Part shown: one piece after another, positions 1 to 64,000 of the stretch
Position numbering within the stretch: the first letter of the stretch is position 1
Layout: the number at the start of each line of letters is the position of its first letter
Sequence record: PQ604604
Strand: one strand, 5' to 3'
DNA: 64,000 nucleotides
Source of the DNA: Escherichia phage ECP_WGS_SA1
Notes under the pieces: generated by a model
Database searches by the model: none
The model's input: only the letters and a program-made list of their open reading frames with translations
Told to the model about the DNA's origin: nothing
Translations under genes and position numbers: made by a program

Positions 1-360
1 ATTTTGAATTAATTTAAATTAATTTTTTTCTACATCCTCATACTTATACTAAACTTATATTTATACGTATTATCCGTAAGATATAAGTAAAAACAAAGAC
101 TTGCGGCAATACGGATGATACGTCATGATACGCTTCAACCAGCCAGCAGCGGCTAAGTCATTGATTTGCATAACAAGCGGCGAAAGGGATGGATTTCTTT
201 TATGCGTATCAAACAGTACACCACGCACCACGGTCCGATATTCATTCAGCACTATGATTTATGTACGTTTACAGCCAATTTGAACATCAATCTGCACTTG
301 AATATAATGTTCATTCATTGTATAATTCACACTATTAATTTGCACTATGGGATTTGCACT

Positions 361-834
361 ATGAGTCAAGATTATGTAGCAATGCCTGAAGACTTTGAAG
401 ACCCGCGATTTGCAGAGCATAATCAGGCATTATTCGATGAGTTCATTGACCTTGTTATTCAGGGCCATGACATGCGCGCAGCTTTTGCACTAGTATTTGG
501 CATGGAGGTTGCGACCGATAACTACACTGGCCAGCGAATCCTGTGCACGCAGCGCAACCCGTACTACAAGATGCGCTACAAAAAGCGTATGGAAGAGATG
601 CCATTGAAGGAATTGTGGAGTGTAAAGAGTTCCATCCACAATTTAGTGAAGCTTGTGCGTGATCCAGAAGTCGCGGCTTCAGCCAAGCTTAATGCCATTC
701 GTGAACTGAATATCATCTACGGCATCACGATGATTGATGAAAATGGCAATAGTAAAATGGGCCGTTCCATGGACGATTTCTACAAGGATTTTGGAGAGGC
801 AGCCAAAGAGGGTGAGCAATTCTCCCGCCACTAG
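361..834 (+). CDS. Hypothetical protein, 157 aa; start chosen at the ATG embedded in the second repeat copy
   Basis: In-frame part of ORF 166..834; the region upstream of 361 is repeat-rich and looks non-coding. Confidence 0.5.
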   Translation: MSQDYVAMPEDFEDPRFAEHNQALFDEFIDLVIQGHDMRAAFALVFGMEVATDNYTGQRILCTQRNPYYKMRYKKRMEEMPLKELWSVKSSIHNLVKLVRDPEVAASAKLNAIRELNIIYGITMIDENGNSKMGRSMDDFYKDFGEAAKEGEQFSRH

Positions 835-851
835 CCAATTTGCACTATAAA

Positions 852-889
852 ACGGCCCTAGAACACATTTTCTCCACTTCTAGGGCCGT
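852..889. other. Perfect 12-bp inverted repeat ACGGCCCTAGAA / TTCTAGGGCCGT with a 14-nt loop
   Basis: Read directly; lies just after the stop of CDS 361..834; no clear U-tract on the + strand. Confidence 0.5.
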
Positions 890-948
890 TGGTAATACGA
901 CGGGGAAGGCTGCAACCATAAACGCGTTATAAAGTGTATTATTATAAG

Positions 949-1212
949 TCATCTTTTAGTCGCTTTACGTAACAATTTACGACCTTCCGCCGTCCAGTCG
1001 AACGACTCCACCAGCAGATTTGCACTATAACCTAAGACGATGCGCCCCTTCTCGTTATCGACCCGCCAACAAGTCTCGAATAGCATTCGATTTGCACTAT
1101 TAACTATCGCCGCAACGCGCGTTGGGTAAGCGCAATTTGCACTATGGTCGTAAAGGGATAAGGTGCGACCACTGCCGATGGACAACGTAGCGATGAGAAT
1201 AAGCGTATTCAT
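949..1212 (-). CDS. Hypothetical small protein, 87 aa, hydrophobic N-terminus; contains three antisense copies of the repeat motif
   Basis: ORF with GGTGG upstream of the ATG; may instead be non-coding repeat DNA. Confidence 0.3.
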   Translation of the reverse strand: MNTLILIATLSIGSGRTLSLYDHSANCAYPTRVAAIVNSANRMLFETCWRVDNEKGRIVLGYSANLLVESFDWTAEGRKLLRKATKR

Positions 1213-1262
1213 AAGCCACCAATTTGCACTATGAAAAGCGACCCCGAAGGGCCGCCATTCGA

Positions 1263-1889
1263 TTAGATAATCTGGAAGGTGTAGGACTTGTTGCCGAACT
1301 CGAAGTTCAAGCGCCCAGCTTCCTTAAGCTTCATGCGGAAGCGAATGTGTTTGCTATCCGGTAAGCCCAGCGCGGCGAACGCTACGCGGACCGATTTGAA
1401 CTCGCCTACACCCTCGACCATAACGGCGTTACGGGTGAGACGCTTTTGTGCCACTTCCTTGTTATCCCAACTTTTTGCAATACCTTCGCTATTAGAACGG
1501 CGATGGGAAGGAGTTCCATTTTGCACTACGCAATTTGCACTATCGTTTAGGCCGCTCTTAACGAAGGCTTCATACTCTTCGTCGGTCATCGCGTCGAGTT
1601 CTTCCTGAGTCGGCTCGGCCTTTTTAACGACCGCACGCGCCTTATGCGTTTTTACATCGCTGGACACTTCCTCGCGCGGCTTCGCGTCGGGGATGGGCAA
1701 TTCGTTGGACGGCTCATCGAGCGCGTTTAAGGACTCGATTAACGCGATGACGCGAGTCTCAGCGGTGCGACGGTCCACAAACTTCTTAATCGGTTTTGAG
1801 CCGGAGTTGGCATTATAGAATGCAACGAGGTCGGCGGTCTTAGTTGCGATAACGTCGCCGCTAGTAGAAAAGCGATTTAAGCTAACCAT
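1263..1889 (-). CDS. Hypothetical protein, 208 aa
   Basis: ORF with AGGAG-TTTATT-ATG initiation context. Confidence 0.55.
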   Translation of the reverse strand: MVSLNRFSTSGDVIATKTADLVAFYNANSGSKPIKKFVDRRTAETRVIALIESLNALDEPSNELPIPDAKPREEVSSDVKTHKARAVVKKAEPTQEELDAMTDEEYEAFVKSGLNDSANCVVQNGTPSHRRSNSEGIAKSWDNKEVAQKRLTRNAVMVEGVGEFKSVRVAFAALGLPDSKHIRFRMKLKEAGRLNFEFGNKSYTFQII

Positions 1890-1969
1890 AATAAACTCCT
1901 ATTTGTTAGGGCGCTAGGCGCGAAAGAATTTTATTAAAGCGCCGCGCACGACGCTCTAAAAATCCTCTC

Positions 1970-2284
1970 TTACTCTTCGTCGTCTTCGATTAATTCGAAG
2001 GCGAAGGCATAAGCTTTGCTATCGTAATTAACTAAAACGGCGAGTTCGAACTCGTTAATAAACGCCGTTTTACCGCATAAATTTAATTCCGCATCGACTT
2101 CGAAGAATCCGTTTTCGTCGCGCTCTAAGCGAGAAGCAGCGAGTTGCTCGATTACCGTCGCGTCGTTAATTTCTTCGCCTAAGCGAACGCCGGAGAATTT
2201 CGCGAGAATTTCGCCGTAAGTAAGCGTAACACCCTGGACTTCGGCGGTTGCGTTTTCGAGGGTGAAGCGGGTAACGATAGCCAT
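1970..2284 (-). CDS. Hypothetical acidic protein, 104 aa
   Basis: ORF with AGGAG-CTTATT-ATG initiation context almost identical to the neighbouring gene 1263..1889. Confidence 0.55.
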   Translation of the reverse strand: MAIVTRFTLENATAEVQGVTLTYGEILAKFSGVRLGEEINDATVIEQLAASRLERDENGFFEVDAELNLCGKTAFINEFELAVLVNYDSKAYAFAFELIEDDEE

Positions 2285-2377
2285 AATAAGCTCCTAGTTG
2301 GGAGAGGCGTTAACGACCTATTCGTTAACTCATCCCGTCCCGATATGAGTACATTATAATATAGTGTAGAAAAAAGT

Positions 2378-2466
2378 AAAGCACTTTTTCGATAAAAATG
2401 CGATAAATTATTTTATCTTTTTTCTTTACTTCTTCGTACACTCGCGTATACTTGTTTATATCGAGA
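2378..2466 (+). promoter_or_regulatory. Promoter-like repeat unit A: near-palindromic AAAGCACTTT site, CTTTACTTCTTCGTACACT (2424-2442), GTTTATATCGAGA (2454-2466)
   Basis: Near-identical copy at 2811-2864; lies upstream of CDS 2509..2811. Confidence 0.45.
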
Positions 2467-2508
2467 CGGGCGATGGCCCTTTCTTCTACTAGCATCGGGA
2501 GCTTTATT

Positions 2509-2811
2509 ATGACTACTTTAATCTCTTCCATCCTTACTTACGACGAAGACCGCTTAACCGTTCGCTCTCTTATCGCCGCCGTTAACGCGGAACTAGAATC
2601 TAGCGCCATCAAGGTCCGTGCCGTTGCCTTCGTCGGCCTTTCCTTCGACGATATTAAGTATGCAGAGTATAGCGCCATTCGCGTTGTTACTACCGACGAT
2701 AACGCCGTTACCCTTATCGAGACGGTTACGCCGCGCGGCGAAGCGTTAATTATCGTCGAGTATATCGACGTAGAAGGCGATAAAGCTTATAAATATTTTA
2801 TCGCAGAATAA
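2509..2811 (+). CDS. Hypothetical small acidic protein, 100 aa
   Basis: ORF with GGGAG about 7 nt upstream of the ATG at 2509. Confidence 0.5.
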   Translation: MTTLISSILTYDEDRLTVRSLIAAVNAELESSAIKVRAVAFVGLSFDDIKYAEYSAIRVVTTDDNAVTLIETVTPRGEALIIVEYIDVEGDKAYKYFIAE

Positions 2812-2864
2812 CGAAAAGTGCTTTACTTCTTCGTACACTAAGACTATAATGTTTTATATCGAGA
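2811..2864 (+). promoter_or_regulatory. Promoter-like repeat unit B (CGAAAAGTGCTTTACTTCTTCGTACACT ... GTTTTATATCGAGA)
   Basis: Direct repeat of unit A; lies upstream of CDS 2918. Confidence 0.45.
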
Positions 2865-2917
2865 GGGGATGAGGTAGCGAATAGGTCGCTACCCTCCCGA
2901 CTAACTAGGAGAATATT

Positions 2918-2987
2918 ATGATTACTTTATCCGCTATCCGCGCCGCTCGCGTCGAAACTTCCGAAAACTCTAACGTATTTGGCGAAA
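2918..2987 (+). CDS. Hypothetical protein, 5' end only (runs into an N-run)
   Basis: ATG with AGGAG upstream; N-terminus MITLSAIRAARVE resembles that of 2509 (MTTLISSILTYDE). Confidence 0.4.
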
Positions 2988-3187
2988 NNNNNNNNNNNNN
3001 NNNNNNNNNNNNNNNNNNNNNNNNNNNNNNNNNNNNNNNNNNNNNNNNNNNNNNNNNNNNNNNNNNNNNNNNNNNNNNNNNNNNNNNNNNNNNNNNNNNN
3101 NNNNNNNNNNNNNNNNNNNNNNNNNNNNNNNNNNNNNNNNNNNNNNNNNNNNNNNNNNNNNNNNNNNNNNNNNNNNNNNNNNNNNNN
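2988..3187. other. Run of N (masked or unknown bases)
   Basis: Read directly. Confidence 0.99.
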
Positions 3188-3370
3188 TTTAAAATCGTCT
3201 CCTTATAATACCCTTCCGTTACTAATAGGCCGCGCTTAGTCGCGGCTTTTCTTCGTCCCTATCTCGATGCGCTTCTCCGCGAAAACTCCTTTATCCTTCC
3301 CTTCGTCGTCGCATAATCTTCGTCGAGATGCGCCTTAGTTCGCATAACAGGTATTACGTTAAATGGAGAA

Positions 3371-3452
3371 CATCGCGTAAGTCCTTGTTTTATATAGACA
3401 CCTATATCGGACCGTTAGGGAGGGTCGCGTAAGTCGTTGTTTTATAAAGGCG
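3371..3452 (+). repeat. Two direct copies of CGCGTAAGTCnTTGTTTTATA in an ORF-poor segment
   Basis: Read directly; shares the TTTTATA core with the 2454 and 2851 elements. Confidence 0.6.
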
Positions 3453-3725
3453 CAAAACTTTCCCTTCGTTCCGAACTAAAACGAGAAATATGCCGACCCT
3501 TCGCCCGAAAATAGTACGCATACGAAATTACCGACATCTAGAATAATCCGCGCCGATATTATCCTACACGCAATCATTAGCCTTCGAATCATTATGCTTC
3601 ATATTATTATGCTTCGAATCATTCGCTTTCGAATTGTAACGCTGAAAACTGTAACGGCGATTGATTATTGCGTTCGTGTGGTTTTTATGGCATGGGTCTT
3701 TTGGTGCGTTTTGGTACTTGATGAA

Positions 3726-3836
3726 ATTTGCAGTACACTAATCAAAATACGACACATTTGGTCCACTAACTTTTCAAAGAAAAAGTCCTAGACAGTACCG
3801 TACTATTTTGTGCCCACAGTAAATTTGCAGTACACT
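3726..3836 (+). repeat. Two copies of ATTTGCAGTACACT (3726-3739, 3823-3836), a variant of the ATTTGCACTAT family
   Basis: Read directly. Confidence 0.7.
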
Positions 3837-3905
3837 CCTGCGCGGCAGACAAAATAAAGGGCCGCCACAGCGACCCACGATTCACGGTTAAATCAGCAAC
3901 ACCCA

Positions 3906-4286
3906 CTATTCGCTCTTATGGGCATCACCAAAGCCATCCGCAATCTGGCTGATCAATGATTCAATGGACACAGTTTTACCAATTGATCGAGCGGTAATAG
4001 CAAGCATATTATCAATCAAACCATGATTGGATGCATATGATCCAGGTTTTGAATCATCTTCATGACAACCAAAAAGCTGGTCGCGAAGACTTTCAAGAGA
4101 ACGCTCAATATTTTCCAGCTTCTCTTCTAAATCAGATTGGCGACGTAAAACCCATGTTAAGTCGCGGTTGCCGACTTCCAATCCATCAGAATCGCAAGAT
4201 GGAACGTCAATTTTGATACTTCCACCAAAGGCCATTCCGCTGCCTTTAGCATATGTGCCGTGAATAGAATCATTCTTATTTGACAT
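3906..4286 (-). CDS. Hypothetical protein, about 126 aa
   Basis: ORF 3906..4316; start moved to the Met preceded by GAAAGG. Confidence 0.45.
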   Translation of the reverse strand: MSNKNDSIHGTYAKGSGMAFGGSIKIDVPSCDSDGLEVGNRDLTWVLRRQSDLEEKLENIERSLESLRDQLFGCHEDDSKPGSYASNHGLIDNMLAITARSIGKTVSIESLISQIADGFGDAHKSE

Positions 4287-4359
4287 ATCATTACCTTTCA
4301 TGAGGGTGATTAACAATAACTATAATAAAGCCGCATAGCGCGGCATTCAAATCGGTTTG

Positions 4360-4572
4360 TTAATTGTAACGATTGGATTCATCAATCGATACCAACTGCG
4401 CAGGGTCGCCGGATACTGTCGCACCGATAACGCCCATCTGCTGAAAGAACTCTGAATAAACTTCCTTCCAGTATTTACGCGCTGCTTTCTGAGCCTGTCC
4501 TTTGCGCTTGAAGCTTTTACCTTTTACCTTGAAAGATGAAACGGTCGCTTGCCGCGCGATACTCCACCACAC
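4360..4572 (-). CDS. Hypothetical basic protein, 70 aa
   Basis: ORF only. Confidence 0.35.
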   Translation of the reverse strand: MWWSIARQATVSSFKVKGKSFKRKGQAQKAARKYWKEVYSEFFQQMGVIGATVSGDPAQLVSIDESNRYN

Positions 4573-4622
4573 CTTCCAGCCATTGTAAGAACGCTACTGA
4601 TTCATTTTGATTCATGTTAACC

Positions 4623-5078
4623 TCAATATTTTAATAAGAAAGCACCCAACCAACTTTCCTCAACCTCGCGGCCAGTAGCCACACGGTCGGTCTTTGCTAT
4701 GGGTCTGGATTTGCCGCAAGGTAATCCATCTTGTAGTTGTGTACTATTGCCAATTCTCACCAGAACCTTTCCATCAGGGTCGATATAAGCGCGACAACCC
4801 ATGATTTCGAGTCGTTGTAGACACTGGCGAATCGTTTTCAGCCTTTCACCGGACCGGATAGAGCGCATCCTAGACCGCTGACCGTTTTTATTCACTGTCC
4901 GCTTAACGACCGGAATCTCATTGGTGCGTTTCGCTTTCGGTCGGTAATAGGCTTCTTCGCCAGGAGTCGCACCTGGCGTCAATTCACGCTTGAGCGCCTT
5001 TTCAATATCGATGATCATAATTATGCCGCAGCAGCGTGGATGATTACGTAAACTATGCCAAATAGCGCGGCAATACAT
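4623..5078 (-). CDS. Hypothetical basic protein (R/K-rich, possibly nucleic-acid binding); start uncertain
   Basis: ORF; no clear RBS. Confidence 0.35.
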   Translation of the reverse strand: MYCRAIWHSLRNHPRCCGIIMIIDIEKALKRELTPGATPGEEAYYRPKAKRTNEIPVVKRTVNKNGQRSRMRSIRSGERLKTIRQCLQRLEIMGCRAYIDPDGKVLVRIGNSTQLQDGLPCGKSRPIAKTDRVATGREVEESWLGAFLLKY

Positions 5079-5111
5079 ACCGTGCCCCAGAATGCAAAGC
5101 GTCGTGACTCT

Positions 5112-5321
5112 TTATCCATTGTCCACCGCTCCAATATCCTTCAAGAACTTGTGCAAGTCACCTTTCTTATTAAGCTTTTGCATAGTTTTGATATCATCAA
5201 GTGATATGCCTTGATCGCTTTGTTGTTTGTCAATGCAGACAATGCCGCCTTTCTTGGCCTTGATTGTCATGCCTTTGGCTTCAATACTTTTTACGAAATC
5301 GGACAATAATTTAATTTCCAT
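5112..5321 (-). CDS. Hypothetical protein, 69 aa; start abuts an N-run
   Basis: ORF only. Confidence 0.35.
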   Translation of the reverse strand: MEIKLLSDFVKSIEAKGMTIKAKKGGIVCIDKQQSDQGISLDDIKTMQKLNKKGDLHKFLKDIGAVDNG

Positions 5322-5666
5322 NNNNNNNNNNNNNNNNNNNNNNNNNNNNNNNNNNNNNNNNNNNNNNNNNNNNNNNNNNNNNNNNNNNNNNNNNNNNNNN
5401 NNNNNNNNNNNNNNNNNNNNNNNNNNNNNNNNNNNNNNNNNNNNNNNNNNNNNNNNNNNNNNNNNNNNNNNNNNNNNNNNNNNNNNNNNNNNNNNNNNNN
5501 NNNNNNNNNNNNNNNNNNNNNNNNNNNNNNNNNNNNNNNNNNNNNNNNNNNNNNNNNNNNNNNNNNNNNNNNNNNNNNNNNNNNNNNNNNNNNNNNNNNN
5601 NNNNNATACACCTCACTTGTTAACGTATAATGAGTATAACTTAATAGCGCATAAAGTAAAGGCGCT

Positions 5667-7070
5667 NNNAGCGCCTTGAGTGAATTATTTNGCTGCNTTC
5701 AGCGCGACTATNTCTGNNNNNNNNNNNNNNNNNNNNNNNNNNNNNNNNNNNNNNNNNNNNNNNNNNNNNNNNNNNNNNNNNNNNNNNNNNNNNNNNNNNN
5801 NNNNNNNNNNNNNNNNNNNNNNNNNNNNNNNNNNNNNNNNNNNNNNNNNNNNNNNNNNNNNNNNNNNNNNNNNNNNNNNNNNNNNNNNNNNNNNNNNNNN
5901 NNNNNNNNNNNNNNNNNNNNNNNNNNNNNNNNNNNNNNNNNNNNNNNNNNNNNNNNNNNNNNNNNNNNNNNNNNNNNNNNNNNNNNNNNNNNNNNNNNNN
6001 NNNNNNNNNNNNNNNNNNNNNNNNNNNNNNNNNNNNNNNNNNNNNNNNNNNNNNNNNNNNNNNNNNNNNNNNNNNNNNNNNNNNNNNNNNNNNNNNNNNN
6101 NNNNNNNNNNNNNNNNNNNNNNNNNNNNNNNNNNNNNNNNNNNNNNNNNNNNNNNNNNNNNNNNNNNNNNNNNNNNNNNNNNNNNNNNNNNNNNNNNNNN
6201 NNNNNNNNNNNNNNNNNNNNNNNNNNNNNNNNNNNNNNNNNNNNNNNNNNNNNNNNNNNNNNNNNNNNNNNNNNNNNNNNNNNNNNNNNNNNNNNNNNNN
6301 NNNNNNNNNNNNNNNNNNNNNNNNNNNNNNNNNNNNNNNNNNNNNNNNNNNNNNNNNNNNNNNNNNNNNNNNNNNNNNNNNNNNNNNNNNNNNNNNNNNN
6401 NNNNNNNNNNNNNNNNNNNNNNNNNNNNNNNNNNNNNNNNNNNNNNNNNNNNNNNNNNNNNNNNNNNNNNNNNNNNNNNNNNNNNNNNNNNNNNNNNNNN
6501 NNNNNNNNNNNNNNNNNNNNNNNNNNNNNNNNNNNNNNNNNNNNNNNNNNNNNNNNNNNNNNNNNNNNNNNNNNNNNNNNNNNNNNNNNNNNNNNNNNNN
6601 NNNNNNNNNNNNNNNNNNNNNNNNNNNNNNNNNNNNNNNNNNNNNNNNNNNNNNNNNNNNNNNNNNNNNNNNNNNNNNNNNNNNNNNNNNNNNNNNNNNN
6701 NNNNNNNNNNNNNNNNNNNNNNNNNNNNNNNNNNNNNNNNNNNNNNNNNNNNNNNNNNNNNNNNNNNNNNNNNNNNNNNNNNNNNNNNNNNNNNNNNNNN
6801 NNNNNNNNNNNNNNNNNNNNNNNNNNNNNNNNNNNNNNNNNNNNNNNNNNNNNNNNNNNNNNNNNNNNNNNNNNNNNNNNNNNNNNNNNNNNNNNNNNNN
6901 NNNNNNNNNNNNNNNNNNNNNNNNNNNNNNNNNNNNNNNNNNNNNNNNNNNNNNNNNNNNNNNNNNNNNNNNNNNNNNNNNNNNNNNNNNNNNNNNNNNN
7001 NNNNNNNNNNNNNNNNNNNNNNNNNNNNNNNNNNNNNNNNNNNNNNNNNNNNNNNNNNNNNNNNNNNNNN
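5667..7070. other. Almost fully masked block of N; adjacent N-runs at 5322-5605, 7194-7307 and 7354-7611
   Basis: Read directly. Confidence 0.99.
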
Positions 7071-8009
7071 NAGCAATTGTCCGTCTGCAACGACTTCATA
7101 CGGTTGAATATATGCACGACTGTCACGNAAGTGAAAATCACCAACNCCATAGTTCATNACACCGTTCATGCTTGGGCCAACGGTGCCTGTGTTNNNNNNN
7201 NNNNNNNNNNNNNNNNNNNNNNNNNNNNNNNNNNNNNNNNNNNNNNNNNNNNNNNNNNNNNNNNNNNNNNNNNNNNNNNNNNNNNNNNNNNNNNNNNNNN
7301 NNNNNNNTGATCCTGTGCCNCCCATGGAAGTTGGGACGATGCTTTGATCAGCNNNNNNNNNNNNNNNNNNNNNNNNNNNNNNNNNNNNNNNNNNNNNNNN
7401 NNNNNNNNNNNNNNNNNNNNNNNNNNNNNNNNNNNNNNNNNNNNNNNNNNNNNNNNNNNNNNNNNNNNNNNNNNNNNNNNNNNNNNNNNNNNNNNNNNNN
7501 NNNNNNNNNNNNNNNNNNNNNNNNNNNNNNNNNNNNNNNNNNNNNNNNNNNNNNNNNNNNNNNNNNNNNNNNNNNNNNNNNNNNNNNNNNNNNNNNNNNN
7601 NNNNNNNNNNNGATGCACCAGCATTTGCTGATTGATGATATTGACCAAACCATGAACCAGTCAAGGCATTGAGATTTATTCCGTTAGGAATCTCTCCAAA
7701 GTTTCGGACAGTACCCGTCAAAGTTGCGGCAGTGGTTCGAATAGAAAGCATGTCGCCAGCCGCCCATGCACGCGCTGCAGTTCCTTCCTGTGCACGCTGC
7801 ACGGTCAGGACGTTTCCAACAACGGCTGTTACTGTGACGATTTCGAATTGGAGGCCTGTTGCGGCGTCAACGATTGTCGCCACTACACGCTCGTTTGCGC
7901 CCAAGGTCGGAAAGCCCGACCCTGAGCGAATTGTGATTGTGGTGTCTGAAGTCGTCGTTGGCTGAGCGAGCGCGACCTCAAAGTTGTTTTTGAATATTAG
8001 CCTTGGCAT
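5685..8009 (-). CDS. Putative tail fibre or receptor-binding-like protein; largely masked by N, 3' end uncertain
   Basis: Long ORF with GAGGA upstream of the ATG at 8009; readable N-terminal 130 aa is rich in T/S/G/V as in phage fibre N-termini. Confidence 0.4.
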   Translation of the reverse strand: MPRLIFKNNFEVALAQPTTTSDTTITIRSGSGFPTLGANERVVATIVDAATGLQFEIVTVTAVVGNVLTVQRAQEGTAARAWAAGDMLSIRTTAATLTGTVRNFGEIPNGINLNALTGSWFGQYHQSANAGAXXXXXXXXXXXXXXXXXXXXXXXXXXXXXXXXXXXXXXXXXXXXXXXXXXXXXXXXXXXXXXXXXXXXXXXXXXXXXXXXXXXXXXXADQSIVPTSMXGTGSXXXXXXXXXXXXXXXXXXXXXXXXXXXXXXXXXXXXXXNTGTVGPSMNGXMNYXVGDFHXRDSRAYIQPYEVVADGQLXXXXXXXXXXXXXXXXXXXXXXXXXXXXXXXXXXXXXXXXXXXXXXXXXXXXXXXXXXXXXXXXXXXXXXXXXXXXXXXXXXXXXXXXXXXXXXXXXXXXXXXXXXXXXXXXXXXXXXXXXXXXXXXXXXXXXXXXXXXXXXXXXXXXXXXXXXXXXXXXXXXXXXXXXXXXXXXXXXXXXXXXXXXXXXXXXXXXXXXXXXXXXXXXXXXXXXXXXXXXXXXXXXXXXXXXXXXXXXXXXXXXXXXXXXXXXXXXXXXXXXXXXXXXXXXXXXXXXXXXXXXXXXXXXXXXXXXXXXXXXXXXXXXXXXXXXXXXXXXXXXXXXXXXXXXXXXXXXXXXXXXXXXXXXXXXXXXXXXXXXXXXXXXXXXXXXXXXXXXXXXXXXXXXXXXXXXXXXXXXXXXXXXXXXXXXXXXXXXXXXXXXXXXXXXXXXXXXXXXXXXXXXXXXXXXXXXIVALXAXK

Positions 8010-8047
8010 TTTACGGTCCTCGTTTTGTCGACAACCGTATTATAACC

Positions 8048-8389
8048 TTAATTTCTTTTGAGAGGAATATGACGGTTGCTGTCATTATTTGGTTTAATAA
8101 TGAGCATAAAAACGATTAGAAAGATGATGGCTGATATACTTAATTCAATCAGAGCGGCTTGAGATATGGATTGGTCTTCGTGATACTGCTTTTGCATTTC
8201 CGCTTTCTTCTGAGCGCAAACTTCAGGTGATATATAATCGCCTTTTGAGTTGCCATAATAAATCTCGCCATTCTCAGAAATAAGTCTGCCGCAAATATCA
8301 GTTTCAGCCTTTGCGCTTGACATCATAATGACGGTGCCGATGATAGCGGCAATTGTCCAGATTAGCAGTTGTGATAAAGTGTTGTTCAT
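8048..8389 (-). CDS. Small membrane protein, about 113 aa, hydrophobic segments at both ends
   Basis: Internal Met of ORF 8048..8623 preceded by AAGAGG. Confidence 0.45.
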   Translation of the reverse strand: MNNTLSQLLIWTIAAIIGTVIMMSSAKAETDICGRLISENGEIYYGNSKGDYISPEVCAQKKAEMQKQYHEDQSISQAALIELSISAIIFLIVFMLIIKPNNDSNRHIPLKRN

Positions 8390-8585
8390 GATAACCTCTT
8401 TAAATTCCCTTCCCACATCGGGAAGGGTGAATATTATTTTAAACGAAAGAATAGGCGCGTGCCACACAGAGAGTCCCAACGGCCTTCGCCGTCCCATATC
8501 GAACCAACGCCAGCAGTGATTGGGCCAGCAGAATTGGCGGCATTGGCCCAAGCGAGACGTTTCAACTTCCAACTGCACCAACGAT

Positions 8586-8819
8586 TCACAGTTCACCTCC
8601 AGATTGCAAAACAAGTCCCGCATAGAGGATTGCTAAAGCTAAAGGCGCACCACTTCCAGCTTCTCTATTCTCTTTGATTTGAAGAGTGTCCTTAAGGAAT
8701 TGCAGCTGAACGTTGAATTCATTTTCAATTCCAAGCACTCCAGCTAATTCTTTTACAGAATCTGCATATGCCTTGTCTAGCACTTCTTTTGGTACTGTTA
8801 AAGTCAATTCATTTGCCAT
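8586..8819 (-). CDS. Hypothetical protein, about 77 aa
   Basis: ORF with purine-rich RBS-like sequence. Confidence 0.35.
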   Translation of the reverse strand: MANELTLTVPKEVLDKAYADSVKELAGVLGIENEFNVQLQFLKDTLQIKENREAGSGAPLALAILYAGLVLQSGGEL

Positions 8820-9030
8820 TTTCTTTCCACTCCACAAATGCACTTCCACTTGTTTCTCTATTTAGCAGGTATCTGCCGCGCATTCCATGAAGGCTGAACT
8901 CAACCGTCGATGGATTAGATTTTGAAAGCCACATCGCTTGACCGTCGAACGGTCCGCCAACGCATGTGTATTTAGCCTTTGGCTCACTCCTTTTGGGTCG
9001 CTTTGCCCGCTCTTTGATTGATAGTCTCAT
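8809..9030 (-). CDS. Hypothetical protein, 73 aa
   Basis: ORF; stop/start packing with neighbours. Confidence 0.35.
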   Translation of the reverse strand: MRLSIKERAKRPKRSEPKAKYTCVGGPFDGQAMWLSKSNPSTVEFSLHGMRGRYLLNRETSGSAFVEWKENGK

Positions 9031-9245
9031 CAGTCTTCACCTTGAGATTCCAGACAAGTAAGAACAAGCCACGTCATCGGAAGAATCAAAACCAGAGAAA
9101 TAAGGGACCAGATGGACCAGCACAAGATGACAGACTTGAATGTGTGAACGTCGCCAAACGCAGCAGTGAAACAAAATCCCATCACGAAAGCAAGCACAGT
9201 GGAGTGATTATCAATAGCTTTGATGGCACGGTCAATGAGTTTCAT
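9030..9245 (-). CDS. Small protein with two predicted transmembrane segments, 71 aa (holin-like topology)
   Basis: Two hydrophobic stretches and a charged C-terminus in the translation. Confidence 0.4.
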   Translation of the reverse strand: MKLIDRAIKAIDNHSTVLAFVMGFCFTAAFGDVHTFKSVILCWSIWSLISLVLILPMTWLVLTCLESQGED

Positions 9246-9422
9246 ATTACCTCCGGTTTTGAGTTAATATGATTATAACGCAGAGCTTCAGAAAGGCAAA
9301 CTTTTTGTGAATTTANNNTAAAAAAATGGCCAGANNGNNTCTGGCCAAAAGATCACCCTTTATCCACTACTAAGCTGGAATCATAATTTTACTTGATATA
9401 GCTGTCGCAAGCAAACTATAAT

Positions 9423-10883
9423 ATGAATAAAATATTAACACATAATTGGAAAGTCATGTACCAGTTGAATCCTGCTTTAAGAGAAGTCTGGAAGACGAAA
9501 GCGCGATACAAAGTTATATACGGCGGTCGTGCATCTTCCAAATCGCATGATGCCGCTGGTTTTGCTATTTATTTGGCGGCAAATTTTAAATTAAAATTCC
9601 TTTGCGTTCGACAATTCCAGAACAAGATTTCTGAATCAGTATATACGCTATTAAAAGACAAAATAGAAATTTCTGATTTCAAAGATGAGTTCAACTTATT
9701 AAAGAACTCCATTGAACACAAAAGAACAAAATCTGAATTCTTATTTTACGGTATCGCACGCAACGTTGACGAAATCAAATCAACAGAAGGTGTTGACGTT
9801 CTTTGGCTTGAAGAAGCGCACGCGCTGACTGAAGAGCAGTGGGATATTATTGAGCCGACAATTCGTAAGGAAGGGTCCGAAATATGGATCATATTTAACC
9901 CTGATGAAGAGGCTGATTTCGTCTACCAGAACTTTGTTATGCGACCGCCTAAAAATGCCATCGTTAAGAAAATTAACTGGCAGGACAATCCATTCTTGTC
10001 GCAAACAATGCTGGACGTTATCGCTGGCATGTATGAGCGCGACCCGAAAAAGGCAGAACACGTTTATGGCGGAGTACCGAAGACAGGCGGCGACAAGTCG
10101 GTCATCAACCGTGCATTCGTCAAGGCCGCGCTAAACCTCCACAAACACCCTACGTTGGGATGGAGGTTGTCAGGGTCTAACCGTATAGGCTTTGACGTGG
10201 CAGACGACGGCGACGACTTAAACGCCACAGCATTTGTCACGGGCAACGTATTGCGCGGCATCAAGACATGGGAAGGTCTGGAAGATGAATTGCTTAAGTC
10301 CGCAAGCGGAGTTTGGAAAGATGCATTAACATTCGGCGCATCAATTACCTATGACGCCATCGGTGTTGGTGCATTTGCTGGTTCAAAATTTGATGAGCTT
10401 AATGAGTATGCAATCCATGAAAATCCAACATTCCCAAGAATCGAATTTAATGCGTTCAACGCGCAAGGTGCTGTTGATGATCCTGATGACGTCTTCCTTG
10501 AGTTACCACACGTTGAAATACTCAATAAAGACCATTTCGCAAACATAAAAGCGCAAAAATGGACTGAGATTGCCGAACGATTCAGGAAGACATATGAGTA
10601 TGCAACAGGGCAGGCCGTATACCCGACTGATGAGCTGATTTCCATCGACACAGACGGCATTCCAGAACTTGGGATTCCTGCTTGGTCTGCGGAAGAAATT
10701 GAGACATTTCTTTTTGAGATGTCAGCGCCGCGCAAAGACACGTCTGTGCTTGGTAAGTTTAAAGTTGAATCGAAAAAGGATATGGCAAAGCGTGGAGTCA
10801 AATCGCCTAACAAAGCGGACGCAGCAATCATGGCGTTGATGAAACCAATTGTTGCAGCATCCGGCTTCTTCTCTAACCTTTAA
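9423..10883 (+). CDS. Terminase large subunit
   Basis: N-terminal P-loop (YGGRASSKSH) followed by an acidic nuclease-type C-terminal half; sits immediately before the portal gene. Confidence 0.85.
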   Translation: MNKILTHNWKVMYQLNPALREVWKTKARYKVIYGGRASSKSHDAAGFAIYLAANFKLKFLCVRQFQNKISESVYTLLKDKIEISDFKDEFNLLKNSIEHKRTKSEFLFYGIARNVDEIKSTEGVDVLWLEEAHALTEEQWDIIEPTIRKEGSEIWIIFNPDEEADFVYQNFVMRPPKNAIVKKINWQDNPFLSQTMLDVIAGMYERDPKKAEHVYGGVPKTGGDKSVINRAFVKAALNLHKHPTLGWRLSGSNRIGFDVADDGDDLNATAFVTGNVLRGIKTWEGLEDELLKSASGVWKDALTFGASITYDAIGVGAFAGSKFDELNEYAIHENPTFPRIEFNAFNAQGAVDDPDDVFLELPHVEILNKDHFANIKAQKWTEIAERFRKTYEYATGQAVYPTDELISIDTDGIPELGIPAWSAEEIETFLFEMSAPRKDTSVLGKFKVESKKDMAKRGVKSPNKADAAIMALMKPIVAASGFFSNL

Positions 10884-10886
10884 CAA

Positions 10887-11126
10887 TTAAAGCATTCCGT
10901 GCTGAAGGTCGAGTTTTCTTGCGGCAAACGACCTGGCACGGAATCGCTTACCCGCCCTTACTGCCTGTCGAATCTTCTTTTGCAAACACTTACGATCAAA
11001 ATCGTTGCGGTCGACGGCTTCGAGTAAATCACGACGCAGAGCACCCAGTGTCGACTTTTCAGAGACTTCAACGCCCAGCGCGGCTGCAACGTCTTTCAAA
11101 ACATCGAGTTCGGTTAAAGTTCTCAT
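10887..11126 (-). CDS. Hypothetical small protein, 79 aa, basic C-terminus
   Basis: ORF antisense to the flanking morphogenesis genes; 4-bp overlap with 11123..11539. Confidence 0.45.
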   Translation of the reverse strand: MRTLTELDVLKDVAAALGVEVSEKSTLGALRRDLLEAVDRNDFDRKCLQKKIRQAVRAGKRFRARSFAARKLDLQHGML

Positions 11127-11539
11127 TTGATAATCCCCTTGATGTCTGATTCTGCCATAAAGATTGGAGTTCCGCCGCCAGGAACAATCGAGCGCGTGAC
11201 TTTATCAAACATATCGTTTTCTTCAACTTGAATACGATAGAATTTATTTTTGGATGAAGATGGGCACAATCCCATAAATTTGCCGATTCCGCGAACGCAT
11301 TCATCTTCAAAGTATACTGTTTCACCTTGAATTGAGTCGATGTTGTCTACTGGATAGACCTTGCGGCCCAACAACCACTCATCCAAAGTCGCCTGCAAGA
11401 CGTTGCGCGCATCTAAAATCCACGGGTCAATAATAGCACCTTCGTATCGCGCAGCAGTGGCCTTTGCCAGTTCTTCATATTCGCATACGTTAACGACTTC
11501 GCCTTTATGCAAGACGACAAATACAATTGTTGTGCTCAT
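11123..11539 (-). CDS. Hypothetical protein, 138 aa
   Basis: ORF with strong AGGAGA RBS. Confidence 0.5.
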   Translation of the reverse strand: MSTTIVFVVLHKGEVVNVCEYEELAKATAARYEGAIIDPWILDARNVLQATLDEWLLGRKVYPVDNIDSIQGETVYFEDECVRGIGKFMGLCPSSSKNKFYRIQVEENDMFDKVTRSIVPGGGTPIFMAESDIKGIIK

Positions 11540-11701
11540 TTCAATCTCCTTTCGTTTGGTTAACTAAAATATAACTCAAAATGATACAAAAGCAAAATAT
11601 TTTATGAACTATTTATGATCACCATACATATCATTTGCTTACAAACACATGAATATTTATAATATAGATTGATTCCCTTTCACTGTCAGGTGGCGTTAAC
11701 A

Positions 11702-14077
11702 ATGAAAATTCTTGGCATAAAACTCTGGGAGAAGACGCAACCAGAAGCCGAACCAGCGGAGATGCCGCCAGGCGACCCATTGGCACCGTTTGAACGCCTT
11801 GAAAGGCGCGGCAGCGGTCAACGCTGGGAAAAGACTGAAAGCAATCGACCTACCTTTAAAACGGTTGATGACTTCCCTTTGTATGAGCCTGATATTAATG
11901 GCGACGGTGTTGCTATCATAAAAGGTCGTTCAGTCGATTCCGCAACAGTATCCAAAAAAGTTATGGATAATGCCTTGAAGAACATCAGTTCAGAAGGGCA
12001 GGTCAACCCATACACAGTACCTATTCAACTTCAAAACTGGTATTTGTCACAGTCATTCATCGGCTATCAAGCTTGCGCAATCATCGCGCAGCACTGGCTG
12101 GTGAACAAAGCGTGTTCCATGGTAGGCCGCGATGCAGTCCGTAAAGGCTGGGAAGTCAAATCCAGTTCTGAGTCCGAATTATCAGTGCAGGCCAGCGAAC
12201 GCCTAAAGCAAATTGATAAAGAATTTAATATCAAAGAGCACTTAGTTGAAGCCGAACGATTCAAAAATATTTTTGGTATCCGCGTCATCATATTTGATGT
12301 GCGTAGCGATGACCCAGAATACTACAGTAAACCTTTTAACATTGATGGTGTGACAAAGGGGTCTTATAAGGGGATCATTCAGGTTGACCCTTATTGGATG
12401 ATGCCATTTCTGACGTCTGAAAACACCGCCGACCCTGCTTCACAGCACTTTTATGATCCAGAATACTGGGTGATCAGCGGACAACGTTATCATCGCAGCC
12501 ACCTCATAATATTGCGCAACGATGAGCCAGCTGATATTCTTAAGCCGACTTACATCTACGGCGGCATTCCTCTAACTCAGCAGATTTATGAACGCATCTA
12601 TGCCGCTGAACGTACCGCTAACGAAGCACCATTGTTGGCGATGTCTAAACGTACAACGACACTACGGACCGACGTTGACAAGGCGATTGCCAATGAGCGG
12701 TCTTTTGCCGAACGCCTGATGATGTGGATTAAGTACCGCGACAACTATGCTGTTAAGGTACTTGGCCAAAAAGAAGAAATGGACCAGTTCGACATCAACT
12801 TGTCAGACTTCGACAGCATCATCATGAACCAGTACCAGCTGGTGGCCGCAATCGCAAAAGTTCCGTCGACCAAACTGCTTGGTACTTCGCCAAAAGGCTT
12901 TAACGCCACTGGTGAATTTGAGATGGTCAGCTATCACGAAGAGTTGGAAACGTGCCAGCAGCATGACCTGACAAAAATTCTCGACCGCCATTACAAAATC
13001 CTTCTCAAATCAGAAGGGGTGGAAGTCGACGTTAAGGTTGCATGGGAACCAGTTGGCTCACTTACTGCTACTCAACTTGCAGAAATCAACGACAAGCGAG
13101 CTAACACTGGCAAAACTCTCATTGATGCTGGCGTCATTTCTCCTGATGAAGAGCGCGACCGCATCAAAGACGACAAAAACAGCGGTTACAACCGTCTGCC
13201 GGAAGATGCAGCAGAAGAAACCCCAGGGATGTCTCCAGAGAATATGGCATTGCTTGGCAAGTCTGCTGGTGAAGTCCTGCAAGGTAAGGCTGATATTGAA
13301 CAGGCAAAAGCTGATGTCGTTAAGATGGGCGGCCAGTTCTACAGTGAAACAGGTATTATGCCAGAAGGTGCCGCGCGTGGTGAGTTGGCGGAAAACCCTG
13401 ACAGAGCACCTGTCGAAATTAACATGGACGATACCGATGATGAATCAAACCATCAGGTTGATGTCCTAACGCAGTTGAAAGAAGGTCTGGAGGGTATTGC
13501 GGATTACTACCTGAAAGAAGGTCAGGATGTGGATTTTGACCCTCAAAAAGATTCACGGTCGGTGCAGCCGTCTACCCTTCCAAGCGTCAAAGGTAATGTC
13601 GTAAACTTACGACACAACGTTGGCAAGATGGACGCAGCATCATTACCTAAGATGAAGTTGCACGGAATGATTCTTGGGATTGAGAACCCTCGCAACAGCA
13701 TCCGTAGAGGAAATAGCCTTGACGGTGAATGGGCAGTCAAGATGCCGCACCATTACGGATTCATCAAAGGCACCAAGGGCGCGGACGGCGATGAAGTCGA
13801 CTGCTTTGTTGGCACAAATCTGAAGTCGCCGAAGGTCTTTATCGTGAACCAAAACGATAACTACTCTGGCGAGTTCGATGAACACAAGTGCATGCTTGGA
13901 TTCGATTCAGCAGAAGAAGCAAAAGAAGCTTATCAGGCATCATTTGGTAACGGTTGGAACGGATTCGACTCAATCCACGAATTAGATGTGAACTCATTCA
14001 AAGAGTGGTTGAAGGGTGATTGCTCTCAAGCATACGGAGCACTCAATAATCCTACTAATTCACCGAAGCAAGGTTGA
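11702..14077 (+). CDS. Portal protein with a C-terminal extension carrying an inorganic-pyrophosphatase-like signature (DGDEVDC at 13784-13804)
   Basis: Position between terminase and MuF-like gene; size; C-terminal YGFIKGTKGADGDEVDCFVG resembles the family I PPase motif. Confidence 0.6.
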   Translation: MKILGIKLWEKTQPEAEPAEMPPGDPLAPFERLERRGSGQRWEKTESNRPTFKTVDDFPLYEPDINGDGVAIIKGRSVDSATVSKKVMDNALKNISSEGQVNPYTVPIQLQNWYLSQSFIGYQACAIIAQHWLVNKACSMVGRDAVRKGWEVKSSSESELSVQASERLKQIDKEFNIKEHLVEAERFKNIFGIRVIIFDVRSDDPEYYSKPFNIDGVTKGSYKGIIQVDPYWMMPFLTSENTADPASQHFYDPEYWVISGQRYHRSHLIILRNDEPADILKPTYIYGGIPLTQQIYERIYAAERTANEAPLLAMSKRTTTLRTDVDKAIANERSFAERLMMWIKYRDNYAVKVLGQKEEMDQFDINLSDFDSIIMNQYQLVAAIAKVPSTKLLGTSPKGFNATGEFEMVSYHEELETCQQHDLTKILDRHYKILLKSEGVEVDVKVAWEPVGSLTATQLAEINDKRANTGKTLIDAGVISPDEERDRIKDDKNSGYNRLPEDAAEETPGMSPENMALLGKSAGEVLQGKADIEQAKADVVKMGGQFYSETGIMPEGAARGELAENPDRAPVEINMDDTDDESNHQVDVLTQLKEGLEGIADYYLKEGQDVDFDPQKDSRSVQPSTLPSVKGNVVNLRHNVGKMDAASLPKMKLHGMILGIENPRNSIRRGNSLDGEWAVKMPHHYGFIKGTKGADGDEVDCFVGTNLKSPKVFIVNQNDNYSGEFDEHKCMLGFDSAEEAKEAYQASFGNGWNGFDSIHELDVNSFKEWLKGDCSQAYGALNNPTNSPKQG

Positions 14078-14078
14078 T

Positions 14079-14930
14079 ATGGCTTTTAAGGCTTCGAAAA
14101 AACGTGAACGCCGCTCACCCGATAGAATCGGGCGCGGAAGTCCGATAATCCCATCAAACGCTATTGCGATGGCCTACCGTCGTGAGATGAAAGGTCTTTG
14201 CTATGCGATGATTGATGACTATCAGGCAGGCATTTCAGAATGGCTTGACAAGAAGCAGGTGCAGAAGTTTTTTGCGCAAGACTCTGCTGATTCGACATTC
14301 CAGACCCTTATGAAACGGCTGCAACTGAAATGGGCAAAGGCGTTTGCACGTGTTGGGTCGAAGATTGCCGCTGATTTTATCAAATCGGTCGAAAAGGGTG
14401 CCACTTCTGCTACATTCGCAAGCCTTAAGTCCGCAGGCATAGAAGCGCCAAAGGCCACATATAACAAATTCGTTGAGAACACTCTTAGAACAAGCGAGAA
14501 GTTTAACACGACTCTAGTGACTAAGGTCGGCGAGGATATTCACAACAGAGTGTACGAAGCAGTCATGCTTTCGCTGACTTCTCCCGACCCAGCCCAGCAA
14601 GGCACGTCAGGCATTCAGGCGGCATTGCGAAACGTAAAACACTTCTCTGCAAAGAGAGTCGACTTGATCGCTAAAGACCAGACAAGCAAATTGTATTGCG
14701 TTCTAAGCGATGAAAGGATGCGCCAGAATGGAGTCGAAGAATTTGAGTGGGCGCACTCAGGAGCAGGAAAGGAGCCGCGAATATCTCATGAACATGTCGA
14801 CGGAATGAGATTCAAACTTGATGACAAGCGACTATGGGAAGTGGGCGGAGAATTGAAGTTCAAAAAGGGTGACATCGGTCCTCCTGGATGGGCGATACAC
14901 TGCAAGTGCAGAAAAATACCAATCATTTGA
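14079..14930 (+). CDS. Head morphogenesis protein, Mu F-like
   Basis: Immediately follows portal; C-terminal region EFEWAHSGAG...HEHVDGMRF typical of MuF-like minor head proteins. Confidence 0.6.
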   Translation: MAFKASKKRERRSPDRIGRGSPIIPSNAIAMAYRREMKGLCYAMIDDYQAGISEWLDKKQVQKFFAQDSADSTFQTLMKRLQLKWAKAFARVGSKIAADFIKSVEKGATSATFASLKSAGIEAPKATYNKFVENTLRTSEKFNTTLVTKVGEDIHNRVYEAVMLSLTSPDPAQQGTSGIQAALRNVKHFSAKRVDLIAKDQTSKLYCVLSDERMRQNGVEEFEWAHSGAGKEPRISHEHVDGMRFKLDDKRLWEVGGELKFKKGDIGPPGWAIHCKCRKIPII

Positions 14931-14938
14931 GGTCATTA

Positions 14939-15858
14939 TGACGATACCAATCAGCACGTTTCCTCTATCTGGACAAACGCCAGTATTGCCTGCTGTATAT
15001 GCTAACGGCTTGGCGATTGTTTCAGAATTCACATCCGATAAAAACCTGATTGTTCCATTGAGTCCGCCATTGGCGTCTGGATACAATTCAGTTGGCCAAT
15101 TCTTTATGATCGGTAATGATGGCGATTCTACCAGCAAACCGAATCTGACACTTTCAGTTCCAAAAATGAACATAACAGACGTGCAGACTGGTTTAACTGC
15201 ATCTACAATCACCATCGCTTTTGGAGAAGCAGTGATTATAGGCATGGAGTCTGGAGGGTCCAAGAATGCTGTCGCCGTTAAGGTAGTCAAATCCAGCGGC
15301 AACCAATACACGCTACCAGCGGCAACGGCTTCTGTTCTCGGCGGCGTAAAAATAGGAAGTGGCATAAGCGTTGCAGGTGACGGTACAATTAGCGTTACTC
15401 AATACTCGTTACCGATTGCATCAGCATCAGTATTGGGAGGCGTAAAGGTAGGCACGACACTATCAATTGATGGTTCTGGAGTCCTTAATGCTGCAGCAAG
15501 CACTGTCCAAAACGCAAGCAATAGCGTAAGCAATCCTCCGACAACTTTGGTGAATCTGGCGACCTTAAACCTGCCTGCAGGGAAATGGCTTGTGACAGCA
15601 AGTCAGTTGACTGTCGCGACAGCAGGAGTTCAAGCGAATACCGGAATTACAGTCAAACTGTCAACAAGCAATTCAGATATTACGGATGATGCATTTACGA
15701 TGTCAGCTGGCATTCGTGCTGCAGGTCGTTTCGGCGGCAATATTCCAACAAAGATAATTACTCTTGCCGCGCCTGGCAACGTGTATCTAAACTATCAATG
15801 CACAGACGCATTGACATCTACCGTTTACGGACAGATCACCGCAATTAAGTTGAACTAA
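14939..15858 (+). CDS. Fibre-repeat protein (two copies of ASVLGGVK[IV]G)
   Basis: Tandem fibre-type motif read in translation; G/S/T-rich. Confidence 0.5.
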
Positions 15859-15868
15859 AGAGGAAGTT

Positions 15869-16006
15869 ATGCAAAAGATTATTCAGTCACGTTACGTTAA
15901 AGTGCGAAATATTAATTGCAACTCTTTGCTTTCTTGGAAATGGGCTGTTTACGACTCGATGATGATTGGCGTTTTAGTTGCTGGAGTGCTTTTTAATATT
16001 CACTGA
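15869..16006 (+). CDS. Possible small hydrophobic peptide, 45 aa
   Basis: Short ORF with AGGAAG RBS; below the length cut-off of the supplied ORF track. Confidence 0.25.
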   Translation: MQKIIQSRYVKVRNINCNSLLSWKWAVYDSMMIGVLVAGVLFNIH

Positions 16007-16050
16007 ATCGCCTGGCAATGGATTGCCGCAGGATTTTACGCGTATAATGA

Positions 16051-16313
16051 CGTATCATCCGTATCAAGTAAGTAGTTGTTTTCAAAAGAATCTTACGGAT
16101 GATACGGATGATACGCGTTGCCGCGATACTTTATAGGAATTCAAAAAAAATAAAATAAAATTATATATCTAATTTAATTTTATTTTTTTATAAACTCTTA
16201 TATATGAAAAGTATCCGTATCATCCGTATCATCCGTAGCACACCAGTGATAGCGCGGCTTATACACCGATACGGATAAAAATACGCCTCATTTTATCCGT
16301 ATCATCCGTATCA
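16051..16313. repeat. Iteron-like clusters of the 9-bp unit ATCCGTATC in both orientations (16051-16066, 16094-16115 reverse, 16211-16237, 16294-16313) flanking an AT-rich imperfect palindrome (about 16143-16189)
   Basis: Read directly; related copies at 71-132. Confidence 0.8.
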
Positions 16314-16422
16314 CACTAATTAAGGCGCGGCTATATCGGTTGTTATACATATTCAAACCATAATTATTGTTTGCCTAAGTTTTTTTCATTAGATATAATA
16401 CACAATACTTATTTGAGGGTGG

Positions 16423-17841
16423 ATGCGAATGCAAACGGCACGCGAAATTGACAAAAATGGATTCTTGACGATTGTGGGTTGTCCCATTTCGTCATTTGGC
16501 ATTTTTGATTATTCTGCAGGTCAGGTTGGACTTGATGGTGATCCGAATCGCATCGTAAAAGTTTATCGCCCAGAGTCAGCGGTGAAAGACCCCGAAGCGA
16601 TAGATTCATTCAAAAATATCCCTTTCATCGACAATCACGAAATGCTTTCTGGATTCGAAGGTGATGAGGATAACACAGCACCCGAAGAGTATGGCGTTGA
16701 TGGCGTTCTAACTGGCAATGTTTATTATGACAAGCCATGGATGCGCGGCGACCTTAAAGTTTTTAGCCGTCGTCTGAAGAAGGCCATCGATTCTGGAAAG
16801 GTTGACTTGTCTTTGGGCTATGACTGTGAATTCATCATACAGTCTGGAGAGTTTGACGGGCAGCCGTATGAAGTGGTACAGACAACTCTTCGCGGCAACC
16901 ACATTGCTCTCGTGGACGTTGGTCGAGTACCAGGTGCACGGGTGCTGGATGGTCGTTGCTTTGACCATCTTTGTTTGACGACTGTAACACCATCCAACGA
17001 GGATTTAGACATGCCAAAACCGTTAAAAGGTAAAGCGCGTGATAATGCTGTTGAACAGCTGAAATCACTGATCCCTGCGCTCGAACAATTTCTGAATGAA
17101 GAGAGCACCGAAGCTGCTCATCAGGACGAAGTTGAAGTGAAAGCAGAAGAGAAGGATTCAACCGAAGAACGTGAAGAAGTGATGGTTGATCCAGAAGTTA
17201 AAGCAGAAGCGGAAGAAACTCCAGAAGGTGAAGAGAAGTTTGAAGTTGAAACTGAATCTCACGCTGGCGGCGAGCTTCCGCAACTGATCAGCCAAATCGA
17301 AGCACTTATTGCAAAACTGAAAGGTGGCGCGGTAGGTGATGAAGAAGAAGTTGAAGCCGAAGTCAAAGACGAAGAAGTTGAAGTCAAGGCTGAAGACGTA
17401 TCACCTTGCGACAAAGCTGAAGATGTGGTTAGCGGCCTGCAAAACAGCAACGTAAAGGGGGCTTCGGTCGAAAAAGATGACAAACCGACAAAAGCGGCGA
17501 AAGCGTCGCCAGGTCCAGCAAAAGGGGAACACTCAATGGCATCTGATTCAGCAGTTGCTGCTTTCTACGCTGATTCTGCTCGTAAGAATAGCCTCTACCA
17601 GCGCCTGTCTAAAGTTGTTGGTGCCTTTGATCATGCAACTATGGACTCCAAGTCCGTAGCGAAATATGGCGCTAAAAAGTTAGGCTTGAAGTGCGTTGAT
17701 GGTGCTGAGTTTGACGTTGTGGATAACTATCTGCGCGGCGTTGAACACGGTCAAAAACAGCGTGTAGTCGCAAAACAAAAGGCCGCTGCGGATTCTGCAG
17801 CAACTGACGAAGCATTTGAAGCTTGGTTGAAAGGGGAATAA
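16423..17841 (+). CDS. Putative prohead protease/scaffolding protein with an acidic E-rich middle region
   Basis: Position before the capsid gene; low-complexity E/K/A-rich segment. Confidence 0.45.
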   Translation: MRMQTAREIDKNGFLTIVGCPISSFGIFDYSAGQVGLDGDPNRIVKVYRPESAVKDPEAIDSFKNIPFIDNHEMLSGFEGDEDNTAPEEYGVDGVLTGNVYYDKPWMRGDLKVFSRRLKKAIDSGKVDLSLGYDCEFIIQSGEFDGQPYEVVQTTLRGNHIALVDVGRVPGARVLDGRCFDHLCLTTVTPSNEDLDMPKPLKGKARDNAVEQLKSLIPALEQFLNEESTEAAHQDEVEVKAEEKDSTEEREEVMVDPEVKAEAEETPEGEEKFEVETESHAGGELPQLISQIEALIAKLKGGAVGDEEEVEAEVKDEEVEVKAEDVSPCDKAEDVVSGLQNSNVKGASVEKDDKPTKAAKASPGPAKGEHSMASDSAVAAFYADSARKNSLYQRLSKVVGAFDHATMDSKSVAKYGAKKLGLKCVDGAEFDVVDNYLRGVEHGQKQRVVAKQKAAADSAATDEAFEAWLKGE

Positions 17842-17843
17842 AC

Positions 17844-18461
17844 ATGACTTTCCAAACTAGTGTAGGCCGTCAATATACAACTGGCTTTCCTGGCGACATC
17901 GTTCGCGACGGCCCACAGCGTGGGAAGCCAGGCCGAATTGCCAACGCTAACGAAGGCGCAAACGTAAACGCCATCAGCCGTGTGTTCGGTTTTAAGACTG
18001 ACGTATCCTTAATGGGTACTGGTCAAACCAAAACTTTGGGCGCGCAGGACTTTGAAGTTGAGCTGGGCGGCACTAACTACTACGGCATCCTCGGCAATAG
18101 CAAGCGTTACGCGCTGTATGGCAACTCTACTGGTCCTTTGGGTGCCAGCATGGTTCTGCCTCAATATAGCGAAGGCGAGTTCTATGATATGTGCACGGGC
18201 CTCGTAGTTGAAGTATTCAACCCAAGCACCAGTCCGCAGACGCTTAACTATGGCGACCTGCTTGCTTATGTACCTAAAGGCATTTCCAGCGGTAACAACC
18301 CGAACAACTTGCCTATTGGTGCAATTATCGCCTATACTGGCTCATTGCCAACTGGCATGGTTGCCATCCCAGGCGGTATTGTGATTGACCCGACGACTAT
18401 TGCCCTTTCCGGCCCAAGCGTCCAGTCTTCCACTTATACCATTGTACAATTGACTCGTTAA
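17844..18461 (+). CDS. Hypothetical head protein, 205 aa
   Basis: ORF with AAAGGGG RBS; position in head module. Confidence 0.4.
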   Translation: MTFQTSVGRQYTTGFPGDIVRDGPQRGKPGRIANANEGANVNAISRVFGFKTDVSLMGTGQTKTLGAQDFEVELGGTNYYGILGNSKRYALYGNSTGPLGASMVLPQYSEGEFYDMCTGLVVEVFNPSTSPQTLNYGDLLAYVPKGISSGNNPNNLPIGAIIAYTGSLPTGMVAIPGGIVIDPTTIALSGPSVQSSTYTIVQLTR

Positions 18462-18475
18462 TAGGCAGGTGAATA

Positions 18476-19615
18476 ATGACTCGCATTAGCCAAACACACT
18501 CTCGCCTCCCAGCGAGCAAGGTGCGCCCTTTTGATATGCAATCCGTGACCGACGCGGCTGTTTCCCAGCTTGCGCGTATCGGTATTGTGTTTGATTCCGC
18601 GATTGTGCGTGATCAGATTGAGCACTTAAACCGTGCAGGCGCTTTCCGCGTAGGTGACGCCGCATTTACTGCGCCGCAAACCACGCCATCAATCCCGACC
18701 CCGCTGCAGTTCCTGCAACAGTGGCTGCCTGGCTTCGTCAAAATCATGACCGCTGCCCGTAAAATTGACGAGCTGGTTGGTATTGACACCGTTGGTCAGT
18801 GGGAAGATGCAGAAATCGTTCAGGGCATCGTTGAACCAGCTGGCACCGCAGTTGAATATGGTGATTTCACCTCTATTCCTCTGGCAAGCTGGAACGTGAA
18901 CTTTGAACGCCGTTCCATCGTTCGCGGTGAAATGGGCATGGCAGTCGGCATGCTGGAAGAAGGCCGCGCGTCTGCGATGCGTCTGAACTCTGCAGAGACC
19001 AAGCGCCAGCAGGCTGCTGTATCTCTGGAAATCATGCGTAACGCAATCGGCTTCTATGGTTGGTATAACGGGAACAACCGCACGTTCGGCTTCCTGAATG
19101 ATCCAAACCTGCCAGCGGCAATGACTTCAAACACCACTTCCGGCTGGGCTACTGCGACCTTCCAACAGGTGACTGCAGACATCCGTTTGATGGTTCGTCA
19201 AATCCGTGTCAACTCTCAGGACCAGATTGATCCAGAGAAGGTTGATATGACTCTGGCGCTGCCGACCAACTCTATTGATTGGCTGTCAAACACCACCGAC
19301 TTCGGTATTTCTGTACGTGACTGGATCACCCAGACTTATCCGAAGATGAAGATCAAATCTGCACCGGAACTCAACGGCGCACTTGGCAGTGACCCGACTT
19401 TCCTGAACGTGGCATATCTGTACGCTGATCACATCGATTCCTCAATTGATGGCTCAAGCGATGATGGTTCCGTATTCAGTCAGCTGGTCCAGACTAAGTT
19501 TATGACTCTGGGCGTTGAGAAACGCGCTAAGAGCTACGTTGAAGACTACGCAAACGCAACAGCAGGCGTTCTGCTCAAGCGTCCTTTCGCAGTCGTCCGT
19601 ATGACTGGTATCTAA
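18476..19615 (+). CDS. Putative major capsid protein
   Basis: Size (379 aa) and position after scaffold-like gene. Confidence 0.55.
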
Positions 19616-19730
19616 TTGCTGTGATTACACAGTAAAACACATGGGGCGTGGTCGAAAGGCTTCGCCCCATATCAATAGACCTCAAGGGCTGTAGGGGCTT
19701 ATCTGAGGCTTATATAAATAGGACTACAAA

Positions 19731-20195
19731 ATGCCAAAATACATCGTTTCAACTATGTCTATGTCAGTCAACTACACTTTCTATACGGAAGTGAAAGAAA
19801 ACCCGAATGCAAAAGCTGGTTCAGGCGCTCTTCCAAATATTCGCAAACAGATTCTGATCAAGGGCGGTGCTGGTCTTACTTCGGCAACTTCCGGCTTTGG
19901 TGAAATGGCAAAAGGCGCTGATGGTGCACCTTTGTGGACTCCTGAAGGAATCGTCACCGTTGTAAGCGATGCTGATTTTGAACATTTAAAAGATCATCAC
20001 GTATTCAAGCAGCACCTTGAAAAAGGTCTGGTTAAAGTGGTTAACCACGACATCGTTGGCAATCATAAAGCTGTCGCTAAAGAAGTGCGCGGCATGTCAG
20101 ATGACCCGTTCGCACCTATGACGCGTGAGACGGCTGACAAGCGCATCAAGGTTAAATTGAGCGGCGAACAAGAAGATGATTTGTTCCGCGTTTAA
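19731..20195 (+). CDS. Hypothetical virion protein, 154 aa
   Basis: ORF in head-to-tail joining region. Confidence 0.4.
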   Translation: MPKYIVSTMSMSVNYTFYTEVKENPNAKAGSGALPNIRKQILIKGGAGLTSATSGFGEMAKGADGAPLWTPEGIVTVVSDADFEHLKDHHVFKQHLEKGLVKVVNHDIVGNHKAVAKEVRGMSDDPFAPMTRETADKRIKVKLSGEQEDDLFRV

Positions 20196-20200
20196 ATAAG

Positions 20201-20665
20201 GTGAATGCCATGTCATTAGATTACGAAAAGTTCAGAATAAAATTTCCACAGTTTGCTGATCAGGTAAAATTCCCTGACACAACGCTTCAAGTATTCTATG
20301 ACATGGCATGTGAATTTATTGAATCACAAGACAGTCCTTGTCGTGTTTTAAATGGCAGTAAATTGGAGCTGGCATTGGAATATATGACGGCTCATCTTTT
20401 ATGCATAGCCACAGACCAACAGGTGTCTGTGTCTTCTGGTGACGGAGTTGAACAAGGCGGCTTCGTGACTGGTGCAACAATCGGTGACATCACCGTGAAT
20501 AAGGTAGCGCCGCCTGCAAGTGATGGTTGGGAATACTGGCTTTCAAGCACTCCTTATGGCATGGCGCTTTGGGCGCTTCTGCAAGCACTGGCTGTCGGCG
20601 GCTTGTCGTTTGGCGGTCTTCCAGAGCGCGAAGGATTTCGTAAAATTGGTGGGGTATTCTGGTGA
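20201..20665 (+). CDS. Hypothetical head-tail connector-region protein, 154 aa
   Basis: ORF with AAGGTG RBS. Confidence 0.4.
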   Translation: MNAMSLDYEKFRIKFPQFADQVKFPDTTLQVFYDMACEFIESQDSPCRVLNGSKLELALEYMTAHLLCIATDQQVSVSSGDGVEQGGFVTGATIGDITVNKVAPPASDGWEYWLSSTPYGMALWALLQALAVGGLSFGGLPEREGFRKIGGVFW

Positions 20666-21021
20666 GGATTCCTGGCGTAAACTTATATCGAGTTGCGACA
20701 AAGGTCATCGGTCGCCAACCGATTCAATATTACATGTACAAGGGGCGCACTCTTGATAAAATGCGCAACTACGTTACCACTTATGAAGAACCAATCACGC
20801 TACTTGCTTCGGTGCAGGCTGTTCTTCGAAATCAATACGTCGAGCTTGGATTGGAGCTTCAAAAGAACTATGTCAAAATCTGGGTAGACAAAGACATTGT
20901 TGACCTTGACCGCGACGCTTCCGGCGACTATTTGTGTTTGGTGGGAAAACGTATAAAATGGAAGATGAAACGACATGGTTTGACCAAGATGGTTGGACGA
21001 CTTGCCTTGCCGTGGAAATAA
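20662..21021 (+). CDS. Hypothetical protein, 119 aa
   Basis: ORF overlapping the previous stop. Confidence 0.4.
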   Translation: MRIPGVNLYRVATKVIGRQPIQYYMYKGRTLDKMRNYVTTYEEPITLLASVQAVLRNQYVELGLELQKNYVKIWVDKDIVDLDRDASGDYLCLVGKRIKWKMKRHGLTKMVGRLALPWK

Positions 21022-21239
21022 AACAAAGCTTTCCAGTGTCTACTTGAGGTGTATATGACAGATGTCGACCTGATTGNACATGCTGGCAACGCGAATTGAA
21101 GAAGGTCTGGCGGCGTATAGTCGTGCAGACCTTTCTGCTGTTCCGGTCCAGAAAAAGTATCAACCGACTCAACAGGGTATTCCGACTGGTGACCAAATTT
21201 GGTTTAACCTTTTATTCTCAGTTCCGTTTTGGATGGTCC

Positions 21240-21632
21240 ATGAGGAAAAGTGAATTTGTCAATGATGAGTCTCAATTTGTAAACGGAAAATTCAAAGATA
21301 TTGAAGATCAAATATACGCTACACGTTTTCAAATCAGCGGCTTATTTCCAGAAGTTCCTGGCAATCCAGAAAAGCCTACTGCTAATGACGTATTGACTTA
21401 TTTGGCAAGATTCATAACTCATAAAGCGAATTTGAGGGATTGGTTCAAAAAGCATCAGGCATCAGTATATCGAATCGACATGAATAATAATGAAAAGTTT
21501 TATGATGACATGTCGCAATTTGAATCATTCCCTTCTTTTGATTTGGTAATACTTCACAGAAACGCAATTTCAATTGATACTCCTGCTGTTGCAAGAGCTG
21601 TTAATAATGATTTGGGTGATATTCCGGTGTAA
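21240..21632 (+). CDS. Hypothetical protein; start uncertain (ambiguous base at 21077 upstream)
   Basis: ORF 21096..21632, internal Met chosen. Confidence 0.3.
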   Translation: MRKSEFVNDESQFVNGKFKDIEDQIYATRFQISGLFPEVPGNPEKPTANDVLTYLARFITHKANLRDWFKKHQASVYRIDMNNNEKFYDDMSQFESFPSFDLVILHRNAISIDTPAVARAVNNDLGDIPV

Positions 21633-21633
21633 T

Positions 21634-22082
21634 ATGACAAAATCAAAAATGATAGAAAAACAGATTAAGGCGCTTCAGTCTATGAAGGGTCTTACTGTTG
21701 AGGCAGGATGGTTTGATTCTACCAGATACCCTTCAGAAACTGGTGGAGAAGGAAATACTGGTGTCAGAAGTCGCGCGGCTTAACGAGTTTGGTCACATAG
21801 CCGTTTTGAANCTTTGGACAAGGACCAGTCAGGGTAGAAGTGCCACCCAGACCATTCATGAGATATGCCTATGAATTATTCGTTAGTGAGCGCAGTGAAA
21901 TAGAGAATAAAATTGCTAAAAAGATTTTTTCCGGTAAAATAGACGCTAGACAGGCATTGGGTCAAATTGGGCTTGCGATGGAAGCAAAGATTGTCGAATC
22001 AATTAAAAACGGACCGTGGCAACCAAATGCCAGATATACTGTACGTGTGAAGGGGATTCGACAAGCCTTTGATTCACACTAG
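21634..22082 (+). pseudogene. Neck / virion morphogenesis gene (HK97 gp10-like motifs VARLNEFG and PPRPF) split across three reading frames
   Basis: Motif pieces lie in different frames around the ambiguous base at 21811; either sequencing error or a real frameshift. Confidence 0.4.
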
Positions 22083-22134
22083 CCTCATGTGGCAATCTGT
22101 CAGCAGCCAAGTCATTAAATAAGAGGACACCGAC

Positions 22135-23673
22135 GTGATCAGTCAATCTCGTTATATTAAAATTGTATCAGGGGTCGGAGCAGGCGCGGCTGTTGCAGTT
22201 CGCAAACTGTCGCTTCGCGTCATGACTTCTAATACAGTTCTGCCGCCGGGCATTGTAGCAGAATTTTCAACGGCTGATGCTGTTGGATCATATTTCGGTT
22301 ATTCTTCCGAAGAATATAAGCGCGCAGCATTATATTTTGGATTCATCAGCAAGCAAATTAACTCGCCTGATTCAATCAGCTTCTCGCGTATTGTTTCAAC
22401 TGCGATTCCAGCAATGGTCATCGGTGATGCTGAGCCTAAAGTGCTTGCTACGTTTCAAGCATTCACTGGCGCTATTTTAAGCATCACTTATGATGGCACA
22501 GACTACCTGACTGACGCAATTAACCTTTCAGCGGCAACAAGTCTGGCGAATGTGGCTGAACTTCTGGAAACGGCAATCAATACTAAATTTGCAGCAGAAG
22601 GGGGCACGTCGGTGCCTGCACTTGCTGATGCAGAAGTGTATTGGAACGCTAATACTCAGCAGTTCACGCTGGAAGCAGCGCCGTCGACCGCTGGCGCAGG
22701 CAATCTGTCTATCAACGTCACAGGCCAACCGACCGACCCGTCTCAAGCATTAGGTTGGACCACCACTGGCACCGTAACCGTTGCAGGCCAGGGCGTTTCA
22801 AGTCCGGTAGAAGCCATCGCGGCATCTGTGGAAATCTCCAACAACTTTGGCTCATTCCTTTTTGCTGGGGCTGACCGAACTCTGGAAGAAATTACCGCTG
22901 TGGCAGCGTGGACTCATTCGCAGAATAATATGTACATGTATTTATTCTCGACTTCGTTCGCTAATATCGGGTCATACTACACCTCTCTGAAAGGGTACTC
23001 AGGCGTTGGCATGATGATTCGCGCAACTAACCTTGCAAACGATTACATCGACCAAGCACCTGCTGAAATCCTCGCGGCGACAAACTATAATACTGTGAAT
23101 GCGACTCAAAACTACATGTATTATCAGTTTGATACTCGCAACGTGACTGTTTCAACTGACTCTCGTGCAGACACTGCTGATCAAAACCGTGCTAACTACA
23201 TCGGTGCAACTCAGCAGGCCGGACAAACCTTGGCATTCTTCCAGCGCGGCGTATTGATGGGCGGGTCTACCGCAGCAGTTGACATGAATACTTATGCCAA
23301 CGAGATGTGGCTTAAATCTGCTATCACTTCTCAGCTGTTCAGCATGTTCTTGAATCTTGGTCGCGTGCCTGCAAACGAAGAAGGTAAAGCGACTGTACAA
23401 GCCATGATTCAAGTTGCTGTTGACAATGCGAAGGTTAACGGCACCATCTCTGTTGGCAAGGCGCTGACTGAGATTCAGAAACAATACATCACGCAAACTT
23501 CCGGTGACAACACTGCTTGGCGGCAGGTTGAAACTATCGGTTACTGGCTGACTGTAGATTTTGATACTGAAACCACTTCCGATGGGCGCACCGAATACTA
23601 TGCAACATACACGCTAATCTACTCTAAAGATGATGCTGTGCGTCGCGTTGAAGGTCGTGACGTCCTTATCTAA
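22135..23673 (+). CDS. Putative tail sheath protein
   Basis: 512-aa ORF (GTG start with AAGAGG RBS) immediately upstream of tube-like genes. Confidence 0.55.
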   Translation: MISQSRYIKIVSGVGAGAAVAVRKLSLRVMTSNTVLPPGIVAEFSTADAVGSYFGYSSEEYKRAALYFGFISKQINSPDSISFSRIVSTAIPAMVIGDAEPKVLATFQAFTGAILSITYDGTDYLTDAINLSAATSLANVAELLETAINTKFAAEGGTSVPALADAEVYWNANTQQFTLEAAPSTAGAGNLSINVTGQPTDPSQALGWTTTGTVTVAGQGVSSPVEAIAASVEISNNFGSFLFAGADRTLEEITAVAAWTHSQNNMYMYLFSTSFANIGSYYTSLKGYSGVGMMIRATNLANDYIDQAPAEILAATNYNTVNATQNYMYYQFDTRNVTVSTDSRADTADQNRANYIGATQQAGQTLAFFQRGVLMGGSTAAVDMNTYANEMWLKSAITSQLFSMFLNLGRVPANEEGKATVQAMIQVAVDNAKVNGTISVGKALTEIQKQYITQTSGDNTAWRQVETIGYWLTVDFDTETTSDGRTEYYATYTLIYSKDDAVRRVEGRDVLI

Positions 23674-23720
23674 ATAATTGCCGCCGTAACTGGCGGCCAT
23701 CTCTCTGAGAGGAATCTGTA

Positions 23721-24188
23721 ATGATTAACGTTTCCGGTTTTGGCGCTTCGATTCGTTTAGTGGCATCAAACACTTTTCCAAATGGTGTAACTCTTTCTGA
23801 TTTCGCAGATGATGCTGATCCGATTGACGCGCCTGATCTTCAAATCTCTGAAGCGGCAATGGGATTGAACGGTGACTTGGTAGTCTGGAACCGTGCCAAC
23901 CCTCTTGAAGTAGGCGTCAACATCATCCCTACTTCTGAAAGCGATGTAAACTTAGATGTTCTGGCAGCGGCTAACCGTGTAGGCAAGCGCAAGAACTCTG
24001 CGAAAGACGTGATCACCCTTATTCTGACCTACCCTTCTGGCATGGTCATCACACTGAACAAGGGAACTTTGACGACTGGTTCAGTGATTCCTGGCATCCA
24101 GTCTCAGGGTCGTGTAAAAACACGTCAATATCGCTTTAAGTTTGAGAACGTAGTCAAAACTGGCGTGAGCAACCAAGAGATTTTATAA
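23721..24188 (+). CDS. Putative tail tube protein, paralog 1
   Basis: 155 aa; N-terminus MINVSGFGASIRLVA parallels that of 25139..25636. Confidence 0.5.
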   Translation: MINVSGFGASIRLVASNTFPNGVTLSDFADDADPIDAPDLQISEAAMGLNGDLVVWNRANPLEVGVNIIPTSESDVNLDVLAAANRVGKRKNSAKDVITLILTYPSGMVITLNKGTLTTGSVIPGIQSQGRVKTRQYRFKFENVVKTGVSNQEIL

Positions 24189-24517
24189 TGTATCAAATAC
24201 CACTTGACAGCGTACCTAACCAGAATATCAGCTTTAACGTTGACGGTGCTTATTGGCAGCTGCACATATTCGCCGCAATTGAGCACATGTGCGCAGATGT
24301 TTACCGCAATGGCGAATTGTTGATTCAGGGGGTACGTTGTTTTGGTGGTATACCAATGGTGCCTTATAAATATCTCATGATTGGGTACGGCAACTTTATT
24401 TTTGACAGCGTACCCGATTATGAGCATTTTAACTCTGGCGGCTGTAATTTATATTACATGTCAGAATCTGAGTTGGCTGAATTCCAGAAAACTGCTGAAG
24501 CGGAGTTTGCAATTTGA
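24188..24517 (+). CDS. Hypothetical protein, 109 aa
   Basis: ORF. Confidence 0.4.
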   Translation: MYQIPLDSVPNQNISFNVDGAYWQLHIFAAIEHMCADVYRNGELLIQGVRCFGGIPMVPYKYLMIGYGNFIFDSVPDYEHFNSGGCNLYYMSESELAEFQKTAEAEFAI

Positions 24518-24870
24518 CAACTCTAACGATTGAAGTTAATGATAACAATGACCTGTTTCTGCCTGATGGAAGAAATTTGAATATTCTGTCAGGAGAAAAG
24601 GCCATGGTACAAGTTATCAAGGCGGCGCATCAAATGCGACTTGGTGAAGACTTGTACGATGTTGAAAACGGAGTCGATTATTTAGGCACTGTTTTCAAAT
24701 CGCCCGTTGATGAAGACGGTGCGAGAAAGTCGATTGCAGATGCTATTCTGAAGAAAGCAGACGTTGCCGGAATCGACTCATTGACTGTCACCATCCAAAA
24801 CGGTATTCTTGGATTCACCGCTGAAGTGGTGACTATTTATGGCGAACGTATAAAGGTGAGTAATCAATAA
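24514..24870 (+). CDS. Hypothetical protein, 118 aa
   Basis: ORF overlapping the previous stop. Confidence 0.4.
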   Translation: MTTLTIEVNDNNDLFLPDGRNLNILSGEKAMVQVIKAAHQMRLGEDLYDVENGVDYLGTVFKSPVDEDGARKSIADAILKKADVAGIDSLTVTIQNGILGFTAEVVTIYGERIKVSNQ

Positions 24871-25136
24871 TGGCACAAGTAATTCATTTTGCTAATGGCG
24901 TCATGAAATTTGGCGAAAAATTTGAAGACGCATCGGAATTATTCAAAAAGACTTCAAACCCTGTTGCGGAGAAGAAAGAACAGGTTGAAGAGAAGGCAGT
25001 AGAATCGAAAGTTGATTTTGATTCAATGAGCGTCTCTGAATTGAAGGCTTATGCAAAGGAACATGAGATTGACATCAAAGGTCTTTCTTATAAGGATGAG
25101 ATTCTTGCGGCAGTTAAATCTGCATCTGCGGAGTAA
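24870..25136 (+). CDS. Hypothetical acidic protein, 88 aa
   Basis: ORF. Confidence 0.4.
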   Translation: MAQVIHFANGVMKFGEKFEDASELFKKTSNPVAEKKEQVEEKAVESKVDFDSMSVSELKAYAKEHEIDIKGLSYKDEILAAVKSASAE

Positions 25137-25138
25137 AC

Positions 25139-25636
25139 ATGGTCAATATTAGTGGATTTGGCACAAGCATTAGAATTGTCGCTCTCCAATCTTTCCCTGT
25201 TGGGCTGAATATCAGTTCTTTGTCTGATGACCAGGATTCGCTAATTATTGAGGAAGTTGAATCAGTAGGCTATCAACTTACTTATGACGGCGGCATTTGT
25301 ATTTATGATAAGGCCGCCGTCGTTCGCGTATCCATTGCAGTGATCCCAAACACTGAAGACGACATAAACCTAAAGCTTTTGCTTTCCGCTCGTAAAGGCG
25401 GATTCAAGTGGCTTCCTATACAGGATGTCACGTCAATGCTTATTACATATCCTGATGGCGGCAGAGTAGCATTTTCGAACGGGACCATAATCAGCGGTCC
25501 GCTTGGCGACTCCATTGAGCAATCCGGTCGCCGTAAGACAAACAGATACACATTCGTGTTTGCCAGCTACGGCGGCGCACAGAGCACATCGCAAATTGCA
25601 AAAGGCGTGGTGCAGAGCATATTGGGGTCAATTTGA
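25139..25636 (+). CDS. Putative tail tube protein, paralog 2
   Basis: 165 aa; MVNISGFGTSIRIVA and later segments align with the 23721 product. Confidence 0.5.
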   Translation: MVNISGFGTSIRIVALQSFPVGLNISSLSDDQDSLIIEEVESVGYQLTYDGGICIYDKAAVVRVSIAVIPNTEDDINLKLLLSARKGGFKWLPIQDVTSMLITYPDGGRVAFSNGTIISGPLGDSIEQSGRRKTNRYTFVFASYGGAQSTSQIAKGVVQSILGSI

Positions 25637-26169
25637 TGGCTATCGATTTATTGTCATATAGTCTTTCCAACAGAAGCTTCACAATAAGAAGCTTTAACCT
25701 TGGGGAAGTGTCAACGCTTGGTTGGGCGATTGTTAACGTTAAAATAAGACTCCAAGCAAAGATATTCAAGAACCAAAGGGAAGATGGAAGCTATATTGTC
25801 GATGGCAGAGTCAAAATGCCTAGAATATTGACTGTGACTGTAATAGCGCAGACAAAAAGCGCGTCCGACGCAATCGCAAAGATGTTGCAGAACAGGTCCA
25901 CGATATACACAATAAATTCTCGTGGGCTAATATTTGAACGTATGGTGCTGCAAAATAACAATTTCAGCCAAGATGCTGACAATATAACTTCACAACCCAT
26001 ACAACTGGTCTTCCATGAGATATTAACACAGCAGGATGTGTCTATTCAAACAGCGCAAGCAGCCGACTCCACTGTCATTGAGCGCGGCATCGCTTATATA
26101 AAAGAGACTACTGCCAGCGTCACTGGCGTTGCAACAAAGGTGATGAATGGCATCAAGGGGATGTTCTGA
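25633..26169 (+). CDS. Hypothetical tail protein, 178 aa
   Basis: ORF. Confidence 0.4.
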   Translation: MMAIDLLSYSLSNRSFTIRSFNLGEVSTLGWAIVNVKIRLQAKIFKNQREDGSYIVDGRVKMPRILTVTVIAQTKSASDAIAKMLQNRSTIYTINSRGLIFERMVLQNNNFSQDADNITSQPIQLVFHEILTQQDVSIQTAQAADSTVIERGIAYIKETTASVTGVATKVMNGIKGMF

Positions 26170-26729
26170 TGGACTTTGTTTCGATTCTGCTTTCTGGTCA
26201 ATCTCTGACCATAACGAATGAGTCGACAGGGCTTCCTGTCTGGACAAGGCTTTCTCCAGTGTCTGCAGAAATAACATCACCAGCAGAAACTACTCAATTT
26301 CCCCTTGCTGGAACGGCGATGCAGGTGGTGGAAGTATCAAGCACATCCTCAGTAAGCAATTTACAGGCGGCAAAAGTAATAATGCCAGCGCACATGGCGC
26401 TAAACGTAATTTGCAACGACCAATCGACTATTGAAAACATAATTAATACATTCGACAATGATGAAGTCACATTTTCGATAACTTCTCGAAGCATAATTGC
26501 AAGCAAAATGTCGATGTCTGATGTCGAAATAACTCAGTCAGAAGAAAACCTGAATGGAGTCTCAATTGTAATAACATTTGAACAGACGTCATTTAGTATT
26601 CAAGGAAGCTTTGACCCTAAACAGTCCGCAGATGAATCGTCAAATGGCGTGGCTATTAAAGAGCCAGTCAGTTTGACTACAACTGTGAGTTCGTTATATA
26701 ATAAAATAAAATCAACAGTAGGAATATAA
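26169..26729 (+). CDS. Hypothetical tail protein, 186 aa
   Basis: ORF. Confidence 0.4.
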   Translation: MDFVSILLSGQSLTITNESTGLPVWTRLSPVSAEITSPAETTQFPLAGTAMQVVEVSSTSSVSNLQAAKVIMPAHMALNVICNDQSTIENIINTFDNDEVTFSITSRSIIASKMSMSDVEITQSEENLNGVSIVITFEQTSFSIQGSFDPKQSADESSNGVAIKEPVSLTTTVSSLYNKIKSTVGI

Positions 26730-26730
26730 A

Positions 26731-27147
26731 ATGAAGATCACCAATAAACAAACTGGTCGCAAAGTAGAAATTAAAATCAGCAAAATGACTGCGATGGAAG
26801 GTTGGAACATACAGCGCCGATTCATCGAATTTGCGATGTCAAAAGACCCTGCCTTTCGTTCAGAATACACAATGGAAGTATTAAGCTTTGCGAAGGTTGA
26901 ACTTGATGTCGGGCAAGAAATTCCTCTGAGCACTGGCGCACTTATTGACAACCATCTTGGCGACTGGGAAAACTTGAAATTGGTTTTCGAAGCAGTATTG
27001 ATGGAAAACGGAATCAACCCAGAGACTCACGCTGAACGTGAAGGATACTGGGAGCAAGCTGGCGGCGAAATGGCTGCAGCATTTATTGGCGAATCGATGC
27101 GATTAATCGCGCCATTCCTCAGCGGCGAGACTCCAAACAAGGGGTAA
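26731..27147 (+). CDS. Putative tail assembly chaperone
   Basis: Position directly before the tape measure gene. Confidence 0.4.
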   Translation: MKITNKQTGRKVEIKISKMTAMEGWNIQRRFIEFAMSKDPAFRSEYTMEVLSFAKVELDVGQEIPLSTGALIDNHLGDWENLKLVFEAVLMENGINPETHAEREGYWEQAGGEMAAAFIGESMRLIAPFLSGETPNKG

Positions 27148-27150
27148 ACT

Positions 27151-29331
27151 GTGTCTGACTCATTAGAAAAATTTGTTCTTCAATATACGGTGGACTTGAA
27201 AGAGTCCATCAATCGTCTTGAGCAATTGCAAGATAAGGTTGATCAGACAAACAAAAAGGCAAAGTCCGCTGGTAAAGACTTCACCGGAGCATTCAAAGAT
27301 GTGTTTGGTGAGTTGAAGCCTCTCACAGCTGAACTGGGGTCTATTGACGGAATCCTTGCGCGGCTTACTTACCGCTTTGCCGCGCTCGTTCCTGTTGTCG
27401 CAGGATTGGCTGTCGTCGTCAAATCCATTGTTGATGTTCGAAAAGAATACGAAGCGCAAAGGAAGCTGGGATTTGAAGCAGGACTTTCACCAATTGGCGT
27501 GGAGCAATTACAGCGACAATTGAATGAGAGTTCAGGCGGAGTTCTTGGTGCGCAAGGGTCAAGGGATTTAATCAGCAAGGCTTCTAATCTCGCATTCAAC
27601 GCATACACCAACCCCGATGTGATGAACAAGGACAACTTGTTGCTGAACAAGATGGGGACCAGCCCTTTCAACAGTAACGGCGGCATAAAAGACACGAACC
27701 AGCTGCTTGATGAAATTGGCACAAAGCTGAGAAGTGTGAATGAGCAAACCGCTCGTGCTATTGGTGCTCTGGCAGGTTTTACCGCCGATGAAGTCCGTGC
27801 GCTTCGTGAGCGAAATCAATCAGTCAAAGAAAGCACCCGTATAAGCGACGAAGAAACCGCGAAGCTGCAAAGACAGCAGGCTGCGCTTGAAACGATACGA
27901 AACAGCATGGGGCAAATTCAAGAAGACTGGCGACGCATTGAACTGGTAATCGGTGAGAACGTGATGCCAGCATTCTCGACGCTTGTCAGTAAAACCGCCG
28001 ATACAGTCGAAGGATTCCAGATGATGTTCCAAAGAATGTCTGATGGATGGTCCGAATTTGTCGACAATTTCATTGCTGACTTGAAGCACCCGTTTGATAA
28101 ACAGGCGGCTGTTAACGAGCGCCACGAGCGCGCCGTTGATAGATGGATCACACAGATGGCAGACGGCGATGTGAAACGCCAGAGGAACCAGGAGCAAAAC
28201 GCGGCTGAACAACGTTCTGCGCAAGCACTTTTCACTCGCGACATCAACCTGTTTTCAAGTGCCGTTTCAACCTTTGCTGGAGTCATTGATGAGCGACAAG
28301 CATGGGCTGCATGGGCTGGTGAGATAGGACGAAGCGCAGGCCAATCCGCAATGCCTGGCACGCCAGCACTAAGCACTGGTGCGACCGTAGGCAACAACTT
28401 GGGGTCAGGAAATCCGACTGCATATGACTCAATCTATGAGGAAGCCTCCAAGCGTTATGGAATCCCTGTTGCGATGATGAAGGCCGTCACAGAAGTCGAA
28501 TCTGGATTCAACCCTAATGCCGTAAGCGGAGCAGGCGCGACCGGATTGATGCAAATAATGCCTTCCAACTTCAAGGGACTTGGTATCACAGACGGTAACG
28601 ACCCAAGACAAAACATTATGGGCGGCGCTCAACTTCTCAAGGAATATTTAACTGCTGCCAATGGCGATTGGAATCTTGCGCTGACTATGTATCACGGCGG
28701 ATATGACCGCAGCGGATGGGGGAAGAACACCCGTGCATACCCTGGCAAGGTAATGGCCGCTCTCGAACGACAGGCAAATGGAGAATACGCCACGGGAGCG
28801 CCGCAAGGTGCACCAGTTACTCCAGTGCTTAGCGGTAGCGGAGTAGAAGCGCCGAAAGGAAGCTATGCACCAGTACAAGGCCAATCCCGCCAAACGGTGC
28901 AATACAGACAGTTGCAAGAAGCCATTGCAGGATACCTAAACGTGCCAGTTGAGCAGTTGATGCAAGGGCAAGTTAACAAAGGCGATATTGACTTTGCTCA
29001 AACTTACCTTAAACTTGGAACGCAAAGGGATTATATTAAAAACATGCAGCTGGCTTCAACTCCAGGCGTAAGACCGAACATTCAGGCCGAAGCGATGAAG
29101 AATGCTCGTCTTGCCGCATTCCAGCTTGAGGCGTTCCAGAAATACGGCGGCGACCTCTCCGCGAATAGTCGACCTGGTGGGCGTGATATTACTATGGGTC
29201 AGAAAAACGTTGTCATCAACGTCAACGGCGCTCAAGACCCACGAAGCACGGCTATTGAGACTAAGCGCGTGCTTGAACAAGATGATATCAACGACATAAA
29301 CAACCTTACTGCTACACCTTTGAAGTGGTGA
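27151..29331 (+). CDS. Tail tape measure protein with a lytic transglycosylase (SLT) domain
   Basis: Coiled-coil-like N-terminal half; SLT motifs EVESGFNPNAVSGAGATGLMQIMP. Confidence 0.7.
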   Translation: MSDSLEKFVLQYTVDLKESINRLEQLQDKVDQTNKKAKSAGKDFTGAFKDVFGELKPLTAELGSIDGILARLTYRFAALVPVVAGLAVVVKSIVDVRKEYEAQRKLGFEAGLSPIGVEQLQRQLNESSGGVLGAQGSRDLISKASNLAFNAYTNPDVMNKDNLLLNKMGTSPFNSNGGIKDTNQLLDEIGTKLRSVNEQTARAIGALAGFTADEVRALRERNQSVKESTRISDEETAKLQRQQAALETIRNSMGQIQEDWRRIELVIGENVMPAFSTLVSKTADTVEGFQMMFQRMSDGWSEFVDNFIADLKHPFDKQAAVNERHERAVDRWITQMADGDVKRQRNQEQNAAEQRSAQALFTRDINLFSSAVSTFAGVIDERQAWAAWAGEIGRSAGQSAMPGTPALSTGATVGNNLGSGNPTAYDSIYEEASKRYGIPVAMMKAVTEVESGFNPNAVSGAGATGLMQIMPSNFKGLGITDGNDPRQNIMGGAQLLKEYLTAANGDWNLALTMYHGGYDRSGWGKNTRAYPGKVMAALERQANGEYATGAPQGAPVTPVLSGSGVEAPKGSYAPVQGQSRQTVQYRQLQEAIAGYLNVPVEQLMQGQVNKGDIDFAQTYLKLGTQRDYIKNMQLASTPGVRPNIQAEAMKNARLAAFQLEAFQKYGGDLSANSRPGGRDITMGQKNVVINVNGAQDPRSTAIETKRVLEQDDINDINNLTATPLKW

Positions 29332-29335
29332 TCAT

Positions 29336-30208
29336 TTGAAAAAGAGAATACTTAAAGTCACCTTATCCATGCCGGATGGCACAAGCCAAGTGATTGACGA
29401 AGGATTGATGCTTAGATGCCGAATCAAAAAGGCAGCACTTTCCGTTCAGAATAAGGCCACGATTGAAGTTGCAGGATTAACAGGGTACTTGAGAGAGTAC
29501 CTGCTTTCCAACTTCACGGCATTCAACAAACGTCTGCGTGATCAAGGCCAGCTGGCGGCGAACTACGTAAACGTGACTATTGAAGCTGGATACAGAGAAG
29601 GGAGTGTAATCAGCAGCAACTTGGTATACAAGGGACAGGTGACGACAGTTGAGATAACAGCGCCGCCGCCGAATATTGTCATCAGAATCACTTGCTACAC
29701 CAACCAAATAAACAGAACTAAGTTCATCACTCAAGCTGCGCCATCCAACCCGACTTTCAAAGAGTTTGTGGAATGGTCTGCAAAACAAATGGACATCGAT
29801 ACTGTTATTTGCGATACGTCGATTAACAATCAGCGACTTGTGAATCCAGGAAGAACGACATATGTTGCTGCTGCGCTGCTGCTTGAGATCCAGAACTATC
29901 AACGCAACTCCATCGCGGCATACATTGATGACGATACGTTAATTGTCAAGGATAAAGACAAAATTCTAAATCCAGACCAGATTACGGTCATTGAGGAATT
30001 TGTCGGAATACCGATGTGGAACGAGTGGGGTGCAGACTTCACTTGTATGTATAACGCAGATTTGAAGCTTGCACAAGGTGTTAAATTCAAATCAGTCTTA
30101 AACCCAAGCTTGAACGACACCACATTTGTCATCATGCAACTTGAATATGATTTAGCAAGTCGTGATGATATATTTACGGTGACGGGCGGCGTTGCACCAT
30201 CGGCATAA
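29336..30208 (+). CDS. Putative baseplate or distal tail protein; start uncertain
   Basis: ORF after tape measure. Confidence 0.4.
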   Translation: MKKRILKVTLSMPDGTSQVIDEGLMLRCRIKKAALSVQNKATIEVAGLTGYLREYLLSNFTAFNKRLRDQGQLAANYVNVTIEAGYREGSVISSNLVYKGQVTTVEITAPPPNIVIRITCYTNQINRTKFITQAAPSNPTFKEFVEWSAKQMDIDTVICDTSINNQRLVNPGRTTYVAAALLLEIQNYQRNSIAAYIDDDTLIVKDKDKILNPDQITVIEEFVGIPMWNEWGADFTCMYNADLKLAQGVKFKSVLNPSLNDTTFVIMQLEYDLASRDDIFTVTGGVAPSA

Positions 30209-30210
30209 AT

Positions 30211-30732
30211 ATGAGAAAGAATAAAGTAATTGACTTGTTTGGCGTTACTTATGAAATTCATCAATTCAGCGCAATAGATGCATTCGAAATGGTGGACGAC
30301 ATAAGCATATTAACTCCACTTGAATTATTGAGTGAATGTTATGTCATCAAATATGACGGGTCCAAAGTAAGGCTTAATTCTGAAAAAGTAATTAGTGAGG
30401 AAGTGAAAAGCATACCTAATCACTTGCCGCCTAATCTTGTGTTGAAAGTATTAATGGAAGCAGTTAAAAAGCACAACTTTGGATTCCTTAGCGATTGGAA
30501 AGGCACCAAGATTCCAAATAGATTCTTGGCGGATGCACCGACAGTAGAGCCTAATTATCTTGAGCCAATGGTTGCAAGTCTAATAAATAACGGCCTTGCC
30601 TCTTTAAAGGAGTTGGAAGAATACTATTCATTGCGTGATGCATTTGCCATGTTTGATGGTTTAATAGCAAAATCACTTAATGAAGCCTACTCAAACGAAG
30701 CTGCCATTAAAGAATCAAAGTCAAATCGCTAA
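30211..30732 (+). CDS. Hypothetical tail protein, 173 aa
   Basis: ORF. Confidence 0.4.
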   Translation: MRKNKVIDLFGVTYEIHQFSAIDAFEMVDDISILTPLELLSECYVIKYDGSKVRLNSEKVISEEVKSIPNHLPPNLVLKVLMEAVKKHNFGFLSDWKGTKIPNRFLADAPTVEPNYLEPMVASLINNGLASLKELEEYYSLRDAFAMFDGLIAKSLNEAYSNEAAIKESKSNR

Positions 30733-30789
30733 AATATTGCTTATAGACTCCTTATAGATTATAATTTGTTGATCATATATAAGGAGTCT

Positions 30790-31518
30790 ATGATGGCAGA
30801 AAAGTTAACCCAACTTACAAGCCCCAACCAAACTGACAAATCAAGTATGTTTGCCGCTCTGCAGGGAATGCTGGACCGTGGCAAGTATACCACTGATGGC
30901 ATGATTCCTGCGCAAGTAATATCTTATGACCGCAAGAAAAATTTAGCAGTCATAAAACCTGTTATTCATTTCGTAAGTCTTGATGATAAGCCAGTGGAGC
31001 GTCAACCTTTGGTGTCAATTCCGGTACTGGCAATCGGCGGCGGCGGCTTCGTGATCAACTTCCCTTTGAAGGAAGGGGACTTGGGCTGGATATTCGCTGG
31101 CGACCGCGAGTTGTCGACATTCCTTGAAGAATTGAAGCCGACTGCGCCTACCAATGGCCGTGTAAAAACTTTCGCTGATGGACTGTTCATACCGGATGTA
31201 TTCCGAAAATACACCATAAGCGGAGAGGATGCAGGGTCAATGGTAATTCAATCCCTCAGCGGCGCTGTGAGAATTGCACTAAGCGATGACTCAATAAACA
31301 TAAATGCGTCTGCTGGAGTAAACGTCAAGACCCCGATAACCACTATCGATCAACAATTGATAGTAAATGGAAAGGCAACATTCAATGGTGGGATAGAAGG
31401 CAAAGAAGGAACGACGGCAACGCTTCCGACTGGCACAACGGTCGGCGGCATTGATGTATCCACTCACGGGCATATCGGTAACGGGCCTGGAAACAGAACT
31501 GGGAATATGATAGAATGA
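30790..31518 (+). CDS. Putative baseplate protein
   Basis: ORF with AAGGAG RBS. Confidence 0.4.
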   Translation: MMAEKLTQLTSPNQTDKSSMFAALQGMLDRGKYTTDGMIPAQVISYDRKKNLAVIKPVIHFVSLDDKPVERQPLVSIPVLAIGGGGFVINFPLKEGDLGWIFAGDRELSTFLEELKPTAPTNGRVKTFADGLFIPDVFRKYTISGEDAGSMVIQSLSGAVRIALSDDSININASAGVNVKTPITTIDQQLIVNGKATFNGGIEGKEGTTATLPTGTTVGGIDVSTHGHIGNGPGNRTGNMIE

Positions 31519-32786
31519 GTGCACAATATTCTTACATAGTAAGCACTGGTGTGATCACCATTGACACGGCAGATTTATTGGCTGATGTTCAAGGTGAATG
31601 GATTGAGTCTTTAGGGGTCGGGCTTGATGTTGATGCTTCGACGCCGCAAGGCACGCTAATCGCAACAGAGACGTTGGCAAGAACTTCAGTGATGAAGAAC
31701 AATGCCGAATTGGGAAGCCTCATCAACCCTAACTACTCATATGGAGTATACCTTGATGCAATCGCGGCGCTTCTTGGCATCGAGCGCACAAAGAATGTAA
31801 GCACAATGCTGAAAGGTGTGACTGCAGAGGGCACGCCTCTGCTGGAAATTCCTGCTGGAAGTCTTCTTACTGATTCAAATGGTACATACTGGTATGTGCT
31901 GGAAGACGTTCAAATCACTTCGACTGGCAAGACAAGTAATATGACTCTTGCATCAAAAGATTATGGATCATTCACTGTTGCTCCTGATGAAGAGTTTACA
32001 GTGGTGCAAGGTTATGACGTCATCGGATGGTCAAGAACTTATTCAACGTCGGCAACAACGACCGTGCCAGGAACACAATACATGAGCGACGGAGCATTAA
32101 AGGCCGCTCGCGTTAAGCGTCTTTACCAGCAGGGCATTGCATCGCTTGGTGCCATTCGCGCTCGCGCCATGTCGGTCGACGGTGTAGAATCTGTGATGGT
32201 CGTGGAGAACGACACAGGAGCGCCTGGAACGGTGCGCGGCATCACCTTCTCAACGCCTAACGGTGTTTGGGTGTGCGCAAGCGGAACATTTGACAAGCAA
32301 GTGTTTGCGGAGACGATATTCAAGGCGAAGATGGGCGGTCAACCTTGGGACTTTGGCGCTGCTAATCAAGGTGATCCGGTAAACTCGCCTGATGGAATCG
32401 AAGTGGTCGATGCAGAATCACAGCTGTCTTATTTCGTAAAATTCAACACTGCAGTGATATATGATTTGTATGTTGATATAACCGTTTCAAGAGGAACGGC
32501 TACCGCTGATGCTGAGTCTATCATTGCCGCTGTGCTGAATTACGGCAATGGCAATTTTAACGGTGAGCAGGGGTATACAGTAGGGCAATCTCAATCTTCT
32601 TTTGAAATTGCTTCAGCAGTATCCTGCGAATACCCAGGACTTTATATCAAAGATTGCAAAATTGCAGCAGTTAAAAGCGGACAGGCAGCGCCAACTTATC
32701 CTTCCGATTATGGCAGCGAGTGGATTGCCAATCCCTGGGATAAGGCCAATACTATGCGCGGCTTCATCAACGTTAAATTTGTGTGA
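31515..32786 (+). CDS. Putative baseplate protein, 423 aa
   Basis: ORF; position. Confidence 0.4.
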   Translation: MSAQYSYIVSTGVITIDTADLLADVQGEWIESLGVGLDVDASTPQGTLIATETLARTSVMKNNAELGSLINPNYSYGVYLDAIAALLGIERTKNVSTMLKGVTAEGTPLLEIPAGSLLTDSNGTYWYVLEDVQITSTGKTSNMTLASKDYGSFTVAPDEEFTVVQGYDVIGWSRTYSTSATTTVPGTQYMSDGALKAARVKRLYQQGIASLGAIRARAMSVDGVESVMVVENDTGAPGTVRGITFSTPNGVWVCASGTFDKQVFAETIFKAKMGGQPWDFGAANQGDPVNSPDGIEVVDAESQLSYFVKFNTAVIYDLYVDITVSRGTATADAESIIAAVLNYGNGNFNGEQGYTVGQSQSSFEIASAVSCEYPGLYIKDCKIAAVKSGQAAPTYPSDYGSEWIANPWDKANTMRGFINVKFV

Positions 32787-32792
32787 GGAACT

Positions 32793-35531
32793 ATGCAAAA
32801 GTTTGACACAAACCTGTTGCAAAACCTTAAGTGGATGCAGAATAACGCGCCAAACATCACATCTTTGGTTCAGAAGAAGAGTGACTGGTACGAGCGATAT
32901 CAAGATCAGTTTTGGATTGACTGGTACAAGAACATATTCAACATTGATACTTGTGATGCAATGGGCATCTATATTTGGTGTGACATCCTATGCATACCAA
33001 GGGATTTTGTTGACTTAAGCAACTATGAGCACAACTGGGCGTTTGGACCCACACGCGACAACTTCGAAGGGCCGGACAATATCGGCGGCAACTTCTTTGG
33101 TGCTGGCGGAAAGGTTGTGAAAAACATTGAAGAAGCCCGCATCCTTCTGAAGCTTCGTTATCTGACGCTTACAAGTGATGGCCGCATAGAAAGCATCAAC
33201 CGTATGCTTAAGTGGATTTTCAACCGTGGAGAAGATTGGGATTACTCTTCATCGCGCTACGCATATGTGACAGATAATACTCAAGGCGCGGTGTCTTCTT
33301 CTGAATCAACAAACGGTTCATTCCTTCTGTACGACTGGCAGGGGTCAACTGAGATTCAGCACGATTATAAACAAATTCTTTTGAGTCACGGCAACAACGC
33401 AGGACTTACCATAAGTGGGGTGACAGGGACCGTTTCGCGAATGGCACACCCAGACTGGTATTCATGGGGTAATGGGTCCGGCGCTGGTATTGTCGGCGGT
33501 GATACACGCCAATATGGCGGCCCTGACTATTACGGCCAACTGTGCGGTGATTACCCAGGAGAGGCCATAGAGAATTTCGCCAACGCAGTACGGGTCATCA
33601 AGACTGCTTCCAGCGGCGAGCCTGTGTATTCTTTGGCCAGTAATCCAAGTGCCCAATCTATTGCGCTTCCTTCTCAGGCTGGTGTCAACGTTTGCTATAG
33701 CTTCTACATAAAAGTGCTTTCTGAAAACGTGGCTTCTGTTTCCGTAACAGAGAACAGTGATGCATCGAGTAATGGAAAACTTTTCGACCCAGTGACTGGG
33801 CAGTTCAACCTTGACTCTTCTTTGAGTTATTTCATCACAGGCAAGTTCGACGGTGTGAGAAGGGAATCAAACCGTGGTGGCATCAAGGCAATCGGCGGCG
33901 ATTGGTACAGAATCTGGATTGTAGAGCAAACTGCAAACGCGACGGCTGGGGTGAAAACAAGCTTTTCAATTGAGTTGAAAGCAACTGCCGCTGGATCAAC
34001 CCAGACTCGTGAATTGCCTGAAGGGTCTGATGCGCTTCTTTTTGGATACTCCATTTGTGTTTGCGACCCTGTTCAAAATCCTAATGGGCCTGAGCCTTAT
34101 TTCTATGGGACTCAAAATCCTCCTGCAGATGGAACGGCAATTCTGTCTGTTACGGCAGGAACGCTCAACAACATATCTTGCGCAAACGGTCCGTTGACCA
34201 CAAGGAATGGCGTGGTAGGTGAATCATTCATGCAGCCTGGTTCATCGCTTGCATACTCTGGTTCAATCGGCGGCTACCCGTACCCAGGAAACGCAACATT
34301 GATTGCAGAGACAGATGGAATCAGACGCTCATGGAACGTTAGCCGATTGGACGGAGTACCGCCGCCGCCGACCGCTGACTATTACATGGAATATGTCATC
34401 GGACCTTATTTCGCCAACAACTTGTCTGATAACTTTAAGACGCTAGTTGGCGACAGGAATGAAGGATTCTTGCCAGCAAATGCCGGAATACGTTGGCAGC
34501 TTTACCAAGAAGTCGCAGACTTATCTGATATTGATTTGACTGTCAGCAACATAACAGACACGCGAGTTGGATTCGAAACGGAAGGTGTCGCATGGATTAA
34601 CACTGACGGGATCATCAGAGTTGGCGGCATAAACGAGTGGCCGCTGAATGACTTTAAAGGCGTAATACGACAGCTTGAGTCTTTGAAAGGTGTTAACCAA
34701 GTTATCGATGGCGCGCTTGTCAACGACTATTCAATCTCAAAAGCATCAAGAGATGACTTTGGTCGTGAAATCCCACGTGCCGCGATCACAAACTACTGGC
34801 GATACACACAGCCCAATGACGGCACATCTTTTGGCAATATCGTCAAGGACGGAGATAACACGGTAACGGCGACGCCAATCAGCGGTGTGCCCAACCAGTT
34901 CCCATCATTCAAGCTTTCCGCTACAATAGGGACTGTGCCAGCGTCCGGCTATGCACGTGCTGTACTTGCTACTAAATACACTGGCAACCTGACTGGTCCT
35001 TTGTCATTTATCGCAATAGTTAAAAACAACACGGTAAACGGTCAAAAACTTTTCGTAACCGTACCGGATGGTATGGGCGGCTATATCCCTAAATTCTACA
35101 GCATAGGCGCAGGTGATTTGCAACGCATCGAAATTGACCTTGCCGCTGAGATTGTTGCAGGAACGACTTGGGATGGTTCGACAGGTGGAATCAGCATTGG
35201 TTTGATATCAGGGAAAGACTTGCCGACCGAAGTCGGTACGACTCTTGAACTTGATATTTTAAGCTTGATGCTTGTTTCTGGTAATACGATGAATGCGCTT
35301 GCGATTTCAACAAGCGAAGACTTTGCAAAGAAAACTGCAACTTCTATATACATCAAAAACCCAGGGTCATTGGCGACTGGAGTTCAATTGATAGCTTCGA
35401 ATGGGGATGTTGTAGCGACAGTAAACTTTCCAAGAAGTGCTGCTGGCGGTTATGTTTCAAGCATGAATATAACTGACTTAACTGGTGATTGGGCATCAAC
35501 CCTTTTATCAAAAATTAAATACATCGTGTAG
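32793..35531 (+). CDS. Putative tail fibre or baseplate wedge protein, 912 aa
   Basis: Large G/S/T/N-rich ORF with GAGGAA RBS. Confidence 0.45.
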   Translation: MQKFDTNLLQNLKWMQNNAPNITSLVQKKSDWYERYQDQFWIDWYKNIFNIDTCDAMGIYIWCDILCIPRDFVDLSNYEHNWAFGPTRDNFEGPDNIGGNFFGAGGKVVKNIEEARILLKLRYLTLTSDGRIESINRMLKWIFNRGEDWDYSSSRYAYVTDNTQGAVSSSESTNGSFLLYDWQGSTEIQHDYKQILLSHGNNAGLTISGVTGTVSRMAHPDWYSWGNGSGAGIVGGDTRQYGGPDYYGQLCGDYPGEAIENFANAVRVIKTASSGEPVYSLASNPSAQSIALPSQAGVNVCYSFYIKVLSENVASVSVTENSDASSNGKLFDPVTGQFNLDSSLSYFITGKFDGVRRESNRGGIKAIGGDWYRIWIVEQTANATAGVKTSFSIELKATAAGSTQTRELPEGSDALLFGYSICVCDPVQNPNGPEPYFYGTQNPPADGTAILSVTAGTLNNISCANGPLTTRNGVVGESFMQPGSSLAYSGSIGGYPYPGNATLIAETDGIRRSWNVSRLDGVPPPPTADYYMEYVIGPYFANNLSDNFKTLVGDRNEGFLPANAGIRWQLYQEVADLSDIDLTVSNITDTRVGFETEGVAWINTDGIIRVGGINEWPLNDFKGVIRQLESLKGVNQVIDGALVNDYSISKASRDDFGREIPRAAITNYWRYTQPNDGTSFGNIVKDGDNTVTATPISGVPNQFPSFKLSATIGTVPASGYARAVLATKYTGNLTGPLSFIAIVKNNTVNGQKLFVTVPDGMGGYIPKFYSIGAGDLQRIEIDLAAEIVAGTTWDGSTGGISIGLISGKDLPTEVGTTLELDILSLMLVSGNTMNALAISTSEDFAKKTATSIYIKNPGSLATGVQLIASNGDVVATVNFPRSAAGGYVSSMNITDLTGDWASTLLSKIKYIV

Positions 35532-35541
35532 AGGAACGGCA

Positions 35542-37326
35542 ATGCCAACACTTATTAACAGACCTTTCGCGCAAAGCGGTGATGTATCCGTGGTGCCGGA
35601 TGCAAGCCCAAGCGGTTATGTAAACTTCCAGCGCGGCTACACCCCTGACTATGCGCTTGCTCTGGAGGCTGGAAACGTCGCCGCGAAAGCTGTTGAGCGC
35701 GAATCGATGAACTGGTTGCTGAATTTGATCACAGACAACCTTATGTTTATTCAAGATCATGGCGCTCAACAATATTTCTCTTCTGACTTGAAGCCGGATG
35801 GATACCCGAAAAATGCCATCGTTGTCAGCAACTCTGGAACGCCTTCAGCACCTGAGTGGCGCATCTTTCAGAGCGTGGTCGACGGCAACACAAGCGCCGT
35901 ACCAGCTAACGGAGAAACGGAATCTTGGCAGGAATTAACACTGCCCAGCGAAGCGCGAAAATACATTCCGATGCCTGCTGGCGGCGATGCGCAAAACCCG
36001 TACTTTGTTCGCGGATTGATTTCAAGTTTTGTGGACTTCGATAACATCACGACATCCACAACTATCGTCATTCAATCCGATGCCGTCGCCGCTCTGTGCT
36101 CTAACATCCCGAATGCGGTTGGCGCAACGAAGGTTGCAGGTCGACTGCAGGTCTGCGCTTGGCAGGTCGATGCGCAAACCTTTGCCTTGCAGCAATATAC
36201 ATCAATGAATGGCTATTTGTTTACTCGCTCTTATACTTCTGGTGCTTGGAGTGCTTGGATTCAAAATGCCACTGTTCAAGATGTGCAAATTGGAACGCCG
36301 AATCTTGCATCAGGTAAAGGCGCGCAAGATATAATTCTCACCGTTCCAGCAGGGTATTCATGGCCTCCGTCAGCAGGTAGTCGCCTGACAATCGTCAATG
36401 ATGTAACGACTACCGGACCTGTCACCGTGACCATTGGTGTAAACAAAGTTGCCGTTCTTGGATTCGACGGCGGCGAGTTGCCAGCTGGCGCTATCGTAGG
36501 ATTGCTGCCATTCACCATCATTTATGACGGAACTGTTTGGCGTCTCCTTCAGGCGTTTGGCGCGGCGCAAATCGGTGTTGATGCTACTGAGCCGCAACAG
36601 TTTGTTACNNNNNNNNNNNNNNNNNNNNNNGCTGCGAAGTTGATCACTATGGGTGATGTGTTCGAAGTCGGTGAGACTCGATTCCTGACAAACGGGACCA
36701 ACCCAAATACCAAACTGGGTGCTTACGGTCAGGTATGGACGAGACTGCCTGATAACATGGTGATTCGCACGTCCGGCACGGCACGAAACGGTCTTGCCAC
36801 TGGCGGCGCGGACTCTGTTACTCTTACCGCCGCCATGCTTCCTCTCCACAATCACAGCGTGAACATTACCACGCGCCAGAGCGGACCATGGTCCAATACC
36901 ACTGGAGATGCAGGCAATCACAACCACACAGGCGATACAAGCCAAAACGGCGCTCACGTACACGGTATGGATGCNNNNNNNNNNNNNNNNNNNNNNNNNN
37001 NNNNNNNNNNNNNNNNNNNNNNNNNNNNNNNNNNNNNNNNNNNNNNNNNNNNNNNNNNNNNNNNNNNNNNNNNNNNNNNNNNNNNNGATAACTACAAATA
37101 CAACACTTCAACTAATGGCAACCACGTCCATAATATTCAATCTTCTGGATCACACACCCATGGTTTGAATATAAANNNNNCTGGCAATCACAGCCATGGC
37201 TATACCCTTCCCGCTCACACTCACGATGTGGTCGGGAATACTGGCGATGCAGGACAGTCGGTGCCAACGGCTGTTGCGACTTTGCCGCGATACGTTGTTT
37301 TGAATGGCTGGTACAGAAGCGCATAA
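35542..37326 (+). CDS. Putative tail fibre protein with C-terminal histidine-rich HxH repeats; two internal N-runs
   Basis: Repeated GNHNH, HVHG, NHVHN, SHTHG, NHSHG, HTHD in the translation. Confidence 0.5.
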   Translation: MPTLINRPFAQSGDVSVVPDASPSGYVNFQRGYTPDYALALEAGNVAAKAVERESMNWLLNLITDNLMFIQDHGAQQYFSSDLKPDGYPKNAIVVSNSGTPSAPEWRIFQSVVDGNTSAVPANGETESWQELTLPSEARKYIPMPAGGDAQNPYFVRGLISSFVDFDNITTSTTIVIQSDAVAALCSNIPNAVGATKVAGRLQVCAWQVDAQTFALQQYTSMNGYLFTRSYTSGAWSAWIQNATVQDVQIGTPNLASGKGAQDIILTVPAGYSWPPSAGSRLTIVNDVTTTGPVTVTIGVNKVAVLGFDGGELPAGAIVGLLPFTIIYDGTVWRLLQAFGAAQIGVDATEPQQFVXXXXXXXXAAKLITMGDVFEVGETRFLTNGTNPNTKLGAYGQVWTRLPDNMVIRTSGTARNGLATGGADSVTLTAAMLPLHNHSVNITTRQSGPWSNTTGDAGNHNHTGDTSQNGAHVHGMDXXXXXXXXXXXXXXXXXXXXXXXXXXXXXXXXXXXXXXDNYKYNTSTNGNHVHNIQSSGSHTHGLNIXXXGNHSHGYTLPAHTHDVVGNTGDAGQSVPTAVATLPRYVVLNGWYRSA

Positions 37327-37334
37327 GGTGATTT

Positions 37335-37979
37335 ATGATTAATGCAAACGTAATATCTAAAGGGACCGGATGCAGCATGGATGTTGCAGAGAAATGGGTG
37401 GACCCTTTCAAGCAGGCTTGTGAGCACTACGGAATCAAAAGCAAGAATGCCATCGCGGCATTACTTGCAAACGTAGGAGTAGAGACGGGCAGCTTGAAAA
37501 CATTTGTGGAAAATCTCAATTACTCCGCTCAAGGTCTTGCCAATACATGGCCTAGTCGTTACAGCGTCAACGGTCGCTCTGGAAGCGCCCCGAACTCATT
37601 GGCCCTGTCTATTGCCCGTAAACCTGTGGAAATCGCCAATAATACATATGCAAACCGCATGGGCAACGGTTCAGTAGCATCTGGCGACGGTTGGAAGTAC
37701 CGTGGCCGTGGTGCCATTCAGCTGACTGGTAAGGCGAACTATGCGGAATATACGCGCCAATCAGGTTATGATGCATTGAACAATCCTGATATTCTGACTG
37801 AACCAAAATACATCGCTGACAGCGCGGCATGGTTCTTTAAGAATAGCGGCTGTATTCCTCTTGCGGATGCAGGAAATTTTGATTCAACCGTTAAGCGGAT
37901 TAACGGGGCCGCGCCGAACGCAGCAAACCACGGTGAGTTGCGAAGAAAGCGTTACAAAGATGCACTAGCAGTTATGTAA
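37335..37979 (+). CDS. Endolysin, glycoside hydrolase family 19 (chitinase-like)
   Basis: GH19 hallmark GRGAIQLTGKANY; no signal peptide. Confidence 0.75.
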   Translation: MINANVISKGTGCSMDVAEKWVDPFKQACEHYGIKSKNAIAALLANVGVETGSLKTFVENLNYSAQGLANTWPSRYSVNGRSGSAPNSLALSIARKPVEIANNTYANRMGNGSVASGDGWKYRGRGAIQLTGKANYAEYTRQSGYDALNNPDILTEPKYIADSAAWFFKNSGCIPLADAGNFDSTVKRINGAAPNAANHGELRRKRYKDALAVM

Positions 37980-37984
37980 GAAAA

Positions 37985-38011
37985 AGGCCCATATGGGCCT
38001 TTGTTTATTTT
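37985..38011. terminator. Rho-independent terminator (AGGCCCATATGGGCCT stem, T-rich tail), apparently bidirectional
   Basis: Perfect palindrome followed by TTGTTTATTTT; A-run on the other side. Confidence 0.65.
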
Positions 38012-38235
38012 ACGGCTTCAACTTGGACGGGCGGAGCGGAACTTGTATCAATGTCTGGTAAGTCGAAATAATAACCCGCCATACCAATTGCACCCACAAT
38101 CGCGGCCCGTGCCACCTTGTTGCTAATTGACTCCCCAATAAGCTTTACCAACAGGGATAAGATTTGAGACGTCAAAGCCTTTTTCAGCCTTTTGTTTTCT
38201 TCCAAATCTTTCTGCATAACTACCACCCATGTCAA
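38005..38235 (-). CDS. Small protein with one predicted transmembrane segment, 76 aa
   Basis: ORF with 4-bp overlap to the upstream gene. Confidence 0.4.
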   Translation of the reverse strand: MTWVVVMQKDLEENKRLKKALTSQILSLLVKLIGESISNKVARAAIVGAIGMAGYYFDLPDIDTSSAPPVQVEAVK

Positions 38236-38774
38236 CGCACTTCCTGTGTCTTAACATTACCTGAAGCATCTCTCAAGGGCAGTGGATAGTAGGCCATTTG
38301 GTAGTCTGATACGCCTTCAATGTGATAAAACACGATTACGTCTTTGCTGTTGATGAGCATGTTAACGACATCTGATTTATCTTCTGGAGTGAGTATTAGT
38401 GCGCCGCCTGTCCTGCTGTCTACTGCAACAGGGTATGTCTTGTCGACAAGGCCGCTGTCCAATGTATTATACCTGACAACGATTTCAGGGGCATCAACTT
38501 TTGCCATCGACATTCCGAACACAAACGACACGACCTGCCGACCGCGATCATTCATTACGCACATCTTTTCTTTGTCAAATCTTTCTTTTATTACGTCGTA
38601 TTTATTCCAGCAAAACTCAAATGACTGCCCATTGTTAAAATATCTTGTCAACACTTTTGCACTTCCATTCGGCGGCGTAAACATATTTTCAGCCGATGCA
38701 GTCTTGGTGAAGAATATAACTGTCAGCATAGCCATGATGATGATCAAAACAATCTTTAATTTGTTCGCTTTCAT
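38232..38774 (-). CDS. Secreted or membrane-anchored protein, 180 aa
   Basis: N-terminal signal-like sequence MKANKLKIVLIIIMAMLTVIFFTKTASA. Confidence 0.5.
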   Translation of the reverse strand: MKANKLKIVLIIIMAMLTVIFFTKTASAENMFTPPNGSAKVLTRYFNNGQSFEFCWNKYDVIKERFDKEKMCVMNDRGRQVVSFVFGMSMAKVDAPEIVVRYNTLDSGLVDKTYPVAVDSRTGGALILTPEDKSDVVNMLINSKDVIVFYHIEGVSDYQMAYYPLPLRDASGNVKTQEVR

Positions 38775-38850
38775 TATAATTCACCTTTTGATTATGAATA
38801 TTAATAGTATAGGCTTAAGGTTTTGAAAGTAAATACGCCGAAAGTAAATA

Positions 38851-38878
38851 AAAGAAAAGCCGGAAATTTCCGGCTTTG
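38851..38878 (-). terminator. Rho-independent terminator (AGCCGGAAATTTCCGGCT) downstream of the ligase gene
   Basis: Perfect palindrome followed by a T-tract on the minus strand. Confidence 0.6.
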
Positions 38879-38949
38879 TGTATACACTGTATATTAAATT
38901 CTATAAAACGTTGCGATAGATTATACGCACCAATTATTTATCCAGTGTG

Positions 38950-39927
38950 TTAAAAATACTCCATATCGGTAATATCACGGAAGCACTTATACAAGGCAGA
39001 GCGCGGCACGTCAACGATGCCAAAGTTAAAGAATTTATATGTCAGATACTTGTTGCGATAATTCTCGCGATTCTCCCAAAGCATTTTTCTCTCTGCCATA
39101 GGCATTGAACCAGCGGAGACGCGGAAAGGAATCATTTCACCTTTCTCATCAACATATTTTGGATTGACAACCACAAATGATCCAAGGTATCCTTTTGCAA
39201 CCAAGCCTTCAGCCTCTTTCGAACGCTTAGTGCGACCCAACTCATCAATGAATGCTTCGTTGTTGTTCTCCATCATCTCAACGAAGTCTATGATCAGCCC
39301 TTCTTCATCGGTCCACGGCTTGTCCTTCCACACATCACGTGACTTTGGCGTCGCGCGGCCATGCTTGTATTTGCCCGTCCAAGACTTGCCATACAAGCCT
39401 TCATAGCCAAGCTGGTCTGCTTCGATTTGCATCGCCGCGTACTGTTCCATATTTTCGATGTTTCGATATTCGAGAGCGCGAAGGAATGGGCGTCGACCAT
39501 GGTTGATGAGGTGCTGATTGACTTCAGCAACTCTAGCGCGATATTTTGCATAACGCTTTTCAAAAGGCAAATCAGGGTCGCTGAAGTCATCAAACACCCA
39601 CCATGTAAAGTTAGTGATTGCATCAGTGTTCATGCATGCAGTATAGGCCTGTTGCATGACGTTCTTGTCGTTCGGATTACCGTCAATTAGCTCTCCATCA
39701 AGTCCGTGAATCAATTCACCCAAGAATAGGAACTCTTTTTTGATTTGAATATTGCGCAGCGCCATGCCGGACGTGCCCATTGGCAAGTTGTCATACGCCA
39801 TCGCGCGTATGCCATCGACCTTGAAGGATAATCCGCAAGGCAGCGGCACATCTTCGCCGCGCTCGATGATTTGTTTACGCTGGCAGCCTTTCATTGGTTT
39901 TAATGCTTTGATTTCTCCTGCCATCAC
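38950..39927 (-). CDS. ATP-dependent DNA ligase
   Basis: Adenylation motif I KVDGIR near the N-terminus; later EGLVAK-like motif. Confidence 0.65.
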   Translation of the reverse strand: MMAGEIKALKPMKGCQRKQIIERGEDVPLPCGLSFKVDGIRAMAYDNLPMGTSGMALRNIQIKKEFLFLGELIHGLDGELIDGNPNDKNVMQQAYTACMNTDAITNFTWWVFDDFSDPDLPFEKRYAKYRARVAEVNQHLINHGRRPFLRALEYRNIENMEQYAAMQIEADQLGYEGLYGKSWTGKYKHGRATPKSRDVWKDKPWTDEEGLIIDFVEMMENNNEAFIDELGRTKRSKEAEGLVAKGYLGSFVVVNPKYVDEKGEMIPFRVSAGSMPMAERKMLWENRENYRNKYLTYKFFNFGIVDVPRSALYKCFRDITDMEYF

Positions 39928-40517
39928 TCAAACTCCTTATTCATCACTTGTTCCAGCGCATAGGCGTAAGACTGATCAGTCGATTTGATGAACGTTCCGT
40001 TGTACATCACACCTTTACGGTCCTTGATGTCTTCATAGGCGGCTTGAGCGCAATCAGACAGTCGAAGTCCATAATCATGCGCTACGCCGGAAAGATAATC
40101 GACTGCGGCCATTATGGTGACATCAATATCCATACTCTGATTTTTAGCAATGGCGTCACCAAGCCGTCCGAGAGTCTTTGCCAAGCGAAGGATAAACGAG
40201 TGAGGGTGGGCACCTTTGTCAGCGCAACCGCCGCCGTTGATGTCTTCGATTTTTGCACCATTTTGCGCGGCAAGAATAGTTAACACAACAAGGCAATCGC
40301 CGATGTCATCCTTGATTGCAGCTTGTAAATCACAGATGGCCTGCTCTGTATATCCGATTTCAGTGTCAAAGAACACAAGGTCATGTAATTGATCAACGTG
40401 GTCGGTCAACTCCCCAAACTCGCTAATAAGCTTCGGGTATTGGTCCTTAAGGTCGCAGCCTTGGATGATGTTACGGTCAGAAGCCCACTGGCGAATGTTT
40501 GCATAAATCTGGTTCAT
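39924..40517 (-). CDS. Putative MazG-like nucleotide pyrophosphohydrolase
   Basis: Acidic helical motifs (EFGELTDHV); weak call. Confidence 0.3.
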   Translation of the reverse strand: MNQIYANIRQWASDRNIIQGCDLKDQYPKLISEFGELTDHVDQLHDLVFFDTEIGYTEQAICDLQAAIKDDIGDCLVVLTILAAQNGAKIEDINGGGCADKGAHPHSFILRLAKTLGRLGDAIAKNQSMDIDVTIMAAVDYLSGVAHDYGLRLSDCAQAAYEDIKDRKGVMYNGTFIKSTDQSYAYALEQVMNKEFE

Positions 40518-41032
40518 TTATTTTCCTTTGATGCATTGAATTGATCGATTTTAATTTTAGCCTGATTATAAGTATCAATCAAGCTATTAACCTTCTCTTT
40601 TAATCGGTTTGTTTCTGCGGCGAACTGAACAAGAAAACTGACATCTTCTTCTGATAGTCCACAGTTTCCTTCTGGGATAGAGAGGCGTCCAGTGGTCGCA
40701 GAGTCGGGCATACTCCTGAGTAATTCACGGGAGCAGCTGAGTTGCTCGCGCAGCTTGATATTCCCAGACTTGTAACGAGCAATAGTGTCATCAGCAACCA
40801 GTTGCGCTTCCTGGCGACCCTTCTCATATGCCGATGCCGATTCAACCTGTAAAGATGCAATTTGCTCTTCGAGTGCATTTATCTTGTCCTTACGCTCATT
40901 AAGCGATGTCAGATATTGATTATCCTTGGCCAGTGATGCGTTGGTTTGCTGAAGGTCTTCAACGTATGATCCAGCGGCGAACGCGCCAACAAGGGCCAGA
41001 ATCTTCAGAAGCGGTACAATTCTTTCTATCAT
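40514..41032 (-). CDS. i-spanin (Rz-like)
   Basis: N-terminal transmembrane helix then predicted coiled coil; contains an embedded lipoprotein ORF. Confidence 0.6.
   Translation of the reverse strand: MIERIVPLLKILALVGAFAAGSYVEDLQQTNASLAKDNQYLTSLNERKDKINALEEQIASLQVESASAYEKGRQEAQLVADDTIARYKSGNIKLREQLSCSRELLRSMPDSATTGRLSIPEGNCGLSEEDVSFLVQFAAETNRLKEKVNSLIDTYNQAKIKIDQFNASKENK
40600..40827 (-). CDS. o-spanin (Rz1-like) embedded in the +1 frame of the i-spanin
   Basis: Signal peptide with lipobox LGISSC; mature part short, proline-rich, with a second Cys. Confidence 0.55.
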   Translation of the reverse strand: MRRVARKRNWLLMTLLLVTSLGISSCASNSAAPVNYSGVCPTLRPLDASLSQKETVDYQKKMSVFLFSSPQKQTD

Positions 41033-41039
41033 GATGCAC

Positions 41040-41071
41040 CAGATAAATAAAAGGCCGCCAATCGGCAGCCT
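41040..41071 (-). terminator. Possible rho-independent terminator (imperfect GC stem plus T-rich tail)
   Basis: Stem AAGGCCGCC / GGCAGCCTT with one mismatch. Confidence 0.4.
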
Positions 41072-41089
41072 TGTTGATTTGATTGTCGA

Positions 41090-41950
41090 TTAAAACTCTT
41101 CTGCGTCGGTCGGAGTTTCGTTGACAGGACCAGCGGCACCGCTTGCTTCTTCCTGCTTGCTGCGGTCGATGTTAACGTTGCCGCCAACTACGTCGTTGTG
41201 GAACGCTTTGGCGACTTCGTACAGGCCTTTATCCTGCACCAGACCTTCCAGCTCAAACTTCAGAACTGACCAGGTGTTGCCATCTTTGGACTGAGACGCA
41301 GTACCCATGCGAACGATGTTCATAAAGGTCGGCGGAGTTTTCAGACCCTGCGGAGTCTGAACTTTCTTCTGCTGCAGAGCGGTCATCAGCATGCGAGACG
41401 GCTTGATCATGGAAGAAGTAAGAGACAGCATTGCGCTACCAAATTCGCCAGTTTCTTCGTTCAACAGGATCACGAAGTGGTTACGTGTGTCTGCGTAGTA
41501 AGGTGATTTCTTCTCGTGCACTTTGCCGTTTTCATCCGGCACAAATACCTTACCGTTGATTTCAACAGCGCGGCCTGCCGCGACTTCTGCATCAACGTGC
41601 TCTTTGGTGAATTCACCTTTAAAGCCTTTATCGTCGGACTCGCGACCGCCCCAAAGGATGAAGGTGCGTTTGAATGCGCAAGGGATGATCTGCACACCTT
41701 TCTTGCCGTCATACAATTCACCAGTAACGGTGTTGTACAGCATGCCAGCTTTTGCGCCAGGCACGTGTTTTGGATCATCTTCGTCGACCATCGGAGACAT
41801 CTTTTGCAGTACGACGATAAAAGGAATGGCATAAGCGTCGGCATCGGCACCTTCAAAGCCAGCGCCAAAATCGGTCATATCGACAAAATCAGCCATAGCG
41901 GACATCTGGGTGTTTTTCACTGCAACTTCGGTAGTTTCTTTCTTAGACAT
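41090..41950 (-). CDS. Hypothetical protein, 286 aa; possibly ssDNA-binding or annealing
   Basis: Guess from genomic context only. Confidence 0.35.
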   Translation of the reverse strand: MSKKETTEVAVKNTQMSAMADFVDMTDFGAGFEGADADAYAIPFIVVLQKMSPMVDEDDPKHVPGAKAGMLYNTVTGELYDGKKGVQIIPCAFKRTFILWGGRESDDKGFKGEFTKEHVDAEVAAGRAVEINGKVFVPDENGKVHEKKSPYYADTRNHFVILLNEETGEFGSAMLSLTSSMIKPSRMLMTALQQKKVQTPQGLKTPPTFMNIVRMGTASQSKDGNTWSVLKFELEGLVQDKGLYEVAKAFHNDVVGGNVNIDRSKQEEASGAAGPVNETPTDAEEF

Positions 41951-42009
41951 TTGATGTTTTCCTATAGTATCAAGTTTCGTGGCAACCTGATTTCAAGATA
42001 AAGGTTAAA

Positions 42010-42567
42010 TTACTTTTTGCTTTTAGGCAAGGTTATTTTAGCTTCTTTATACTCAAAAACGCTAATATCTTCACTAACTGGATTACCCGCTTCCAGCTGT
42101 TCTTTAACAAATGACTTCAGTGTAGCAGAATGAACGCCTTGTTTCAACGTGGCTTCAACACCGTCTTCACGCAGCGCAGCAACAATCTCTTGCGCTTGCT
42201 CGATTTCTTCGCGACCGAACTCAGCCGTGACGCTGGACTTGATCAAGCCGCCGTAACCGTTGTTGACAAGCCAATCGAATACCTTCAATTCATTTTCTTT
42301 CTTGATTGAAGCATTTACTTTTGACTCGACCTTGATTTTGGTCTTGTCTTCAAGCTTGATTTCGGACACGCCAAGCTCATCCATGACGCCAGGAAGCAGA
42401 ACAGTTTTGATTTCACTGATGCGCTGCTTTTGCATATCAGCTTCATCTTCAAGCTCTGTCAAAGCTTCTTGGCGTTCTGCCAATTCCGATACTAAGCGCG
42501 CAAGGCGCTCTTGAATGCTCTCAGGAGCGACCTGCGGCAAATCATCTTCCCAATTAATGTTGCTCAT
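42010..42567 (-). CDS. Hypothetical acidic coiled-coil protein, 185 aa
   Basis: ORF. Confidence 0.4.
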   Translation of the reverse strand: MSNINWEDDLPQVAPESIQERLARLVSELAERQEALTELEDEADMQKQRISEIKTVLLPGVMDELGVSEIKLEDKTKIKVESKVNASIKKENELKVFDWLVNNGYGGLIKSSVTAEFGREEIEQAQEIVAALREDGVEATLKQGVHSATLKSFVKEQLEAGNPVSEDISVFEYKEAKITLPKSKK

Positions 42568-42827
42568 ATTTTACCTTCTTGCATTAGCCCTTCAACACGG
42601 GTCATTTGATAACGTTCAGGTTTCCAAGCCGCCAAAGCCTTCTCAGCGCCTTTTAAAGTCTTATATGCCTTGATGCCAGGCATAATTACGGTATTCACCC
42701 CAGCACCGTTGCCATAATCAAACTCTTTTACAACGCGGAACATGCCGTCAATTTCTTTGACCAAAAGACGTTTGAACGCGATTGCGCCAGTAGCTTCATT
42801 TTTGTAACGTTCAAGGATGCGTACCAT
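42564..42827 (-). CDS. Hypothetical protein, 87 aa
   Basis: ORF overlapping neighbour. Confidence 0.4.
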   Translation of the reverse strand: MVRILERYKNEATGAIAFKRLLVKEIDGMFRVVKEFDYGNGAGVNTVIMPGIKAYKTLKGAEKALAAWKPERYQMTRVEGLMQEGKI

Positions 42828-42901
42828 TTTGTATTCCTCTATTTCGTTTCGATGAAGTAATTATGACTCATCTTCCGTGACAAGTCAAATTATTTTTGAT
42901 A

Positions 42902-44425
42902 TTAATTCATCTTTTTGCCGTCGAGGATGTGATCAGCAAGCATCGACTTCATACTGAGTGAACGCTGAATTTCTTCGTCGATGGTATCAACACCAATAAA
43001 ATCAACATACAACACGCTTGATTTGGTGCCGATGCGGTGATTTCGGTCTTCGGATTGCTTGCGCAACTCGTTGTCGTAGTTGCAAGAATAATAAATTGCC
43101 AAATCAGCGGCGGTAAGCGTGATGCCGATGCCTGCCGCTGCAGCGTGGCAAACCAATACCTGTGTTCCACCATTCGCGACTGTATTCTTCTGGAAGTCAT
43201 CAATTAAGAACTCGCGCTGCTCTTTGGATGTTTCACCATTGTATACACCAGTGACCACGCCTTCAGACTCAAGCCAGTCCTTAATCTGGTTCATCTCTTC
43301 CTTAAATATGGCCCAAACGATGAATTTGCGCTCTGGGTCGTCTTCCAGCACACCTTCCACATAATCTTTAAAGGCCGTGAATCGTGGGTTGTCTTCCATG
43401 TAGACCATCTCATCATACACCTTAACAAAGCCGGATGTCACCTGCTTCATCTTGGTGCGCGACGCGATCATCTCAAACTTGACGTTTTCTTCCTCGCCCT
43501 TGTATTCCATCAAATAGTTGTACTCATTCTTGAGTTCATCGTAAACATCGCGTTGTTTAGGCGACAACTCGAAGTCAATAAACTTGTACACCTTCTCTGG
43601 AAGGTCAGGCAAGTATTCCGCTTTTGTCGCACGAAAATAGTGCGGTTCCATCAGCCGGATAAGCTTGTCAAGGTTTTTGTACATCGGTCGGCCGAACTGG
43701 TCTTTGCGCGGCACTTGCGGAATACCATGGCCATTGCCGCCGATTTTCTTGAGGATGGCTTGCATCTCTGGGTCGTGCGCTTCAAGTAGCACCGTGAATT
43801 CAGAGTTGAAGGCGCGGAAAGATTTGGTGCCGAGCAAGCCTGCTTCAAGGAAGTGATATTGCATGTAAATATCCGCAGGCGAGCGCGGCAACGGCGTGCC
43901 AGAAAGGATTCGACGGGCCTTTGCCAGCCGTCCCAATTCCACAACCTTGATGGAGCGTTTCGCTGTGTTATTCTTGATGCGCGTTGATTCGTCAATAATC
44001 ATCAGGCAGCGGTATTTCTTCAAGACCGACTCGATATGTTGATAACCTACTGGTGTGTTGACGGTATCGATGTTGAATGAGAAGATGCGCGCAGGCACTT
44101 CGCCTTCAGGGTAGTGATCAGCAAACATCTTCTCCCAAAGCGCCTTGCCCTTTTTAGTCTTCATCTTGTCGTTGCCGCGCCAGTAGTGCCCAATCCACTT
44201 GATGGAAAGGTGTTCTGGTGCTTCACGACGAATCCAGTTGGAGTGGACACCGTTTGGAGCGATGACGACCATGGCATCGAACGCGCCAGCGGTGAAGTGC
44301 TTTTCAAACTCTGCCAAAGCGGTCCAAGTTTTACCAAGACCCTGTTCCATGAAATAGGCAAAGTATTTTCTGCGGCCTGCTTTATCAAGCGCCAGAAGCT
44401 GGTGGCGCATCCCTTGTGTTTTCAT
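42902..44425 (-). CDS. SNF2-family helicase
   Basis: Walker A GLGKT; DExx-like box MIIDESTRIKN; helicase C-terminal domain. Confidence 0.75.
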   Translation of the reverse strand: MKTQGMRHQLLALDKAGRRKYFAYFMEQGLGKTWTALAEFEKHFTAGAFDAMVVIAPNGVHSNWIRREAPEHLSIKWIGHYWRGNDKMKTKKGKALWEKMFADHYPEGEVPARIFSFNIDTVNTPVGYQHIESVLKKYRCLMIIDESTRIKNNTAKRSIKVVELGRLAKARRILSGTPLPRSPADIYMQYHFLEAGLLGTKSFRAFNSEFTVLLEAHDPEMQAILKKIGGNGHGIPQVPRKDQFGRPMYKNLDKLIRLMEPHYFRATKAEYLPDLPEKVYKFIDFELSPKQRDVYDELKNEYNYLMEYKGEEENVKFEMIASRTKMKQVTSGFVKVYDEMVYMEDNPRFTAFKDYVEGVLEDDPERKFIVWAIFKEEMNQIKDWLESEGVVTGVYNGETSKEQREFLIDDFQKNTVANGGTQVLVCHAAAAGIGITLTAADLAIYYSCNYDNELRKQSEDRNHRIGTKSSVLYVDFIGVDTIDEEIQRSLSMKSMLADHILDGKKMN

Positions 44426-44847
44426 GACAATTCCTCTAAATACTTGATGATGTGATGNNNNNNNNNNNNNNNNNNNNNNNNNNNNNNNNNNNNNNNNNNN
44501 NNNNNNNNNNNNNNNNNNNNNNNNNNNNNNNNNNNNNNNNNNNNNNNNNNNNNNNNNNNNNNNNNNNNNNNNNNNNNNNNNNNNNNNNNNNNNNNNNNNN
44601 NNNNNNNNNNNNNNNNNTGACCTTTCTCAAATGCGCTCTTGAAAGGAAGAGTGGTGGCCCTTGCAGGCCACGATTCAAAGAACTTCATTTCAAGCCAAAA
44701 GCCGCGCCCTTTCCGGTTGGTGCCGATTACGTCCGGCACACCATCACCCGTCATTGATTCGATTCTTTGAAGCTTCAAGATTGATTCTGAATGCTTCTTC
44801 AAAGGCACGAATATGTATTTCTGTTCACGGTTATTTGTTGCCATCTG
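44422..44847 (-). CDS. Putative VRR-NUC nuclease; C-terminal part masked by N (44458-44617)
   Basis: GVPDVIGTNRKGRGFWLEMKF resembles the VRR-NUC core. Confidence 0.4.
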   Translation of the reverse strand, partial: QMATNNREQKYIFVPLKKHSESILKLQRIESMTGDGVPDVIGTNRKGRGFWLEMKFFESWPARATTLPFKSAFEKGXXXXXXXXXXXXXXXXXXXXXXXXXXXXXXXXXXXXXXXXXXXXXXXXXXXXXXHHIIKYLEELS

Positions 44848-47728
44848 GATACACCTGTTTGATAACGTCGACGATGAACATGTCAATGCCTTCAAGTTTG
44901 CGGCCTTTCATCAGGAAGAATGCGCCGTTCCCGACGTTCTCTGCAATGTATTTCCCGTATTTCTGGAACTTCTCTGGACGAATCCTGAAGCGCATTGGCG
45001 AGTCGGTCGAATCGTCCTTGCACATAAGGTCAATGAACTGAGTCTCAAGCTTGTTTCCATACTGGTCAAACTCTGCGTAGCGGCCATCAGCTTGAAGACC
45101 CTTTTTAAGTTTGCCGTGCTTTGTATAAATGCCGCGCTCAAGACGTTTACGGATGCGTGTCGCTTCGTTCTCGTCAGCCAGCACTTTCTTGGTCAACTTG
45201 CCGATCACTATTGCACGCTCGTCATCGCCGACTTCCTTCATCTGGCGTATTGAAGCACCGGAAGTAACGCCAATCAGATATGGGTCATTATATGCCCAGC
45301 CGAACTTTGTGTGCATTTCGGTAAGGTCGCCGTATTTAACTTCAGCATTGGCCAATGCGTCCTTTTGTTTTTGCGTTAAGGTTCCGGCTTCACGCGCTTC
45401 GATGTACTTCATCGCCTTCACCATGCCATATCCTTTTGCGTTCATGATGCCGCCGATTAGCTTTCCGTTAGCGATGGTCCAGTTCATTGAAGAGTGATCA
45501 GGGTCGATTGGCACATAATCCACGCCTTCCTTCGCAAGTTCACGTAATATCGCAATCGTCTGGTCTTCGTCCTTAGCAGCGCGTAAGCAGGCAGCGGCAA
45601 ATTCCAACGGGTAGTGTCGCTTAAGCCACAATGTCCAGTAGGTCACGACCGCATAAGACACGGAGTGTGACTTGTTAAAGCCCCATGACCCGAACGTGGC
45701 CATCGCTTGCCAAAGCTTTCTTGCATCCGCTTCCGGTACACCGTTATTTATTGCGCCTGCAACGAAGTCTTCGCCAAGCTTGTTAAAGTATTCCTCACCC
45801 TTACGGCCTGACATTGCCTTACGTACAGCGGATGTTTTCGCCCAGTCAAATGAACCAATCTCTTTAACCACGGCCATGATTTGCTCTTGGTAAAGGAACA
45901 CGCCGTAAGTCTCTTTTAAGTACGGCTCAAGCTGCGGCACGTCATACTCAATCGGCGCACGTCCTGCCGCGCGTTCGATGTATTTCTGGGCCATACCGGA
46001 TGACAACGGGCCAGGTCGACCAAGTGCTGTCAGGTTATCGATTTTGTTGAAGTTGTCAACGTGCACAAAGTTGGTTACTGAGCGTACAGCATCACCTTCA
46101 AACTGAAAGATTCCTGACATCTTGTTTTCGTTAAGGATATCAAGGACGCTTTGGTCATCAAGCTTAATTCCGTACAGCGTTTCAGCATCTATCACGCCAG
46201 TATCAGAAATGATGCCGAGGGTGCGAAGTCCCAATGCATCAAGCTTCAAAAGGTTAAGGTATTCACTGTCAGGCTTGTCAATTTGCGCAATCCCTTCCGC
46301 CGTTACCGTACAGTAATCAGAGATTGGGTCATTACACACGATGATTCCCGCTGCGTGAACGCCAGTGTGGGAAGGGTGAATCTCAAGGTCACCCATGCAT
46401 CGCGCGGCATCGGGATATTTAGCCACAAACTCTTGGCCCGTGGTCGTTGTTGCAAAGGTATCCTCCAGGCCGTGACCATAACGGGCGTCACCAGATGAGT
46501 ATTCAAGCAATGCGTTTTTAATGTTGGCCGTTTCGTGATATCCAATGTTGAACTTCTTACCAACCTGAGCCATTACTGAGTTGGCCTTAAGCGTGTTTAT
46601 GTTGCCAAGTTTTGCAACGTTCATTTCGCCGTATTTTTCTTTAAGGTAATCAAACACCATATAGCGTTTGGTATCCTCAAAGTCAATATCAATATCAGGG
46701 AGGTCGGCACGGCTTACGTCGATGAATCGGGCAAATAGCAGCTTATACGGGATTGGGTCAACTTCCGTGATGCCGAGGCAATAACAAACCAGTGAACCAG
46801 CCGATGAGCCGCGAGCGGGTCCGACGAGCATTTTTGTTTTTGCAAATCGTACAAGGTCCGCTACCACCAGAAAGTATGAGTCGAAATCTTTCAGCTGAAT
46901 CTGGTGAATCTCTTCGTTGAATCGGTCCTCATATTCCTGAGTCCATTCTTTGATGTGACCTGCCTTAAGGCGGTACTCCATCCCCTCACGAGCAAGTTTT
47001 ACCATGTCACCAGCAAGGTGGATAATCGGCGCCTTGCGCAGCTTCAGGTCAAGTCCCACGATTCCGTTTGCAATGTCAACTGCATTGGCCGTTGCTTGAT
47101 TCAACTCATTTTCGGTCAATATTCCTTTAAGCTGTTTGTGCAAGTCTTCCGCGTCAACGATGCAGTGCGGCTTGACCGTGTCGCGAACTTCCCAAGCATA
47201 AGCAAAGTCAACGTGCTCAGGTGAAGGCATGTGGTTGTATCCAGTTAAAACCAGCGGCCTTCCGTTGCTGCGGTGAGCCAATACCTGGCGCTTGGCCAAA
47301 AGGAACGATGACGGGTTGACGTCTATATAATCGTAGTCCTCTGGCCGCAGCAACTCCACGGCCCCGCCACAGAATTTAACGACGCCATCGAGCGCCCCGA
47401 ACTCTGCACGGGTCAGTCCGCCGCGCTGTGTTGCAAGCGTGGTCGCGTTGTAAAAGGATTTCAGGTCAAGCGCCAATATCCAAGCCTTCGGTTTGAATCC
47501 CTTTTTCGGGTCCGCATCAGGGTCAATGATTGGAATCTCCATGCCAAACATAGGTTTGATATCATTCTTCTGACATTCCTTTTCCCAGCGAACGTGACCC
47601 CATGTATTGTTATCAACTAATGCCGCGACTTCGCAGCCCAACTCTTTGAGCCGTGCTATAATTTCAGGATGCCGTCCATATACTTCTTTGAACGTGTAAC
47701 CGCTGCGAACTCTCAATTGTGGAAACAT
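44831..47728 (-). CDS. DNA polymerase III alpha (DnaE)-like replicative polymerase
   Basis: N-terminal PHP-like domain; GSSAGSLVCYCLGITEVDP matches the DnaE palm region. Confidence 0.8.
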   Translation of the reverse strand: MFPQLRVRSGYTFKEVYGRHPEIIARLKELGCEVAALVDNNTWGHVRWEKECQKNDIKPMFGMEIPIIDPDADPKKGFKPKAWILALDLKSFYNATTLATQRGGLTRAEFGALDGVVKFCGGAVELLRPEDYDYIDVNPSSFLLAKRQVLAHRSNGRPLVLTGYNHMPSPEHVDFAYAWEVRDTVKPHCIVDAEDLHKQLKGILTENELNQATANAVDIANGIVGLDLKLRKAPIIHLAGDMVKLAREGMEYRLKAGHIKEWTQEYEDRFNEEIHQIQLKDFDSYFLVVADLVRFAKTKMLVGPARGSSAGSLVCYCLGITEVDPIPYKLLFARFIDVSRADLPDIDIDFEDTKRYMVFDYLKEKYGEMNVAKLGNINTLKANSVMAQVGKKFNIGYHETANIKNALLEYSSGDARYGHGLEDTFATTTTGQEFVAKYPDAARCMGDLEIHPSHTGVHAAGIIVCNDPISDYCTVTAEGIAQIDKPDSEYLNLLKLDALGLRTLGIISDTGVIDAETLYGIKLDDQSVLDILNENKMSGIFQFEGDAVRSVTNFVHVDNFNKIDNLTALGRPGPLSSGMAQKYIERAAGRAPIEYDVPQLEPYLKETYGVFLYQEQIMAVVKEIGSFDWAKTSAVRKAMSGRKGEEYFNKLGEDFVAGAINNGVPEADARKLWQAMATFGSWGFNKSHSVSYAVVTYWTLWLKRHYPLEFAAACLRAAKDEDQTIAILRELAKEGVDYVPIDPDHSSMNWTIANGKLIGGIMNAKGYGMVKAMKYIEAREAGTLTQKQKDALANAEVKYGDLTEMHTKFGWAYNDPYLIGVTSGASIRQMKEVGDDERAIVIGKLTKKVLADENEATRIRKRLERGIYTKHGKLKKGLQADGRYAEFDQYGNKLETQFIDLMCKDDSTDSPMRFRIRPEKFQKYGKYIAENVGNGAFFLMKGRKLEGIDMFIVDVIKQVYPDGNK

Positions 47729-48270
47729 TATTTACTCCAGATGTCATATACGCCAATTTGCTGGCAGACTTTGTGCAGTAATATTACGTCGTCTAATGCA
47801 CGGTGCTTCTGTTCATATTTTCCGAAATATAATTCATACAGCTCTTGAAGCTTAACTCTTCGGCCAAAAATAGGCAAGGTTTGCTCGACCGTACAAATGT
47901 TTATTTCTGGGAAATTAACATCATCAAGTGTAAGTCCTTCGCGCTGTAGTGCATAATCAAGAATGTTCTTATCGAACGCATGGTTGTGCGCGATAGTGGC
48001 ACCAGTCTTCTTGAAGATTTCTTTTAGCTGCGGAACAAAATTGATGAATGGCGGATTGCACTCAAGGTCTTCATTTGTTAATCCGGTAATCTTTGTGATG
48101 ATTTCTTCAATCACGATTTCAGGATTAATTATGAACTCGAACGTTTCAAGAATCTCTTTGCCGTCCGTCAACAGTCCTGCAAATTCAATAGGGCGCGGCT
48201 GCATTCCAAGCGGCGCTTTCGGGTGCACGGTTAATCCGGTTGTTTCGAAGTCATAAGGGAGAAATAACAC
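47728..48270 (-). CDS. DnaQ-like 3'-5' exonuclease
   Basis: Exo motifs YDFETTG, HNHAFD and HRALDD. Confidence 0.8.
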   Translation of the reverse strand: MLFLPYDFETTGLTVHPKAPLGMQPRPIEFAGLLTDGKEILETFEFIINPEIVIEEIITKITGLTNEDLECNPPFINFVPQLKEIFKKTGATIAHNHAFDKNILDYALQREGLTLDDVNFPEINICTVEQTLPIFGRRVKLQELYELYFGKYEQKHRALDDVILLHKVCQQIGVYDIWSK

Positions 48271-48324
48271 ATTGGCCTCCTACAAAAAGGCCGCCCATTA
48301 GGACGGCCACAGATTTAAGATTCG

Positions 48325-48876
48325 TTATACAGTGTACGGAGTACCGTCTTGATTCAACCGCACAATGAACTTAAGGTCGACACCGATGATCTCACGCGTA
48401 TCAAAGATAACATAGTTGTAACGACGCTGACCAGCAATATTTGGGTTGGTGTGAGAGTCGGTTACGACTTCCTGCGCAACCTGAATGCCTTCTTCTTTAA
48501 AGAACTTGCGCCATTCAGCAAGTTCAGCGGCAGTCACGTGCATGCCAAGATGGCTAACCTGATTGTCATGCGCATCGATGTATTCGATGTTTTCGTGAAT
48601 CCAGTTGCAACCTTTTGTATAGTCAAGAATTTCAAGCTCAAGAGGCTTACCAGCGCCGCCATCGGTGCCGTTGCCAGCCTGATAGTTGAAGCGCAAGTCA
48701 GCTTCGTTGGTGCAATCGCCGCGCTGACCCTTAAAGACATCAGCTTCAAATACGCGACCAGTAGCAACAACGTGATCATGGAACCATTCTGTCAGGCCGA
48801 TTTTAGCCAGGAAATTCTGTGCGCGCTGAGCACCTGGAATTGACAGGGCGATTTGTTCAATTTTAAAATGTGGCAT
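48325..48876 (-). CDS. Hypothetical protein, 183 aa (possibly VOC/glyoxalase-like fold)
   Basis: ORF; weak resemblance only. Confidence 0.35.
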   Translation of the reverse strand: MPHFKIEQIALSIPGAQRAQNFLAKIGLTEWFHDHVVATGRVFEADVFKGQRGDCTNEADLRFNYQAGNGTDGGAGKPLELEILDYTKGCNWIHENIEYIDAHDNQVSHLGMHVTAAELAEWRKFFKEEGIQVAQEVVTDSHTNPNIAGQRRYNYVIFDTREIIGVDLKFIVRLNQDGTPYTV

Positions 48877-48966
48877 TTTGTTTCCTTAATTAAATATTAT
48901 TGATTAATTACTGTGTTGCCTTCGNNNNNNNNNNNNNNNNNNNNNNNNNNNNNNNNNNNNNNTGAT

Positions 48967-49650
48967 TTATTTCCCAAATGGAATATCAGTACCAGACATA
49001 AAGCGCCATGCGCCCGTAATTAAGATATGGCGAATGAAGTCAGCAATTACTTGCGGCTCAGTCTCCAATCCATTCATCAGCGCCTTTTTCTGGTATTCAG
49101 CAGCATACTCAGGAGTCCAGCCGCGAGTCGCGCAAACAGCATCTTCAATCTGTTTGGACATGCCAGTACCACGTAGCTTATTAGGACTAATAGAAAATAC
49201 CGTGATCCCGTATTTAGGCGTAAGCTCGTGAGCCATCTGCTTGCTAATCATGAGCGCAGCAGCCTTGGAAGCATTATAACACAAGCTGGACGTCATAGGA
49301 ATATGCGCAGCGTTGGAAACGATATTGATCACAAAACCTTTGTTGTCGATAAGACTTTTCAGCGCGGCTTGAGTCGTGTTGACGAAAGAGAAGGCGTTGG
49401 TGTGCATAACGCGATTGAACTCTTCGTAGTTAACATCTTCAAACCAGTTGTTGGAGTTGACGCCAGCACAGTTGATCAAGCCTTCTACATCATATNNNNN
49501 NNNNNNNNNNNNNNNNNNNNNNNNNNNNNNNNNNNNNNNNNNNNNNNNNNNNNNNNNNNNNNNNNNNNNATGACCGTAAGCGCCAAGGGTGTCAAAAATA
49601 GATTTACCAAGACCGGAATTGGAACCTGTTACAACAATTACTTTTTTCAT
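48967..49650 (-). CDS. Short-chain dehydrogenase/reductase (SDR) family oxidoreductase; internal N-run
   Basis: Rossmann motif TGSNSGLGKS; catalytic YNASKAA (YxxxK). Confidence 0.65.
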   Translation of the reverse strand: MKKVIVVTGSNSGLGKSIFDTLGAYGHXXXXXXXXXXXXXXXXXXXXXXXXXYDVEGLINCAGVNSNNWFEDVNYEEFNRVMHTNAFSFVNTTQAALKSLIDNKGFVINIVSNAAHIPMTSSLCYNASKAAALMISKQMAHELTPKYGITVFSISPNKLRGTGMSKQIEDAVCATRGWTPEYAAEYQKKALMNGLETEPQVIADFIRHILITGAWRFMSGTDIPFGK

Positions 49651-49715
49651 TTATTTATCCTTTTTGGACTTCGTTTCGATGAGATAAATATAACTCATCG
49701 AAACGCACAAGTAAA

Positions 49716-50588
49716 CTATTTATTGAAATTAATATTGTGGGTGTTGACGAGACGTTCACACATGGCGCTGTAAACACCATCGTCGTGTATAGAGTCTTCG
49801 TGCTTCAGGCCGCTGATTGCAAAGCGTGTAAGCTTGACAATCTTAAGCTCGAACAGATGCCACATGTGGTAGTCTTCCGGCGTTTTCAACGTTACGCCAT
49901 TAGGGAAAAGCACCTGCATAACCTGGCCAACCATCACGGCATTATCGCCATAGACAGCGTTGCGCTCACGGAAGGTTGCTGCCATTGCATCAAGAATATC
50001 GGCGGCAGTTGCCGGAGATTGTTCAACTTCCACAGCCTTAGTCTCTTCTTGCCCCGTTGCGCTTGGATCAATTGCTAATTGTTGCACCACTTCACCTGCC
50101 TTGCAAAGATTAAACGTAAAAGCGATTTTATTTTGCGCAACGGAATTATAATACAAGGCTTCATCTTGCATCCGCGCGAGTACGTCTTGTCGGTCGTCGA
50201 ATACATTGATGATTCTATAATCGCCGTGCCGCAATGCGTGCGATAGCCATGCAGATTTCATAATAGTTGATGGACGTTTGTCGCCATAGTCTCTCATCTT
50301 GATTGTAAATTCATCAAAAGGAAAAACATTGTCCAGACGTTCAAAAGTCACTTGTCTGTATTTTTCTGGCCTTGCAGTCCAATATTCAACCGCCTCACCG
50401 CGAAGAGATGCCGACTCTACTGCTGATGCAATGTGAGGATAGAACTGATCATAACCAATACCGCTGTGATAGTCATCATAGTCTGACAACGGACCTGCCA
50501 CCTTGATGCGGTCTAAACGCCAACGGTCATCAAACAGCGTTCCGTCAAGGTCGAATACGTTTAAGATTTCGCTGTTTTTAATGCTCAT
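49716..50588 (-). CDS. HAD-superfamily phosphatase domain fused to an uncharacterised C-terminal domain
   Basis: HAD motif I FDLDGTLFDD at the N-terminus; C-terminal 140 aa unassigned. Confidence 0.5.
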   Translation of the reverse strand: MSIKNSEILNVFDLDGTLFDDRWRLDRIKVAGPLSDYDDYHSGIGYDQFYPHIASAVESASLRGEAVEYWTARPEKYRQVTFERLDNVFPFDEFTIKMRDYGDKRPSTIMKSAWLSHALRHGDYRIINVFDDRQDVLARMQDEALYYNSVAQNKIAFTFNLCKAGEVVQQLAIDPSATGQEETKAVEVEQSPATAADILDAMAATFRERNAVYGDNAVMVGQVMQVLFPNGVTLKTPEDYHMWHLFELKIVKLTRFAISGLKHEDSIHDDGVYSAMCERLVNTHNINFNK

Positions 50589-51388
50589 CCTTTTGATACT
50601 CCATCTTTAGCAACTGGATTGTTGGTGATTGGCATCGCATTCCAAAACTGGATGCGCAACTCTTCTTGCTGTGCCGTGGTATCCATCCAATCACGATACC
50701 ACGGGCAATGGGCTTTACCGTGACGAGGAAACGCGCACTTACCCATACCGATGCATTGCGGCTGCAGTAATGGATTCGCCCACGGGTGCACCTTGAGGAC
50801 TTCCGCAACCATTGCGCGGAACACTTCTTGATACTCTCCTTGTGTGCGCGTGCACAAGCGGTTGGAAGCCATCTGTTGCAGCGTGCGCAAGTTGAACTTT
50901 GCCATGATATGCGTTTGCATATTAGAAGGCAACACGGCACGTGCATCTTGAATCTCTGCGCCAGCCGCGCGAAGCTCTTGATACAAAGCATCGATAGTCG
51001 CCATCGCATCGTCCCANNNNNNNNNNNNNNNNNNNNNNNNNNNNNNNNNNNNNNNNNNNNNNNNNNNNNNNNNNNNNNNNNNNNNNNNNNNNNNNGGACG
51101 AATCGCATCAAACGCAGATGATTCCTGAGCGCGGCTTGTGCGTTCTTGATATGCGCCTGTGCGTGTGCGTACCATCTGATGCGTCATGTTCTTTGATACA
51201 TCTGTGATGTCAAATATATAGTCCACAAAGTCAAAAGGCGACTTGATTGTATCAAGCATGTAGCGCCAATGCTCTTGCTTCTCTGATTCCGTCATCTCAG
51301 AGACAGGCTTACCAGTCATGCGCGTGTTCTTTGTTTCCAGCAAAAGGTCAAGTGCATCTTGGGTGTATCGAATTAATTCAACTTTCAT
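50585..51388 (-). CDS. Flavin-dependent thymidylate synthase (ThyX)-like protein with a non-canonical signature; internal N-run
   Basis: Segments ARAVLPSN..T and C-terminal CPW align with ThyX; signature position reads RTR where RHR is expected. Confidence 0.55.
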   Translation of the reverse strand: MKVELIRYTQDALDLLLETKNTRMTGKPVSEMTESEKQEHWRYMLDTIKSPFDFVDYIFDITDVSKNMTHQMVRTRTGAYQERTSRAQESSAFDAIRXXXXXXXXXXXXXXXXXXXXXXXXXXXWDDAMATIDALYQELRAAGAEIQDARAVLPSNMQTHIMAKFNLRTLQQMASNRLCTRTQGEYQEVFRAMVAEVLKVHPWANPLLQPQCIGMGKCAFPRHGKAHCPWYRDWMDTTAQQEELRIQFWNAMPITNNPVAKDGVSKG

Positions 51389-51401
51389 TTTAATTATCCT
51401 A

Positions 51402-51848
51402 TTAACGGTAATTCACTAGTTGCTGATCACCAGAGAAGGTGCAATGATAAACGAATTGTGCGTTATAAAGCAACTGAAAACTTTTCTTTGGTTCATTATT
51501 AGAACTCATTGATGTAAAGATTTCTGCACCAGAACGGTTTTCACCAATCAGATTGATAAAGCCGCCAGTTGAACGAGGCTGGACGAAAGTGAAACGTTGC
51601 ACCCACGGAGTACGGTTGGCACCTTTCCCTGTGAATCCCTGAATCTGAATATTCAGACCTTCTTGCTCGTTAACACCGATGTAAGTGGTAATCTTTGCAC
51701 CAGTCGTTGCTGCGGTCTTACCGTCCATCGCTTCGCAATCGTAAACAGCGATTGAATCGGAAGTACGGATGGCAGCTTCAGTCGCTTCCATATACATGGT
51801 GCCGAGAATAGCAGTCGCGGCAAGAGCGATTCCAGTGATTCGTTTCAT
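51402..51848 (-). CDS. Secreted protein, 148 aa
   Basis: Signal-peptide-like N-terminus MKRITGIALAATAILG. Confidence 0.45.
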   Translation of the reverse strand: MKRITGIALAATAILGTMYMEATEAAIRTSDSIAVYDCEAMDGKTAATTGAKITTYIGVNEQEGLNIQIQGFTGKGANRTPWVQRFTFVQPRSTGGFINLIGENRSGAEIFTSMSSNNEPKKSFQLLYNAQFVYHCTFSGDQQLVNYR

Positions 51849-51913
51849 TTTCGTTTCCTCTATGAGTTCTGCTTCAATGATTAAAGTATACGCCCATTGA
51901 AGAAGAAAGCAAA

Positions 51914-52909
51914 TTATTTATTAGCAATATAAGCAAATTTTTGATAGTTATTTGCTTTGATGAGTTTTTCAACTTCAACAAGGTCATGAGCGACGTCATC
52001 AAGCAAAATGTTGCGCCAGGTAGCAAATCGACCGACACTGAACACGTTCAAATCCATAGTCAGCTGCAGGAGTAGGGCGTGTCGCAAGTCTTTCGGAATG
52101 TCGACAATCTTGCCATATTTCTGGTCGACCTTTTCAACTTCTTCAAGAGCGATGTCACTCCATGAAAGGCCAAATGCAGTCAACACTTCGTCGACTTCTG
52201 CGCGAAGCTTCATGTCACGGTAACGAGTGATGCCGCCGGCAGCTTCAACTGCAGCTTCACTTACGCTGACTAAAGGAATTGTTTCAATGATAAGCGTGTC
52301 ACCAGTAATTGATGCGCGGTAAGTTCTGACGGAGTAGTCAGGGAAGTAAATTGTCTGATACAAATCACACTTACGTTTAATCTTAAAGCGGTAAACGCGA
52401 ATGTTTGCTTTATCAAATGAGAAATCAAGCTTTTGATCAATCCCAGCCAGCTTCATCATGACTGGCAGCGGCGACGTATTGATGATTGGTGTCTCGCTAT
52501 AGCCACAAAGAGTATCAACCGGAGTATTAAAGAATATGCGGTCACCCAGTTTGTCGACAAGCTGATCATAAAAGTCATCAGGCGCAATATAACGCGTTGC
52601 AGCCTTAAGCTTCATGATTGAACGGCTACCAAACTGATTGGTGACCTTCATGGAATACATATTGGCAAGGTTAATTGGGCAATGGTCGTGGTAGTAGTTG
52701 CCGCGAAAATACACAGCCTTGTCAACTGTCACGGCCTTAAAGGGGATTCCGGTAATACGGCTTACTTCTTCGCCACGGAAGCGTAGCAACGCCTTGTGCT
52801 GTTGCACCCGTTCCCCTGCTTCGTACACAATAGAGTTCGGGAAGTGACACGCTGTGATAAGTCCTGCTAATCCGCCGCCGATAATCATTACAGGTTGTTT
52901 CATGTTCAT
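51914..52909 (-). CDS. FAD/NAD(P)-binding oxidoreductase
   Basis: N-terminal dinucleotide-binding motif VMIIGGGLAGL; AAAGGA RBS. Confidence 0.5.
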   Translation of the reverse strand: MNMKQPVMIIGGGLAGLITACHFPNSIVYEAGERVQQHKALLRFRGEEVSRITGIPFKAVTVDKAVYFRGNYYHDHCPINLANMYSMKVTNQFGSRSIMKLKAATRYIAPDDFYDQLVDKLGDRIFFNTPVDTLCGYSETPIINTSPLPVMMKLAGIDQKLDFSFDKANIRVYRFKIKRKCDLYQTIYFPDYSVRTYRASITGDTLIIETIPLVSVSEAAVEAAGGITRYRDMKLRAEVDEVLTAFGLSWSDIALEEVEKVDQKYGKIVDIPKDLRHALLLQLTMDLNVFSVGRFATWRNILLDDVAHDLVEVEKLIKANNYQKFAYIANK

Positions 52910-53042
52910 TTGTCCTTTGTGGGTGATATGAGAAGTATAATAGCTAAATTATTTTACAGCAACAAGTCATTTTATTTAGTACAGATGAAAAAAAGACCCA
53001 CAACAAGTGTGGGTCAATTACCGCTGCATAACCGTCCTAAGG

Positions 53043-53888
53043 TTATTCCGCTTGATCACCGTCTTCGGCATCTTCGTTGGATTCAACATCGACAAACTCG
53101 ATGTGACCCATCTCTTCCAGCTTGCTCAGGTAGGAGCGAACGGAAGCGCCAAACAGTTGATCTTTAACTTTTTCGCCCAGCTCATCGATAGACTGCGCCA
53201 CGCCAACTTCGCCTTCTTTGATCGCCGCCAGAACGCGTCCACGGGTGGAATGCTCTTGCGGCTGGCTCAGGCCATTGCCAGTGTAGATGAAGTGGGTTGC
53301 TTTTGCACGACGCTGACCGTTCGCCTTTTTAGCAGCCTTACGTTCTGCGATGGCTTTGCGACGTTCTTCAGCTTCTTTCTTACGCTGTTCTTTCTGCTTT
53401 TCTGCAGCTTCTTTAGCCGCAATCTTAGCAGCTTCACGCTCTGCCTTGCGTTTCGCTTTAGCTTCTTCTTTAGCCTTCTCTTTTTCGGCCTTCGCTGCAG
53501 CACGGGCCTGATCACGCTCTGCTTTCTTAGCAGCAGCTTGTTCAGCTTTCAGGCGCTTGGCTTCTTCTTTAGCCTTTGCCTTTTCGATTTCTTTTGCTGC
53601 TTTAGCGGCTTCACGCTCTGCTTTCTTAGCAGCGGCCTTTTCTGCACGCTCTTTAGCTTTCTTAGCTGCTTCTTCAGCACGCTTCTGAGCCTTCTCATCA
53701 GCAGCCTGCTTGCGTTTCAGCGCAGCTTCTTCACGCTTGGCTTGTTTTTCCTGCTCACGCTTCTGGCGTTTTTCTTCGGCTTCTTTCTTTTTAGCCAGAC
53801 GTTTTTCTTCAGCCACGCGACGACGTTCTGCTGCAGCTGCTTGTTTTTCTTCTTTAGATAATACTTTGATTGCTTCGGCCATGTTCAC
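53043..53888 (-). CDS. Highly charged K/E/A-rich protein (predicted long single alpha-helix) with a small C-terminal domain
   Basis: About 200 aa of alternating K/R and E with A; periodic AAGAAGC repeats in the DNA. Confidence 0.55.
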   Translation of the reverse strand: MNMAEAIKVLSKEEKQAAAAERRRVAEEKRLAKKKEAEEKRQKREQEKQAKREEAALKRKQAADEKAQKRAEEAAKKAKERAEKAAAKKAEREAAKAAKEIEKAKAKEEAKRLKAEQAAAKKAERDQARAAAKAEKEKAKEEAKAKRKAEREAAKIAAKEAAEKQKEQRKKEAEERRKAIAERKAAKKANGQRRAKATHFIYTGNGLSQPQEHSTRGRVLAAIKEGEVGVAQSIDELGEKVKDQLFGASVRSYLSKLEEMGHIEFVDVESNEDAEDGDQAE

Positions 53889-54041
53889 AGTCCTTAAATA
53901 AATTAGTTTATTTTATATTCCCCGTTTGGGATAACTTAATTATGCCTTCAGTCGCCGCCAGTAGCAACTAAAAACTCTGGCGGCAATGCCACTTTAATTA
54001 AACTGATTTTCAGTTTTATTTTTCGTAAATTTACGTCAACA

Positions 54042-55226
54042 TTAACGCGCTTTCAAATCACGGTACACGGTCAGATTCTTCTTAGCGCGGGTAATAGCGG
54101 TGTACATCATCTTGGCATACGGAACGCCGCGTAAGATTTCTTCCAGCACGCACACATTGTCCCACTCGCTGCCTTGCGATTTGTGCACCGTTATGACATA
54201 GCCATAGTCCATGCCTCCAACAGCGCGTTGGGCCTCTTTGCGCACTTCCTGATCAGTAGAGAAGGAAAGAGGATTTATCTTCACCTTTATATCTTTGCCA
54301 TCGGTAAGCGAGCGCAAATTGACATACATTATTTCATTGGATTCATCTTCATCCCTTTCAAAGTCCGGCACGGGCTCATAACTAATAACAATCCCTTGCT
54401 CGCCATTACAGAATCCTGGACCGTGTTGGTTGAATGTGCAAATAACTTTCTCGCCGATTCCTGGCATTGGCGTTATACGTCCGCTCACTTGCCGCAATAA
54501 TGAATTCCATTTATCTTTGGTGCTATTATATGAACAAATAATTTGATCATCTTCGCCCATAAATTTCTTCAGTGCGGTAACGCGCGGCGATTCAGCCAGA
54601 ACCTTTACGTCATCGTATTCACGCGGAGGAAGTCGGTTTCCCTGTCGAACGAAGAAGGAAGCGCGGATTATGTTGGACTCTTTCCCCTGCCGCATGATTT
54701 CGGTTAACAGCACGTCAACGGCATCTTCAGTAAAGTAGGCGGCGGCCTTTACCGGAGGAACTTGTCCAATGTCGCCTAATGCCAGCACAGGGATGCGGTG
54801 ATCAAGAAGGCGCTCTGTGTCCCACTCGCCGACCATTGAAGCTTCATCAAGAACTACAAGATGCGGTTTTTCGTCCAGCTTTGACTTTCTCGAAAATATT
54901 GGCTCATTGTCGTCATTTACGCCGCGCACATTATAGATGAACTGGTGAAGGGTCTTAGCGCCACGACATCCTTTTTGCTTCAATCGGCTGGCGGCCTTTC
55001 CGGTCGGCGCAATATAAATGGCGCCGTACTCACCGACACAACGGCGCACAATCTCACGCGCAATAGAGGTTTTACCTGTTCCTGCATAGCCAGCGATGAA
55101 AAACACGCGCTTCGTCGTTTTACCGTCCTGCAATCGCTTGTACCATGCAACGGCCTTTTCGATGGCGTCAATCTGTTGCGCGTTGAACTGAATCGCTGGC
55201 TCATTATTAAATTCTGGAATGTTCAT
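54042..55226 (-). CDS. Dda/RecD-like superfamily 1 DNA helicase
   Basis: Walker A GYAGTGKT; Walker B VVLDEASM; C-terminal YTAITRAK. Confidence 0.8.
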   Translation of the reverse strand: MNIPEFNNEPAIQFNAQQIDAIEKAVAWYKRLQDGKTTKRVFFIAGYAGTGKTSIAREIVRRCVGEYGAIYIAPTGKAASRLKQKGCRGAKTLHQFIYNVRGVNDDNEPIFSRKSKLDEKPHLVVLDEASMVGEWDTERLLDHRIPVLALGDIGQVPPVKAAAYFTEDAVDVLLTEIMRQGKESNIIRASFFVRQGNRLPPREYDDVKVLAESPRVTALKKFMGEDDQIICSYNSTKDKWNSLLRQVSGRITPMPGIGEKVICTFNQHGPGFCNGEQGIVISYEPVPDFERDEDESNEIMYVNLRSLTDGKDIKVKINPLSFSTDQEVRKEAQRAVGGMDYGYVITVHKSQGSEWDNVCVLEEILRGVPYAKMMYTAITRAKKNLTVYRDLKAR

Positions 55227-55552
55227 TATAACTCCACTACGCTTTCAAGGTCCAGATATACTGGAATAAAATGGCAATCTTCTTTTCGTTCAAACATCTC
55301 ACCGTCAACTTGGCTGAAGAAAACAGTCGTGTTTGGTATCTTCCACCCTTGCTCGTCGCGCACCAGGTACGCCATGGATTCAACAGGGATGTAAAGCGAT
55401 ACCGGATTTGCGGCAAAGATGAATTTGATTCTGTCTGGTTGACCCAGGAATCGCATAATTGTAAGACTTGAATTCAGCCTTGTATTAAGGAAGGACTCAA
55501 CGATGCCGACGTGTGTTGCACGTTCGCGTTGCTTCGTATCTTTTTCGTTCAT
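55226..55552 (-). CDS. Hypothetical protein, 108 aa
   Basis: ORF with stop/start overlap to the helicase. Confidence 0.4.
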   Translation of the reverse strand: MNEKDTKQRERATHVGIVESFLNTRLNSSLTIMRFLGQPDRIKFIFAANPVSLYIPVESMAYLVRDEQGWKIPNTTVFFSQVDGEMFERKEDCHFIPVYLDLESVVEL

Positions 55553-55655
55553 TTCAGGCGACCTTTGTTAGTGCGGAAATATTTTCTGATAGTATAATTG
55601 CAGATATAGTATAAAGCAAAGTAAATCGAAATTGTGAACTAAATGGTAAATATTG

Positions 55656-55683
55656 TTGACTTTGTATCACTCAATATTATACT
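55656..55683 (+). promoter_or_regulatory. Sigma70-like promoter TTGACT-16 nt-TATACT upstream of the primase gene
   Basis: Hexamers read directly, about 30 nt before the RBS/ATG at 55713. Confidence 0.45.
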
Positions 55684-55712
55684 GCAGGTATTGATCACCG
55701 AAGGAAAGAAAG

Positions 55713-56795
55713 ATGGCTAGTTTAAGAGAAGAAGCAAAAATAATCGAAGAGTTTTTGACGGAACTCCAAAGAGGCATTCCAGAAGATGAACGCGTCATGA
55801 CCGTGTTTGCGCCTGAAGCAACGGTGCAGACCGACGAGCGCGGCAAAAAGATTAACAGCAGCTTCTGGCCTAAGCCTTGGAAGCTTGGCAAGCCGCTGAT
55901 GCAACATCAGAACGGTTACGCCTGCATAAGTTCAATGCGTAAGTCTCCCAACCCAAAGACAGGCGAGATGCGATACTGGCGCACGGAATCGGCCTTTGGT
56001 CATGGCATGGCGATGATGGTCGACGACATCGGTCACGGTAAAGGGTCTAAAGGCGATTTAGATTTGGAGTTCTTTTTCGAGCGTCTGAAGCCAACCGTCA
56101 TCATTGAGACTTCGCCGAACAACCACCAGCTGTGGTATTTCTTTAAAGAACCAATTGACCATCTTATTCAGTTCAAAGCATTCCTTGGGTCTTTCGTAAA
56201 CATGGTACTCAAGAAGGGCGGCGACAATACGATTAAAGACGTGACGCGCGTGGGCCGTGTTCCTGGGTGCATCAATAACAAGCGTGTGACTCACGACGGC
56301 CCTTATAAATATGTCGATGAGAACGGCGACCCGTTCCGCTGCCGACTTGTCCATGCAGACTATTCTTTGCGCTACACAATCGAAGAGATTTGCCAAGCCT
56401 TCGGTTTCCACGTCGTTATGCCGCAAAAGCGTGAAATTCAAATCGACGTTGACGAATACAAATATGACGCTGTTTGGTATAAGATAGCCCAGCAAATCCT
56501 TGCGCGCAATAAGATGGGCGAAGGGTCCGACGGCGATGTTGTTGAAAATATGTCAGGTAAATGCCGCATCATCTGTCCTTGGGGTGAAGAGCACACCAAC
56601 GGCGACCCATACGGCGCTTATTTTCGCGGCCCCATCCCTGGCGCTGAACATGAATTCGTTTTCGGTTGCGCTCACGACTGTCACCGGAAAGGGGAAGGCA
56701 AGAAAGGATGGACCGCTTTTGTTGAAGCAGTAGTCATGCCTTATATTGAGAATCAACTTGATATGATAAATCGTCGCGCAGGTGGCATAAAATAG
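55713..56795 (+). CDS. Archaeo-eukaryotic-type primase-polymerase (PrimPol-like) with a C-terminal Cys/His cluster
   Basis: hhhDhD-type motif MMVDDIGH; sxH-type motif SPNNH; Cys/His cluster near the C-terminus. Confidence 0.5.
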   Translation: MASLREEAKIIEEFLTELQRGIPEDERVMTVFAPEATVQTDERGKKINSSFWPKPWKLGKPLMQHQNGYACISSMRKSPNPKTGEMRYWRTESAFGHGMAMMVDDIGHGKGSKGDLDLEFFFERLKPTVIIETSPNNHQLWYFFKEPIDHLIQFKAFLGSFVNMVLKKGGDNTIKDVTRVGRVPGCINNKRVTHDGPYKYVDENGDPFRCRLVHADYSLRYTIEEICQAFGFHVVMPQKREIQIDVDEYKYDAVWYKIAQQILARNKMGEGSDGDVVENMSGKCRIICPWGEEHTNGDPYGAYFRGPIPGAEHEFVFGCAHDCHRKGEGKKGWTAFVEAVVMPYIENQLDMINRRAGGIK

Positions 56796-56853
56796 TTTGC
56801 TTTTATTTTTCTAGCAACTATAATCATTTTATGAACTGAAGCAGAGGTGATTT

Positions 56854-57000
56854 ATGCAAAGCGAAGAATTGAACATCGAGCTTGAAGGTTTGTTAAATTC
56901 GTTAGAACCTAAGCCCGTAGAGCTTCCCACCCTTGAAGGTGTCATGGCTCACCACCAATCGGCTGCGGCCAAACACTACTCTGAATTTGTTAAGGGATAA
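56854..57000 (+). CDS. Possible small protein, 48 aa
   Basis: Short ORF with GAGGTG RBS. Confidence 0.3.
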   Translation: MQSEELNIELEGLLNSLEPKPVELPTLEGVMAHHQSAAAKHYSEFVKG

Positions 57001-57001
57001 A

Positions 57002-57292
57002 ATGAACGAACCAAAAATGATGACCACTGAAGAAGCACAAAAACTTCGCGTGGAGAACGAGCTTAAGCTTGTCAATGAAATTCTTCCTCTGTTTAAAGGC
57101 TATGCGGTTGAAGAAGTCGTTGGCGCAATCCTTAATGTGTCGACGCACGTAGCGATGAATCTGAATGCAGAGCGTTTCAATACTTTGCTGACGATCAACA
57201 AATTTACTGTCAGTGCAACATTCACCGTTGAGCCAGTAAATTTTGAAGAAGCTGCAGCCGCAATTCAACAACAGCGAGATCAAGAGGTGTAG
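57002..57292 (+). CDS. Hypothetical protein, 96 aa
   Basis: ORF. Confidence 0.4.
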   Translation: MNEPKMMTTEEAQKLRVENELKLVNEILPLFKGYAVEEVVGAILNVSTHVAMNLNAERFNTLLTINKFTVSATFTVEPVNFEEAAAAIQQQRDQEV

Positions 57293-57293
57293 C

Positions 57294-57557
57294 ATGGGCG
57301 CTTTCCGCAACGAGTTTATTTGGAACGTCACAAGCAGTCTTTCGACTTGTCCTAACTGTGCGAGCGATGTGATCAAGGTGCGGCAACATCGCAATGCAGA
57401 GGAAGGTGCCTGGGAGGACGGCGACCTTGTAGAGTGCCAGTGCTGCTCTCACGAAGGCGTGGTGGAGCTTTACGCAGGAGAAGGTTGTCCACCAGCAGAA
57501 CGTTCAGCACGCGTTGAATGGGATGCGACAGACTACATCGGTGATCCTCAACAGTAA
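57294..57557 (+). CDS. Small Cys-rich (zinc-ribbon-like) protein
   Basis: CPNC ... CQCC pairs; AGAGGTG RBS. Confidence 0.45.
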   Translation: MGAFRNEFIWNVTSSLSTCPNCASDVIKVRQHRNAEEGAWEDGDLVECQCCSHEGVVELYAGEGCPPAERSARVEWDATDYIGDPQQ

Positions 57558-57676
57558 ATTTAGGTATAGATACATATGAAAGCCGTAAAGAAATACACAT
57601 TAATCATTTCCCTTGTAATCATCCTGGGGCTATTATATGTATTGGATATGACATATTATTTGGCAGGGGTGAGTAA

Positions 57677-57967
57677 ATGAATATTGTAATTCTTTATGGT
57701 GAGAATATCAGCGATGACGACATCGAAGTTGCCGTTGATGTTTACGGTATCGATGAGGTGAAACGTGTTGAAGAAATTAATGGCTCAAATCTTAATGAGA
57801 TTGCCAAAGAAGCTGGTTGCCCTTCGGAAGAGATTCTGGTGGTTACTAACGATGACCTGTCTTCTATGGATTGTTTGCGCCGCATCTTCACCGATTGCCA
57901 ATACCTTCATTCTGTTCAGTCAGTAAACAAATTGAGAAAGGCATACGCTGACCAATTTCCTTGCTGA
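57677..57967 (+). CDS. Hypothetical protein, 96 aa
   Basis: ORF. Confidence 0.4.
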   Translation: MNIVILYGENISDDDIEVAVDVYGIDEVKRVEEINGSNLNEIAKEAGCPSEEILVVTNDDLSSMDCLRRIFTDCQYLHSVQSVNKLRKAYADQFPC

Positions 57968-58103
57968 TAGTTCACCAGTTATATTGCTTTAAACTGAGTT
58001 TTACTATATTAATATACAACGCCAGATTTCTGGCGTTTATTTACCGCACCCTGAAAGGATATATCCATGCAACAATATAACAAAGCCGTATCAGGAGGAT
58101 TAA

Positions 58104-59774
58104 ATGTCAATTGAACATGACAATCTTCCAGAGGATACAGGTGATGAATTTGGTGCAATCTTTGACGAAATTCAAGACGCTGGTGTTTCAGAAGAAATGC
58201 AAGCGGCAGAGCAGCAAGGCACCAGAGCTAAAATCAGCCTACAGCACAAGGCTGTTGAGAAAGATGCAGAGCGCATGGAATGCTACGGTGAAGAAGACTT
58301 GGTTGAAAGAGCACGTTTGCTCGCCTCACTTCAGGTAATCAAGTTCCCTCATTATAAACCGACGAAAGATGATTTTGTTCTTCAGGCGGACCGGACGAGT
58401 GACATGAACCGTTATGCGGTTTTCGACGCGTTGTTTGATAAGGGAAGCGGCGTTGTTCCATTCCCTCACAAAGATACTTTTCGTGGGCGCTTAGTCGACC
58501 ATCGCGGCGAAACATTCACCGACCGGACGTTGGAAGTCACAGAGATAGTTGCCGCTGTCGACGCAGCAGGACTGTCCAACCCAAATTCACGTCAGGTCGC
58601 TCAATCCTATAAGGAATGGGCCATGCGTTATCAGCGCGATGACCTGATGGACTTCTTCTACAAGAAGCTGCCTGAATGGGACGGTACTGCGCGCATTGAG
58701 AAATACCTTATCGAGCTATTCCGACCGTTCGATACAGAGTTAAACCGACAAATCGGTGTGTATTTTTGGCTATCGCTCTATAACCGCCTGACCAACCCTG
58801 GCTGTCAAGCGCCAATCTCCATTGCGCTCATCGGCGGCCAGAACGCAGGGAAGAGTTATTTTAGTAAGCTGCTTTGCGAAGCTATTATGAACGACCGCCA
58901 CGCAACACCGATTCCGTTGAACTTGGCCGCGCAGAACTTCAACCCGTTCTTGCGAGCTATTACGGGTCGCTCAATTATCGCGAACGTTGGCGAGATGACA
59001 GGCTTTAAAAAGGCCGACATCGAAAACATGAAAGCATTCCTGACTAAGACGGAAGATGACCTGGACTTCAAATTTGAAGACACGCAGGTTAAACCACGCC
59101 AGTGGATTGCGATCATGGACGGCAACGAATACGCAGGCATGCAGCGTGACGATACGGGCAACCGTCGTGTGTATCCTATCTTTGTTGGCCAACTCGCCGA
59201 CAAGGACGGGCAACCGAACTGGTCGAAAGACTTCCAAGCTGACCTTTCCACTTTGAAAGAAGATGTTTGGCAGTTGATGGCTGAGTGCGCTGCGTGGATG
59301 GAGAAGCACGGCGAAGCAGGTTACAATGCCTTTGTTGGTGAAACATCTCGTATGCTTACTGAGTTCAGTAAGAACGAAATGGAACGCGCTCGCGGCGTTA
59401 TCCGTGATGAGATGGTCGACAACGACCTTGTTGAAGTCATCATTACCGCGCCTTATGACCGACATCACAGCGGACGCTGGCACATCACCAGTGGTGCAAT
59501 CGCTATGGGATTCAGAGCTAAGTGCGGCAAGTCGCCTTTCTCACGTACCCTTGCGCCGCACATGTCGAAGCTTGGATTTGAGCCTGCAACCTATCGCAAC
59601 CAGCGTGGCTACTTTACGCCGCTGATTAAGAATGAAGCAGGGGAATACATTTCTGACTTGATGACTATCTTAGCGTATCTTATCCGCGACGAGTCTGACC
59701 CTGAAGATATTGAATTCTTGAAGAAGGTTATTGAACGCAAACGTTCTTTAGGAAGAGATAAGGATGAATTCTGA
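58104..59774 (+). CDS. P-loop NTPase, D5/VirE-like primase-helicase
   Basis: Walker A IALIGGQNAGKSYF in the central region; position after the primase. Confidence 0.5.
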   Translation: MSIEHDNLPEDTGDEFGAIFDEIQDAGVSEEMQAAEQQGTRAKISLQHKAVEKDAERMECYGEEDLVERARLLASLQVIKFPHYKPTKDDFVLQADRTSDMNRYAVFDALFDKGSGVVPFPHKDTFRGRLVDHRGETFTDRTLEVTEIVAAVDAAGLSNPNSRQVAQSYKEWAMRYQRDDLMDFFYKKLPEWDGTARIEKYLIELFRPFDTELNRQIGVYFWLSLYNRLTNPGCQAPISIALIGGQNAGKSYFSKLLCEAIMNDRHATPIPLNLAAQNFNPFLRAITGRSIIANVGEMTGFKKADIENMKAFLTKTEDDLDFKFEDTQVKPRQWIAIMDGNEYAGMQRDDTGNRRVYPIFVGQLADKDGQPNWSKDFQADLSTLKEDVWQLMAECAAWMEKHGEAGYNAFVGETSRMLTEFSKNEMERARGVIRDEMVDNDLVEVIITAPYDRHHSGRWHITSGAIAMGFRAKCGKSPFSRTLAPHMSKLGFEPATYRNQRGYFTPLIKNEAGEYISDLMTILAYLIRDESDPEDIEFLKKVIERKRSLGRDKDEF

Positions 59775-60421
59775 TGAATAAAGCAATCAACATCGCTAAA
59801 TTCTTTCAAAATCTCGGTGAACTGAACAAAGAGAGTGACGTTCACGGAGAAGAAATGAACCGGATGATTTCAACCGTGTTGCGTGGTTTTGGGTACGATA
59901 AGGACTCCATCACCTGTAAACGCACGAAGCTTGTCGATGAGACATACCTTTACTACGTTGAATTGCGCGTAGGCAAAGATTTGATGATCATCGACCCTAA
60001 ATTGGAAGGGGCGCATTGTTTTGGCGCTCACCCTCGTGCAAGTGAATTCAAGGGGCGCGGTCGCAACCGACTCCAGAAGCTTGATGATGCAGGCGACCTG
60101 AACATCTCAATGTTCCTCAAAGAGTTCCTTGCGCTGCCGAAGGTCGCATCTTCAACGGGTCGTGATGACCTGTGCAAGATTGGATTCAGAACTAAAGATT
60201 TGCGCAATGCGCTACGCAAGAAGGGATTTGTGCCTTCTTATGATAACGTCGCCGCGCTGATGGCTTCCATGGAGGAAGCTGAAGCAATGGATAAGGTGCG
60301 CGGATATTTCCTGAATACAGGCTACACAATGTATGAGTGGCACAACAAAGGATTGACGGTCGCCGACTTCATCTATTCATTAGAGCAGAAGTATGTACGC
60401 AATATGCAGGCCACAGGATAA
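59774..60421 (+). CDS. Hypothetical protein, 215 aa
   Basis: ORF. Confidence 0.4.
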   Translation: MNKAINIAKFFQNLGELNKESDVHGEEMNRMISTVLRGFGYDKDSITCKRTKLVDETYLYYVELRVGKDLMIIDPKLEGAHCFGAHPRASEFKGRGRNRLQKLDDAGDLNISMFLKEFLALPKVASSTGRDDLCKIGFRTKDLRNALRKKGFVPSYDNVAALMASMEEAEAMDKVRGYFLNTGYTMYEWHNKGLTVADFIYSLEQKYVRNMQATG

Positions 60422-60460
60422 TTATCATCAAAATATTTGCTTTTCTGACGAGGTGATATT

Positions 60461-60685
60461 ATGATTAATTTAGACAGGATTGAGTTAGCACTTAGTACCT
60501 TAATCAAATATTACCAGTTTGCTTTTAAGGCAAGTTTGTTTGGCTTGTTCAATCCTCATCAAGCAGCAAAGGCGCGAAGCAATGCCAACCGCCTGCGCTG
60601 CACTGGTATAGTCATCCACGACCGGATATTGACAGAGGGTAGATTCAGCCATGAATACACAAGGGAGAATAACAAAGCAACGTAG
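60461..60685 (+). CDS. Hypothetical protein, 74 aa
   Basis: ORF with GAGGTG RBS. Confidence 0.4.
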   Translation: MINLDRIELALSTLIKYYQFAFKASLFGLFNPHQAAKARSNANRLRCTGIVIHDRILTEGRFSHEYTRENNKAT

Positions 60686-60860
60686 GGCTTTACAAGTCCT
60701 CATCTACTACCTGACACGCCTTTATCCAACGGCGCACGAGCAGAATCCATCAACGGGTCACCTGTTTAAGCGCCGTAACCTTTCGTTGAAAACATTCGCT
60801 TTAATCCAATACGACCGCTACCTGGACGGGCGCTACTGCGGCCCGAAGGACTCACTATGA
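60651..60860 (+). CDS. Hypothetical protein, 69 aa
   Basis: ORF; overlaps the previous gene by 35 bp. Confidence 0.3.
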   Translation: MNTQGRITKQRRALQVLIYYLTRLYPTAHEQNPSTGHLFKRRNLSLKTFALIQYDRYLDGRYCGPKDSL

Positions 60861-61135
60861 TTACTACATACAAAGTATTCTTTGTCAAATGCACATCATC
60901 AATTGATGACCAGTTTACTGCTGGAAAGAATTATCCCGTGATTTCTGAGTCAAGGTTAGATATAATCTTGAACGATCATGAAATCTATGAGCCGATGCCA
61001 GCAACTGCGTTTGATGTTATCGGTCACGTTCGGATTAAGACGAATGTTGAAACGATGCATGACCCGTTGTTCAAGAAACAAATTAAGAATGCCATGCAAG
61101 ACTTTTGCGCGGCTATGTTCAAATACTATAAGTGA
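60857..61135 (+). CDS. Hypothetical protein, 92 aa
   Basis: ORF. Confidence 0.4.
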   Translation: MITTYKVFFVKCTSSIDDQFTAGKNYPVISESRLDIILNDHEIYEPMPATAFDVIGHVRIKTNVETMHDPLFKKQIKNAMQDFCAAMFKYYK

Positions 61136-61142
61136 GTTGAAG

Positions 61143-61364
61143 ATGAGCAAGAAAACTCTTAAGGCTGGCGACCGTATCCGTTGGGTGTCGGGACAAAATA
61201 TGCGCGCAGGCACCATCCTTGAGCTGGATCAATACCTTACTGATTCGCGCGGTCGCAATCATTACCGTGTTCGAATCGATACGGTAAAAGAAGATGACAA
61301 GTCACTTGTTGGTGAAGTGGTCATCGTTACTCCACGTCAAATTAAGGCGGCTTGTGAAGCATGA
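61143..61364 (+). CDS. Hypothetical protein, 73 aa
   Basis: ORF; start at MSKKTLKAG. Confidence 0.4.
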   Translation: MSKKTLKAGDRIRWVSGQNMRAGTILELDQYLTDSRGRNHYRVRIDTVKEDDKSLVGEVVIVTPRQIKAACEA

Positions 61365-61516
61365 ATAAATTTCAGTTCAACGATAACAAGATAAGTAAAG
61401 CAGACGCAATCAAGCAGCTTCGCCGCGTACTTGAAGCCAGCGGCCATACGAAAGAGCGTGCACGCGTCCTAGCCAAAGAACATTATAAACGTTTTGTGTC
61501 ACAAATCAGAGGTTGA
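61361..61516 (+). CDS. Possible small protein, 51 aa
   Basis: Short ORF with ATGA overlap. Confidence 0.3.
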   Translation: MNKFQFNDNKISKADAIKQLRRVLEASGHTKERARVLAKEHYKRFVSQIRG

Positions 61517-61518
61517 CC

Positions 61519-61866
61519 ATGGCTCATGTTAAAGACGAAGTTTTATACGGCGCAGAGATTAAGAAGCGNNNNNNNNNNNNNNNNNNNNNNNNNNNNNNNN
61601 NNNNNNNNNNNNNNNNNNNNNNNNNNNNNNNTGGCGTATCCGGCACGAAGGAGATGGGCGTGTTGGTGAAAGACATTCGCGTTGGGGATGTCATGGTCAT
61701 CGACCGACAAGCGCGAGTCGTTATCCAGGTGCAACCGAACGATGATGAAGGGTGTGTCCTATTGAAGCTGAAGAAGCTTTCATCCAGCCCAGCAAAGGCT
61801 ATCATCAAGAAGGTCTGGCCCGAAGGATTACGCAAACTCATTCGTCGACCCGTGGAGAATGTGTGA
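61519..61866 (+). CDS. Hypothetical protein; internal N-run
   Basis: ORF. Confidence 0.35.
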   Translation: MAHVKDEVLYGAEIKKXXXXXXXXXXXXXXXXXXXXXXGVSGTKEMGVLVKDIRVGDVMVIDRQARVVIQVQPNDDEGCVLLKLKKLSSSPAKAIIKKVWPEGLRKLIRRPVENV

Positions 61867-62102
61867 TGGAAGATTATATTAACGCCATGTATATTGCATT
61901 CTATGTCGTTCAACTTCCCAATGGCGCGGTATTTTATGGCGAGTACACCTTTGACGTTCAATATGACGTTTCAGAGCGTACAGTGTTAACAAGAGAGTTG
62001 ATTGCGGACCTTAAGGACGACATCAAACGCGTCGCGCGGCAGCAGTTCAATTTGGATGACACAGTCATCGTTCGTATAACCGGAATAACAGAGGTGCAGT
62101 GA
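61866..62102 (+). CDS. Hypothetical protein, 78 aa
   Basis: ORF with stop/start overlap. Confidence 0.4.
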   Translation: MEDYINAMYIAFYVVQLPNGAVFYGEYTFDVQYDVSERTVLTRELIADLKDDIKRVARQQFNLDDTVIVRITGITEVQ

Positions 62103-62431
62103 TGACCCGTGATCAGATACTCGCCGCGCATGAACGTGNNNNNNNNNNNNNNNNNNNNNNNNNNNNNNNNNNNNNNNNNNNNNNNNNNNNNNNNNNNNNN
62201 NNNNNNNNNNNNNNNNNNNNNNNNNNNNNNNNNNNNNNNNNNNNNNNNNNNNNNNNNNNNNNNNNNNNNNNNNNNNNNNNNNNNNNNNNNNNNNNNNNNN
62301 NNNNNNNNNNNNNNNNNNNNNNNNNNNNNNNNNNNNNNNNNNTCTATCGATTCTCTCACCGGACGGGTGATACAAAGATAACAAGGACACGTGACCAGAT
62401 AGAGATTGACCTACTCCACTATGTAAAATGA
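62102..62431 (+). CDS. Hypothetical protein; mostly masked
   Basis: ORF spanning N-run 62139-62342. Confidence 0.3.
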   Translation: MTRDQILAAHERXXXXXXXXXXXXXXXXXXXXXXXXXXXXXXXXXXXXXXXXXXXXXXXXXXXXXXXXXXXXXXXXXXXXXYRFSHRTGDTKITRTRDQIEIDLLHYVK

Positions 62432-62433
62432 AT

Positions 62434-62460
62434 ATCAAAAAGGTGAGCTAAATGCTTGCC
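62434..62460 (+). repeat. 27-bp sequence TCAAAAAGGTGAGCTAAATGCTTGCCT, repeated exactly at 63974-64000
   Basis: Read directly at both positions. Confidence 0.85.
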
Positions 62461-62516
62461 TTTTCTTTTATCAATACTTATACTCTTTTCATCAATACTA
62501 ACAAGCGAGGTGAATT

Positions 62517-62834
62517 ATGATTTACTTAGGCATCGACCAGGAACAAGACGAGCGGTTAGGAAGCGTGTTAAACGTAGAATTAAACACAGCTGTACACGTC
62601 AAGCCTTGGCCAGAGGCTCATCCCGACGTAGTTGTACCCGTTGCGCCTTGGACGCGTTACGTTGCCATTGACGATGAAGGCCTTGTGCATTGTTACTCAG
62701 AAAAACCGACATACTTCGAAAAGTATCGCCAATGGCTTATGACTGGTTGGGCAAAGGTGCGCTGTTGCGGCGAAGTCGGTCTGGAAGGCTGGAGCTTCAA
62801 GGCTAGTGAATCGTGTGTCGAGGTGCAATTATGA
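62517..62834 (+). CDS. Hypothetical protein, 105 aa
   Basis: ORF with GAGGTG RBS. Confidence 0.45.
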   Translation: MIYLGIDQEQDERLGSVLNVELNTAVHVKPWPEAHPDVVVPVAPWTRYVAIDDEGLVHCYSEKPTYFEKYRQWLMTGWAKVRCCGEVGLEGWSFKASESCVEVQL

Positions 62835-63049
62835 ATGCCGCGCTGGGTAAGCTGTCTTTCAACAAGCGCAATGAGTTGCGCATGGTGTCTCGTTTTCAAN
62901 NNNNNNNNNNNNNNNNNNNNNNNNNNNNNNNNNNNNNNNNNNNNNNNNNNNNNNNNNNNNNNNNNNNNNNNNNNNNNNNNNNNNNNNNNNAACAATTACN
63001 ANATGCTGCTTATAANCTGCAGCAATATGCTATGGAGTATGCAAAATGA
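62831..63049 (+). CDS. Hypothetical protein; mostly masked
   Basis: ATGA overlap start; N-run 62900-62990. Confidence 0.3.
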   Translation: MNAALGKLSFNKRNELRMVSRFQXXXXXXXXXXXXXXXXXXXXXXXXXXXXXXXQLXXAAYXLQQYAMEYAK

Positions 63050-63330
63050 AGATGCAAAGATGTCCACATTGCTTGTCCACGATGCGGCTTACTGCTGAAG
63101 AATATTTACATCACGTTAACGTTTGTGAGGCTAATCCTGAAAATTCGACGCGTTACTATTATCACTATCACGCAGAAGCGGAAGATGGATCAGGCGCAAC
63201 AGGAATCGTTACCACGAAAGAAATGGTGATCACCAAAAAGGCGTATGAAAGTCTGCTTGATACAATAAAGGAAGTATCTGGAAAAGAAATAATCTGCATC
63301 AAATCTTTGTCTTTCTTACACGAGGTGTAA
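63046..63330 (+). CDS. Small CxxC protein, paralog 1
   Basis: N-terminus MKMQRCPHCLSTMRL ... H..C.ANP. Confidence 0.45.
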   Translation: MKMQRCPHCLSTMRLTAEEYLHHVNVCEANPENSTRYYYHYHAEAEDGSGATGIVTTKEMVITKKAYESLLDTIKEVSGKEIICIKSLSFLHEV

Positions 63331-63331
63331 A

Positions 63332-63715
63332 ATGAGAATGAAACGTTGTCCGTATTGCCACGATGTAATGCATCTTCCGCATGAAGAGTTCGTGCAGCAC
63401 ATGACTAATTGTGATAAGAATCCTAAGAGCGAAAGCCAGCTTGAAGAAAGAATGTTTCTGGTGTCATTCAANNNNNNNNNNNNNNNNNNNNNNNNNNNNN
63501 NNNNNNNNNNNNNNNNNNNNNNNNNNNNNNNNNCATTGAGAAGCGACATTGACTCAATGCAGCTTGCGGCCTGGATTAACGTTAAGGAAGGCATCACTCC
63601 GCACTTTATCGCGCGCATCCAGTCCCAGATTCTACAAATCAAGCGCGAATACAACCGTGACATCACTGAAGTGAAGGTTCTTTCCATAACGCCGATGAAT
63701 AAGGAGTTACCGTGA
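63332..63715 (+). CDS. Small CxxC protein, paralog 2; internal N-run
   Basis: N-terminus MRMKRCPYCHDVMHL ... H..C.KNP. Confidence 0.45.
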   Translation: MRMKRCPYCHDVMHLPHEEFVQHMTNCDKNPKSESQLEERMFLVSFXXXXXXXXXXXXXXXXXXXXXXLRSDIDSMQLAAWINVKEGITPHFIARIQSQILQIKREYNRDITEVKVLSITPMNKELP

Positions 63716-63972
63716 ACAAGGGTCCGATGACTAAACTGGCCGTTGCCGCGCGGAAGCTTCGACAGGCCGTTAATGGGTCGCGGCCCGTGGTGTTAACACT
63801 CGACGACGCAAAGGCGCTGGTAGAGCTACTCGACGAGCACAACCGACGCAAGAATCTGGAGAACACATTACGCTGGCGCGTCACTCCAGCCGGACGGGAG
63901 AGCGAGAAGAAAGCTTACTTGCGACGCAAACTAAGGTCAGTCGGCCTTCACGAAGAGGCGAAGAAGATTTGA
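63712..63972 (+). CDS. Hypothetical basic protein, 86 aa
   Basis: GTG start with AAGGAG RBS. Confidence 0.4.
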   Translation: MNKGPMTKLAVAARKLRQAVNGSRPVVLTLDDAKALVELLDEHNRRKNLENTLRWRVTPAGRESEKKAYLRRKLRSVGLHEEAKKI

Positions 63973-63973
63973 T

Positions 63974-64000
63974 TCAAAAAGGTGAGCTAAATGCTTGCCT
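63974..64000 (+). repeat. Second copy of the 27-bp repeat, at the window edge
   Basis: Identical to 62434-62460. Confidence 0.85.

Follow-up and report, generated by a model that had tools for sequence, protein, structure and literature searches.

The left end of the genome analysed here, from a Wifcevirus of E. coli, carries a cluster of ten short direct repeats, all on one strand, that brackets and enters the gene for the small terminase subunit (terS). It is well supported that this array is a DNA-level, orientation-specific signal and not a by-product of coding; that it forms a cosB/pac-like recognition array for its putative binding partner, the small terminase (TerS), as the site that this small-terminase type recognises, is a reading we judge about evenly balanced between right and wrong. 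The window, by which we mean the whole stretch of 64,000 nucleotides that was analysed, is 99.4% identical to phage WFH and begins at the left genome end, where the following features lie.

1-3701, no strand: direct terminal repeat (DTR) of 3,701 bp, its left copy, beginning at the left physical end of the genome (position 1)
280-326, plus strand: two overlapping predicted sigma-70-like promoters of terS, from a consensus scan (10 of 12 matches each)
338-348 and 352-362, plus strand: tandem pair of repeat copies, 14 bp apart, just downstream of the terS promoter -10
361-834, plus strand: terS, E217-type small terminase of 157 aa, assigned by phmmer, PHROG and annotation
483-493, plus strand: within terS, variant copy TTTTGCACTAG, unchanged across 11 Wifcevirus genomes
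838-848, plus strand: copy 3 nt past the terS stop codon, directly ahead of a bidirectional terminator
949-1212, minus strand: small 87-aa ORF whose N-terminus resembles a signal peptide, with three repeat copies, each corresponding to Ser-Ala-Asn
1018-1028, plus strand: copy antisense in ORF 949-1212, abutting a Chi complement (CCACCAGC) at 1008-1015
1090-1100, plus strand: copy antisense in ORF 949-1212, imposing codons for 'SAN'
1135-1145, plus strand: copy antisense in ORF 949-1212
1222-1232, plus strand: copy in the intergenic stretch that separates the start of ORF 949-1212 from a terminator at 1238-1255
1263-1889, minus strand: conserved PHROG 4730 protein with no assigned function, convergent with terS and holding the far end of the array
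1519-1529 (TTTTGCACTAC) and 1533-1543, plus strand: second tandem pair, 14 bp apart, antisense in gene 1263-1889

The 11-mer ATTTGCACTAT has eight exact matches, all on the plus strand (338, 352, 838, 1018, 1090, 1135, 1222 and 1533), and none outside the array on either strand of the 64-kb window; shuffling gives an expected count of 0.08, and none of 100 shuffles contained eight or more. Together with the two near-copies at 483 and 1519, which share its 9-mer core, TTYGCACTA occurs ten times on the plus strand of the window and never on the minus strand. The earlier note had reported at least eight same-strand copies within about 1.2 kb, placed in plus-strand ORFs, antisense in minus-strand ORFs and between genes, and the count on both strands that it proposed upholds this description. 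The array extends from 338 to 1543 (-22 to +1173 when counted from the start of terS), wholly within the left DTR copy, and its first copy lies 337 bp from the left DTR end, which is the physical genome end. Beyond the window, the only further copies are those in the second DTR copy, as judged from WFH (MK373776, positions 62000-67582 read, of which only 64001-67582 extends past the window), and the array is thus present once per genome unit, with no copies in the rest of the window or in the remaining unique WFH DNA. Spacing within the array is irregular, from 12 to 608 bp, and helical phasing is absent (Rayleigh p 0.3-0.9).

Because the copies are spread over several reading frames, with some antisense in ORFs and others between genes, the constraint acts on the DNA, as the earlier note had supposed. 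Conservation across genera points the same way. Six further lineages, whose TerS is 40-70% identical, also carry the core YYYGCACTA around terS, repeated 6-13 times on one strand across about 1 kb; pooled over the seven lineages, 69 copies lie on the terS strand and none on the other, in arrays spanning 0.9-1.2 kb between about -115 and about +1170 as counted from the terS start. All of these lineages retain the core although the flanks do not align, DNA alignment between genera being confined to short coding pieces that exclude the copies. The TerS proteins were compared at two residues as well: all eight encoded beside the motif have Arg at position 65 of the window's protein, preceded by Lys or Arg in four and by Gln in four, and most motif-less relatives have Glu then Ser, Ala or Phe at these two positions; few lineages were compared, and the motif-less L017 also has the Arg. 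Within the genus, only 3 of 88 columns in the first eight copies vary among 11 Wifcevirus genomes, as compared with a background of 13.5% (binomial P=0.0015). In IMG/VR, regular 21-23-bp arrays with the same 9-mer are found on unrelated contigs.

Individual copies differ in how widely they are retained. Both members of the pair at 338-362 are invariant in the 11 Wifcevirus genomes, and L065, whose TerS is 70% identical, has three tandem copies at the matching place as well as a counterpart of the 483 copy at the same offset (+123). The copy at 1018 occurs as a T4C variant (ATTCGCACTAT), the Kylevirus form, in 5 of the 11 genomes, and the position homologous to the copy at 1090 is occupied in Kyle (1077) and in PA1 (5738). 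ORF 949-1212 is homologous to Kyle gp2 (29% identity, E=1e-12), and ORF 5599-5883 of PA1 contains four SAN. The product of gene 1263-1889 is 48% identical to Kyle gp4 and has no match in Pfam or PDB. The pair at 1519-1543 sits in a variable linker of this gene, on a segment that is an insertion relative to the Kyle homologue, and both copies are missing from ECML-117 and vB_Eco4M-7, though the gene is present. This last pair is therefore dispensable in those two phages, which counts against recognition by TerS.

Phage-specific promoters or T4 MotA-type activator boxes serving rightward transcription, as the earlier note suggested, are extremely improbable functions for the copies, and this reading is largely refuted. 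MotA-dependent middle promoters combine a box, (a/t)(a/t)(a/t)TGCTTtA centred at -30, with a sigma-70 -10 element 11-13 bp downstream. The motif superficially resembles this box (TTTGCTTTA vs TTTGCACTA, with TTTGC..TA common to both) and a -35 hexamer, and its orientation is uniform; however, its core TGCACTA, invariant over 69 sites, differs from TGCTTTA at two positions, and its conserved length is merely about 9-11 bp. Aligning the flanks revealed no conserved downstream element or column, and a -10-like hexamer at 10-15 bp, the MotA spacing, follows 1 of the 10 copies, as compared with 11% of random positions. Transcripts from six of the ten copies would run antisense through ORFs 949-1212 and 1263-1889, and those from one copy straight into a terminator, while none of the approximately 100 other genes in the 64 kb is preceded by a copy. 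The annotation of the close relative Mansfield (105 genes) lists neither an RNA polymerase or sigma factor nor MotA or AsiA.

Iterons at replication origins are regular repeats of about 17-22 bp in non-coding, AT-rich DNA next to an initiator gene. Classical iterons, another suggestion of the earlier note, are unlikely here, as only 9-11 bp are conserved, the spacing is irregular, most copies lie inside genes, and an AT-rich unwinding region beside the array is absent. The last three of these features also weigh against a broader proposal, that the array serves replication or recombination of the DTR, which we regard as distinctly improbable. In its replication form, the copies would be initiator sites for the phage primase-helicase, as for the P4 alpha protein at ori/crr; in its recombination form, a polar signal together with Chi would channel end-processing into DTR recombination and thereby into concatemers. 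The motif is polar and near a DNA end, the DTR directly follows the primase and helicase genes in concatemer order, and same-strand clusters of the Chi complement, oriented for RecBCD entering from the left end, are interspersed among the copies in Kyle, PA1, L066 and L068. Only one Chi is found within the window's array, however, which indicates that the association is not obligatory, and we know of no sequence-specific nuclease or helicase for the motif. Chi itself (GCTGGTGG) was rejected as the identity of the motif, since neither the motif nor its complement (TAGTGCAAA) shares anything with it; the true Chi complements are separate elements neighbouring the copies. The orientation of the Chi clusters in relatives bears on packaging as well: the left end may be the first to enter the cell and hence the last to be packaged, which would conflict with packaging from left to right.

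Recognition by TerS, the remaining function listed in the earlier note, fits the anatomy of the locus. The array is polar, unique in the genome, within the DTR and around the sole TerS candidate, none other adjoining the large terminase gene (terL). The terS product matches the ten-chain 'Small terminase' structure PDB 7UXE over residues 3-147 (phmmer, E=9e-33), belongs to PHROG 4783 and is annotated as terminase small subunit in Mansfield. Recognition sites of the pac and cos type lie in or beside terS in lambda, P22, Sf6, SPP1 and P1; the array likewise lies in and near terS, close to a genome end and once per genome unit. At the 5' end of the gene, the two predicted promoters (TTGAAC-17-TATAAT at 280-308 and TTGAAT-17-TATAAT at 298-326) run into the first copies. 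A TATAAT lies 30-45 bp upstream of the terS ATG in 8 of the 9 lineages compared, the exception being the Pbunavirus Pa193 with only a TACAAT about 95 bp upstream, and in the window, L065 and L068 the copies begin at or just past this -10. The pair at 338-362 overlaps the terS ribosome-binding region and the ATG at 361, whose first two bases are the last two of the copy at 352-362, which bears out the earlier remark that the start codon sits inside a copy. At the 3' end, the bidirectional terminator ahead of which the 838 copy stands is at 853-888 in the WFH annotation.

On the proposed mechanism, TerS, a ring of about ten subunits with peripheral helix-turn-helix motifs in the E217 homologue, would bind the approximately ten YYYGCACTA sites 0.34-1.5 kb inside the terminal repeat, and the array would serve as the packaging mark of the concatemer junction. 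From the shared orientation of its sites, the large terminase would read which side to cut (position 1) and in which direction to translocate, rightwards through terS. Packaging would stop once the next terminal repeat has been taken in, with a second cut, fixed by sequence, beside a conserved GGTAC...GTACACTA boundary element. As the copies at 338-362 cover the terS transcription start, ribosome-binding site and ATG, TerS bound there would hold down its own synthesis, and this overlap suggests that the promoter-proximal copies may also act as an operator. We infer all three of these points: TerS as the binding protein, the packaging direction and the autoregulation.

Several observations weigh against recognition by TerS. 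Known pac and cosB sites are compact, whereas this array is unphased over about 1.2 kb and one ring cannot contact all of its sites. YYYGCACTA arrays are absent beside the homologous TerS genes of Pbunavirus, Serratia phage MTx and other genera, so that TerS homology alone does not predict the motif. The small ORF and the PHROG 4730 gene are as syntenic with the array as terS is, and synteny therefore cannot single out TerS. Recombinant E217 TerS displayed no appreciable DNA binding in vitro (PMC9611059). In favour of the reading, in the same study its overexpression lowered infectivity, which suggests that what it does depends strictly on its concentration.

The in vitro result and the shared synteny would suit binding by another phage protein, either one of the small early proteins of the DTR or the PHROG 4730 protein, with a regulatory or architectural role instead of a packaging one: shut-off of terS and the convergent leftward genes, or the organisation and protection of the terminal repeat. 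We consider this alternative unlikely while giving it some weight. The DTR encodes several conserved small proteins of unassigned function behind strong predicted sigma-70-like promoters, PHROG 4730 accompanies the array in every motif-bearing lineage, and copies lie across the start of transcription and the start codon of terS as well as the ribosome-binding region of ORF 949-1212. Comparison with Pfam, PHROGs and PDB shows no recognisable DNA-binding domain in the small proteins or in PHROG 4730, however, and PHROG 4730 also occurs in Pbunavirus, where the motif is absent. Moreover, three strong predicted early promoters (2353-2452 and 2822-2850), at which a repressor of early genes would be expected, are without copies, and most copies lie deep within ORFs.

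The genome ends to which TerS recognition would be coupled are exact. In WFH (MK373776), positions 1-3701 are repeated at 67583-71283 with no mismatches; a terminal repeat of about 3.7 kb has been described for WFC and WFH (PMC6563267), and PhageTerm predicts a 3,673-bp DTR in Mansfield. Throughout the family the fixed packaging end is upstream of terS, which accords with recognition by TerS: it lies 360 bp upstream in WFH, 356 bp in Kyle and 376 bp in MTx, all DTR phages, and Kyle shares with WFH the layout of the genome end and first copies. In Ab27, a headful PB1-like phage, the reads show one fixed end, which is about 615 bp upstream of terS (PMC4482731). Two further features lie just beyond the repeat.

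3702-3750, plus strand: conserved element TGGTGCGTTTTGGTACTTGATGAAATTTGCAGTACACTAATCAAAAT, immediately outside the right DTR boundary and including ATTTGCAGTACACT at 3726
3821-3836, plus strand: second AAATTTGCAGTACACT, 97 bp beyond the first, adjoining the terminator of the leftward operon

The block at 3702-3750 aligns with Kyle, L065 and PA1, and GTACAC begins 32-33 bp past the DTR boundary in WFH and Kyle alike. AAATTTGCAGTACACT is an exact 16-nt direct repeat (3724-3739 and 3821-3836), the second copy of which is conserved in Mansfield, Eco4M-7 and Bas98. The earlier note had counted the ATTTGCAGTACACT occurrences at 3726 and 3823 among the repeats; they are present, but they are not members of the family, as they lie outside the DTR and relatives keep GTACACTA rather than TTTGCA. 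The two form a separate conserved boundary element just outside the DTR.

Among known packaging systems, the array is most like lambda cosB in its arrangement, with short repeats (here putative TerS sites) that follow the initiating cut on the side that is packaged, lying between the genome end and the small-terminase gene or reaching into it, and with terS first after the left end. Lambda has three 16-bp R sites for gpNu1, one of them inverted, plus an IHF site, all within about 120 bp, whereas here about ten direct sites of 9-11 bp extend over 1.2 kb and three genes; lambda has 12-nt cohesive ends and this phage a 3.7-kb direct repeat; and TerS is of the E217 type here and of the Nu1 type in lambda, for whose R sites binding is demonstrated. 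The headful pac sites of P22 (gene 3), Sf6, SPP1 (pacL/pacR) and P1 overlap terS, as proposed here, and in SPP1 and P1 (seven TGATCA/G hexamers) several short repeated boxes flank the cut, like the array. These sites measure 22-270 bp as compared with about 1.2 kb, the phages concerned are headful with permuted genomes whereas ours has exact ends, and the P1 boxes are Dam sites, unlike the copies here. T7 and T3 share with this phage exact direct terminal repeats, sequence-defined cuts at both boundaries and cis signals within the repeat (pacB and short repeats), but the T7 repeat is 160 bp without genes, in contrast to 3.7 kb with terS and early genes, and there is no sequence similarity.

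The closest TerS comparison is E217, a Pbunavirus, in which terS is likewise far from terL but, unlike here, has no YYYGCACTA array nearby; to our knowledge, E217 TerS has no known DNA site. Pbunaviruses are headful and permuted in most recent read-coverage analyses, while earlier restriction digests suggested defined ends (PMC12390725, PMC12345254). A bolder form of the TerS reading, which we consider improbable as a whole, is that the array is the specific DNA target of the decameric E217-type TerS, with roughly one same-direction site per subunit (about ten of each), that gain of the array and the boundary element converted headful, Pbunavirus-like packaging to exact 3.7-kb repeats, and that the sites also serve as an operator keeping TerS at catalytic levels. 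If true, the long-sought DNA target of E217-type small terminases would have been found.

The word ATTTGCACTAT occurs eight times in the window, at 338, 352, 838, 1018, 1090, 1135, 1222 and 1533, always on the plus strand as the earlier note had reported, and a count on both strands found it nowhere in the remainder of the 64 kb. Only 0.08 matches are expected, and eight were reached in 0 of 100 dinucleotide-preserving shuffles. Two near-copies with the 9-mer core lie at 483 (TTTTGCACTAG) and 1519 (TTTTGCACTAC), and TTYGCACTA is found ten times on the plus strand of the window and never on the minus strand. Tandem copies are confirmed as the pairs 338/352 and 1519/1533, each with 14-bp spacing, and the ATG of the small terminase gene terS at 361 shares the last two bases of copy 352-362. 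Beyond this first pair the copies are placed as follows.

483, plus strand: inside terS (361-834)
838, plus strand: 3 nt past the terS stop codon
1018, 1090 and 1135, plus strand: antisense in an 87-aa ORF at 949-1212 (minus strand)
1222, plus strand: between ORF 949-1212 and a terminator
1519 and 1533, plus strand: antisense in gene 1263-1889 (minus strand)

The copies in ORF 949-1212 are each read as Ser-Ala-Asn, those in gene 1263-1889 as Ser-Ala-Asn in one case and Val-Val-Gln-Asn in the other, and the terS-internal copy as Ala-Phe-Ala-Leu, so that a single DNA word is forced upon both strands and more than one frame. The view that the repeats are a DNA-level signal is thus borne out: copies stand in at least three frames, antisense and between genes, and are kept where genera no longer align.

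The array lies at a physical genome end. Over its first 2,980 bases the window is 99.4% identical to Escherichia phage vB_EcoM_WFH (MK373776) from position 1 of that record, and 26 other Wifcevirus records match it at 92-97% identity. WFH 1-3701 recurs at 67583-71283 without a mismatch, in line with the terminal repeat of ~3.7 kb given by its authors (PMC6563267), and a 3,673-bp direct terminal repeat was predicted by PhageTerm for the close relative Mansfield. Together, the WFH end repeat and the matching record start place the left physical genome end at window position 1 and the entire array within the direct terminal repeat (DTR), whose right boundary falls between 3701 and 3702. In WFH 62000-67582 no copy exists outside the second DTR. 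The window contains masked N runs (2988-3187, 5322-5605, 5717-7071, 7194-7307, 7353-7611 and ~25 shorter) that blank out a portion of CDS 2918-3208 and a large share of the tail-fibre gene 5685-8009; the masked DTR gene was read from the WFH record. Many public Logan and ENA assemblies hold separate ~3.3-4.3 kb contigs with terS and its neighbours, which probably represent the terminal repeat assembling alone owing to its double coverage.

The DTR also carries, near its middle, three near-identical strong sigma-70-like promoters (CTTTACTTCTTCGTACACT...TATAAT/TATACT), which are probably immediate-early promoters.

2353-2388, minus strand: leftward promoter
2424-2452, plus strand: rightward promoter
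2821-2850, plus strand: rightward promoter

A 65-nt imperfect inverted repeat (2282-2346 / 2856-2920) spans ribosome-binding regions, and a 25-nt direct repeat TCGCGTAAGTCnTTGTTTTATAnAG at 3373-3397 and 3425-3449 falls within the 650 bp of non-coding DNA that close the DTR on its right.

Within Wifcevirus, an alignment of 11 genomes is variable at 13.5% of positions 300-1600 and at 3 of the 88 columns of the first eight copies (binomial P=0.0015); of the three, that at 1018 (T4 to C) yields the usual Kylevirus form. The last tandem pair (1519/1533) is missing in ECML-117 and vB_Eco4M-7, where the surrounding gene is kept, and its segment is an insertion relative to the homologue in Pantoea phage Kyle, indicating that this pair is dispensable.

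Conservation between genera is the strongest evidence on the array. A tblastn search with TerS detected homologues in 358 phage records, of which most are Pbunavirus (39% identity); Pantoea, Serratia, Xanthomonas, Burkholderia, Salmonella and Aeromonas phages are among the others. The Pantoea phages Kyle and PA1 (Kylevirus), with TerS proteins 40-44% identical to that of the window, carry YYYGCACTA 10-13 times, exclusively on the terS strand and within ~0.9-1.0 kb at and after terS. Four more lineages, found in public assemblies via the TerS protein (identity 70, 53, 50 and 45%), have 9, 10, 9 and 6 copies, respectively, with place and orientation unchanged. Pooled across 2-kb regions of all seven lineages, 69 copies lie on the terS strand and 0 on the other, and the array always extends from ~-115 to ~+1170, counted from the start of terS. 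GCACTA does not vary, and three pyrimidines come before it. Some copies occupy homologous small-ORF codons in the window, Kyle and PA1, and as these sites are kept while the small-ORF protein has diverged to 29% identity, they are held at the nucleotide level.

This small ORF (949-1212, minus strand) is conserved, with a signal-peptide-like N-terminus and Ser-Ala-Asn three to four times across homologues (PA1 5599-5883 and Kyle 938-1225, both minus strand). Each Ser-Ala-Asn is encoded by the reverse complement of a repeat copy, so that a DNA signal is overprinted on the protein. A by-product of protein conservation was rejected given copies in at least three reading frames and between genes and Ser-Ala-Asn codons in the small ORF that are always identical. 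Similarly, a by-product of general DNA conservation was rejected because intergeneric blastn aligned only short coding pieces, with 0 copies within them.

Among more distant TerS relatives, the word is absent near terS in Pbunavirus Pa193, Serratia phage MTx, tabernarius, FoX7, BcepF1, PCSE1, Gekk3-15 and one IMG/VR contig. Some of these motif-less phages have repeats of their own: MTx has three 21-bp repeats AAAAAATAAGCATGCTTTGTA directly after terS (965-1090), AATATCGC and GATATAACG are repeated many times ahead of terS in Salmonella phage PCSE1 (360-720), and ahead of terS in Pa193 (317-430) AACACTCA occurs three times and CCACCAGC twice. Scans of IMG/VR and metagenomes by TerS returned almost only Wifcevirus. 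An IMG/VR pattern scan for three spaced copies returned 33 loci, two of them Wifcevirus; the others are nearly all regular tandem arrays (periods of, for example, 66, 21-23, 45, 30 and 9 bp) on unrelated contigs, which encode no TerS relative and are therefore uninformative.

Strict orientation and clustering had suggested phage-specific promoters or activator boxes, the latter with a resemblance to the T4 MotA box. Both readings were rejected, and that the copies are promoters is very improbable: six of ten are oriented against local genes, a -10-like hexamer follows 10-15 bp downstream in one of ten as compared with 11% of random positions, and no copy precedes any other phage gene. Aligning the flanks of 31 sites revealed no conserved downstream element, and RNA polymerase, sigma factor, MotA and AsiA are all missing from the Mansfield annotation. 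Two sigma-70-like promoters precede terS (280-308 and 298-326, each with 10/12 matches), and their positions mean that the pair at 338-362 overlies the start codon, the region of ribosome binding and ~+5 to +30 of the predicted transcript. Iterons, another early suggestion, do not agree with the irregular spacing of 12 to 608 bp or with the lack of 10-11-bp helical phasing, which was sought as a sign of wrapping on a ring (Rayleigh p 0.3-0.9); the sole periodicity, a period-3 bias, arises because copies sit inside ORFs. Outside positions 1-1600 of the window, GCACTA occurs five times on the plus strand and six on the minus strand, where composition predicts ~14.7 per strand, consistent with avoidance of stray sites. 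Structured RNA was rejected, with no Rfam match in 1-4500 at E<=0.1 and copies that would fall on sense and antisense transcripts, as were several host-factor sites (marbox, NtrC half-site, sigma-54 -12 element, EcoKI), none of which fits the flanks by eye.

CDS 361-834 has no Pfam match and matches, over residues 3-147, PDB 7UXE 'Small terminase' (ten chains; E=9e-33), the decameric TerS of Pseudomonas phage E217 (PMC9611059). The same gene is annotated as terminase small subunit in Mansfield. No TerS adjoins the large terminase, which is found at ~9.5-10.9 kb. The genome end is followed by 0.34 kb and then by one-way repeats that run into and beyond terS. This arrangement resembles that of lambda, in which the order is cosN-cosB-Nu1, and of P22, Sf6, SPP1 and P1, in which pac sites lie inside terS. 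P22 and SPP1 are covered in a review (PMC9611059). Furthermore, a fixed packaging end upstream of terS recurs across the family, at 360 (WFH), 356 (Kyle) and 376 bp (MTx), all DTR phages; the PB1-like phage Ab27, which lacks a DTR, shows one fixed read end only (PMC4482731), and its record puts terS at 616.

On the strength of this layout and the fixed end, we propose the repeats as TerS-binding sites, a reading that we consider as apt to be right as wrong. TerS would bind the repeats and thereby mark the concatemer junction, the bound repeats would determine on which side the DNA is cut and which way packaging proceeds, and the promoter-proximal copies would also repress terS. Such repression would fit the findings in E217 that excess TerS lowers infectivity and that TerS function is strictly concentration-dependent (PMC9611059). 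The match between ~10 sites and a 10-subunit ring may be coincidence. Of the functions suggested in the earlier note, terminase recognition repeats alone fit the anatomy, with TerS binding an even chance.

Several observations count against TerS sites. Known pac and cosB sites are much smaller and more regular than this array, E217 TerS showed no appreciable DNA binding in vitro (PMC9611059), homologous TerS proteins exist without the motif, and two other genes are equally syntenic with the array. The copies could instead be bound by some other DNA-binding protein of the phage that acts in regulation or as an architectural factor, which we regard as unlikely though credible. The protein of the conserved neighbour gene 1263-1889 (PHROG 4730), sought as a rival binding protein, has no Pfam or PDB match, and its large protein search gave only 97-100% identical sequences among the matches listed.

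In relatives the repeats are interleaved with CCACCAGC, the complement of E. coli Chi (GCTGGTGG), which clusters around terS on the terS strand, in the orientation active for RecBCD entering at the left genome end.

Kyle, 255-1972, terS strand: nine CCACCAGC (first 2 kb)
PA1, 4861-6433, terS strand: seven
MTx, 179-1276, terS strand: four
L066, a further motif-bearing lineage, 323-1824, terS strand: six
L068, a further motif-bearing lineage, 411-1836, terS strand: five

The window has one CCACCAGC in that region (1008-1015), a near-variant CCACTAGC at 828-835, and a total of five in 64 kb without strand bias. A replication or recombination signal tied to these Chi clusters is an improbable reading of the repeats.

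Two more copies, at 3726 and 3823, had been counted as variants of the family. They are present, as an exact 16-nt repeat AAATTTGCAGTACACT, but do not belong to the ATTTGCACTAT family. The first lies 25 bp beyond the right DTR boundary, in a block TGGTGCGTTTTGGTACTTGATGAAATTTGCAGTACACTAATCAAAAT that aligns just right of the Kyle boundary and also with PA1 and L065, the lineage with the 70%-identical TerS; in WFH as in Kyle, GTACAC begins 32-33 bp beyond the cut. TTTGCA is replaced by TTTGCG in Eco4M-7 and Bas98, both of which retain GTACACTAATCA. The alignment at the Kyle boundary, with GTACACTAATCA but not TTTGCA retained, makes this a separate conserved boundary element, which may position the right-hand cut. 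The non-coding block GGTACTT..AATT..GTACACYA directly right of the DTR boundary is a candidate right-cut terminase signal.

Window, 3702-3750: boundary block
Kyle, 3604-3650: boundary block
L065, ~8960-9015: boundary block
PA1, ~8630-8685: boundary block

GTACACYA is found again 184-216 bp in from the left end (at 216 in the window and 184 in Kyle), and MTx has it at position 9. Four to five tandem 15-bp units (ATCATTAtGCTTCgA) lie at 3573-3647, 55-130 bp inside the right DTR boundary, and the first unit ATCATTAGCCTTC also lies just inside the Kyle boundary. At the left DTR boundary, in concatemer order, an A7 run precedes the cut by ~10-11 bp in both WFH and Kyle; the WFH junction reads gaaaaaaacaattaactcc before the cut and ATTTTG after it (record L003 5514-5583, then window 1-40), and the Kyle junction ctaaaaaaatgataaattc and ACTTAA (L021 junction, then Kyle 1-40).

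The available papers on Wifcevirus, Mansfield, vB_Eco4M-7 and TerS make no mention of these repeats, and in the literature searched the exact motif appears only in unrelated primers. A terminase recognition site by terS is a familiar kind of element; if binding is confirmed, the architecture would be new, with ~10 dispersed one-way sites over ~1 kb in a gene-bearing 3.7-kb terminal repeat, beside an E217-type TerS. Specific TerS binding has proved hard to show in most pac phages (PMC9611059). Seven lineages keep a defined 9-11-bp word next to a TerS whose homologue has been solved, which offers a concrete substrate for binding, footprinting and cryo-EM work. Both Wifcevirus and Pbunavirus include candidates for phage therapy and synthetic rebooting, and cis packaging signals with exact boundaries are useful in genome design and transduction-risk assessment. 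The family also provides a natural sister-group comparison: Wifcevirus and Kylevirus make exact terminal repeats and Pbunavirus uses headful packaging, the TerS proteins of the two groups being homologous and their large terminases being annotated as related and SPP1-like.

Follow-up and report, generated by a model that had tools for sequence, protein, structure and literature searches.

Escherichia phage ECP_WGS_SA1 (record PQ604604) carries two small genes on the minus strand between the plus-strand genes for the terminase (TerL) and the portal. The question that this locus raises is whether the pair is a foreign cassette, as its arrangement suggests at first sight, or a resident part of the genome with a role of its own. 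We analyzed a stretch of 64,000 nucleotides, referred to as the window throughout, in which an original prediction made from the letters alone had read the pair as an independently transcribed moron, lying between two genes that are normally adjacent and resembling toxin-antitoxin or anti-defense cassettes. The descriptive part of that prediction, i.e. two minus-strand ORFs with a strong ribosome-binding site (RBS), a 4-bp overlap, and a basic C terminus, agrees with the ORF coordinates and the sequence. The first gene (11123..11539, minus strand) encodes a protein of 138 aa and is preceded by an AGGAGA RBS (11550..11545, minus strand), which is located 5 nt upstream of the ATG at 11539 and is kept in 10 genomes. 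The second gene (10887..11126, minus strand) encodes a protein of 79 aa in which 10 of the 30 C-terminal residues are Lys or Arg, and has its own Shine-Dalgarno-like site, AAGGGGA (11140..11134, minus strand). The two genes share an ATGA stop/start overlap (11126..11123, minus strand) and are translationally coupled. The identity of the flanking plus-strand genes is equally clear from Pfam matches. TerL (9456..10883, plus strand; Terminase_3, 3e-37) is convergent with the pair, with 3 nt between its stop codon and that of the 79-aa gene, and the portal (11702..14077, plus strand; Phage_portal_3, 5e-88) carries a C-terminal InPase domain.

The two small ORFs are genuine genes rather than chance reading frames, since they evolve under purifying selection, with dN/dS values of 0.085 for the 138-aa gene and 0.055 for the 79-aa gene across 10 Wifcevirus-type genomes (dS up to 0.5-1.1). 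TerL and portal display values of 0.013-0.014 in these genomes and are thus 4-6 times more constrained than the two small genes. Both ORFs are annotated as CDS in every annotated relative. In vB_EcoM_WFH, where they have the same coordinates as in the window, they correspond to gp020 (138 aa) and gp019 (79 aa), both labeled "hypothetical protein"; in vB_Eco4M-7 they correspond to gp35 and gp34, respectively.

The genome that carries the pair is that of a Wifcevirus, an E. coli myovirus from a genus infecting E. coli/Shigella. The window region is 91-98% identical to 28 Wifcevirus records, and both genes are present in all 28, with 94-100% aa identity. Outside the genus, the 138-aa protein is homologous to gp028 of Pantoea phage Kyle (pairwise, 1e-9) and to Pbunavirus LBL3 gp14 and 14-1 gp17, which constitute the ORF16 family (BLASTP, 1e-10; local HMM search, 2e-41 and 8e-38). 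The 79-aa protein is homologous to Kyle gp026 (pairwise, 6e-11), and its family was not detected in Pbunavirus by local HMM search. In four metagenomic lineages (L008, L009, L026, and L027), both proteins were matched in local HMM searches. The 138-aa family is narrow, since 1.84 billion representative proteins, searched exhaustively with a profile, yielded only 18 clusters, and a scan of IMG/VR returned no relatives beyond the phages already in our comparison.

The premise that terminase and portal genes are normally adjacent fails for this lineage, because the relatives carry genes between them. Minus-strand genes in this interval number one in Luteibacter phage Pluto, two in Wifcevirus, four in both L008 and Burkholderia phage WTB, five in Kyle (Kylevirus; gp028-gp024), five or six in L009, L026, and L027, and 13-14 in Pbunavirus (14-1 gp04-gp17, LBL3 gp03-gp14). 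Where a lineage has the 138-aa family, this gene opens the block and is divergent from the portal. Behind it, in the enterobacterial-type lineages, come in order a Trypsin_2 protease, a ~75-aa family, a ~100-aa gene, and a DUF2786/DUF7168 gene, up to the convergent TerL. The Trypsin_2 serine protease is encoded in four of the five non-Wifcevirus lineages of this type (L008, Kyle, L009, and L027), while L026 has a 45-aa ORF between the 138-aa and ~75-aa family genes. The DUF2786/DUF7168 gene adjoins or overlaps the TerL stop in the enterobacterial-type relatives, and a gene of the same kind is found in Pbunavirus (14-1 gp08). The blocks of Kyle and of the four metagenomic lineages therefore resemble that of Wifcevirus in containing homologs of both proteins in the same order and place, and differ from it in also containing the protease (4/5), the ~100-aa gene, and the DUF2786/DUF7168 gene, none of which is present in the Wifcevirus genome. 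In 6/6 enterobacterial-type lineages, the 79-aa and 138-aa families occur together, always in the same order.

The Pbunavirus block, which is known as an early region, is like the Wifcevirus pair divergent from the portal and convergent with TerL, and its first gene, ORF16, is the ortholog of the 138-aa gene. It is much larger, with 13-14 genes vs two, and includes gp12, YIP, and the DUF2786 gene, which Wifcevirus does not have. Conversely, no counterpart of the 79-aa gene was found in Pbunavirus. Taken together, these comparisons suggest that the pair is the shrunken Wifcevirus remnant of a lineage-wide non-structural gene block at the TerL-portal site, and that its inheritance has been vertical and syntenic, not patchy. 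With the pair in every Wifcevirus record, and homologs in the same place and orientation in Kylevirus, the four metagenomic lineages, and Pbunavirus (138-aa only), the reading of the locus as an inserted moron is not supported. Of the two findings that had been named as speaking against a moron, conservation of the position across relatives and the presence of morphogenetic homologs, the first was made and the second was not.

Comparison with L008, the closest outgroup (TerL 91% identical), which retains the protease and DUF2786 genes, reveals how the ATGA overlap arose. In L008, the 138-aa gene meets the protease gene at ...GGGGATTGTGAAATGA, and the Wifcevirus junction reads ...GGGGATTATCAAATGA, i.e. 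a junction of the 138-aa/protease type runs straight into the 79-aa start. No copy of the protease and DUF2786 genes, relocated or otherwise, was found in the Wifcevirus sequences that we searched. Wifcevirus has lost both genes. Since one or two other genes separate the 138-aa and 79-aa family genes in the relatives, and since the L008 junction is fused to the 79-aa start in Wifcevirus, the 4-bp overlap is the secondary scar left when the protease ORF was cleanly deleted, inherited from an ancestral 138-aa/protease overlap. As a deletion scar, it is not an ancestral trait of an obligate two-gene pair.

What the two proteins might do was addressed by sequence and structure searches. As the original prediction had it, neither protein contains a recognizable motif; Pfam, NCBIfam, PADLOC, and PDB sequence searches gave no significant match, and the PHROG matches were weak (phrog_5124, E = 1.8e-4; phrog_2130, E = 4.6e-3), both being families of unknown function. 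The best Pfam candidates, CarD_TRCF_RID and WGR for the 138-aa protein and Ubiquitin_TPR1 and JIP_LZII for the 79-aa protein, were rejected as they are far under the cut-off and are not repeated across family members. The AlphaFold model of the 138-aa protein (pLDDT 84.5, pTM 0.73) displays an N-terminal β-β-α-β unit followed by a small β-barrel. This confident model is structurally similar to SH3/Sm/Tudor-like small β-barrels in its C-terminal half, and the protein is thus predicted to consist of an N-terminal α/β domain and a C-terminal SH3/Sm/Tudor-like β-barrel. Foldseek comparison of the model with viral models returned only its own family, and there was no annotated match in BFVD and PDB fold searches. 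The residues that are invariant in the family are Gly, Trp, Asp, Ala, Met, and hydrophobics, and the family alignment contains no catalytic-looking motif. The model of the 79-aa protein (pLDDT 82) consists of a helix (residues 6-17), a loop, and a long helix of 52 residues (27-78), the C-terminal third of which is basic. Both proteins look non-structural, because they were not detected in phage preparations by mass spectrometry (MS) and because gp35 tolerates a tag. Indeed, MS of vB_Eco4M-7 and ECML-117 preparations identified 33 and 28 proteins, respectively, including the portal, with gp34, gp35, or their equivalents absent (PMC7048862), and a vB_Eco4M-7 phage with HiBiT-tagged gp35 was fully viable (336 vs 332 plaques) (PMC11074155).

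The pair is separated from the portal gene by a 162-bp divergent spacer (11540..11701) that is nearly invariant within the genus. Only 5 of 171 alignment columns are variable among 10 genomes, and the JC distance of 0.009, vs a dS of 0.22-0.43 in the flanking genes, corresponds to a rate ~25-45 times slower. This regulatory spacer contains two candidate promoters placed back-to-back. One, of the sigma-70 type (TTGCTT-16-TATATT; 11595..11568, minus strand), would serve the pair; its -10 element ends 29 nt before the ATG, and both hexamers and their spacing are kept in L008. The other (TTGCTT-17-TATAAT; 11635..11663, plus strand) would serve the portal/structural operon, and a sigma-70 promoter is annotated at the equivalent position in 14-1 and LBL3. 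The shared motif, TTGCTT-N16/17-TATAWT, occurs in five copies in the window vs 0.06 expected. It fits with a promoter at this place that vB_Eco4M-7 gp35 was chosen in a published study as the gene directly after a transcription start site (PMC11074155). Since the portal and the pair have promoters of one type, the early timing of the pair is putative. As for independent transcription, a promoter-like element, the opposite orientation, and the conserved divergent spacer all support this part of the original prediction, whereas the lack of an own terminator, a normal GC content (0.44-0.48 for the pair vs 0.42-0.51 in TerL and portal), and the finding that the pair is not an insert do not suit a moron. 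Morons, e.g. those of lambdoid phages, are likewise small units with their own promoter on the other strand among head/packaging genes, but the pair described here differs from them in being invariable among relatives, compositionally normal, and without a terminator of its own.

No terminator was predicted on either strand from 9348 to 11700. The 160 nt after the 79-aa stop do not fold better than shuffled sequences (z = -1.7), and the hairpin right after this stop, considered as a hidden terminator, is not claimed on this basis. An Rfam scan of 9000..12000 gave nothing real. Since no terminator follows the 79-aa gene, the transcript probably continues over TerL. A strong intrinsic terminator, with an 8-bp stem, a T7 tail, and a predicted energy of -13.6 kcal/mol, is located on the minus strand at 9347..9327, 109 nt beyond the TerL start, and is also annotated in vB_EcoM_WFH. 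It is followed by a new promoter for the next minus-strand operon, and no minus-strand genes other than the two studied here lie upstream of it. The stretch that would be crossed by minus-strand read-through includes a TerL promoter (TTGATA-18-TATAAT, 11/12 matches; 9393..9422, plus strand). [quoted passage not shown] The transcript thus probably runs antisense through the whole TerL gene and its promoter, as judged from these sequence signals.

The same layout is found in other lineages. In L008, L026, and L027, the terminator ranked highest in the scanned region is found on the strand of the block, 72-94 nt past the TerL ATG, with energies of -14.9 to -18.6 kcal/mol, and TerL has a TTGATT-18-TATAAT promoter. 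Therefore, together with Wifcevirus, four lineages have a terminator 72-109 nt past the TerL ATG, and the stem sequences are unrelated. In Kyle there is no such terminator beyond TerL, and in LBL3 a terminator is annotated between the last gene of the block and TerL. As these two layouts differ, the antisense architecture is not universal. Pbunavirus, with its annotated terminator before TerL, contrasts in this respect with Wifcevirus, where the first terminator comes only past TerL.

Convergent or antisense control of phage genes has precedents in the "anti-late" RNAs of T4 and in the interference between pR and pL of coliphage 186. In addition, antisense transcripts cover structural genes in PAK_P3 and LUZ19 (PMC10914365). 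The pair resembles these systems in that an early-type transcript is predicted to run antisense over a late gene, TerL, and its promoter, here solely from the positions of promoters and terminators. A possible extension is a timing switch for packaging, in which read-through would keep TerL low, through transcriptional interference or pairing of antisense RNA, for as long as the leftward promoter is active, with the two proteins forming a new two-component early regulator. We regard this extended version as speculative and rather doubtful.

How these elements might work together can be summarized in one proposal, which on balance we consider probable, if by a modest degree. The pair would consist of non-structural accessory genes passed on vertically, and would be what Wifcevirus retains, in minimal form, of the leftward TerL-portal block of a supergroup that includes Pbunavirus, Kylevirus, Wifcevirus, and their relatives. 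It would be transcribed from its own sigma-70-type promoter, back-to-back with that of the portal. The 138-aa protein, as a member of the ORF16 family, may be a binding or adaptor protein built on its SH3/Sm-like barrel, with no catalytic motif. The 79-aa protein, small, basic, and probably oligomeric, would most likely bind nucleic acid or an acidic partner. Rather than forming a toxin-antitoxin pair, the two proteins would jointly target a process of the host or the phage, probably at an early stage of infection. The transcript would then continue antisense past the 79-aa gene, across TerL and its promoter, to end at 9347..9327, and could damp or delay TerL. The mechanism ascribed to the proteins is the weakest part of this proposal.

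An early, host-directed role is in line with the literature on Pbunavirus, in which the TerL-portal block is called the "early genome region" and is treated as host-directed (PMC8085984). When 38 ORFans from the early region of 14-1, LMA2, and LBL3 were screened, just two had an effect on the host, namely the transcription inhibitor gp12 and the YIP peptide (14-1 gp11); inclusion of ORF16 in the screen is not stated (PMC8085984). The genes for 14-1 gp12 and gp11 are both inside the TerL-portal block. Although 14-1 gp12 is thought to bind the RNAP α subunit (PMC10914365), it is not the ortholog of the 138-aa protein, a possibility that we considered and rejected. It is ORF12, a DUF6011 protein of 310 aa, and the true ortholog is gp17/ORF16.

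Another possibility is that the pair is expressed early to neutralize a host defense system, like many small early phage ORFans. We consider this unlikely, although several features would suit it. The genes are small, non-structural, next to a promoter, and evolve relatively fast, as illustrated by L008, in which the 138-aa protein is 53% identical to that in the window vs 91% for TerL. One allele, with a dS of 1.13 vs 0.3-0.6 in its neighbors, shows signs of replacement by recombination. Moreover, Wifceviruses are little studied and notably sensitive to immunity provided by K-12 cryptic prophages (PMC11990801). However, the pair is present at a fixed site in every member of the genus and in distant relatives, whereas known anti-defense loci are usually variable "accessory islands," and neither protein matches a known anti-defense protein by family or fold in PADLOC, BFVD, and PDB.

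A function in morphogenesis or packaging, in which the proteins, while not part of the virion, would act as chaperones or regulators in portal/terminase assembly, has the merit of explaining the position of the genes. It draws support from the deep and tight synteny with portal and TerL, from the common type of the pair and portal promoters, and from the serine protease encoded between the two genes in relatives. We nevertheless find it improbable. The pair is on the strand opposite to the structural operon and is several times less constrained than TerL and portal (see above), the proteins are absent from MS of phage preparations, and tagging gp35 is harmless. The head maturation protease is encoded elsewhere in the phage, and the counterpart region in Pbunavirus encodes host-directed proteins. 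We also considered that one member of the pair could be the small terminase, and rejected it; the TerS homolog is a separate gene (202..834) matching the E217 TerS (PDB 7UXE, 6.6e-31), and neither family profile matches PDB.

Alternatively, the unit might matter mainly as RNA, with its promoter driving antisense transcription over TerL and the TerL promoter as a timing device, and with the proteins being secondary. The layout described above lends itself to this reading. In all enterobacterial-type lineages, the convergent genes adjoin or overlap TerL, leaving no room for a terminator; in 4/5 such lineages, a strong terminator of unrelated sequence is found just past the TerL promoter; and TerL stands alone on the opposite strand, with a promoter to itself. 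We still think it quite unlikely, as purifying selection clearly acts on both encoded proteins, so that these matter, and as Kyle and Pbunavirus are without this terminator layout. Finally, although two small genes that are coupled, overlap by 4 bp, and are oriented separately are reminiscent of type II toxin-antitoxin systems, a toxin-antitoxin or abortive module carried as a moron is highly improbable, because neither protein matches a toxin-antitoxin or defense family (Pfam, NCBIfam, PADLOC, PDB), the genes are non-adjacent in relatives and their overlap is a deletion scar, the pair is distributed vertically and syntenically with normal GC and no dedicated terminator, only gp12 and YIP affected growth in the 38-ORFan screen (inclusion of ORF16 not stated; PMC8085984), and an addiction module would be of little use to a virulent phage with a very short cycle.

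The preferred reading, an inherited block reduced to two genes, replaces an apparent foreign cassette with a lineage-wide feature, in which the ORF16 family is the constant first gene and the 79-aa family its regular partner in enterobacterial-type lineages. That both genes exist was already known, as they are annotated as hypothetical in dozens of genomes, and the block itself is visible in annotated Pbunavirus genomes, where it is treated as the early region. New are the orthology links, the history of reduction, the place of TerS in the genome, and a terminator conserved past TerL, with the antisense read-through that it implies. Therapy and diagnostics are among the present or envisaged uses of Wifceviruses and of the related Pbunavirus phages, yet the majority of their non-structural genes lack an assigned function. 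Should none of the proposed roles be borne out, what is left is a pair of conserved hypothetical genes. With two genes, the Wifcevirus block is the smallest that occurs naturally, and it resides in an E. coli system amenable to genetics, which makes it convenient for studying block function, and the putative read-through over TerL provides a concrete, testable idea of how packaging may be timed where TerL is a solitary inverted gene. The TerL-portal interval varies further in BcepF1, where two plus-strand genes are found instead.

TerL (9456..10883) is a lone plus-strand gene flanked on both sides by minus-strand genes, and it has a strong predicted promoter of its own (TTGATA-18-TATAAT; region 9393..10883). 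This inverted island layout is common to the Pbunavirus 14-1 and to three metagenomic relatives (L008, L026, and L027). In the latter three, the terminator beyond TerL (9601..9640 in L008, 8830..8883 in L027, and 6663..6708 in L026) lies within ∼22-26 nt of the point where translation of the following gene on that strand begins. A promoter would not fit into this gap, and these genes may therefore depend on partial terminator read-through. In the window, 32 runs (3144 bases, the largest run being 5717..7071) are masked with N. Among the masked parts are the greater portion of the tail-fibre gene (5685..8009) and, within the minus-strand terminator beyond the TerL start (9327..9347), a few bases. 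At such positions, we substituted the unmasked sequence of vB_EcoM_WFH (WFH), a Wifcevirus with matching coordinates.

The gene at 202..834 (+), for which the longest ORF starts at 166, lies 8.6 kb from TerL and encodes a protein clearly homologous to the small terminase of the Pbunavirus E217, for which a structure has been solved (PDB 7UXE, E = 6.6e-31). Its counterpart in WFH, gp001, is annotated solely as "hypothetical protein," and the parts of Bas99 (another Wifcevirus) that were examined contain no small terminase annotation. The portal gene (11702..14077, +) encodes an InPase domain (PF18823, 8e-46) at the C-terminal end of the protein (residues 660-782). Other occurrences of this domain are in large polyvalent phage proteins. 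The entire portal gene of Luteibacter phage Pluto is labelled "inorganic pyrophosphatase."

Besides the back-to-back pair in the spacer between cassette and portal, the candidate promoter motif TTGCTT-N16/17-TATAWT has three further copies, at 22329..22356 (-), 30737..30765 (+), and 56797..56824 (+), bringing the window total to five versus 0.06 expected. Of these three, the minus-strand copy falls inside the stretch taken as the structural module (∼14-38 kb), where it could drive an antisense transcript.

In relatives, a Trypsin_2 serine protease of ∼180-200 aa is encoded between the 138-aa and 79-aa families of the cassette (L008, 6411..7019; metagenomic relative L009, 1857..2417; L027, 5414..6013; Pantoea phage Kyle, gp027). 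Its protease domain gives weak matches to the PADLOC models RT-Protease_XI (9e-9) and LmuA (2e-4). The head maturation protease of the phage is a separate gene.

The copy of the 138-aa gene (11123..11539 in the window) in the Wifcevirus-like L018 (3001..3417), found on contig ABADYA010000024.1 of the E. coli assembly GCA_018093385.1, shows a dS of 1.13 versus the window. The genes directly beside it show dS values of 0.32-0.58, a difference that points to recombinational replacement of this allele. At 68.6 kb, the contig itself looks like a phage genome within a bacterial assembly. Another copy of the 138-aa gene (P0008, a 156-aa product from a Logan contig) enters an overlapping frame past residue ∼98, which corresponds to ORF 11068..11325 in the window, and is most likely a frameshift or assembly error rather than a variant protein.

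Follow-up and report, generated by a model that had tools for sequence, protein, structure and literature searches.

A repeat-bearing fibre or spike protein of the Wifcevirus virion encoded in a variable slot among the head genes

Introduction

What is a protein with tail-fibre-type repeats doing among the head genes of a phage, is it carried by the virion, and on which part of the particle would it sit? These questions were raised by a gene of Escherichia phage ECP_WGS_SA1 (sequence record PQ604604), of which a stretch of 64,000 nucleotides, here called the window, was analysed. A preliminary description made from the letters alone had termed the product a fibre-repeat protein and had proposed that it may be a head fibre or a moron-like adhesin. 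We found that the window belongs to Wifcevirus, a genus of E. coli myophages within the family Lindbergviridae, with a 7.9-kb stretch that was 97-98% identical to TH35, ECML-117, vB_EcoM_WFH, FEC19, and others. According to PMC11990801, the genus comprises 66-72-kb myoviruses of E. coli and Shigella that are distant kin of the Pseudomonas phages of Pbunavirus.

Wifcevirus phages are under development for the detection and biocontrol of E. coli O157, and only two tail fibres have so far figured in descriptions of how they recognise their hosts. A third fibre, conserved and borne by the virion, could affect adsorption, could cause the particles to stick to LPS or mucus in purification, and might provide an exposed display site for tags. 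The gene itself is already known: it has been deposited, in some records under the name 'head fiber protein', and virion proteomes list the product as an 'unknown protein'. The present analysis adds its three-module anatomy, the orphan status of the domain presumed to anchor it, the parallel with the capsid spike of phage Pa223, and its accessory status in a variable slot.

Results and discussion

The fibre gene and its neighbours

The genes referred to below were arranged in the window as follows.

5685-8009, minus strand: third tail-fibre gene, ~7 kb upstream of the fibre gene and largely N-masked in the window
End at 14077: portal protein fused to an InPase domain
14079-14930: MuF-like head morphogenesis protein (PF04233)
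14938-15858, plus strand: gene of the virion fibre/spike protein, 306 aa (ORF with Shine-Dalgarno sequence, orthologues, mass spectrometry of orthologues)
15869-16006, plus strand: 45-aa ORF
16007-16422: AT-rich intergenic region, 415 nt
16423-17841: DUF2213 protein, 'head maturation protease' in PHROG
17844-18461: cement/decoration protein (PF22758)
18476-19615: major capsid protein

The 306-aa reading frame that the preliminary description had started at 14939 was real, with its ATG at 14938 instead and its TAA stop at 15856-15858. A Shine-Dalgarno sequence (GAGG) was located 6 nt 5' of the start codon, which itself lay 8 nt past the MuF stop at 14930, and the gene is probably co-transcribed with the portal and MuF genes. 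As to a promoter of its own, the lone consensus match at 15058-15087 was within chance (11 found versus 8.5 expected). An antisense ORF at 14832-15365 was dismissed, since the peptides seen by mass spectrometry (see below) fit the plus-strand frame. The encoded protein was abundant in T, S, A, G, and V, with charged residues scarce. No deviant base composition was found for the gene, the GC content of which was 46.3% versus 47-48% in its neighbours. Recent horizontal acquisition was therefore rejected, in that the unremarkable base composition carried no signal of it, and the acquisition of the fibre gene would not be recent.

Orthologues with 96-99% identity were present in 28 Wifcevirus GenBank records, and they included vB_Eco4M-7 gp38, ECML-117 PI34_gp36, and the 'head fiber protein' of WFH. 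The public labels of the gene clashed with each other (hypothetical, head fiber, tail fiber, tail connector, and tail protein), and all of them were automatic. The gene had been described as lying between a MuF-like and a scaffold-like gene, far from the tail-fibre genes. The MuF-like neighbour was confirmed by PF04233, whereas the gene on the other side encoded the DUF2213 protein instead of a plain scaffold. The distance was confirmed for the other tail-fibre genes of the window at 32.8-37.3 kb, but not for the minus-strand gene ~7 kb away. For both the capsid and the decoration proteins of the window, close homologues occur in the capsid structures that have been solved for Pa193 (9b40) and E217 (8frs).

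Orthologues of the fibre protein are present in purified virions

Virion proteomics had been named as a way to check the proposal, and such data existed for two members of the genus. Necel et al. (2020) subjected CsCl-purified virions of vB_Eco4M-7 and ECML-117 to LC-MS/MS (PMC7048862). In vB_Eco4M-7, the protein vB_Eco4M-7_38 (30.9 kDa) was identified by 8 peptides with 72.9% coverage, 775 PSMs, and a score of 3354, the third highest, and in ECML-117 the protein PI34_gp36 (30.8 kDa) was identified by 3 peptides and listed as 'unknown protein' (PMC7048862). The locus tags were checked against the records, and the two proteins were found to be 96% and 98.7% identical to the window protein respectively. 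Moreover, one reported vB_Eco4M-7 peptide corresponded to aa 171-216 in the frame of the fibre gene. Orthologues were thus present in the purified virions of two phages, and no homologue of the fibre protein with a non-structural function was found. The refutation set out beforehand, absence from virions together with homologues of known non-structural function, thus failed. The fibre protein is a virion protein, by mass spectrometry on its orthologues rather than on the window isolate.

A copy number was sought from the label-free areas in the supplement of PMC7048862, which are given here for vB_Eco4M-7 and ECML-117 respectively.

Fibre protein (gp38/gp36): 3.6e10; 1.1e9
Portal: 2.0e9; 3.0e9
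Decoration protein: 1.1e11; 7.4e9
Tail sheath: 2.4e9; 1.0e8
Major capsid protein: 4.4e8; 1.3e9

The area ratio of fibre protein to portal was about 18 in vB_Eco4M-7 and 0.36 in ECML-117, a ~50-fold disagreement. The estimate was abandoned, in that the two phages were inconsistent and the major capsid protein was grossly under-recovered. Head fibres, collars, and whiskers were unmentioned in the micrograph descriptions of WFH and vB_Eco4M-7, the resolution of which was too low to inform on them.

The fibre protein consists of three modules

The protein was divided into three parts along its gene.

14938-15300, plus strand: N-terminal all-beta domain, aa 1 to ~120, presumed virion anchor
15301-15492, plus strand: two tandem 32-aa shaft repeats, aa 122-185, with the consensus Y-[ST]-L-P-x-A-[ST]-A-S-V-L-G-G-V-K-[IV]-G
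15493-15858, plus strand: variable linker and C-terminal beta jelly-roll knob, aa ~186-306

When the N-terminal domain was modelled alone with AF2, a confident all-beta model was obtained (pLDDT 86.8, pTM 0.81). The best fold match of this model in the PDB was the capsid spike of Pa223 (9ny6_C; Foldseek E 6.8e-4, probability 1.0, TMq 0.54), and the next folds were T4 gp10 (2fl8) and gp9 (1qex), the N-terminal domains of CBA120 TSP4 (7rfo and 7rej), and baseplate proteins of the Klebsiella phage KP1, with E-values of 0.009-0.09 and TMq of 0.48-0.55. By sequence, the domain was an orphan. An exhaustive HMMER search over 1.84 billion cluster representatives, which stood in for the word-index search of this domain, returned P0001, P0004, P0089, and two junk entries. 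The latter two, P0121 and P0122, were dropped, being translations of long simple tandem repeats with spurious Pfam matches. The word-index searches with the N-terminal or the C-terminal domain alone had given no match, their own cluster included, which reflected a limit of the index instead of biology. Profile searches of either domain against PDB sequences gave chance-level matches only, and no Pfam match of the fibre protein to PF07880, the T4 gp9/gp10 family, was found at E <= 0.1. An origin of the N-terminal or the C-terminal domain from the phage's own cement protein was rejected as well (hhalign probability 0.2% each). The N-terminal domain was conserved in the full-length homologues and in the truncated relative P0089.

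The two copies of ASVLGGVK[IV]G noted in the preliminary description were located at aa 130-139 (ASVLGGVKIG) and aa 162-171 (ASVLGGVKVG), and the repeat units that contain them, aa 122-153 and aa 154-185, had 17 of 32 residues in common. The local self-alignment score of the protein was 95, versus 39 +/- 7 (maximum 76) in 1000 shuffles; since the score was above all the shuffles, the fibre repeats were not a chance feature. When the unmasked window was translated in six frames, the motif LGG[VI][KR] was seen at no other place. The term fibre-repeat protein was therefore correct, with significant tandem repeats that matched the head fibre of phi29 in its distal part, where the shaft repeat aligned with YSLPAATTTTLGGVKKG of gp8.5 (3qc7 and 6qvk; E about 6e-4). 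The match to PF11133 (28.2 bits, gathering cut-off 24.6) covered aa 108-147 and profile positions 213-252 of 277, and with 40 of 277 profile positions it was due to a lone shaft repeat. The repeat unit was common to 870 proteins, it also occurred in proteins of 1000-1200 aa annotated as tail fibres (phiRSL1 and cyanophages), and several repeat-bearing homologues paired PF11133 with PF07880 or PF13884. The Pfam label 'head fiber' here rests on a generic shaft repeat and is not evidence of location, and annotations derived from this repeat should not be taken as such evidence. There were two repeats in the window protein and P0004, three in P0002, and four with a degenerate fifth in P0003; judged from the sequences, a fibre shaft would be expected to vary in copy number in this way. 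In the AF2 monomer model, the shaft was unreliable (pLDDT about 30), and such poor modelling as a monomer would be as expected for an intertwined trimer.

The C-terminal jelly roll was modelled at pLDDT 60-80 in the full-length AF2 model, with a knob of ~115 aa. The full-length model matched the N-terminal lectin of BC2L-C (2wq4; E 1e-3, TMt 0.57), and it also matched ExsFA/BxpB and the chains 7dn2_1 of KHP30 and 7eel_H of Pam1, which are 126-140-aa chains in capsid entries and which we take to be capsid cement proteins. Its matches in BFVD were C1q and BclB C-terminal proteins, with neighbours that were mostly tail fibres and tailspikes. Since none of the TNF/C1q-like matches was among the best 50 of 125 matches of the N-terminal domain, they were assigned to the C-terminal domain. 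The Pa223 spike (9ny6) was not one of the 50 matches listed for the full-length model. A weak PHROG match was found between the C-terminal domain and the C-terminal end of tail-fibre family phrog_11393 (E 0.0011). On the predicted structure, the C-terminal part matches a TNF/C1q-like jelly-roll knob of the trimeric kind, and the lectin among these matches is one that binds glycans.

Comparison with known fibres and spikes

The fibre protein was similar to phi29 gp8.5 (PF11133; 3QC7, 6QVK, and 6QYY) in the YxLPxATxxxLGGVKxG unit of the distal fibre, in its size (the two proteins measure about 280-306 aa), in having a fibrous part behind an N-terminal beta domain of ~110-120 aa, and in being a dispensable-looking accessory virion protein encoded among head genes. 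However, the homology was limited to about 40 residues, and the window protein, unlike gp8.5, ends in a jelly-roll knob of ~115 aa. The base of gp8.5 (residues 1-110) is pseudo-hexagonal and consists of a pair of small beta-barrels, which attach to the capsid protein at its Ig domain (PMC6542822). A head fibre of this family would stand on the capsid as a trimer at quasi-3-fold positions. No sequence match to this base was found in the window protein with Pfam or the PDB, and 6QYY and 6QVK were absent among the best 50 of 125 fold matches of the N-terminal domain. A phi29-type helix-turn-helix stem was not seen either, the AF2 model being free of helices of at least 4 residues, and neither of the two profile scans found an Ig domain in the major capsid protein of the window. 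The latter aligned end to end with the capsid protein of Pa193.

The capsid spike gp52 of the Pseudomonas phage Pa223 (Bruynoghevirus; 9NY6) is a trimer of a ~294-aa protein made up of an attachment region, beta-helix, and TNF knob, it sits at the icosahedral 3-folds, and its authors propose an adsorption-enhancing role. The window protein was like gp52 in size (306 versus 294 aa) and may share with it the order of an attachment region, a beta shaft or prism, and a TNF-fold knob. In contrast to gp52, which is anchored by a 41-residue asymmetric N-terminal arm, the window protein was compact from residue 1, and the two differed in hosts, gene positions, and capsid type (T=7 podovirus versus Pbunavirus-type myovirus). 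Homology with the Pa223/LUZ24 spikes was not detected: LUZ24 gp49, the orthology of which to 9ny6_C was confirmed (E 8e-198), gave an hhalign probability of 0.2% with the window protein, and there was no sequence or profile similarity.

Baseplate domains of the T4 gp9/gp10 type and the N-terminal domains of CBA120 TSP4 mediate the attachment of trimeric fibres. The N-terminal domain of the window protein resembled them in fold (TMq 0.48-0.55), but the E-values were weak (0.009-0.09), PF07880 was not matched, and the gene was outside the baseplate module. The C-terminal fold was like the TNF/C1q jelly rolls of the BC2L-C lectin, BclA/ExsFA, and the C1q-domain tips of phage fibres; such knobs cap trimeric stalks, and some of them bind glycans. 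At the sequence level, however, there was no match to these knobs, the confidence of the model was moderate (pLDDT 60-80), and any ligand of the knob here would be putative.

The fibre gene occupies a variable slot

The slot between MuF and protease was compared in relatives that share homologous portal, MuF, protease, and cement genes. Full-length homologues of the fibre protein were found only in Wifcevirus and in three metagenomic relatives (P0002-P0004, 49-58% identity), in which the order was MuF, the fibre gene, and then a long gap and the protease gene where the contig extends. In Pbunavirus, Myosmarvirus, Kylevirus, and BCSR129, the slot was without the fibre gene. What Pbunavirus USP_1 and Myosmarvirus Spe5P4 carried there was a 68-70-aa helical protein and a small membrane peptide, Pantoea phage PA1 carried the small peptide only, and Burkholderia phage BCSR129 carried a Nudix-type hydrolase and a small ORF. 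The differing content across relatives indicated that the slot is a hot spot of accessory genes and that the fibre gene is lineage-specific. The earlier suggestion of a moron-like gene was thereby borne out, if the term is taken to mean an accessory gene that is specific to a lineage and occupies a slot that holds other genes or nothing in relatives. The truncated relative P0089, which consisted of the N-terminal domain and two repeats with no knob, was encoded just upstream of the terminase gene of a related phage.

The fibre protein diverged faster than its neighbours among the head genes, with identities of 59% versus 75-90% in L004 and of 96% versus 98-100% in vB_Eco4M-7. Across 16 sequences of the genus, 7 of 120 columns were variable in the N-terminal domain, which thus varied least, 8 of 65 in the repeats, and 17 of 121 in the C-terminal part, 9 of the 17 being located in the linker 185-201. 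As a pattern of sequence variation, this would fit a protein that is anchored by its N-terminus and exposed at its distal end. In PMC11990801, O-antigen specificity is assigned to a highly variable T-shaped tail fibre. With 96-99% identity across the genus, the fibre protein is too conserved to be the determinant of O-antigen specificity.

Location and function of the fibre protein

Our preferred reading, to which we give a probability of about one half, is that the protein is an accessory homotrimeric fibre or spike with three modules that stands on the outside of the capsid and acts as an adhesin. It would be an ordinary accessory fibre protein, of the class of accessory phage fibres and spikes. 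In the mechanism we propose, the protein would form a homotrimeric short fibre or spike, and its N-terminal beta domain would fix the trimer to the particle, at the outer surface of a Pbunavirus-type capsid made of the major capsid protein and the decoration protein. The beta-structured shaft of two repeats, the length of which would be set by the repeat number among relatives, would display the TNF/C1q-like jelly-roll knob at the distal end. The knob may bind a conserved cell-surface or environmental glycan weakly and reversibly, and the phage would thus reside longer at the cell surface until the tail fibres engage the O-antigen. A like role in adsorption was reportedly suggested for the head fibres of phi29 by Xiang and Rossmann in 2011. 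A bolder version, which we offer only tentatively, is that a Pbunavirus-type capsid with a decoration protein gained an orphan-anchored trimeric fibre, the lectin knob of which recognises a conserved enterobacterial glycan and aids the infection cycle of Wifcevirus, which is reported to be unusually fast.

A head location of the protein is plausible, and we put the chance that it sits on the capsid at about even. The best fold match of the N-terminal domain was to a true capsid spike, that of Pa223. The fibre gene was packed 8 nt behind MuF and after the portal, the gene of the repeat-bearing protein P0017 was flanked by those of the major capsid protein and the adaptor, and the gene of P0046 adjoined TerL, as did that of the truncated relative P0089. 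Against a head location, the PF11133 match amounted to one shaft repeat that is also found in annotated tail fibres, the capsid-binding base of phi29 was matched neither by sequence nor among the listed folds, its helical stem was not seen in the model, and the Pa223 match was at the level of fold only (TMq 0.54). The position in the head module was in itself weak evidence of location, because a tail-fibre gene of Wifcevirus lies outside the tail module and a Nudix enzyme occupies the slot in a relative. Capsids have been solved for relatives in Pbunavirus (E217, 8frs, and Pa193, 9b40), and the member of that genus that was examined was without the fibre gene.

The protein might instead be a side fibre or branch of the tail, joined through its gp9/gp10-like N-terminal domain to the baseplate, to the neck/collar, or to another tail fibre, and serve as a third conserved fibre for receptor binding or positioning. 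We regard this as possible, though rather doubtful. The resemblance of the N-terminal domain to T4 gp10 and gp9, CBA120 TSP4, and the KP1 baseplate proteins argued for it, but these matches were weaker than that to the capsid spike. The repeat-bearing homologues that combine PF11133 with PF07880 or PF13884, the tail fibres and tailspikes that prevail among the BFVD neighbours, and the weak match of the C-terminal domain to the C-terminus of a PHROG tail-fibre family pointed the same way. The fibre genes of Wifcevirus are scattered in the genome, which is compatible with a tail fibre encoded here; the gene adjoins portal and MuF, however, and not the baseplate genes. The labels 'tail fiber' and 'tail connector' in some records agree with a tail location, but they are automatic and contradict other labels of the same gene. 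Moreover, the BASEL authors, who annotated the structural genes of Wifcevirus with the aid of the cryo-EM structure of a Pbunavirus phage, describe two tail fibres in the genus, with the fibre gene unmentioned in the passages on these two fibres (PMC11990801). A variable receptor-binding protein was not what we saw, in that the gene was located outside the tail-fibre loci and was 96-99% identical in 28 records.

A capsid decoration protein with a mainly mechanical role in stabilisation or assembly, instead of an adhesive one, would account for the position among head genes, for the strong conservation inside the genus, and for the matches of the model to chains of 126-140 aa in the capsid entries of KHP30 and Pam1. 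It is improbable, in that a decoration protein with homologues in the E217 and Pa193 capsids is already present on the capsid, relatives with the same capsid proteins manage without the fibre gene, the cement protein of the phage itself showed no profile similarity to the fibre protein, and a shaft with a variable number of repeats suggests a projecting structure. We consider it very improbable that the protein is not at the surface at all, whether as internal or ejected cargo along with MuF and the portal or as a contaminant of the virion preparations. The gene is directly 3' of MuF, relatives of which are internal head proteins, and the mass spectrometry lists also include non-structural proteins (a helicase and a glyoxalase-family protein); yet the fibre repeats and the jelly-roll knob are features that external trimeric fibres typically show, the coverage and PSM counts in vB_Eco4M-7 were high, and the protein was detected in two independent phages.

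The adjacent 45-aa peptide and the iteron region

The possible 45-aa hydrophobic peptide and the iteron region that had been noted behind the fibre gene were both found to be real. The 45-aa ORF at 15869-16006 had a strong Shine-Dalgarno sequence, AGAGGAAG, and a C-terminal hydrophobic segment, and its product is a C-tail-anchored membrane peptide, separate from the fibre. Its product was not detected in the mass spectrometry of virions (PMC7048862). Pantoea PA1, Serratia Spe5P4, and Pbunavirus USP_1 (phrog_5611), none of which has the fibre gene, carried homologues of the peptide in the corresponding place, and the conserved stretch read LLSWKWAVYD in the window, LLTWRWAVYD in PA1, and FFSWKLMVVD in Spe5P4. 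Since the peptide was kept where the fibre gene was missing, it represents an independent conserved gene.

The AT-rich intergenic region at 16007-16422 contained inverted tandem 9-nt units, ATCCGTATC, and was likewise separate from the fibre. In the iteron region at 16040-16320, the 15-mer TCCGTATCATCCGTA had 8 matches at <=2 mismatches versus 0.11 expected. As both the peptide and the iterons occurred in relatives that lack the fibre gene, the two did not form one unit with it. In relatives, other short tandem units were present in the corresponding gap. This suggests that the iterons may be a co-evolving DNA-binding site, belonging to either an origin of replication or a regulatory region.

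Slot content and module mobility in related phages

In Wifcevirus the fibre gene fills the slot between the MuF gene and the DUF2213 protease gene.

L005 (contig of a related phage), 8001-8549: P0089, a 182-aa relative of the fibre protein, directly upstream of the terminase gene
L008 (Burkholderia phage BCSR129), 5896-6324: gene annotated as pentaphospho-adenosine pyrophosphohydrolase, in the slot flanked by the genes for MuF and the protease

P0089 carried the N-domain and two repeats as in the fibre protein, without the C-terminal knob. Since it was encoded directly upstream of the terminase gene, the anchor-plus-shaft module has therefore relocated within the head/packaging region. The BCSR129 slot gene was read from its annotation as a Nudix-type hydrolase, and thus the slot takes non-structural accessory genes as well.

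Genes and repeats around the slot

11669-14077 (+): portal gene (PF06381) with a C-terminal inorganic-pyrophosphatase-like domain
15869-16006 (+): ORF of 45 aa preceded by a strong SD, its product ending in a transmembrane segment
16007-16422: AT-rich gap with tandem 9-nt units, 5' of the protease gene
16423-17841 (+): DUF2213 'head maturation protease' gene

The C-terminal domain of the portal protein matched PF18823 (E 8e-46), and this fusion was common to all relatives examined. The 45-aa ORF was conserved at the equivalent position in Pantoea PA1, Serratia Spe5P4, and Pbunavirus USP_1 (phrog_5611), independently of whether the fibre gene was present or absent; its product was not found in the published virion MS of vB_Eco4M-7 and ECML-117. 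The orthologue of the DUF2213 protein was among the strongest signals in both of these virion proteomes, with 1574 and 852 PSMs (PMC7048862). Such a signal was unexpected, since proteases and scaffolds should be gone from the head once it has matured.

The 9-nt tandem units of the gap (ATCCGTATC) formed inverted pairs flanking a palindromic A/T core at 16144-16189. A 15-mer of the gap gave 8 matches (<=2 mismatches) versus 0.11 expected, 2 of which were located close to the start of the window, at 64-124. Equivalent gaps in relatives held different short tandem units, namely CGTATCATGA in the L004 phage, GCGGATA in the L003 phage, and AACGGTTAT in Pantoea PA1. Because the units differed in this way, the repeats are suggested to be iterons that co-evolve as targets of a DNA-binding protein, either in a replication origin or in a regulatory site.

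A tail-fibre gene upstream of the terminase gene

5685-8009 (-): 774-aa ORF

The window contained N runs (3144 N in total), and the largest, at 5322-7611, covered most of this ORF. Its unmasked N-terminus matched tail-fibre families, and the ORF is probably the counterpart of vB_Eco4M-7 gp27, the T-shaped tail fibre that varies between phages. One tail-fibre gene is therefore located away from the tail module, on the upstream side of the terminase gene.

Follow-up and report, generated by a model that had tools for sequence, protein, structure and literature searches.

The genome of Escherichia phage ECP_WGS_SA1 carries, within its head-gene cluster, a non-coding element at positions 16007–16428 of the 64,000-nt stretch of DNA analyzed here (record PQ604604; hereafter, the window). 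The element is one of two paralogous elements per genome, and its twin lies beside the small terminase gene (terS). On the comparative evidence assembled below, we put the chance a little above even that the internal element is an origin-type element bound by the candidate initiator of the phage (Rep) and represents a second copy of the phage origin.

Anatomy and genomic setting of the internal element

The window derives from a Wifcevirus, a genus of Escherichia coli and Shigella myophages with genomes of 67–72 kb, and exhibits ~98.5% identity to phage vB_EcoM_WFH (WFH). The stretch at 14800–17900 is matched over at least 80% of its length by 28 Wifcevirus genomes, with identities of 94.7–98.6% among the matches listed and with WFH as the closest. 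The genes of this region are ordered as portal, MuF, head fibre, small ORF, element, protease/scaffold and major capsid protein. An earlier note, made from the letters of the window alone, had placed a 560-bp gap between a fibre gene and a scaffold-like gene. The upstream flank is the head fibre gene, and the gene that follows the gap from 16429 onward encodes the prohead maturation protease (DUF2213). The non-coding gap shrinks to 422 bp since a 45-aa ORF occupies 15869–16006. This ORF displays no Pfam or PHROG match, and small ORFs are found at the same position in relatives. No gene is annotated in 16007–16428 across the 28 Wifcevirus records, in which the gap is 93.7–99.1% identical, and the gap is nearly invariant in an alignment of five Wifceviruses.

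The element is composed of a 9-bp unit, ATCCGTATC, that is arranged in tandem with a period of 9 bp and in both orientations around an AT-rich core (Table 1). Exact matches to ATCCGTATC on both strands of the 64-kb window number seven and are all located inside 16057–16312, compared with a mean expectation of 0.28 and a maximum of 2 in dinucleotide-preserving shuffles. When up to two mismatches are allowed, the density of the unit is 26 per kb in 16007–16428 and 2.1 per kb elsewhere. The tandem and bidirectional arrangement proposed in the earlier note is thus borne out, and a search of the whole 64-kb window indicates that the 9-mer is not frequent elsewhere. The units form five clusters rather than the four originally counted, and clusters B and C constitute a perfect 22-nt inverted repeat.

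The AT-rich imperfect palindrome that had been described at the center of the region is present in the core, where two 23-nt arms (16144–16166 and 16167–16189) are 91% complementary. The core is a candidate DNA-unwinding element. As single-stranded DNA, the segment at 16094–16237 is predicted to fold into a 144-nt hairpin (dG of -39.5 kcal/mol, z = -9.6). GC-rich motifs of the GCCGC type are found on the left of the core and those of the GCGGC type on the right, in both copies and in all lineages read. CGCGGCW was also considered as an element-specific motif and was rejected; it shows 3.3-fold enrichment across the genome, and the strand on which it occurs tracks gene orientation for the most part. 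On the right side of the element, a predicted near-consensus sigma-70 promoter would read into the protease/scaffold/major-capsid operon. Pantoea phage Kyle and Serratia phages MyoSmar and MTx contain an equivalent TTGCnn-17-TATAAT sequence ~30–50 nt before the protease start codon.

Table 1. Features of the internal element, its twin, the associated genes and the repeat units of the lineages
Feature	Location	Strand	Remarks
Right half of twin (terS-proximal) copy	1..135	.	AT-rich at 1-60 (15% GC); units at 63-80 (+) and 108-133 (-)
Small terminase gene (terS)	361..834	+	First gene inside the direct terminal repeat, 360 bp from the terminus
Small ORF	15869..16006	+	45 aa, hydrophobic; left border of the element; with ribosome-binding site; annotated in relatives
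Whole non-coding element, internal copy	16007..16428	.	Repeat clusters, AT-rich core, GC-rich motifs, promoter
Repeat cluster A	16038..16066	+	Three units at 9-10 bp spacing: CGCGTATAA TGACGTATC ATCCGTATC; CGTAT at 16041, 16051 and 16060
Repeat cluster B	16092..16118	-	Three inverted units, directly left of the core
GC-rich motif CGCGGCA	16119..16125	-	Top strand GCCGCG; left of the core
AT-rich core	16137..16210	.	74 bp; 8% GC vs 44% for the window
Repeat cluster C	16213..16239	+	Three tandem units directly right of the core, pointing away
GC-rich motif CGCGGCT	16253..16259	+	
Repeat cluster D	16266..16285	-	Two inverted units; ATACG at 16269 and 16281
Repeat cluster E	16295..16312	+	Two exact tandem units
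GC-rich motif CGCGGCT	16326..16332	+	
Near-consensus sigma-70 promoter (predicted)	16371..16399	+	TTGCCT-17 nt-TATAAT; 10/12 matches
Prohead maturation protease gene	16429..17841	+	Right border of the element; DUF2213, PHROG 3778
RepB-type primase gene	55713..56795	+	Pfam PF16793, E = 1.9e-36
VapE-type SF3 helicase, candidate initiator (Rep)	58104..59774	+	Pfam PF05272, E = 1.6e-28
Rep C-terminal winged helix (predicted model)	~59409-59618	+	Hypervariable
Repeat unit	Wifcevirus		ATCCGTATC
Repeat unit	Kyle		GGTTATT / GGAATAACC
Repeat unit	MyoSmar and MTx		TACTTTTCG
Repeat unit	E217 (Pbunavirus)		AAATTACC
Repeat unit	BcepF1		TAACTAA(GG)
Repeat unit	Metagenomic lineage		TAGTTGCGG

The twin copy, its counterparts and the candidate initiator

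The related repeat copies that were originally noticed at 71–132 are genuine. They comprise the units at 63–80 and 108–133, match the right-hand clusters of the internal element and form the right half of a complete twin, the left half of which is located outside the window, at the opposite end of the genome (WFH 67400–67582). When the gap was searched locally against WFH, a 46-nt match (95.7%) was obtained at WFH 67511–67556, which ends 27 bp before the right-hand copy of the direct terminal repeat (DTR) begins. When read across the concatemer junction, the twin consists of repeats (+), repeats (-), the AT-rich core, repeats (+) and repeats (-), in the same order as the internal element, and the AT cores of the two copies are homologous in position.

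The twin coincides with a genome end. The WFH record contains an exact DTR of 3,701 bp (Korf et al. 2019), and the WFH record and the window begin at the same nucleotide; therefore, the packaged DNA has its left physical end at window position 1. The Mansfield record, which was obtained from a TruSeq library with termini called by PhageTerm, starts at the same nucleotide as WFH, and its DTR ends at the same right junction (...GGGTCTTT/TGGTGCG, window 3701/3702; here and below, a slash in a sequence marks the boundary). Given that the ends of WFH and Mansfield are identical, the DTR ends are precise and were determined independently. According to the records, there is one pair of termini, one located at the twin copy and the other at 3701/3702. 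In Wifcevirus, the left end is positioned in the middle of the twin AT core (...aattaactcc/attttgaattaattt...), and a packaging-related function thus stays in play. The terminus sequence TTAACTCC/ATTTTGAA is kept in a relative of 70–75% identity and is absent from the Wifcevirus internal copy. The CAGTACACT motif, which would mimic the right boundary of the DTR, is absent 3.7 kb downstream of the internal copy. The product of the gene at 361–834 matches E217 TerS (PDB 7UXE, E = 1.7e-32), and TerS is annotated at the same coordinates in Mansfield. The internal copy is not located beside the small terminase gene, as 15.3 kb separate it from terS. The presence of two paralogous copies, the location of the twin beside terS and the left genome end in the twin AT core had escaped the earlier note.

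Is the two-copy layout a peculiarity of Wifcevirus? A gap of ~410–515 bp occupies the same syntenic place upstream of the protease gene in Kyle, MyoSmar, MTx, Pseudomonas phage E217 (Pbunavirus) and Burkholderia phage BcepF1, whose proteases exhibit 44–58% identity to that of the window. All relatives examined contain the region; in more distant 40–47-kb phages with a related protease, the gap is absent. The two-copy layout recurs in six lineages (Wifcevirus, Kylevirus, Myosmarvirus, Pbunavirus, BcepF1 and one metagenomic lineage), and the lineage-specific repeat words cluster at exactly two places per genome, namely, in the internal gap and just upstream of terS. In BcepF1, for example, 16 of the 16 genomic TAACTAA occurrences are in the two loci. 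A co-evolving protein with specific binding would be expected to leave just this pattern, a constant layout with changing sites. An unbiased scan of five genomes revealed no other non-coding repeat arrays. One further strong array signal in that scan corresponds to a low-complexity coding sequence for a Lys/Glu/Ala-rich protein and was rejected as iterons.

The association of the twin with terS and with a genome end is also found outside Wifcevirus. Kyle contains an exact 3,603-bp DTR, the first base of which is inside the AT core of the terS-side copy, and the internal core of Kyle is nearly identical to the terS-side core around the cut position. In MyoSmar, the PhageTerm-defined DTR boundary is within the terS-side element, 30–60 bp from the core. 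The twin is located 350–390 bp upstream of terS where DTR termini have been mapped (Wifcevirus, Kyle and MyoSmar) and just upstream of terS in E217 and BcepF1 as well. Pbunaviruses, which are reported to be circularly permuted headful packagers, keep both copies. The terS-side copy directly follows rep in E217, MyoSmar, BcepF1 and at least four metagenomic lineages. In Wifcevirus and Kyle, 5.5–7.3 kb of small genes are inserted between rep and the twin, and the twin remains with terS. The relative of 70–75% identity (Logan contig SRR26188688_3650) carries both copies with the Wifcevirus CGTATC core and is thus non-discriminating between TerS and Rep in a comparison of repeat co-variation.

The replication genes of the phage encode a VapE-type helicase, a RepB-type primase, a Dda-like helicase and a DnaE-type polymerase. 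The VapE-type helicase, the candidate initiator, matches the structure of the SaPI1 Rep1–DNA complex (PDB 7PDS, E = 4e-11), and its sequence identity to SaPI1 Rep1 is confined to the ATPase core. An AlphaFold2 model of Rep residues 400–556, which was generated from a 55-sequence alignment, adopts a winged-helix topology (pLDDT of 92.4). In an alignment of five Rep orthologues, the ATPase core is conserved and the C-terminus is very variable. Mean pairwise identities are 57% for the ATPase core versus 20% for the winged helix, which makes the C-terminus by far the most variable part of Rep. TerS differs from this pattern in that its N-terminal region (36% identity) is barely more variable than its core (44%).

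Known systems and candidate functions

The closest parallels come from the origins of SaPIs, which contain 6–12 short iterons immediately downstream of rep and an AT-rich centre, with at least two iterons per side in opposite directions; SaPI Rep reads the iterons using its C-terminal winged helix and loads itself (Qiao et al., PMC9371898). The phage resembles these systems (Rep1, SaPIbov1 Rep and PriRep5) in its SF3/VapE-type helicase-initiator with a C-terminal winged helix, which is predicted by modeling for the phage protein, in its separate primase and in its lineage-specific short repeats that run in opposite directions on both sides of an AT-rich centre. Judged by sequence, the terS-side copy appears to fit the SaPI origin definition on every point, and the internal copy appears to fit it except for adjacency to rep. 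However, the phage is a 68-kb virulent myophage rather than a satellite and carries two copies per genome, of which the internal one is 42 kb from rep among head genes. Moreover, its units are 9 bp long as opposed to 5–6 nt, an end of the packaged genome falls at its rep-side copy, and extra CGCGGC motifs are present.

A duplicated origin is found in SPP1, whose oriL and oriR contain the same repeats and an AT-rich unwinding element. SPP1 oriR, together with genes 8–10, interrupts the late morphogenesis cluster, and the initiator bound at oriR has been proposed to stall forks and trigger concatemeric replication (PMC6316719). By gene order, oriR and genes 8–10 are thus located between gene 7 (MuF-like) and the scaffold gene 11. 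The phage resembles SPP1 in having two loci that share their repeats and contain an AT-rich unwinding element. One locus adjoins the replication genes or lies within them, and the other forms a non-coding island within the head-gene cluster, between MuF-like and scaffold genes. This resemblance is an analogy and not a homology. The SPP1 initiator G38P, which operates with a DnaB-type helicase and its loader (G39P and G40P), is unrelated to the genes of this phage. Furthermore, SPP1 oriL is inside the initiator gene, and SPP1 uses headful packaging from a separate pac site and has no DNA end in an origin.

Two further systems share part of the architecture. In P4, ori and crr are two loci that contain the same short repeats in both orientations and are bound by the C-terminal winged helix of the alpha protein, a primase-helicase with its own primase domain; crr is 4.5 kb from ori and is needed in cis. 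P4 ori and crr differ from the present elements in having no link to genome termini. The IncQ (RSF1010) oriV resembles the phage system in the RepB-family primase, iterons, AT-rich region and GC-rich elements on opposite strands. Neither a RepC-like iteron protein nor ssiA/ssiB hairpins were identified in this phage, and its GC-rich motifs are just 6–7 nt long, with the heptamer also enriched genome-wide. The kind of element proposed here is known, both as a SaPI-type iteron origin and as a duplicated origin like that of SPP1. Its novelty resides in the combination of these features in virulent PB1-like myophages, in the conserved second copy among head genes and in the link to the genome terminus. 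In the literature on the PB1-like group, we found no description of a two-copy element, an origin or a pac site; prior work on the group is confined to AT-rich boxes and a putative promoter. The searched literature contains no origin beyond a GC-skew guess, and its statements on genome ends conflict.

How would an origin of this type operate? The analysis shows the sequence anatomy, the paralogy of the two copies, their conservation, the homology and modeled fold of Rep and the place of the DNA terminus in the twin; the identity of the protein that binds the repeats and the consequence of the binding are what we infer in the following scheme. The iterons (core CGTATC, 9-bp phasing) would be read by the C-terminal winged helix of the VapE-type self-loading helicase. 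Rep bound on both sides in opposite orientations would melt the 74-bp AT-rich palindromic core, and the RepB-type primase and the DnaE-type polymerase would then begin synthesis. The twin beside terS would be the primary origin copy, which in most relatives is located directly after rep, as in SaPIs. The internal copy may fire as a second origin or, by comparison with SPP1 oriR, may hold Rep so tightly that forks stall and concatemers are produced. An origin is the best supported reading owing to the SaPI-like architecture, the Rep homologue with its hypervariable winged helix, the repeat units that change between lineages and the SPP1-like position. The earlier note had left the choice between an origin and a regulator-binding array; comparative evidence favors the former, and the latter fares less well, as detailed below.

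Several observations count against an origin. The internal copy is ~42 kb from rep, and the twin stays with terS, and not with rep, in Wifcevirus and Kyle. A DNA end in or next to the twin AT core points to terminase action. The units are 9 bp long versus 5–6 nt in SaPIs, and a sigma-70 promoter was previously predicted inside the Pbunavirus AT core (PMC3008698). The cumulative GC skew shows no inflection at 16.1 kb; as an origin indicator, however, the cumulative GC/AT skew of the WFH genome was set aside since it follows gene orientation only and is uninformative. A DnaA-dependent (oriC/lambda-like) origin was rejected, given that DnaA boxes (TTWTNCACA) occur 4 times in the window, where 7.6 are expected, and 0 times in 16007–16428 or 1–200.

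The location of the genome end raises the question of whether the repeats serve packaging instead of replication. We consider it unlikely, while giving it more weight than any other rival of the origin reading, that the elements are terminase recognition (pac-like) sites at which the repeats bind ring-shaped TerS and the large terminase cuts the AT core. TerS would wrap the DNA with one contact per helical turn, the terS-proximal copy would start packaging and fix the left end of the DTR, and the internal copy would be a second site for TerS loading or synapsis or a TerS-titrating sink in the head-gene cluster. Such a function would account for the left end inside the twin AT core, which was independently determined at the same nucleotide in WFH and Mansfield and is also inside the core in Kyle, and for the MyoSmar end at 30–60 bp from the core. 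It would also account for the constant adjacency of the twin to terS, even where rep is 5–7 kb away. SPP1 pacL-pacC-pacR and P1 pac, the latter with hexamer repeats, are known to place tandem repeats around the cut, and the twin, but not the internal copy, shares with these sites repeats that flank a DNA end beside the small terminase gene. However, those pac sites are single-copy and read by the small terminase, whereas a second full copy is located 16 kb away in the present genome. To our knowledge, no phage contains a conserved second pac site, with the exception of the synapsis proposal for T4 genes 16/19. A working internal pac site would yield truncated genomes, and the records contain a single pair of termini (two DTR boundaries). 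Moreover, the TTAACTCC/ATTTTGAA sequence, which is conserved at the terminus in the relative of 70–75% identity, is missing from the internal copy, and the N-terminal region of TerS is not hypervariable, although the repeats wholly differ between lineages. A further point against TerS as the reader of the repeats is that E217 TerS was reported not to bind DNA appreciably in vitro, with the DNA tried in that study (PMC9611059).

A role in transcription control is in our estimate improbable. In this view, a regulator of the phage would occupy the repeats, or the AT core would act as a promoter or UP-like element, and the timing of the downstream operons (terS on one side; protease, scaffold and major capsid protein on the other) would be set in this way. 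Each copy is followed 60–250 bp downstream by a near-consensus sigma-70 promoter that reads into terS or the protease gene, and consensus promoters before late genes would require some control. In addition, Garbe et al. placed a predicted sigma-70 promoter within the JG024 AT core and described AT-rich boxes of unclear function (PMC3008698). The repeats, however, are clear of the -35 and -10 elements, with 59 bp between the end of the nearest cluster and the -35 element downstream of it, and the element has its dyad symmetry about an AT core located 160–230 bp from the promoter. The best promoter in the core reaches at most 9 of 12 matches. The repeats are lacking from the other late promoter regions, those before the large terminase and portal genes, and terS and the head genes are only two among many late units. 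The strong single-strand folding of the region might instead suggest a structured RNA gene or leader, which, together with a non-functional duplication remnant, we regard as very improbable. Rfam hits are below the threshold (best hit of 34 bits versus a threshold of 80) and represent chance plant or animal miRNA hairpins, and the hairpin stems originate from the inverted repeats and are conserved in neither Kyle nor the twin copy. Across six lineages, the two copies have evolved together, which speaks against decay.

Possible coupling of the origin and the genome terminus

Because the left end of the DTR coincides with an origin-like core, replication and packaging need not be assigned to different elements. 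We tentatively raise, as a minority view to which we assign a low probability, the idea that PB1-like phages use one element both as the replication origin and as the packaging start and that the internal copy is an origin without a terminus. The left end of the 3.6–3.7-kb DTR would be created within the unwinding core of a Rep-bound origin, either through rightward origin-primed synthesis that duplicates the repeat or through cleavage of the melted core by the terminase. A separate conserved site, TGGTGCG...CAGTACACTAA, would determine the right end of the DTR. The internal copy, which has no terminus-specific sequence, would function as a second firing site or as a Rep-bound fork barrier that leads to concatemers.

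Phages of the PB1-like group (Pbunavirus, Wifcevirus and relatives) rank among those most widely used in therapy and in synthetic rebooting, and a rebooting system is available for vB_Eco4M-7 (PMC11074155). For these phages, the present analysis identifies a pair of cis elements in each genome, proposes an initiator domain and gives the exact sequence around both DTR boundaries, and it shows genome engineers regions that must not be disrupted. If the origin and the terminus are in fact coupled, the finding would bear on how long direct terminal repeats arise, a process that is poorly understood. A single element that serves both functions would, if true, link the initiation of replication to the formation of terminal repeats in a manner not described before.

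Repeat units and core of the element

The repeat units of Logan contig SRR26188688_3650 (72,501 bp; stretches L103 and L104), a relative that carries both copies of the element, are a mixture of GACGTATC and ATCCGTATC, and the conserved core of the iterons is therefore CGTATC(A). The identity of this contig to the window amounts to 75% for Rep and 70% for both TerS and the protease, and it probably represents a new species or genus close to Wifcevirus.

In the AT core of the internal copy, the left arm of the palindrome (16150-16162) reads AAAAAAATAAAATAAAA in the window versus AATAAATTAATTTAAAA in four other aligned Wifceviruses, a difference of four positions. At this arm the other Wifceviruses resemble the AT-rich stretch immediately inside the left genome end more closely than the window does. 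The same core is flanked by three copies of the CGCGGCW heptamer with inverted polarity, and GCCGC/GCGGC motifs occur on the flanks of the core in all lineages. Across the whole window there are 59 copies of CGCGGCW where 17.8 would be expected, and most of them lie on the coding strand. The heptamer may reflect biased codon usage, or it may be a functional site, for instance one used in priming.

Gene calls around the element

Public records have problems in their annotation of terS and its surroundings. RefSeq WFH gp001 (202-834), labelled 'hypothetical protein', is the small terminase, whose gene is likely to start at 361. In BcepF1, terS is unannotated in the public record, and the small plus-strand ORFs gp058-060 overlie it. 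E217 gp077 (MF490240 58488-59108) is called across the non-coding terS-side element. The protease gene starts at ATG 16423 in the ORF listing and at ATG 16429 in the RefSeq annotation; a ribosome-binding site, GAGGG at 16415-16419, suits the latter (region 16415-16431).

Elsewhere in the window, a gene adjoining that of the Dda-like helicase is kept in five lineages. Its 279-residue product, made up of approximately 190 residues of Lys/Glu/Ala-rich low-complexity sequence and, after them, a small globular domain at the C-terminus, resembles a DNA-binding protein of the histone H1 type.

Coordinates of features in the window and related phages
Feature	Source	Position	Strand
G/T-rich tract	WFH (L002)	43150-43350 = WFH 67150-67350	
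G/T-rich tract	L025, L026, L027	upstream of terS	
G/T-rich tract	MyoSmar (L008)	3720-3880	
Right DTR boundary context	window	3690-3840	
Right DTR boundary context	Kyle (L006)	about 3530-3690	
Right DTR boundary context	MyoSmar (L009, L008)	34656-34745 plus 1-74	
279-aa protein	window	53043-53882	-
terS	BcepF1 (L101, NC_009015)	20046-20513	-

Terminal repeat boundary and terS-side tract

The right boundary of the direct terminal repeat (DTR), at 3701|3702 in the window, has a conserved context of its own in the window, Kyle and MyoSmar. TGGTGCG directly follows the boundary, with GACCGCG as its Kyle counterpart, and CAGTACACT(AA) lies approximately 30-40 nt outside the repeat. The copies of CAGTACACT at 3731-3739 and 3828-3836 are the sole two exact ones within the 64-kb window. 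This motif is constant across genera; the iterons, by contrast, vary.

Just upstream of the terS-side copy lies a 200-300 bp tract with strong strand asymmetry, G/T-rich on the terS-sense strand, which is found in Wifcevirus, Pbunavirus, MyoSmar and a metagenomic lineage. The internal copy has no such G/T-rich strand-asymmetric tract. We propose that the tract could be a mark that singles out the terS-side copy for packaging.
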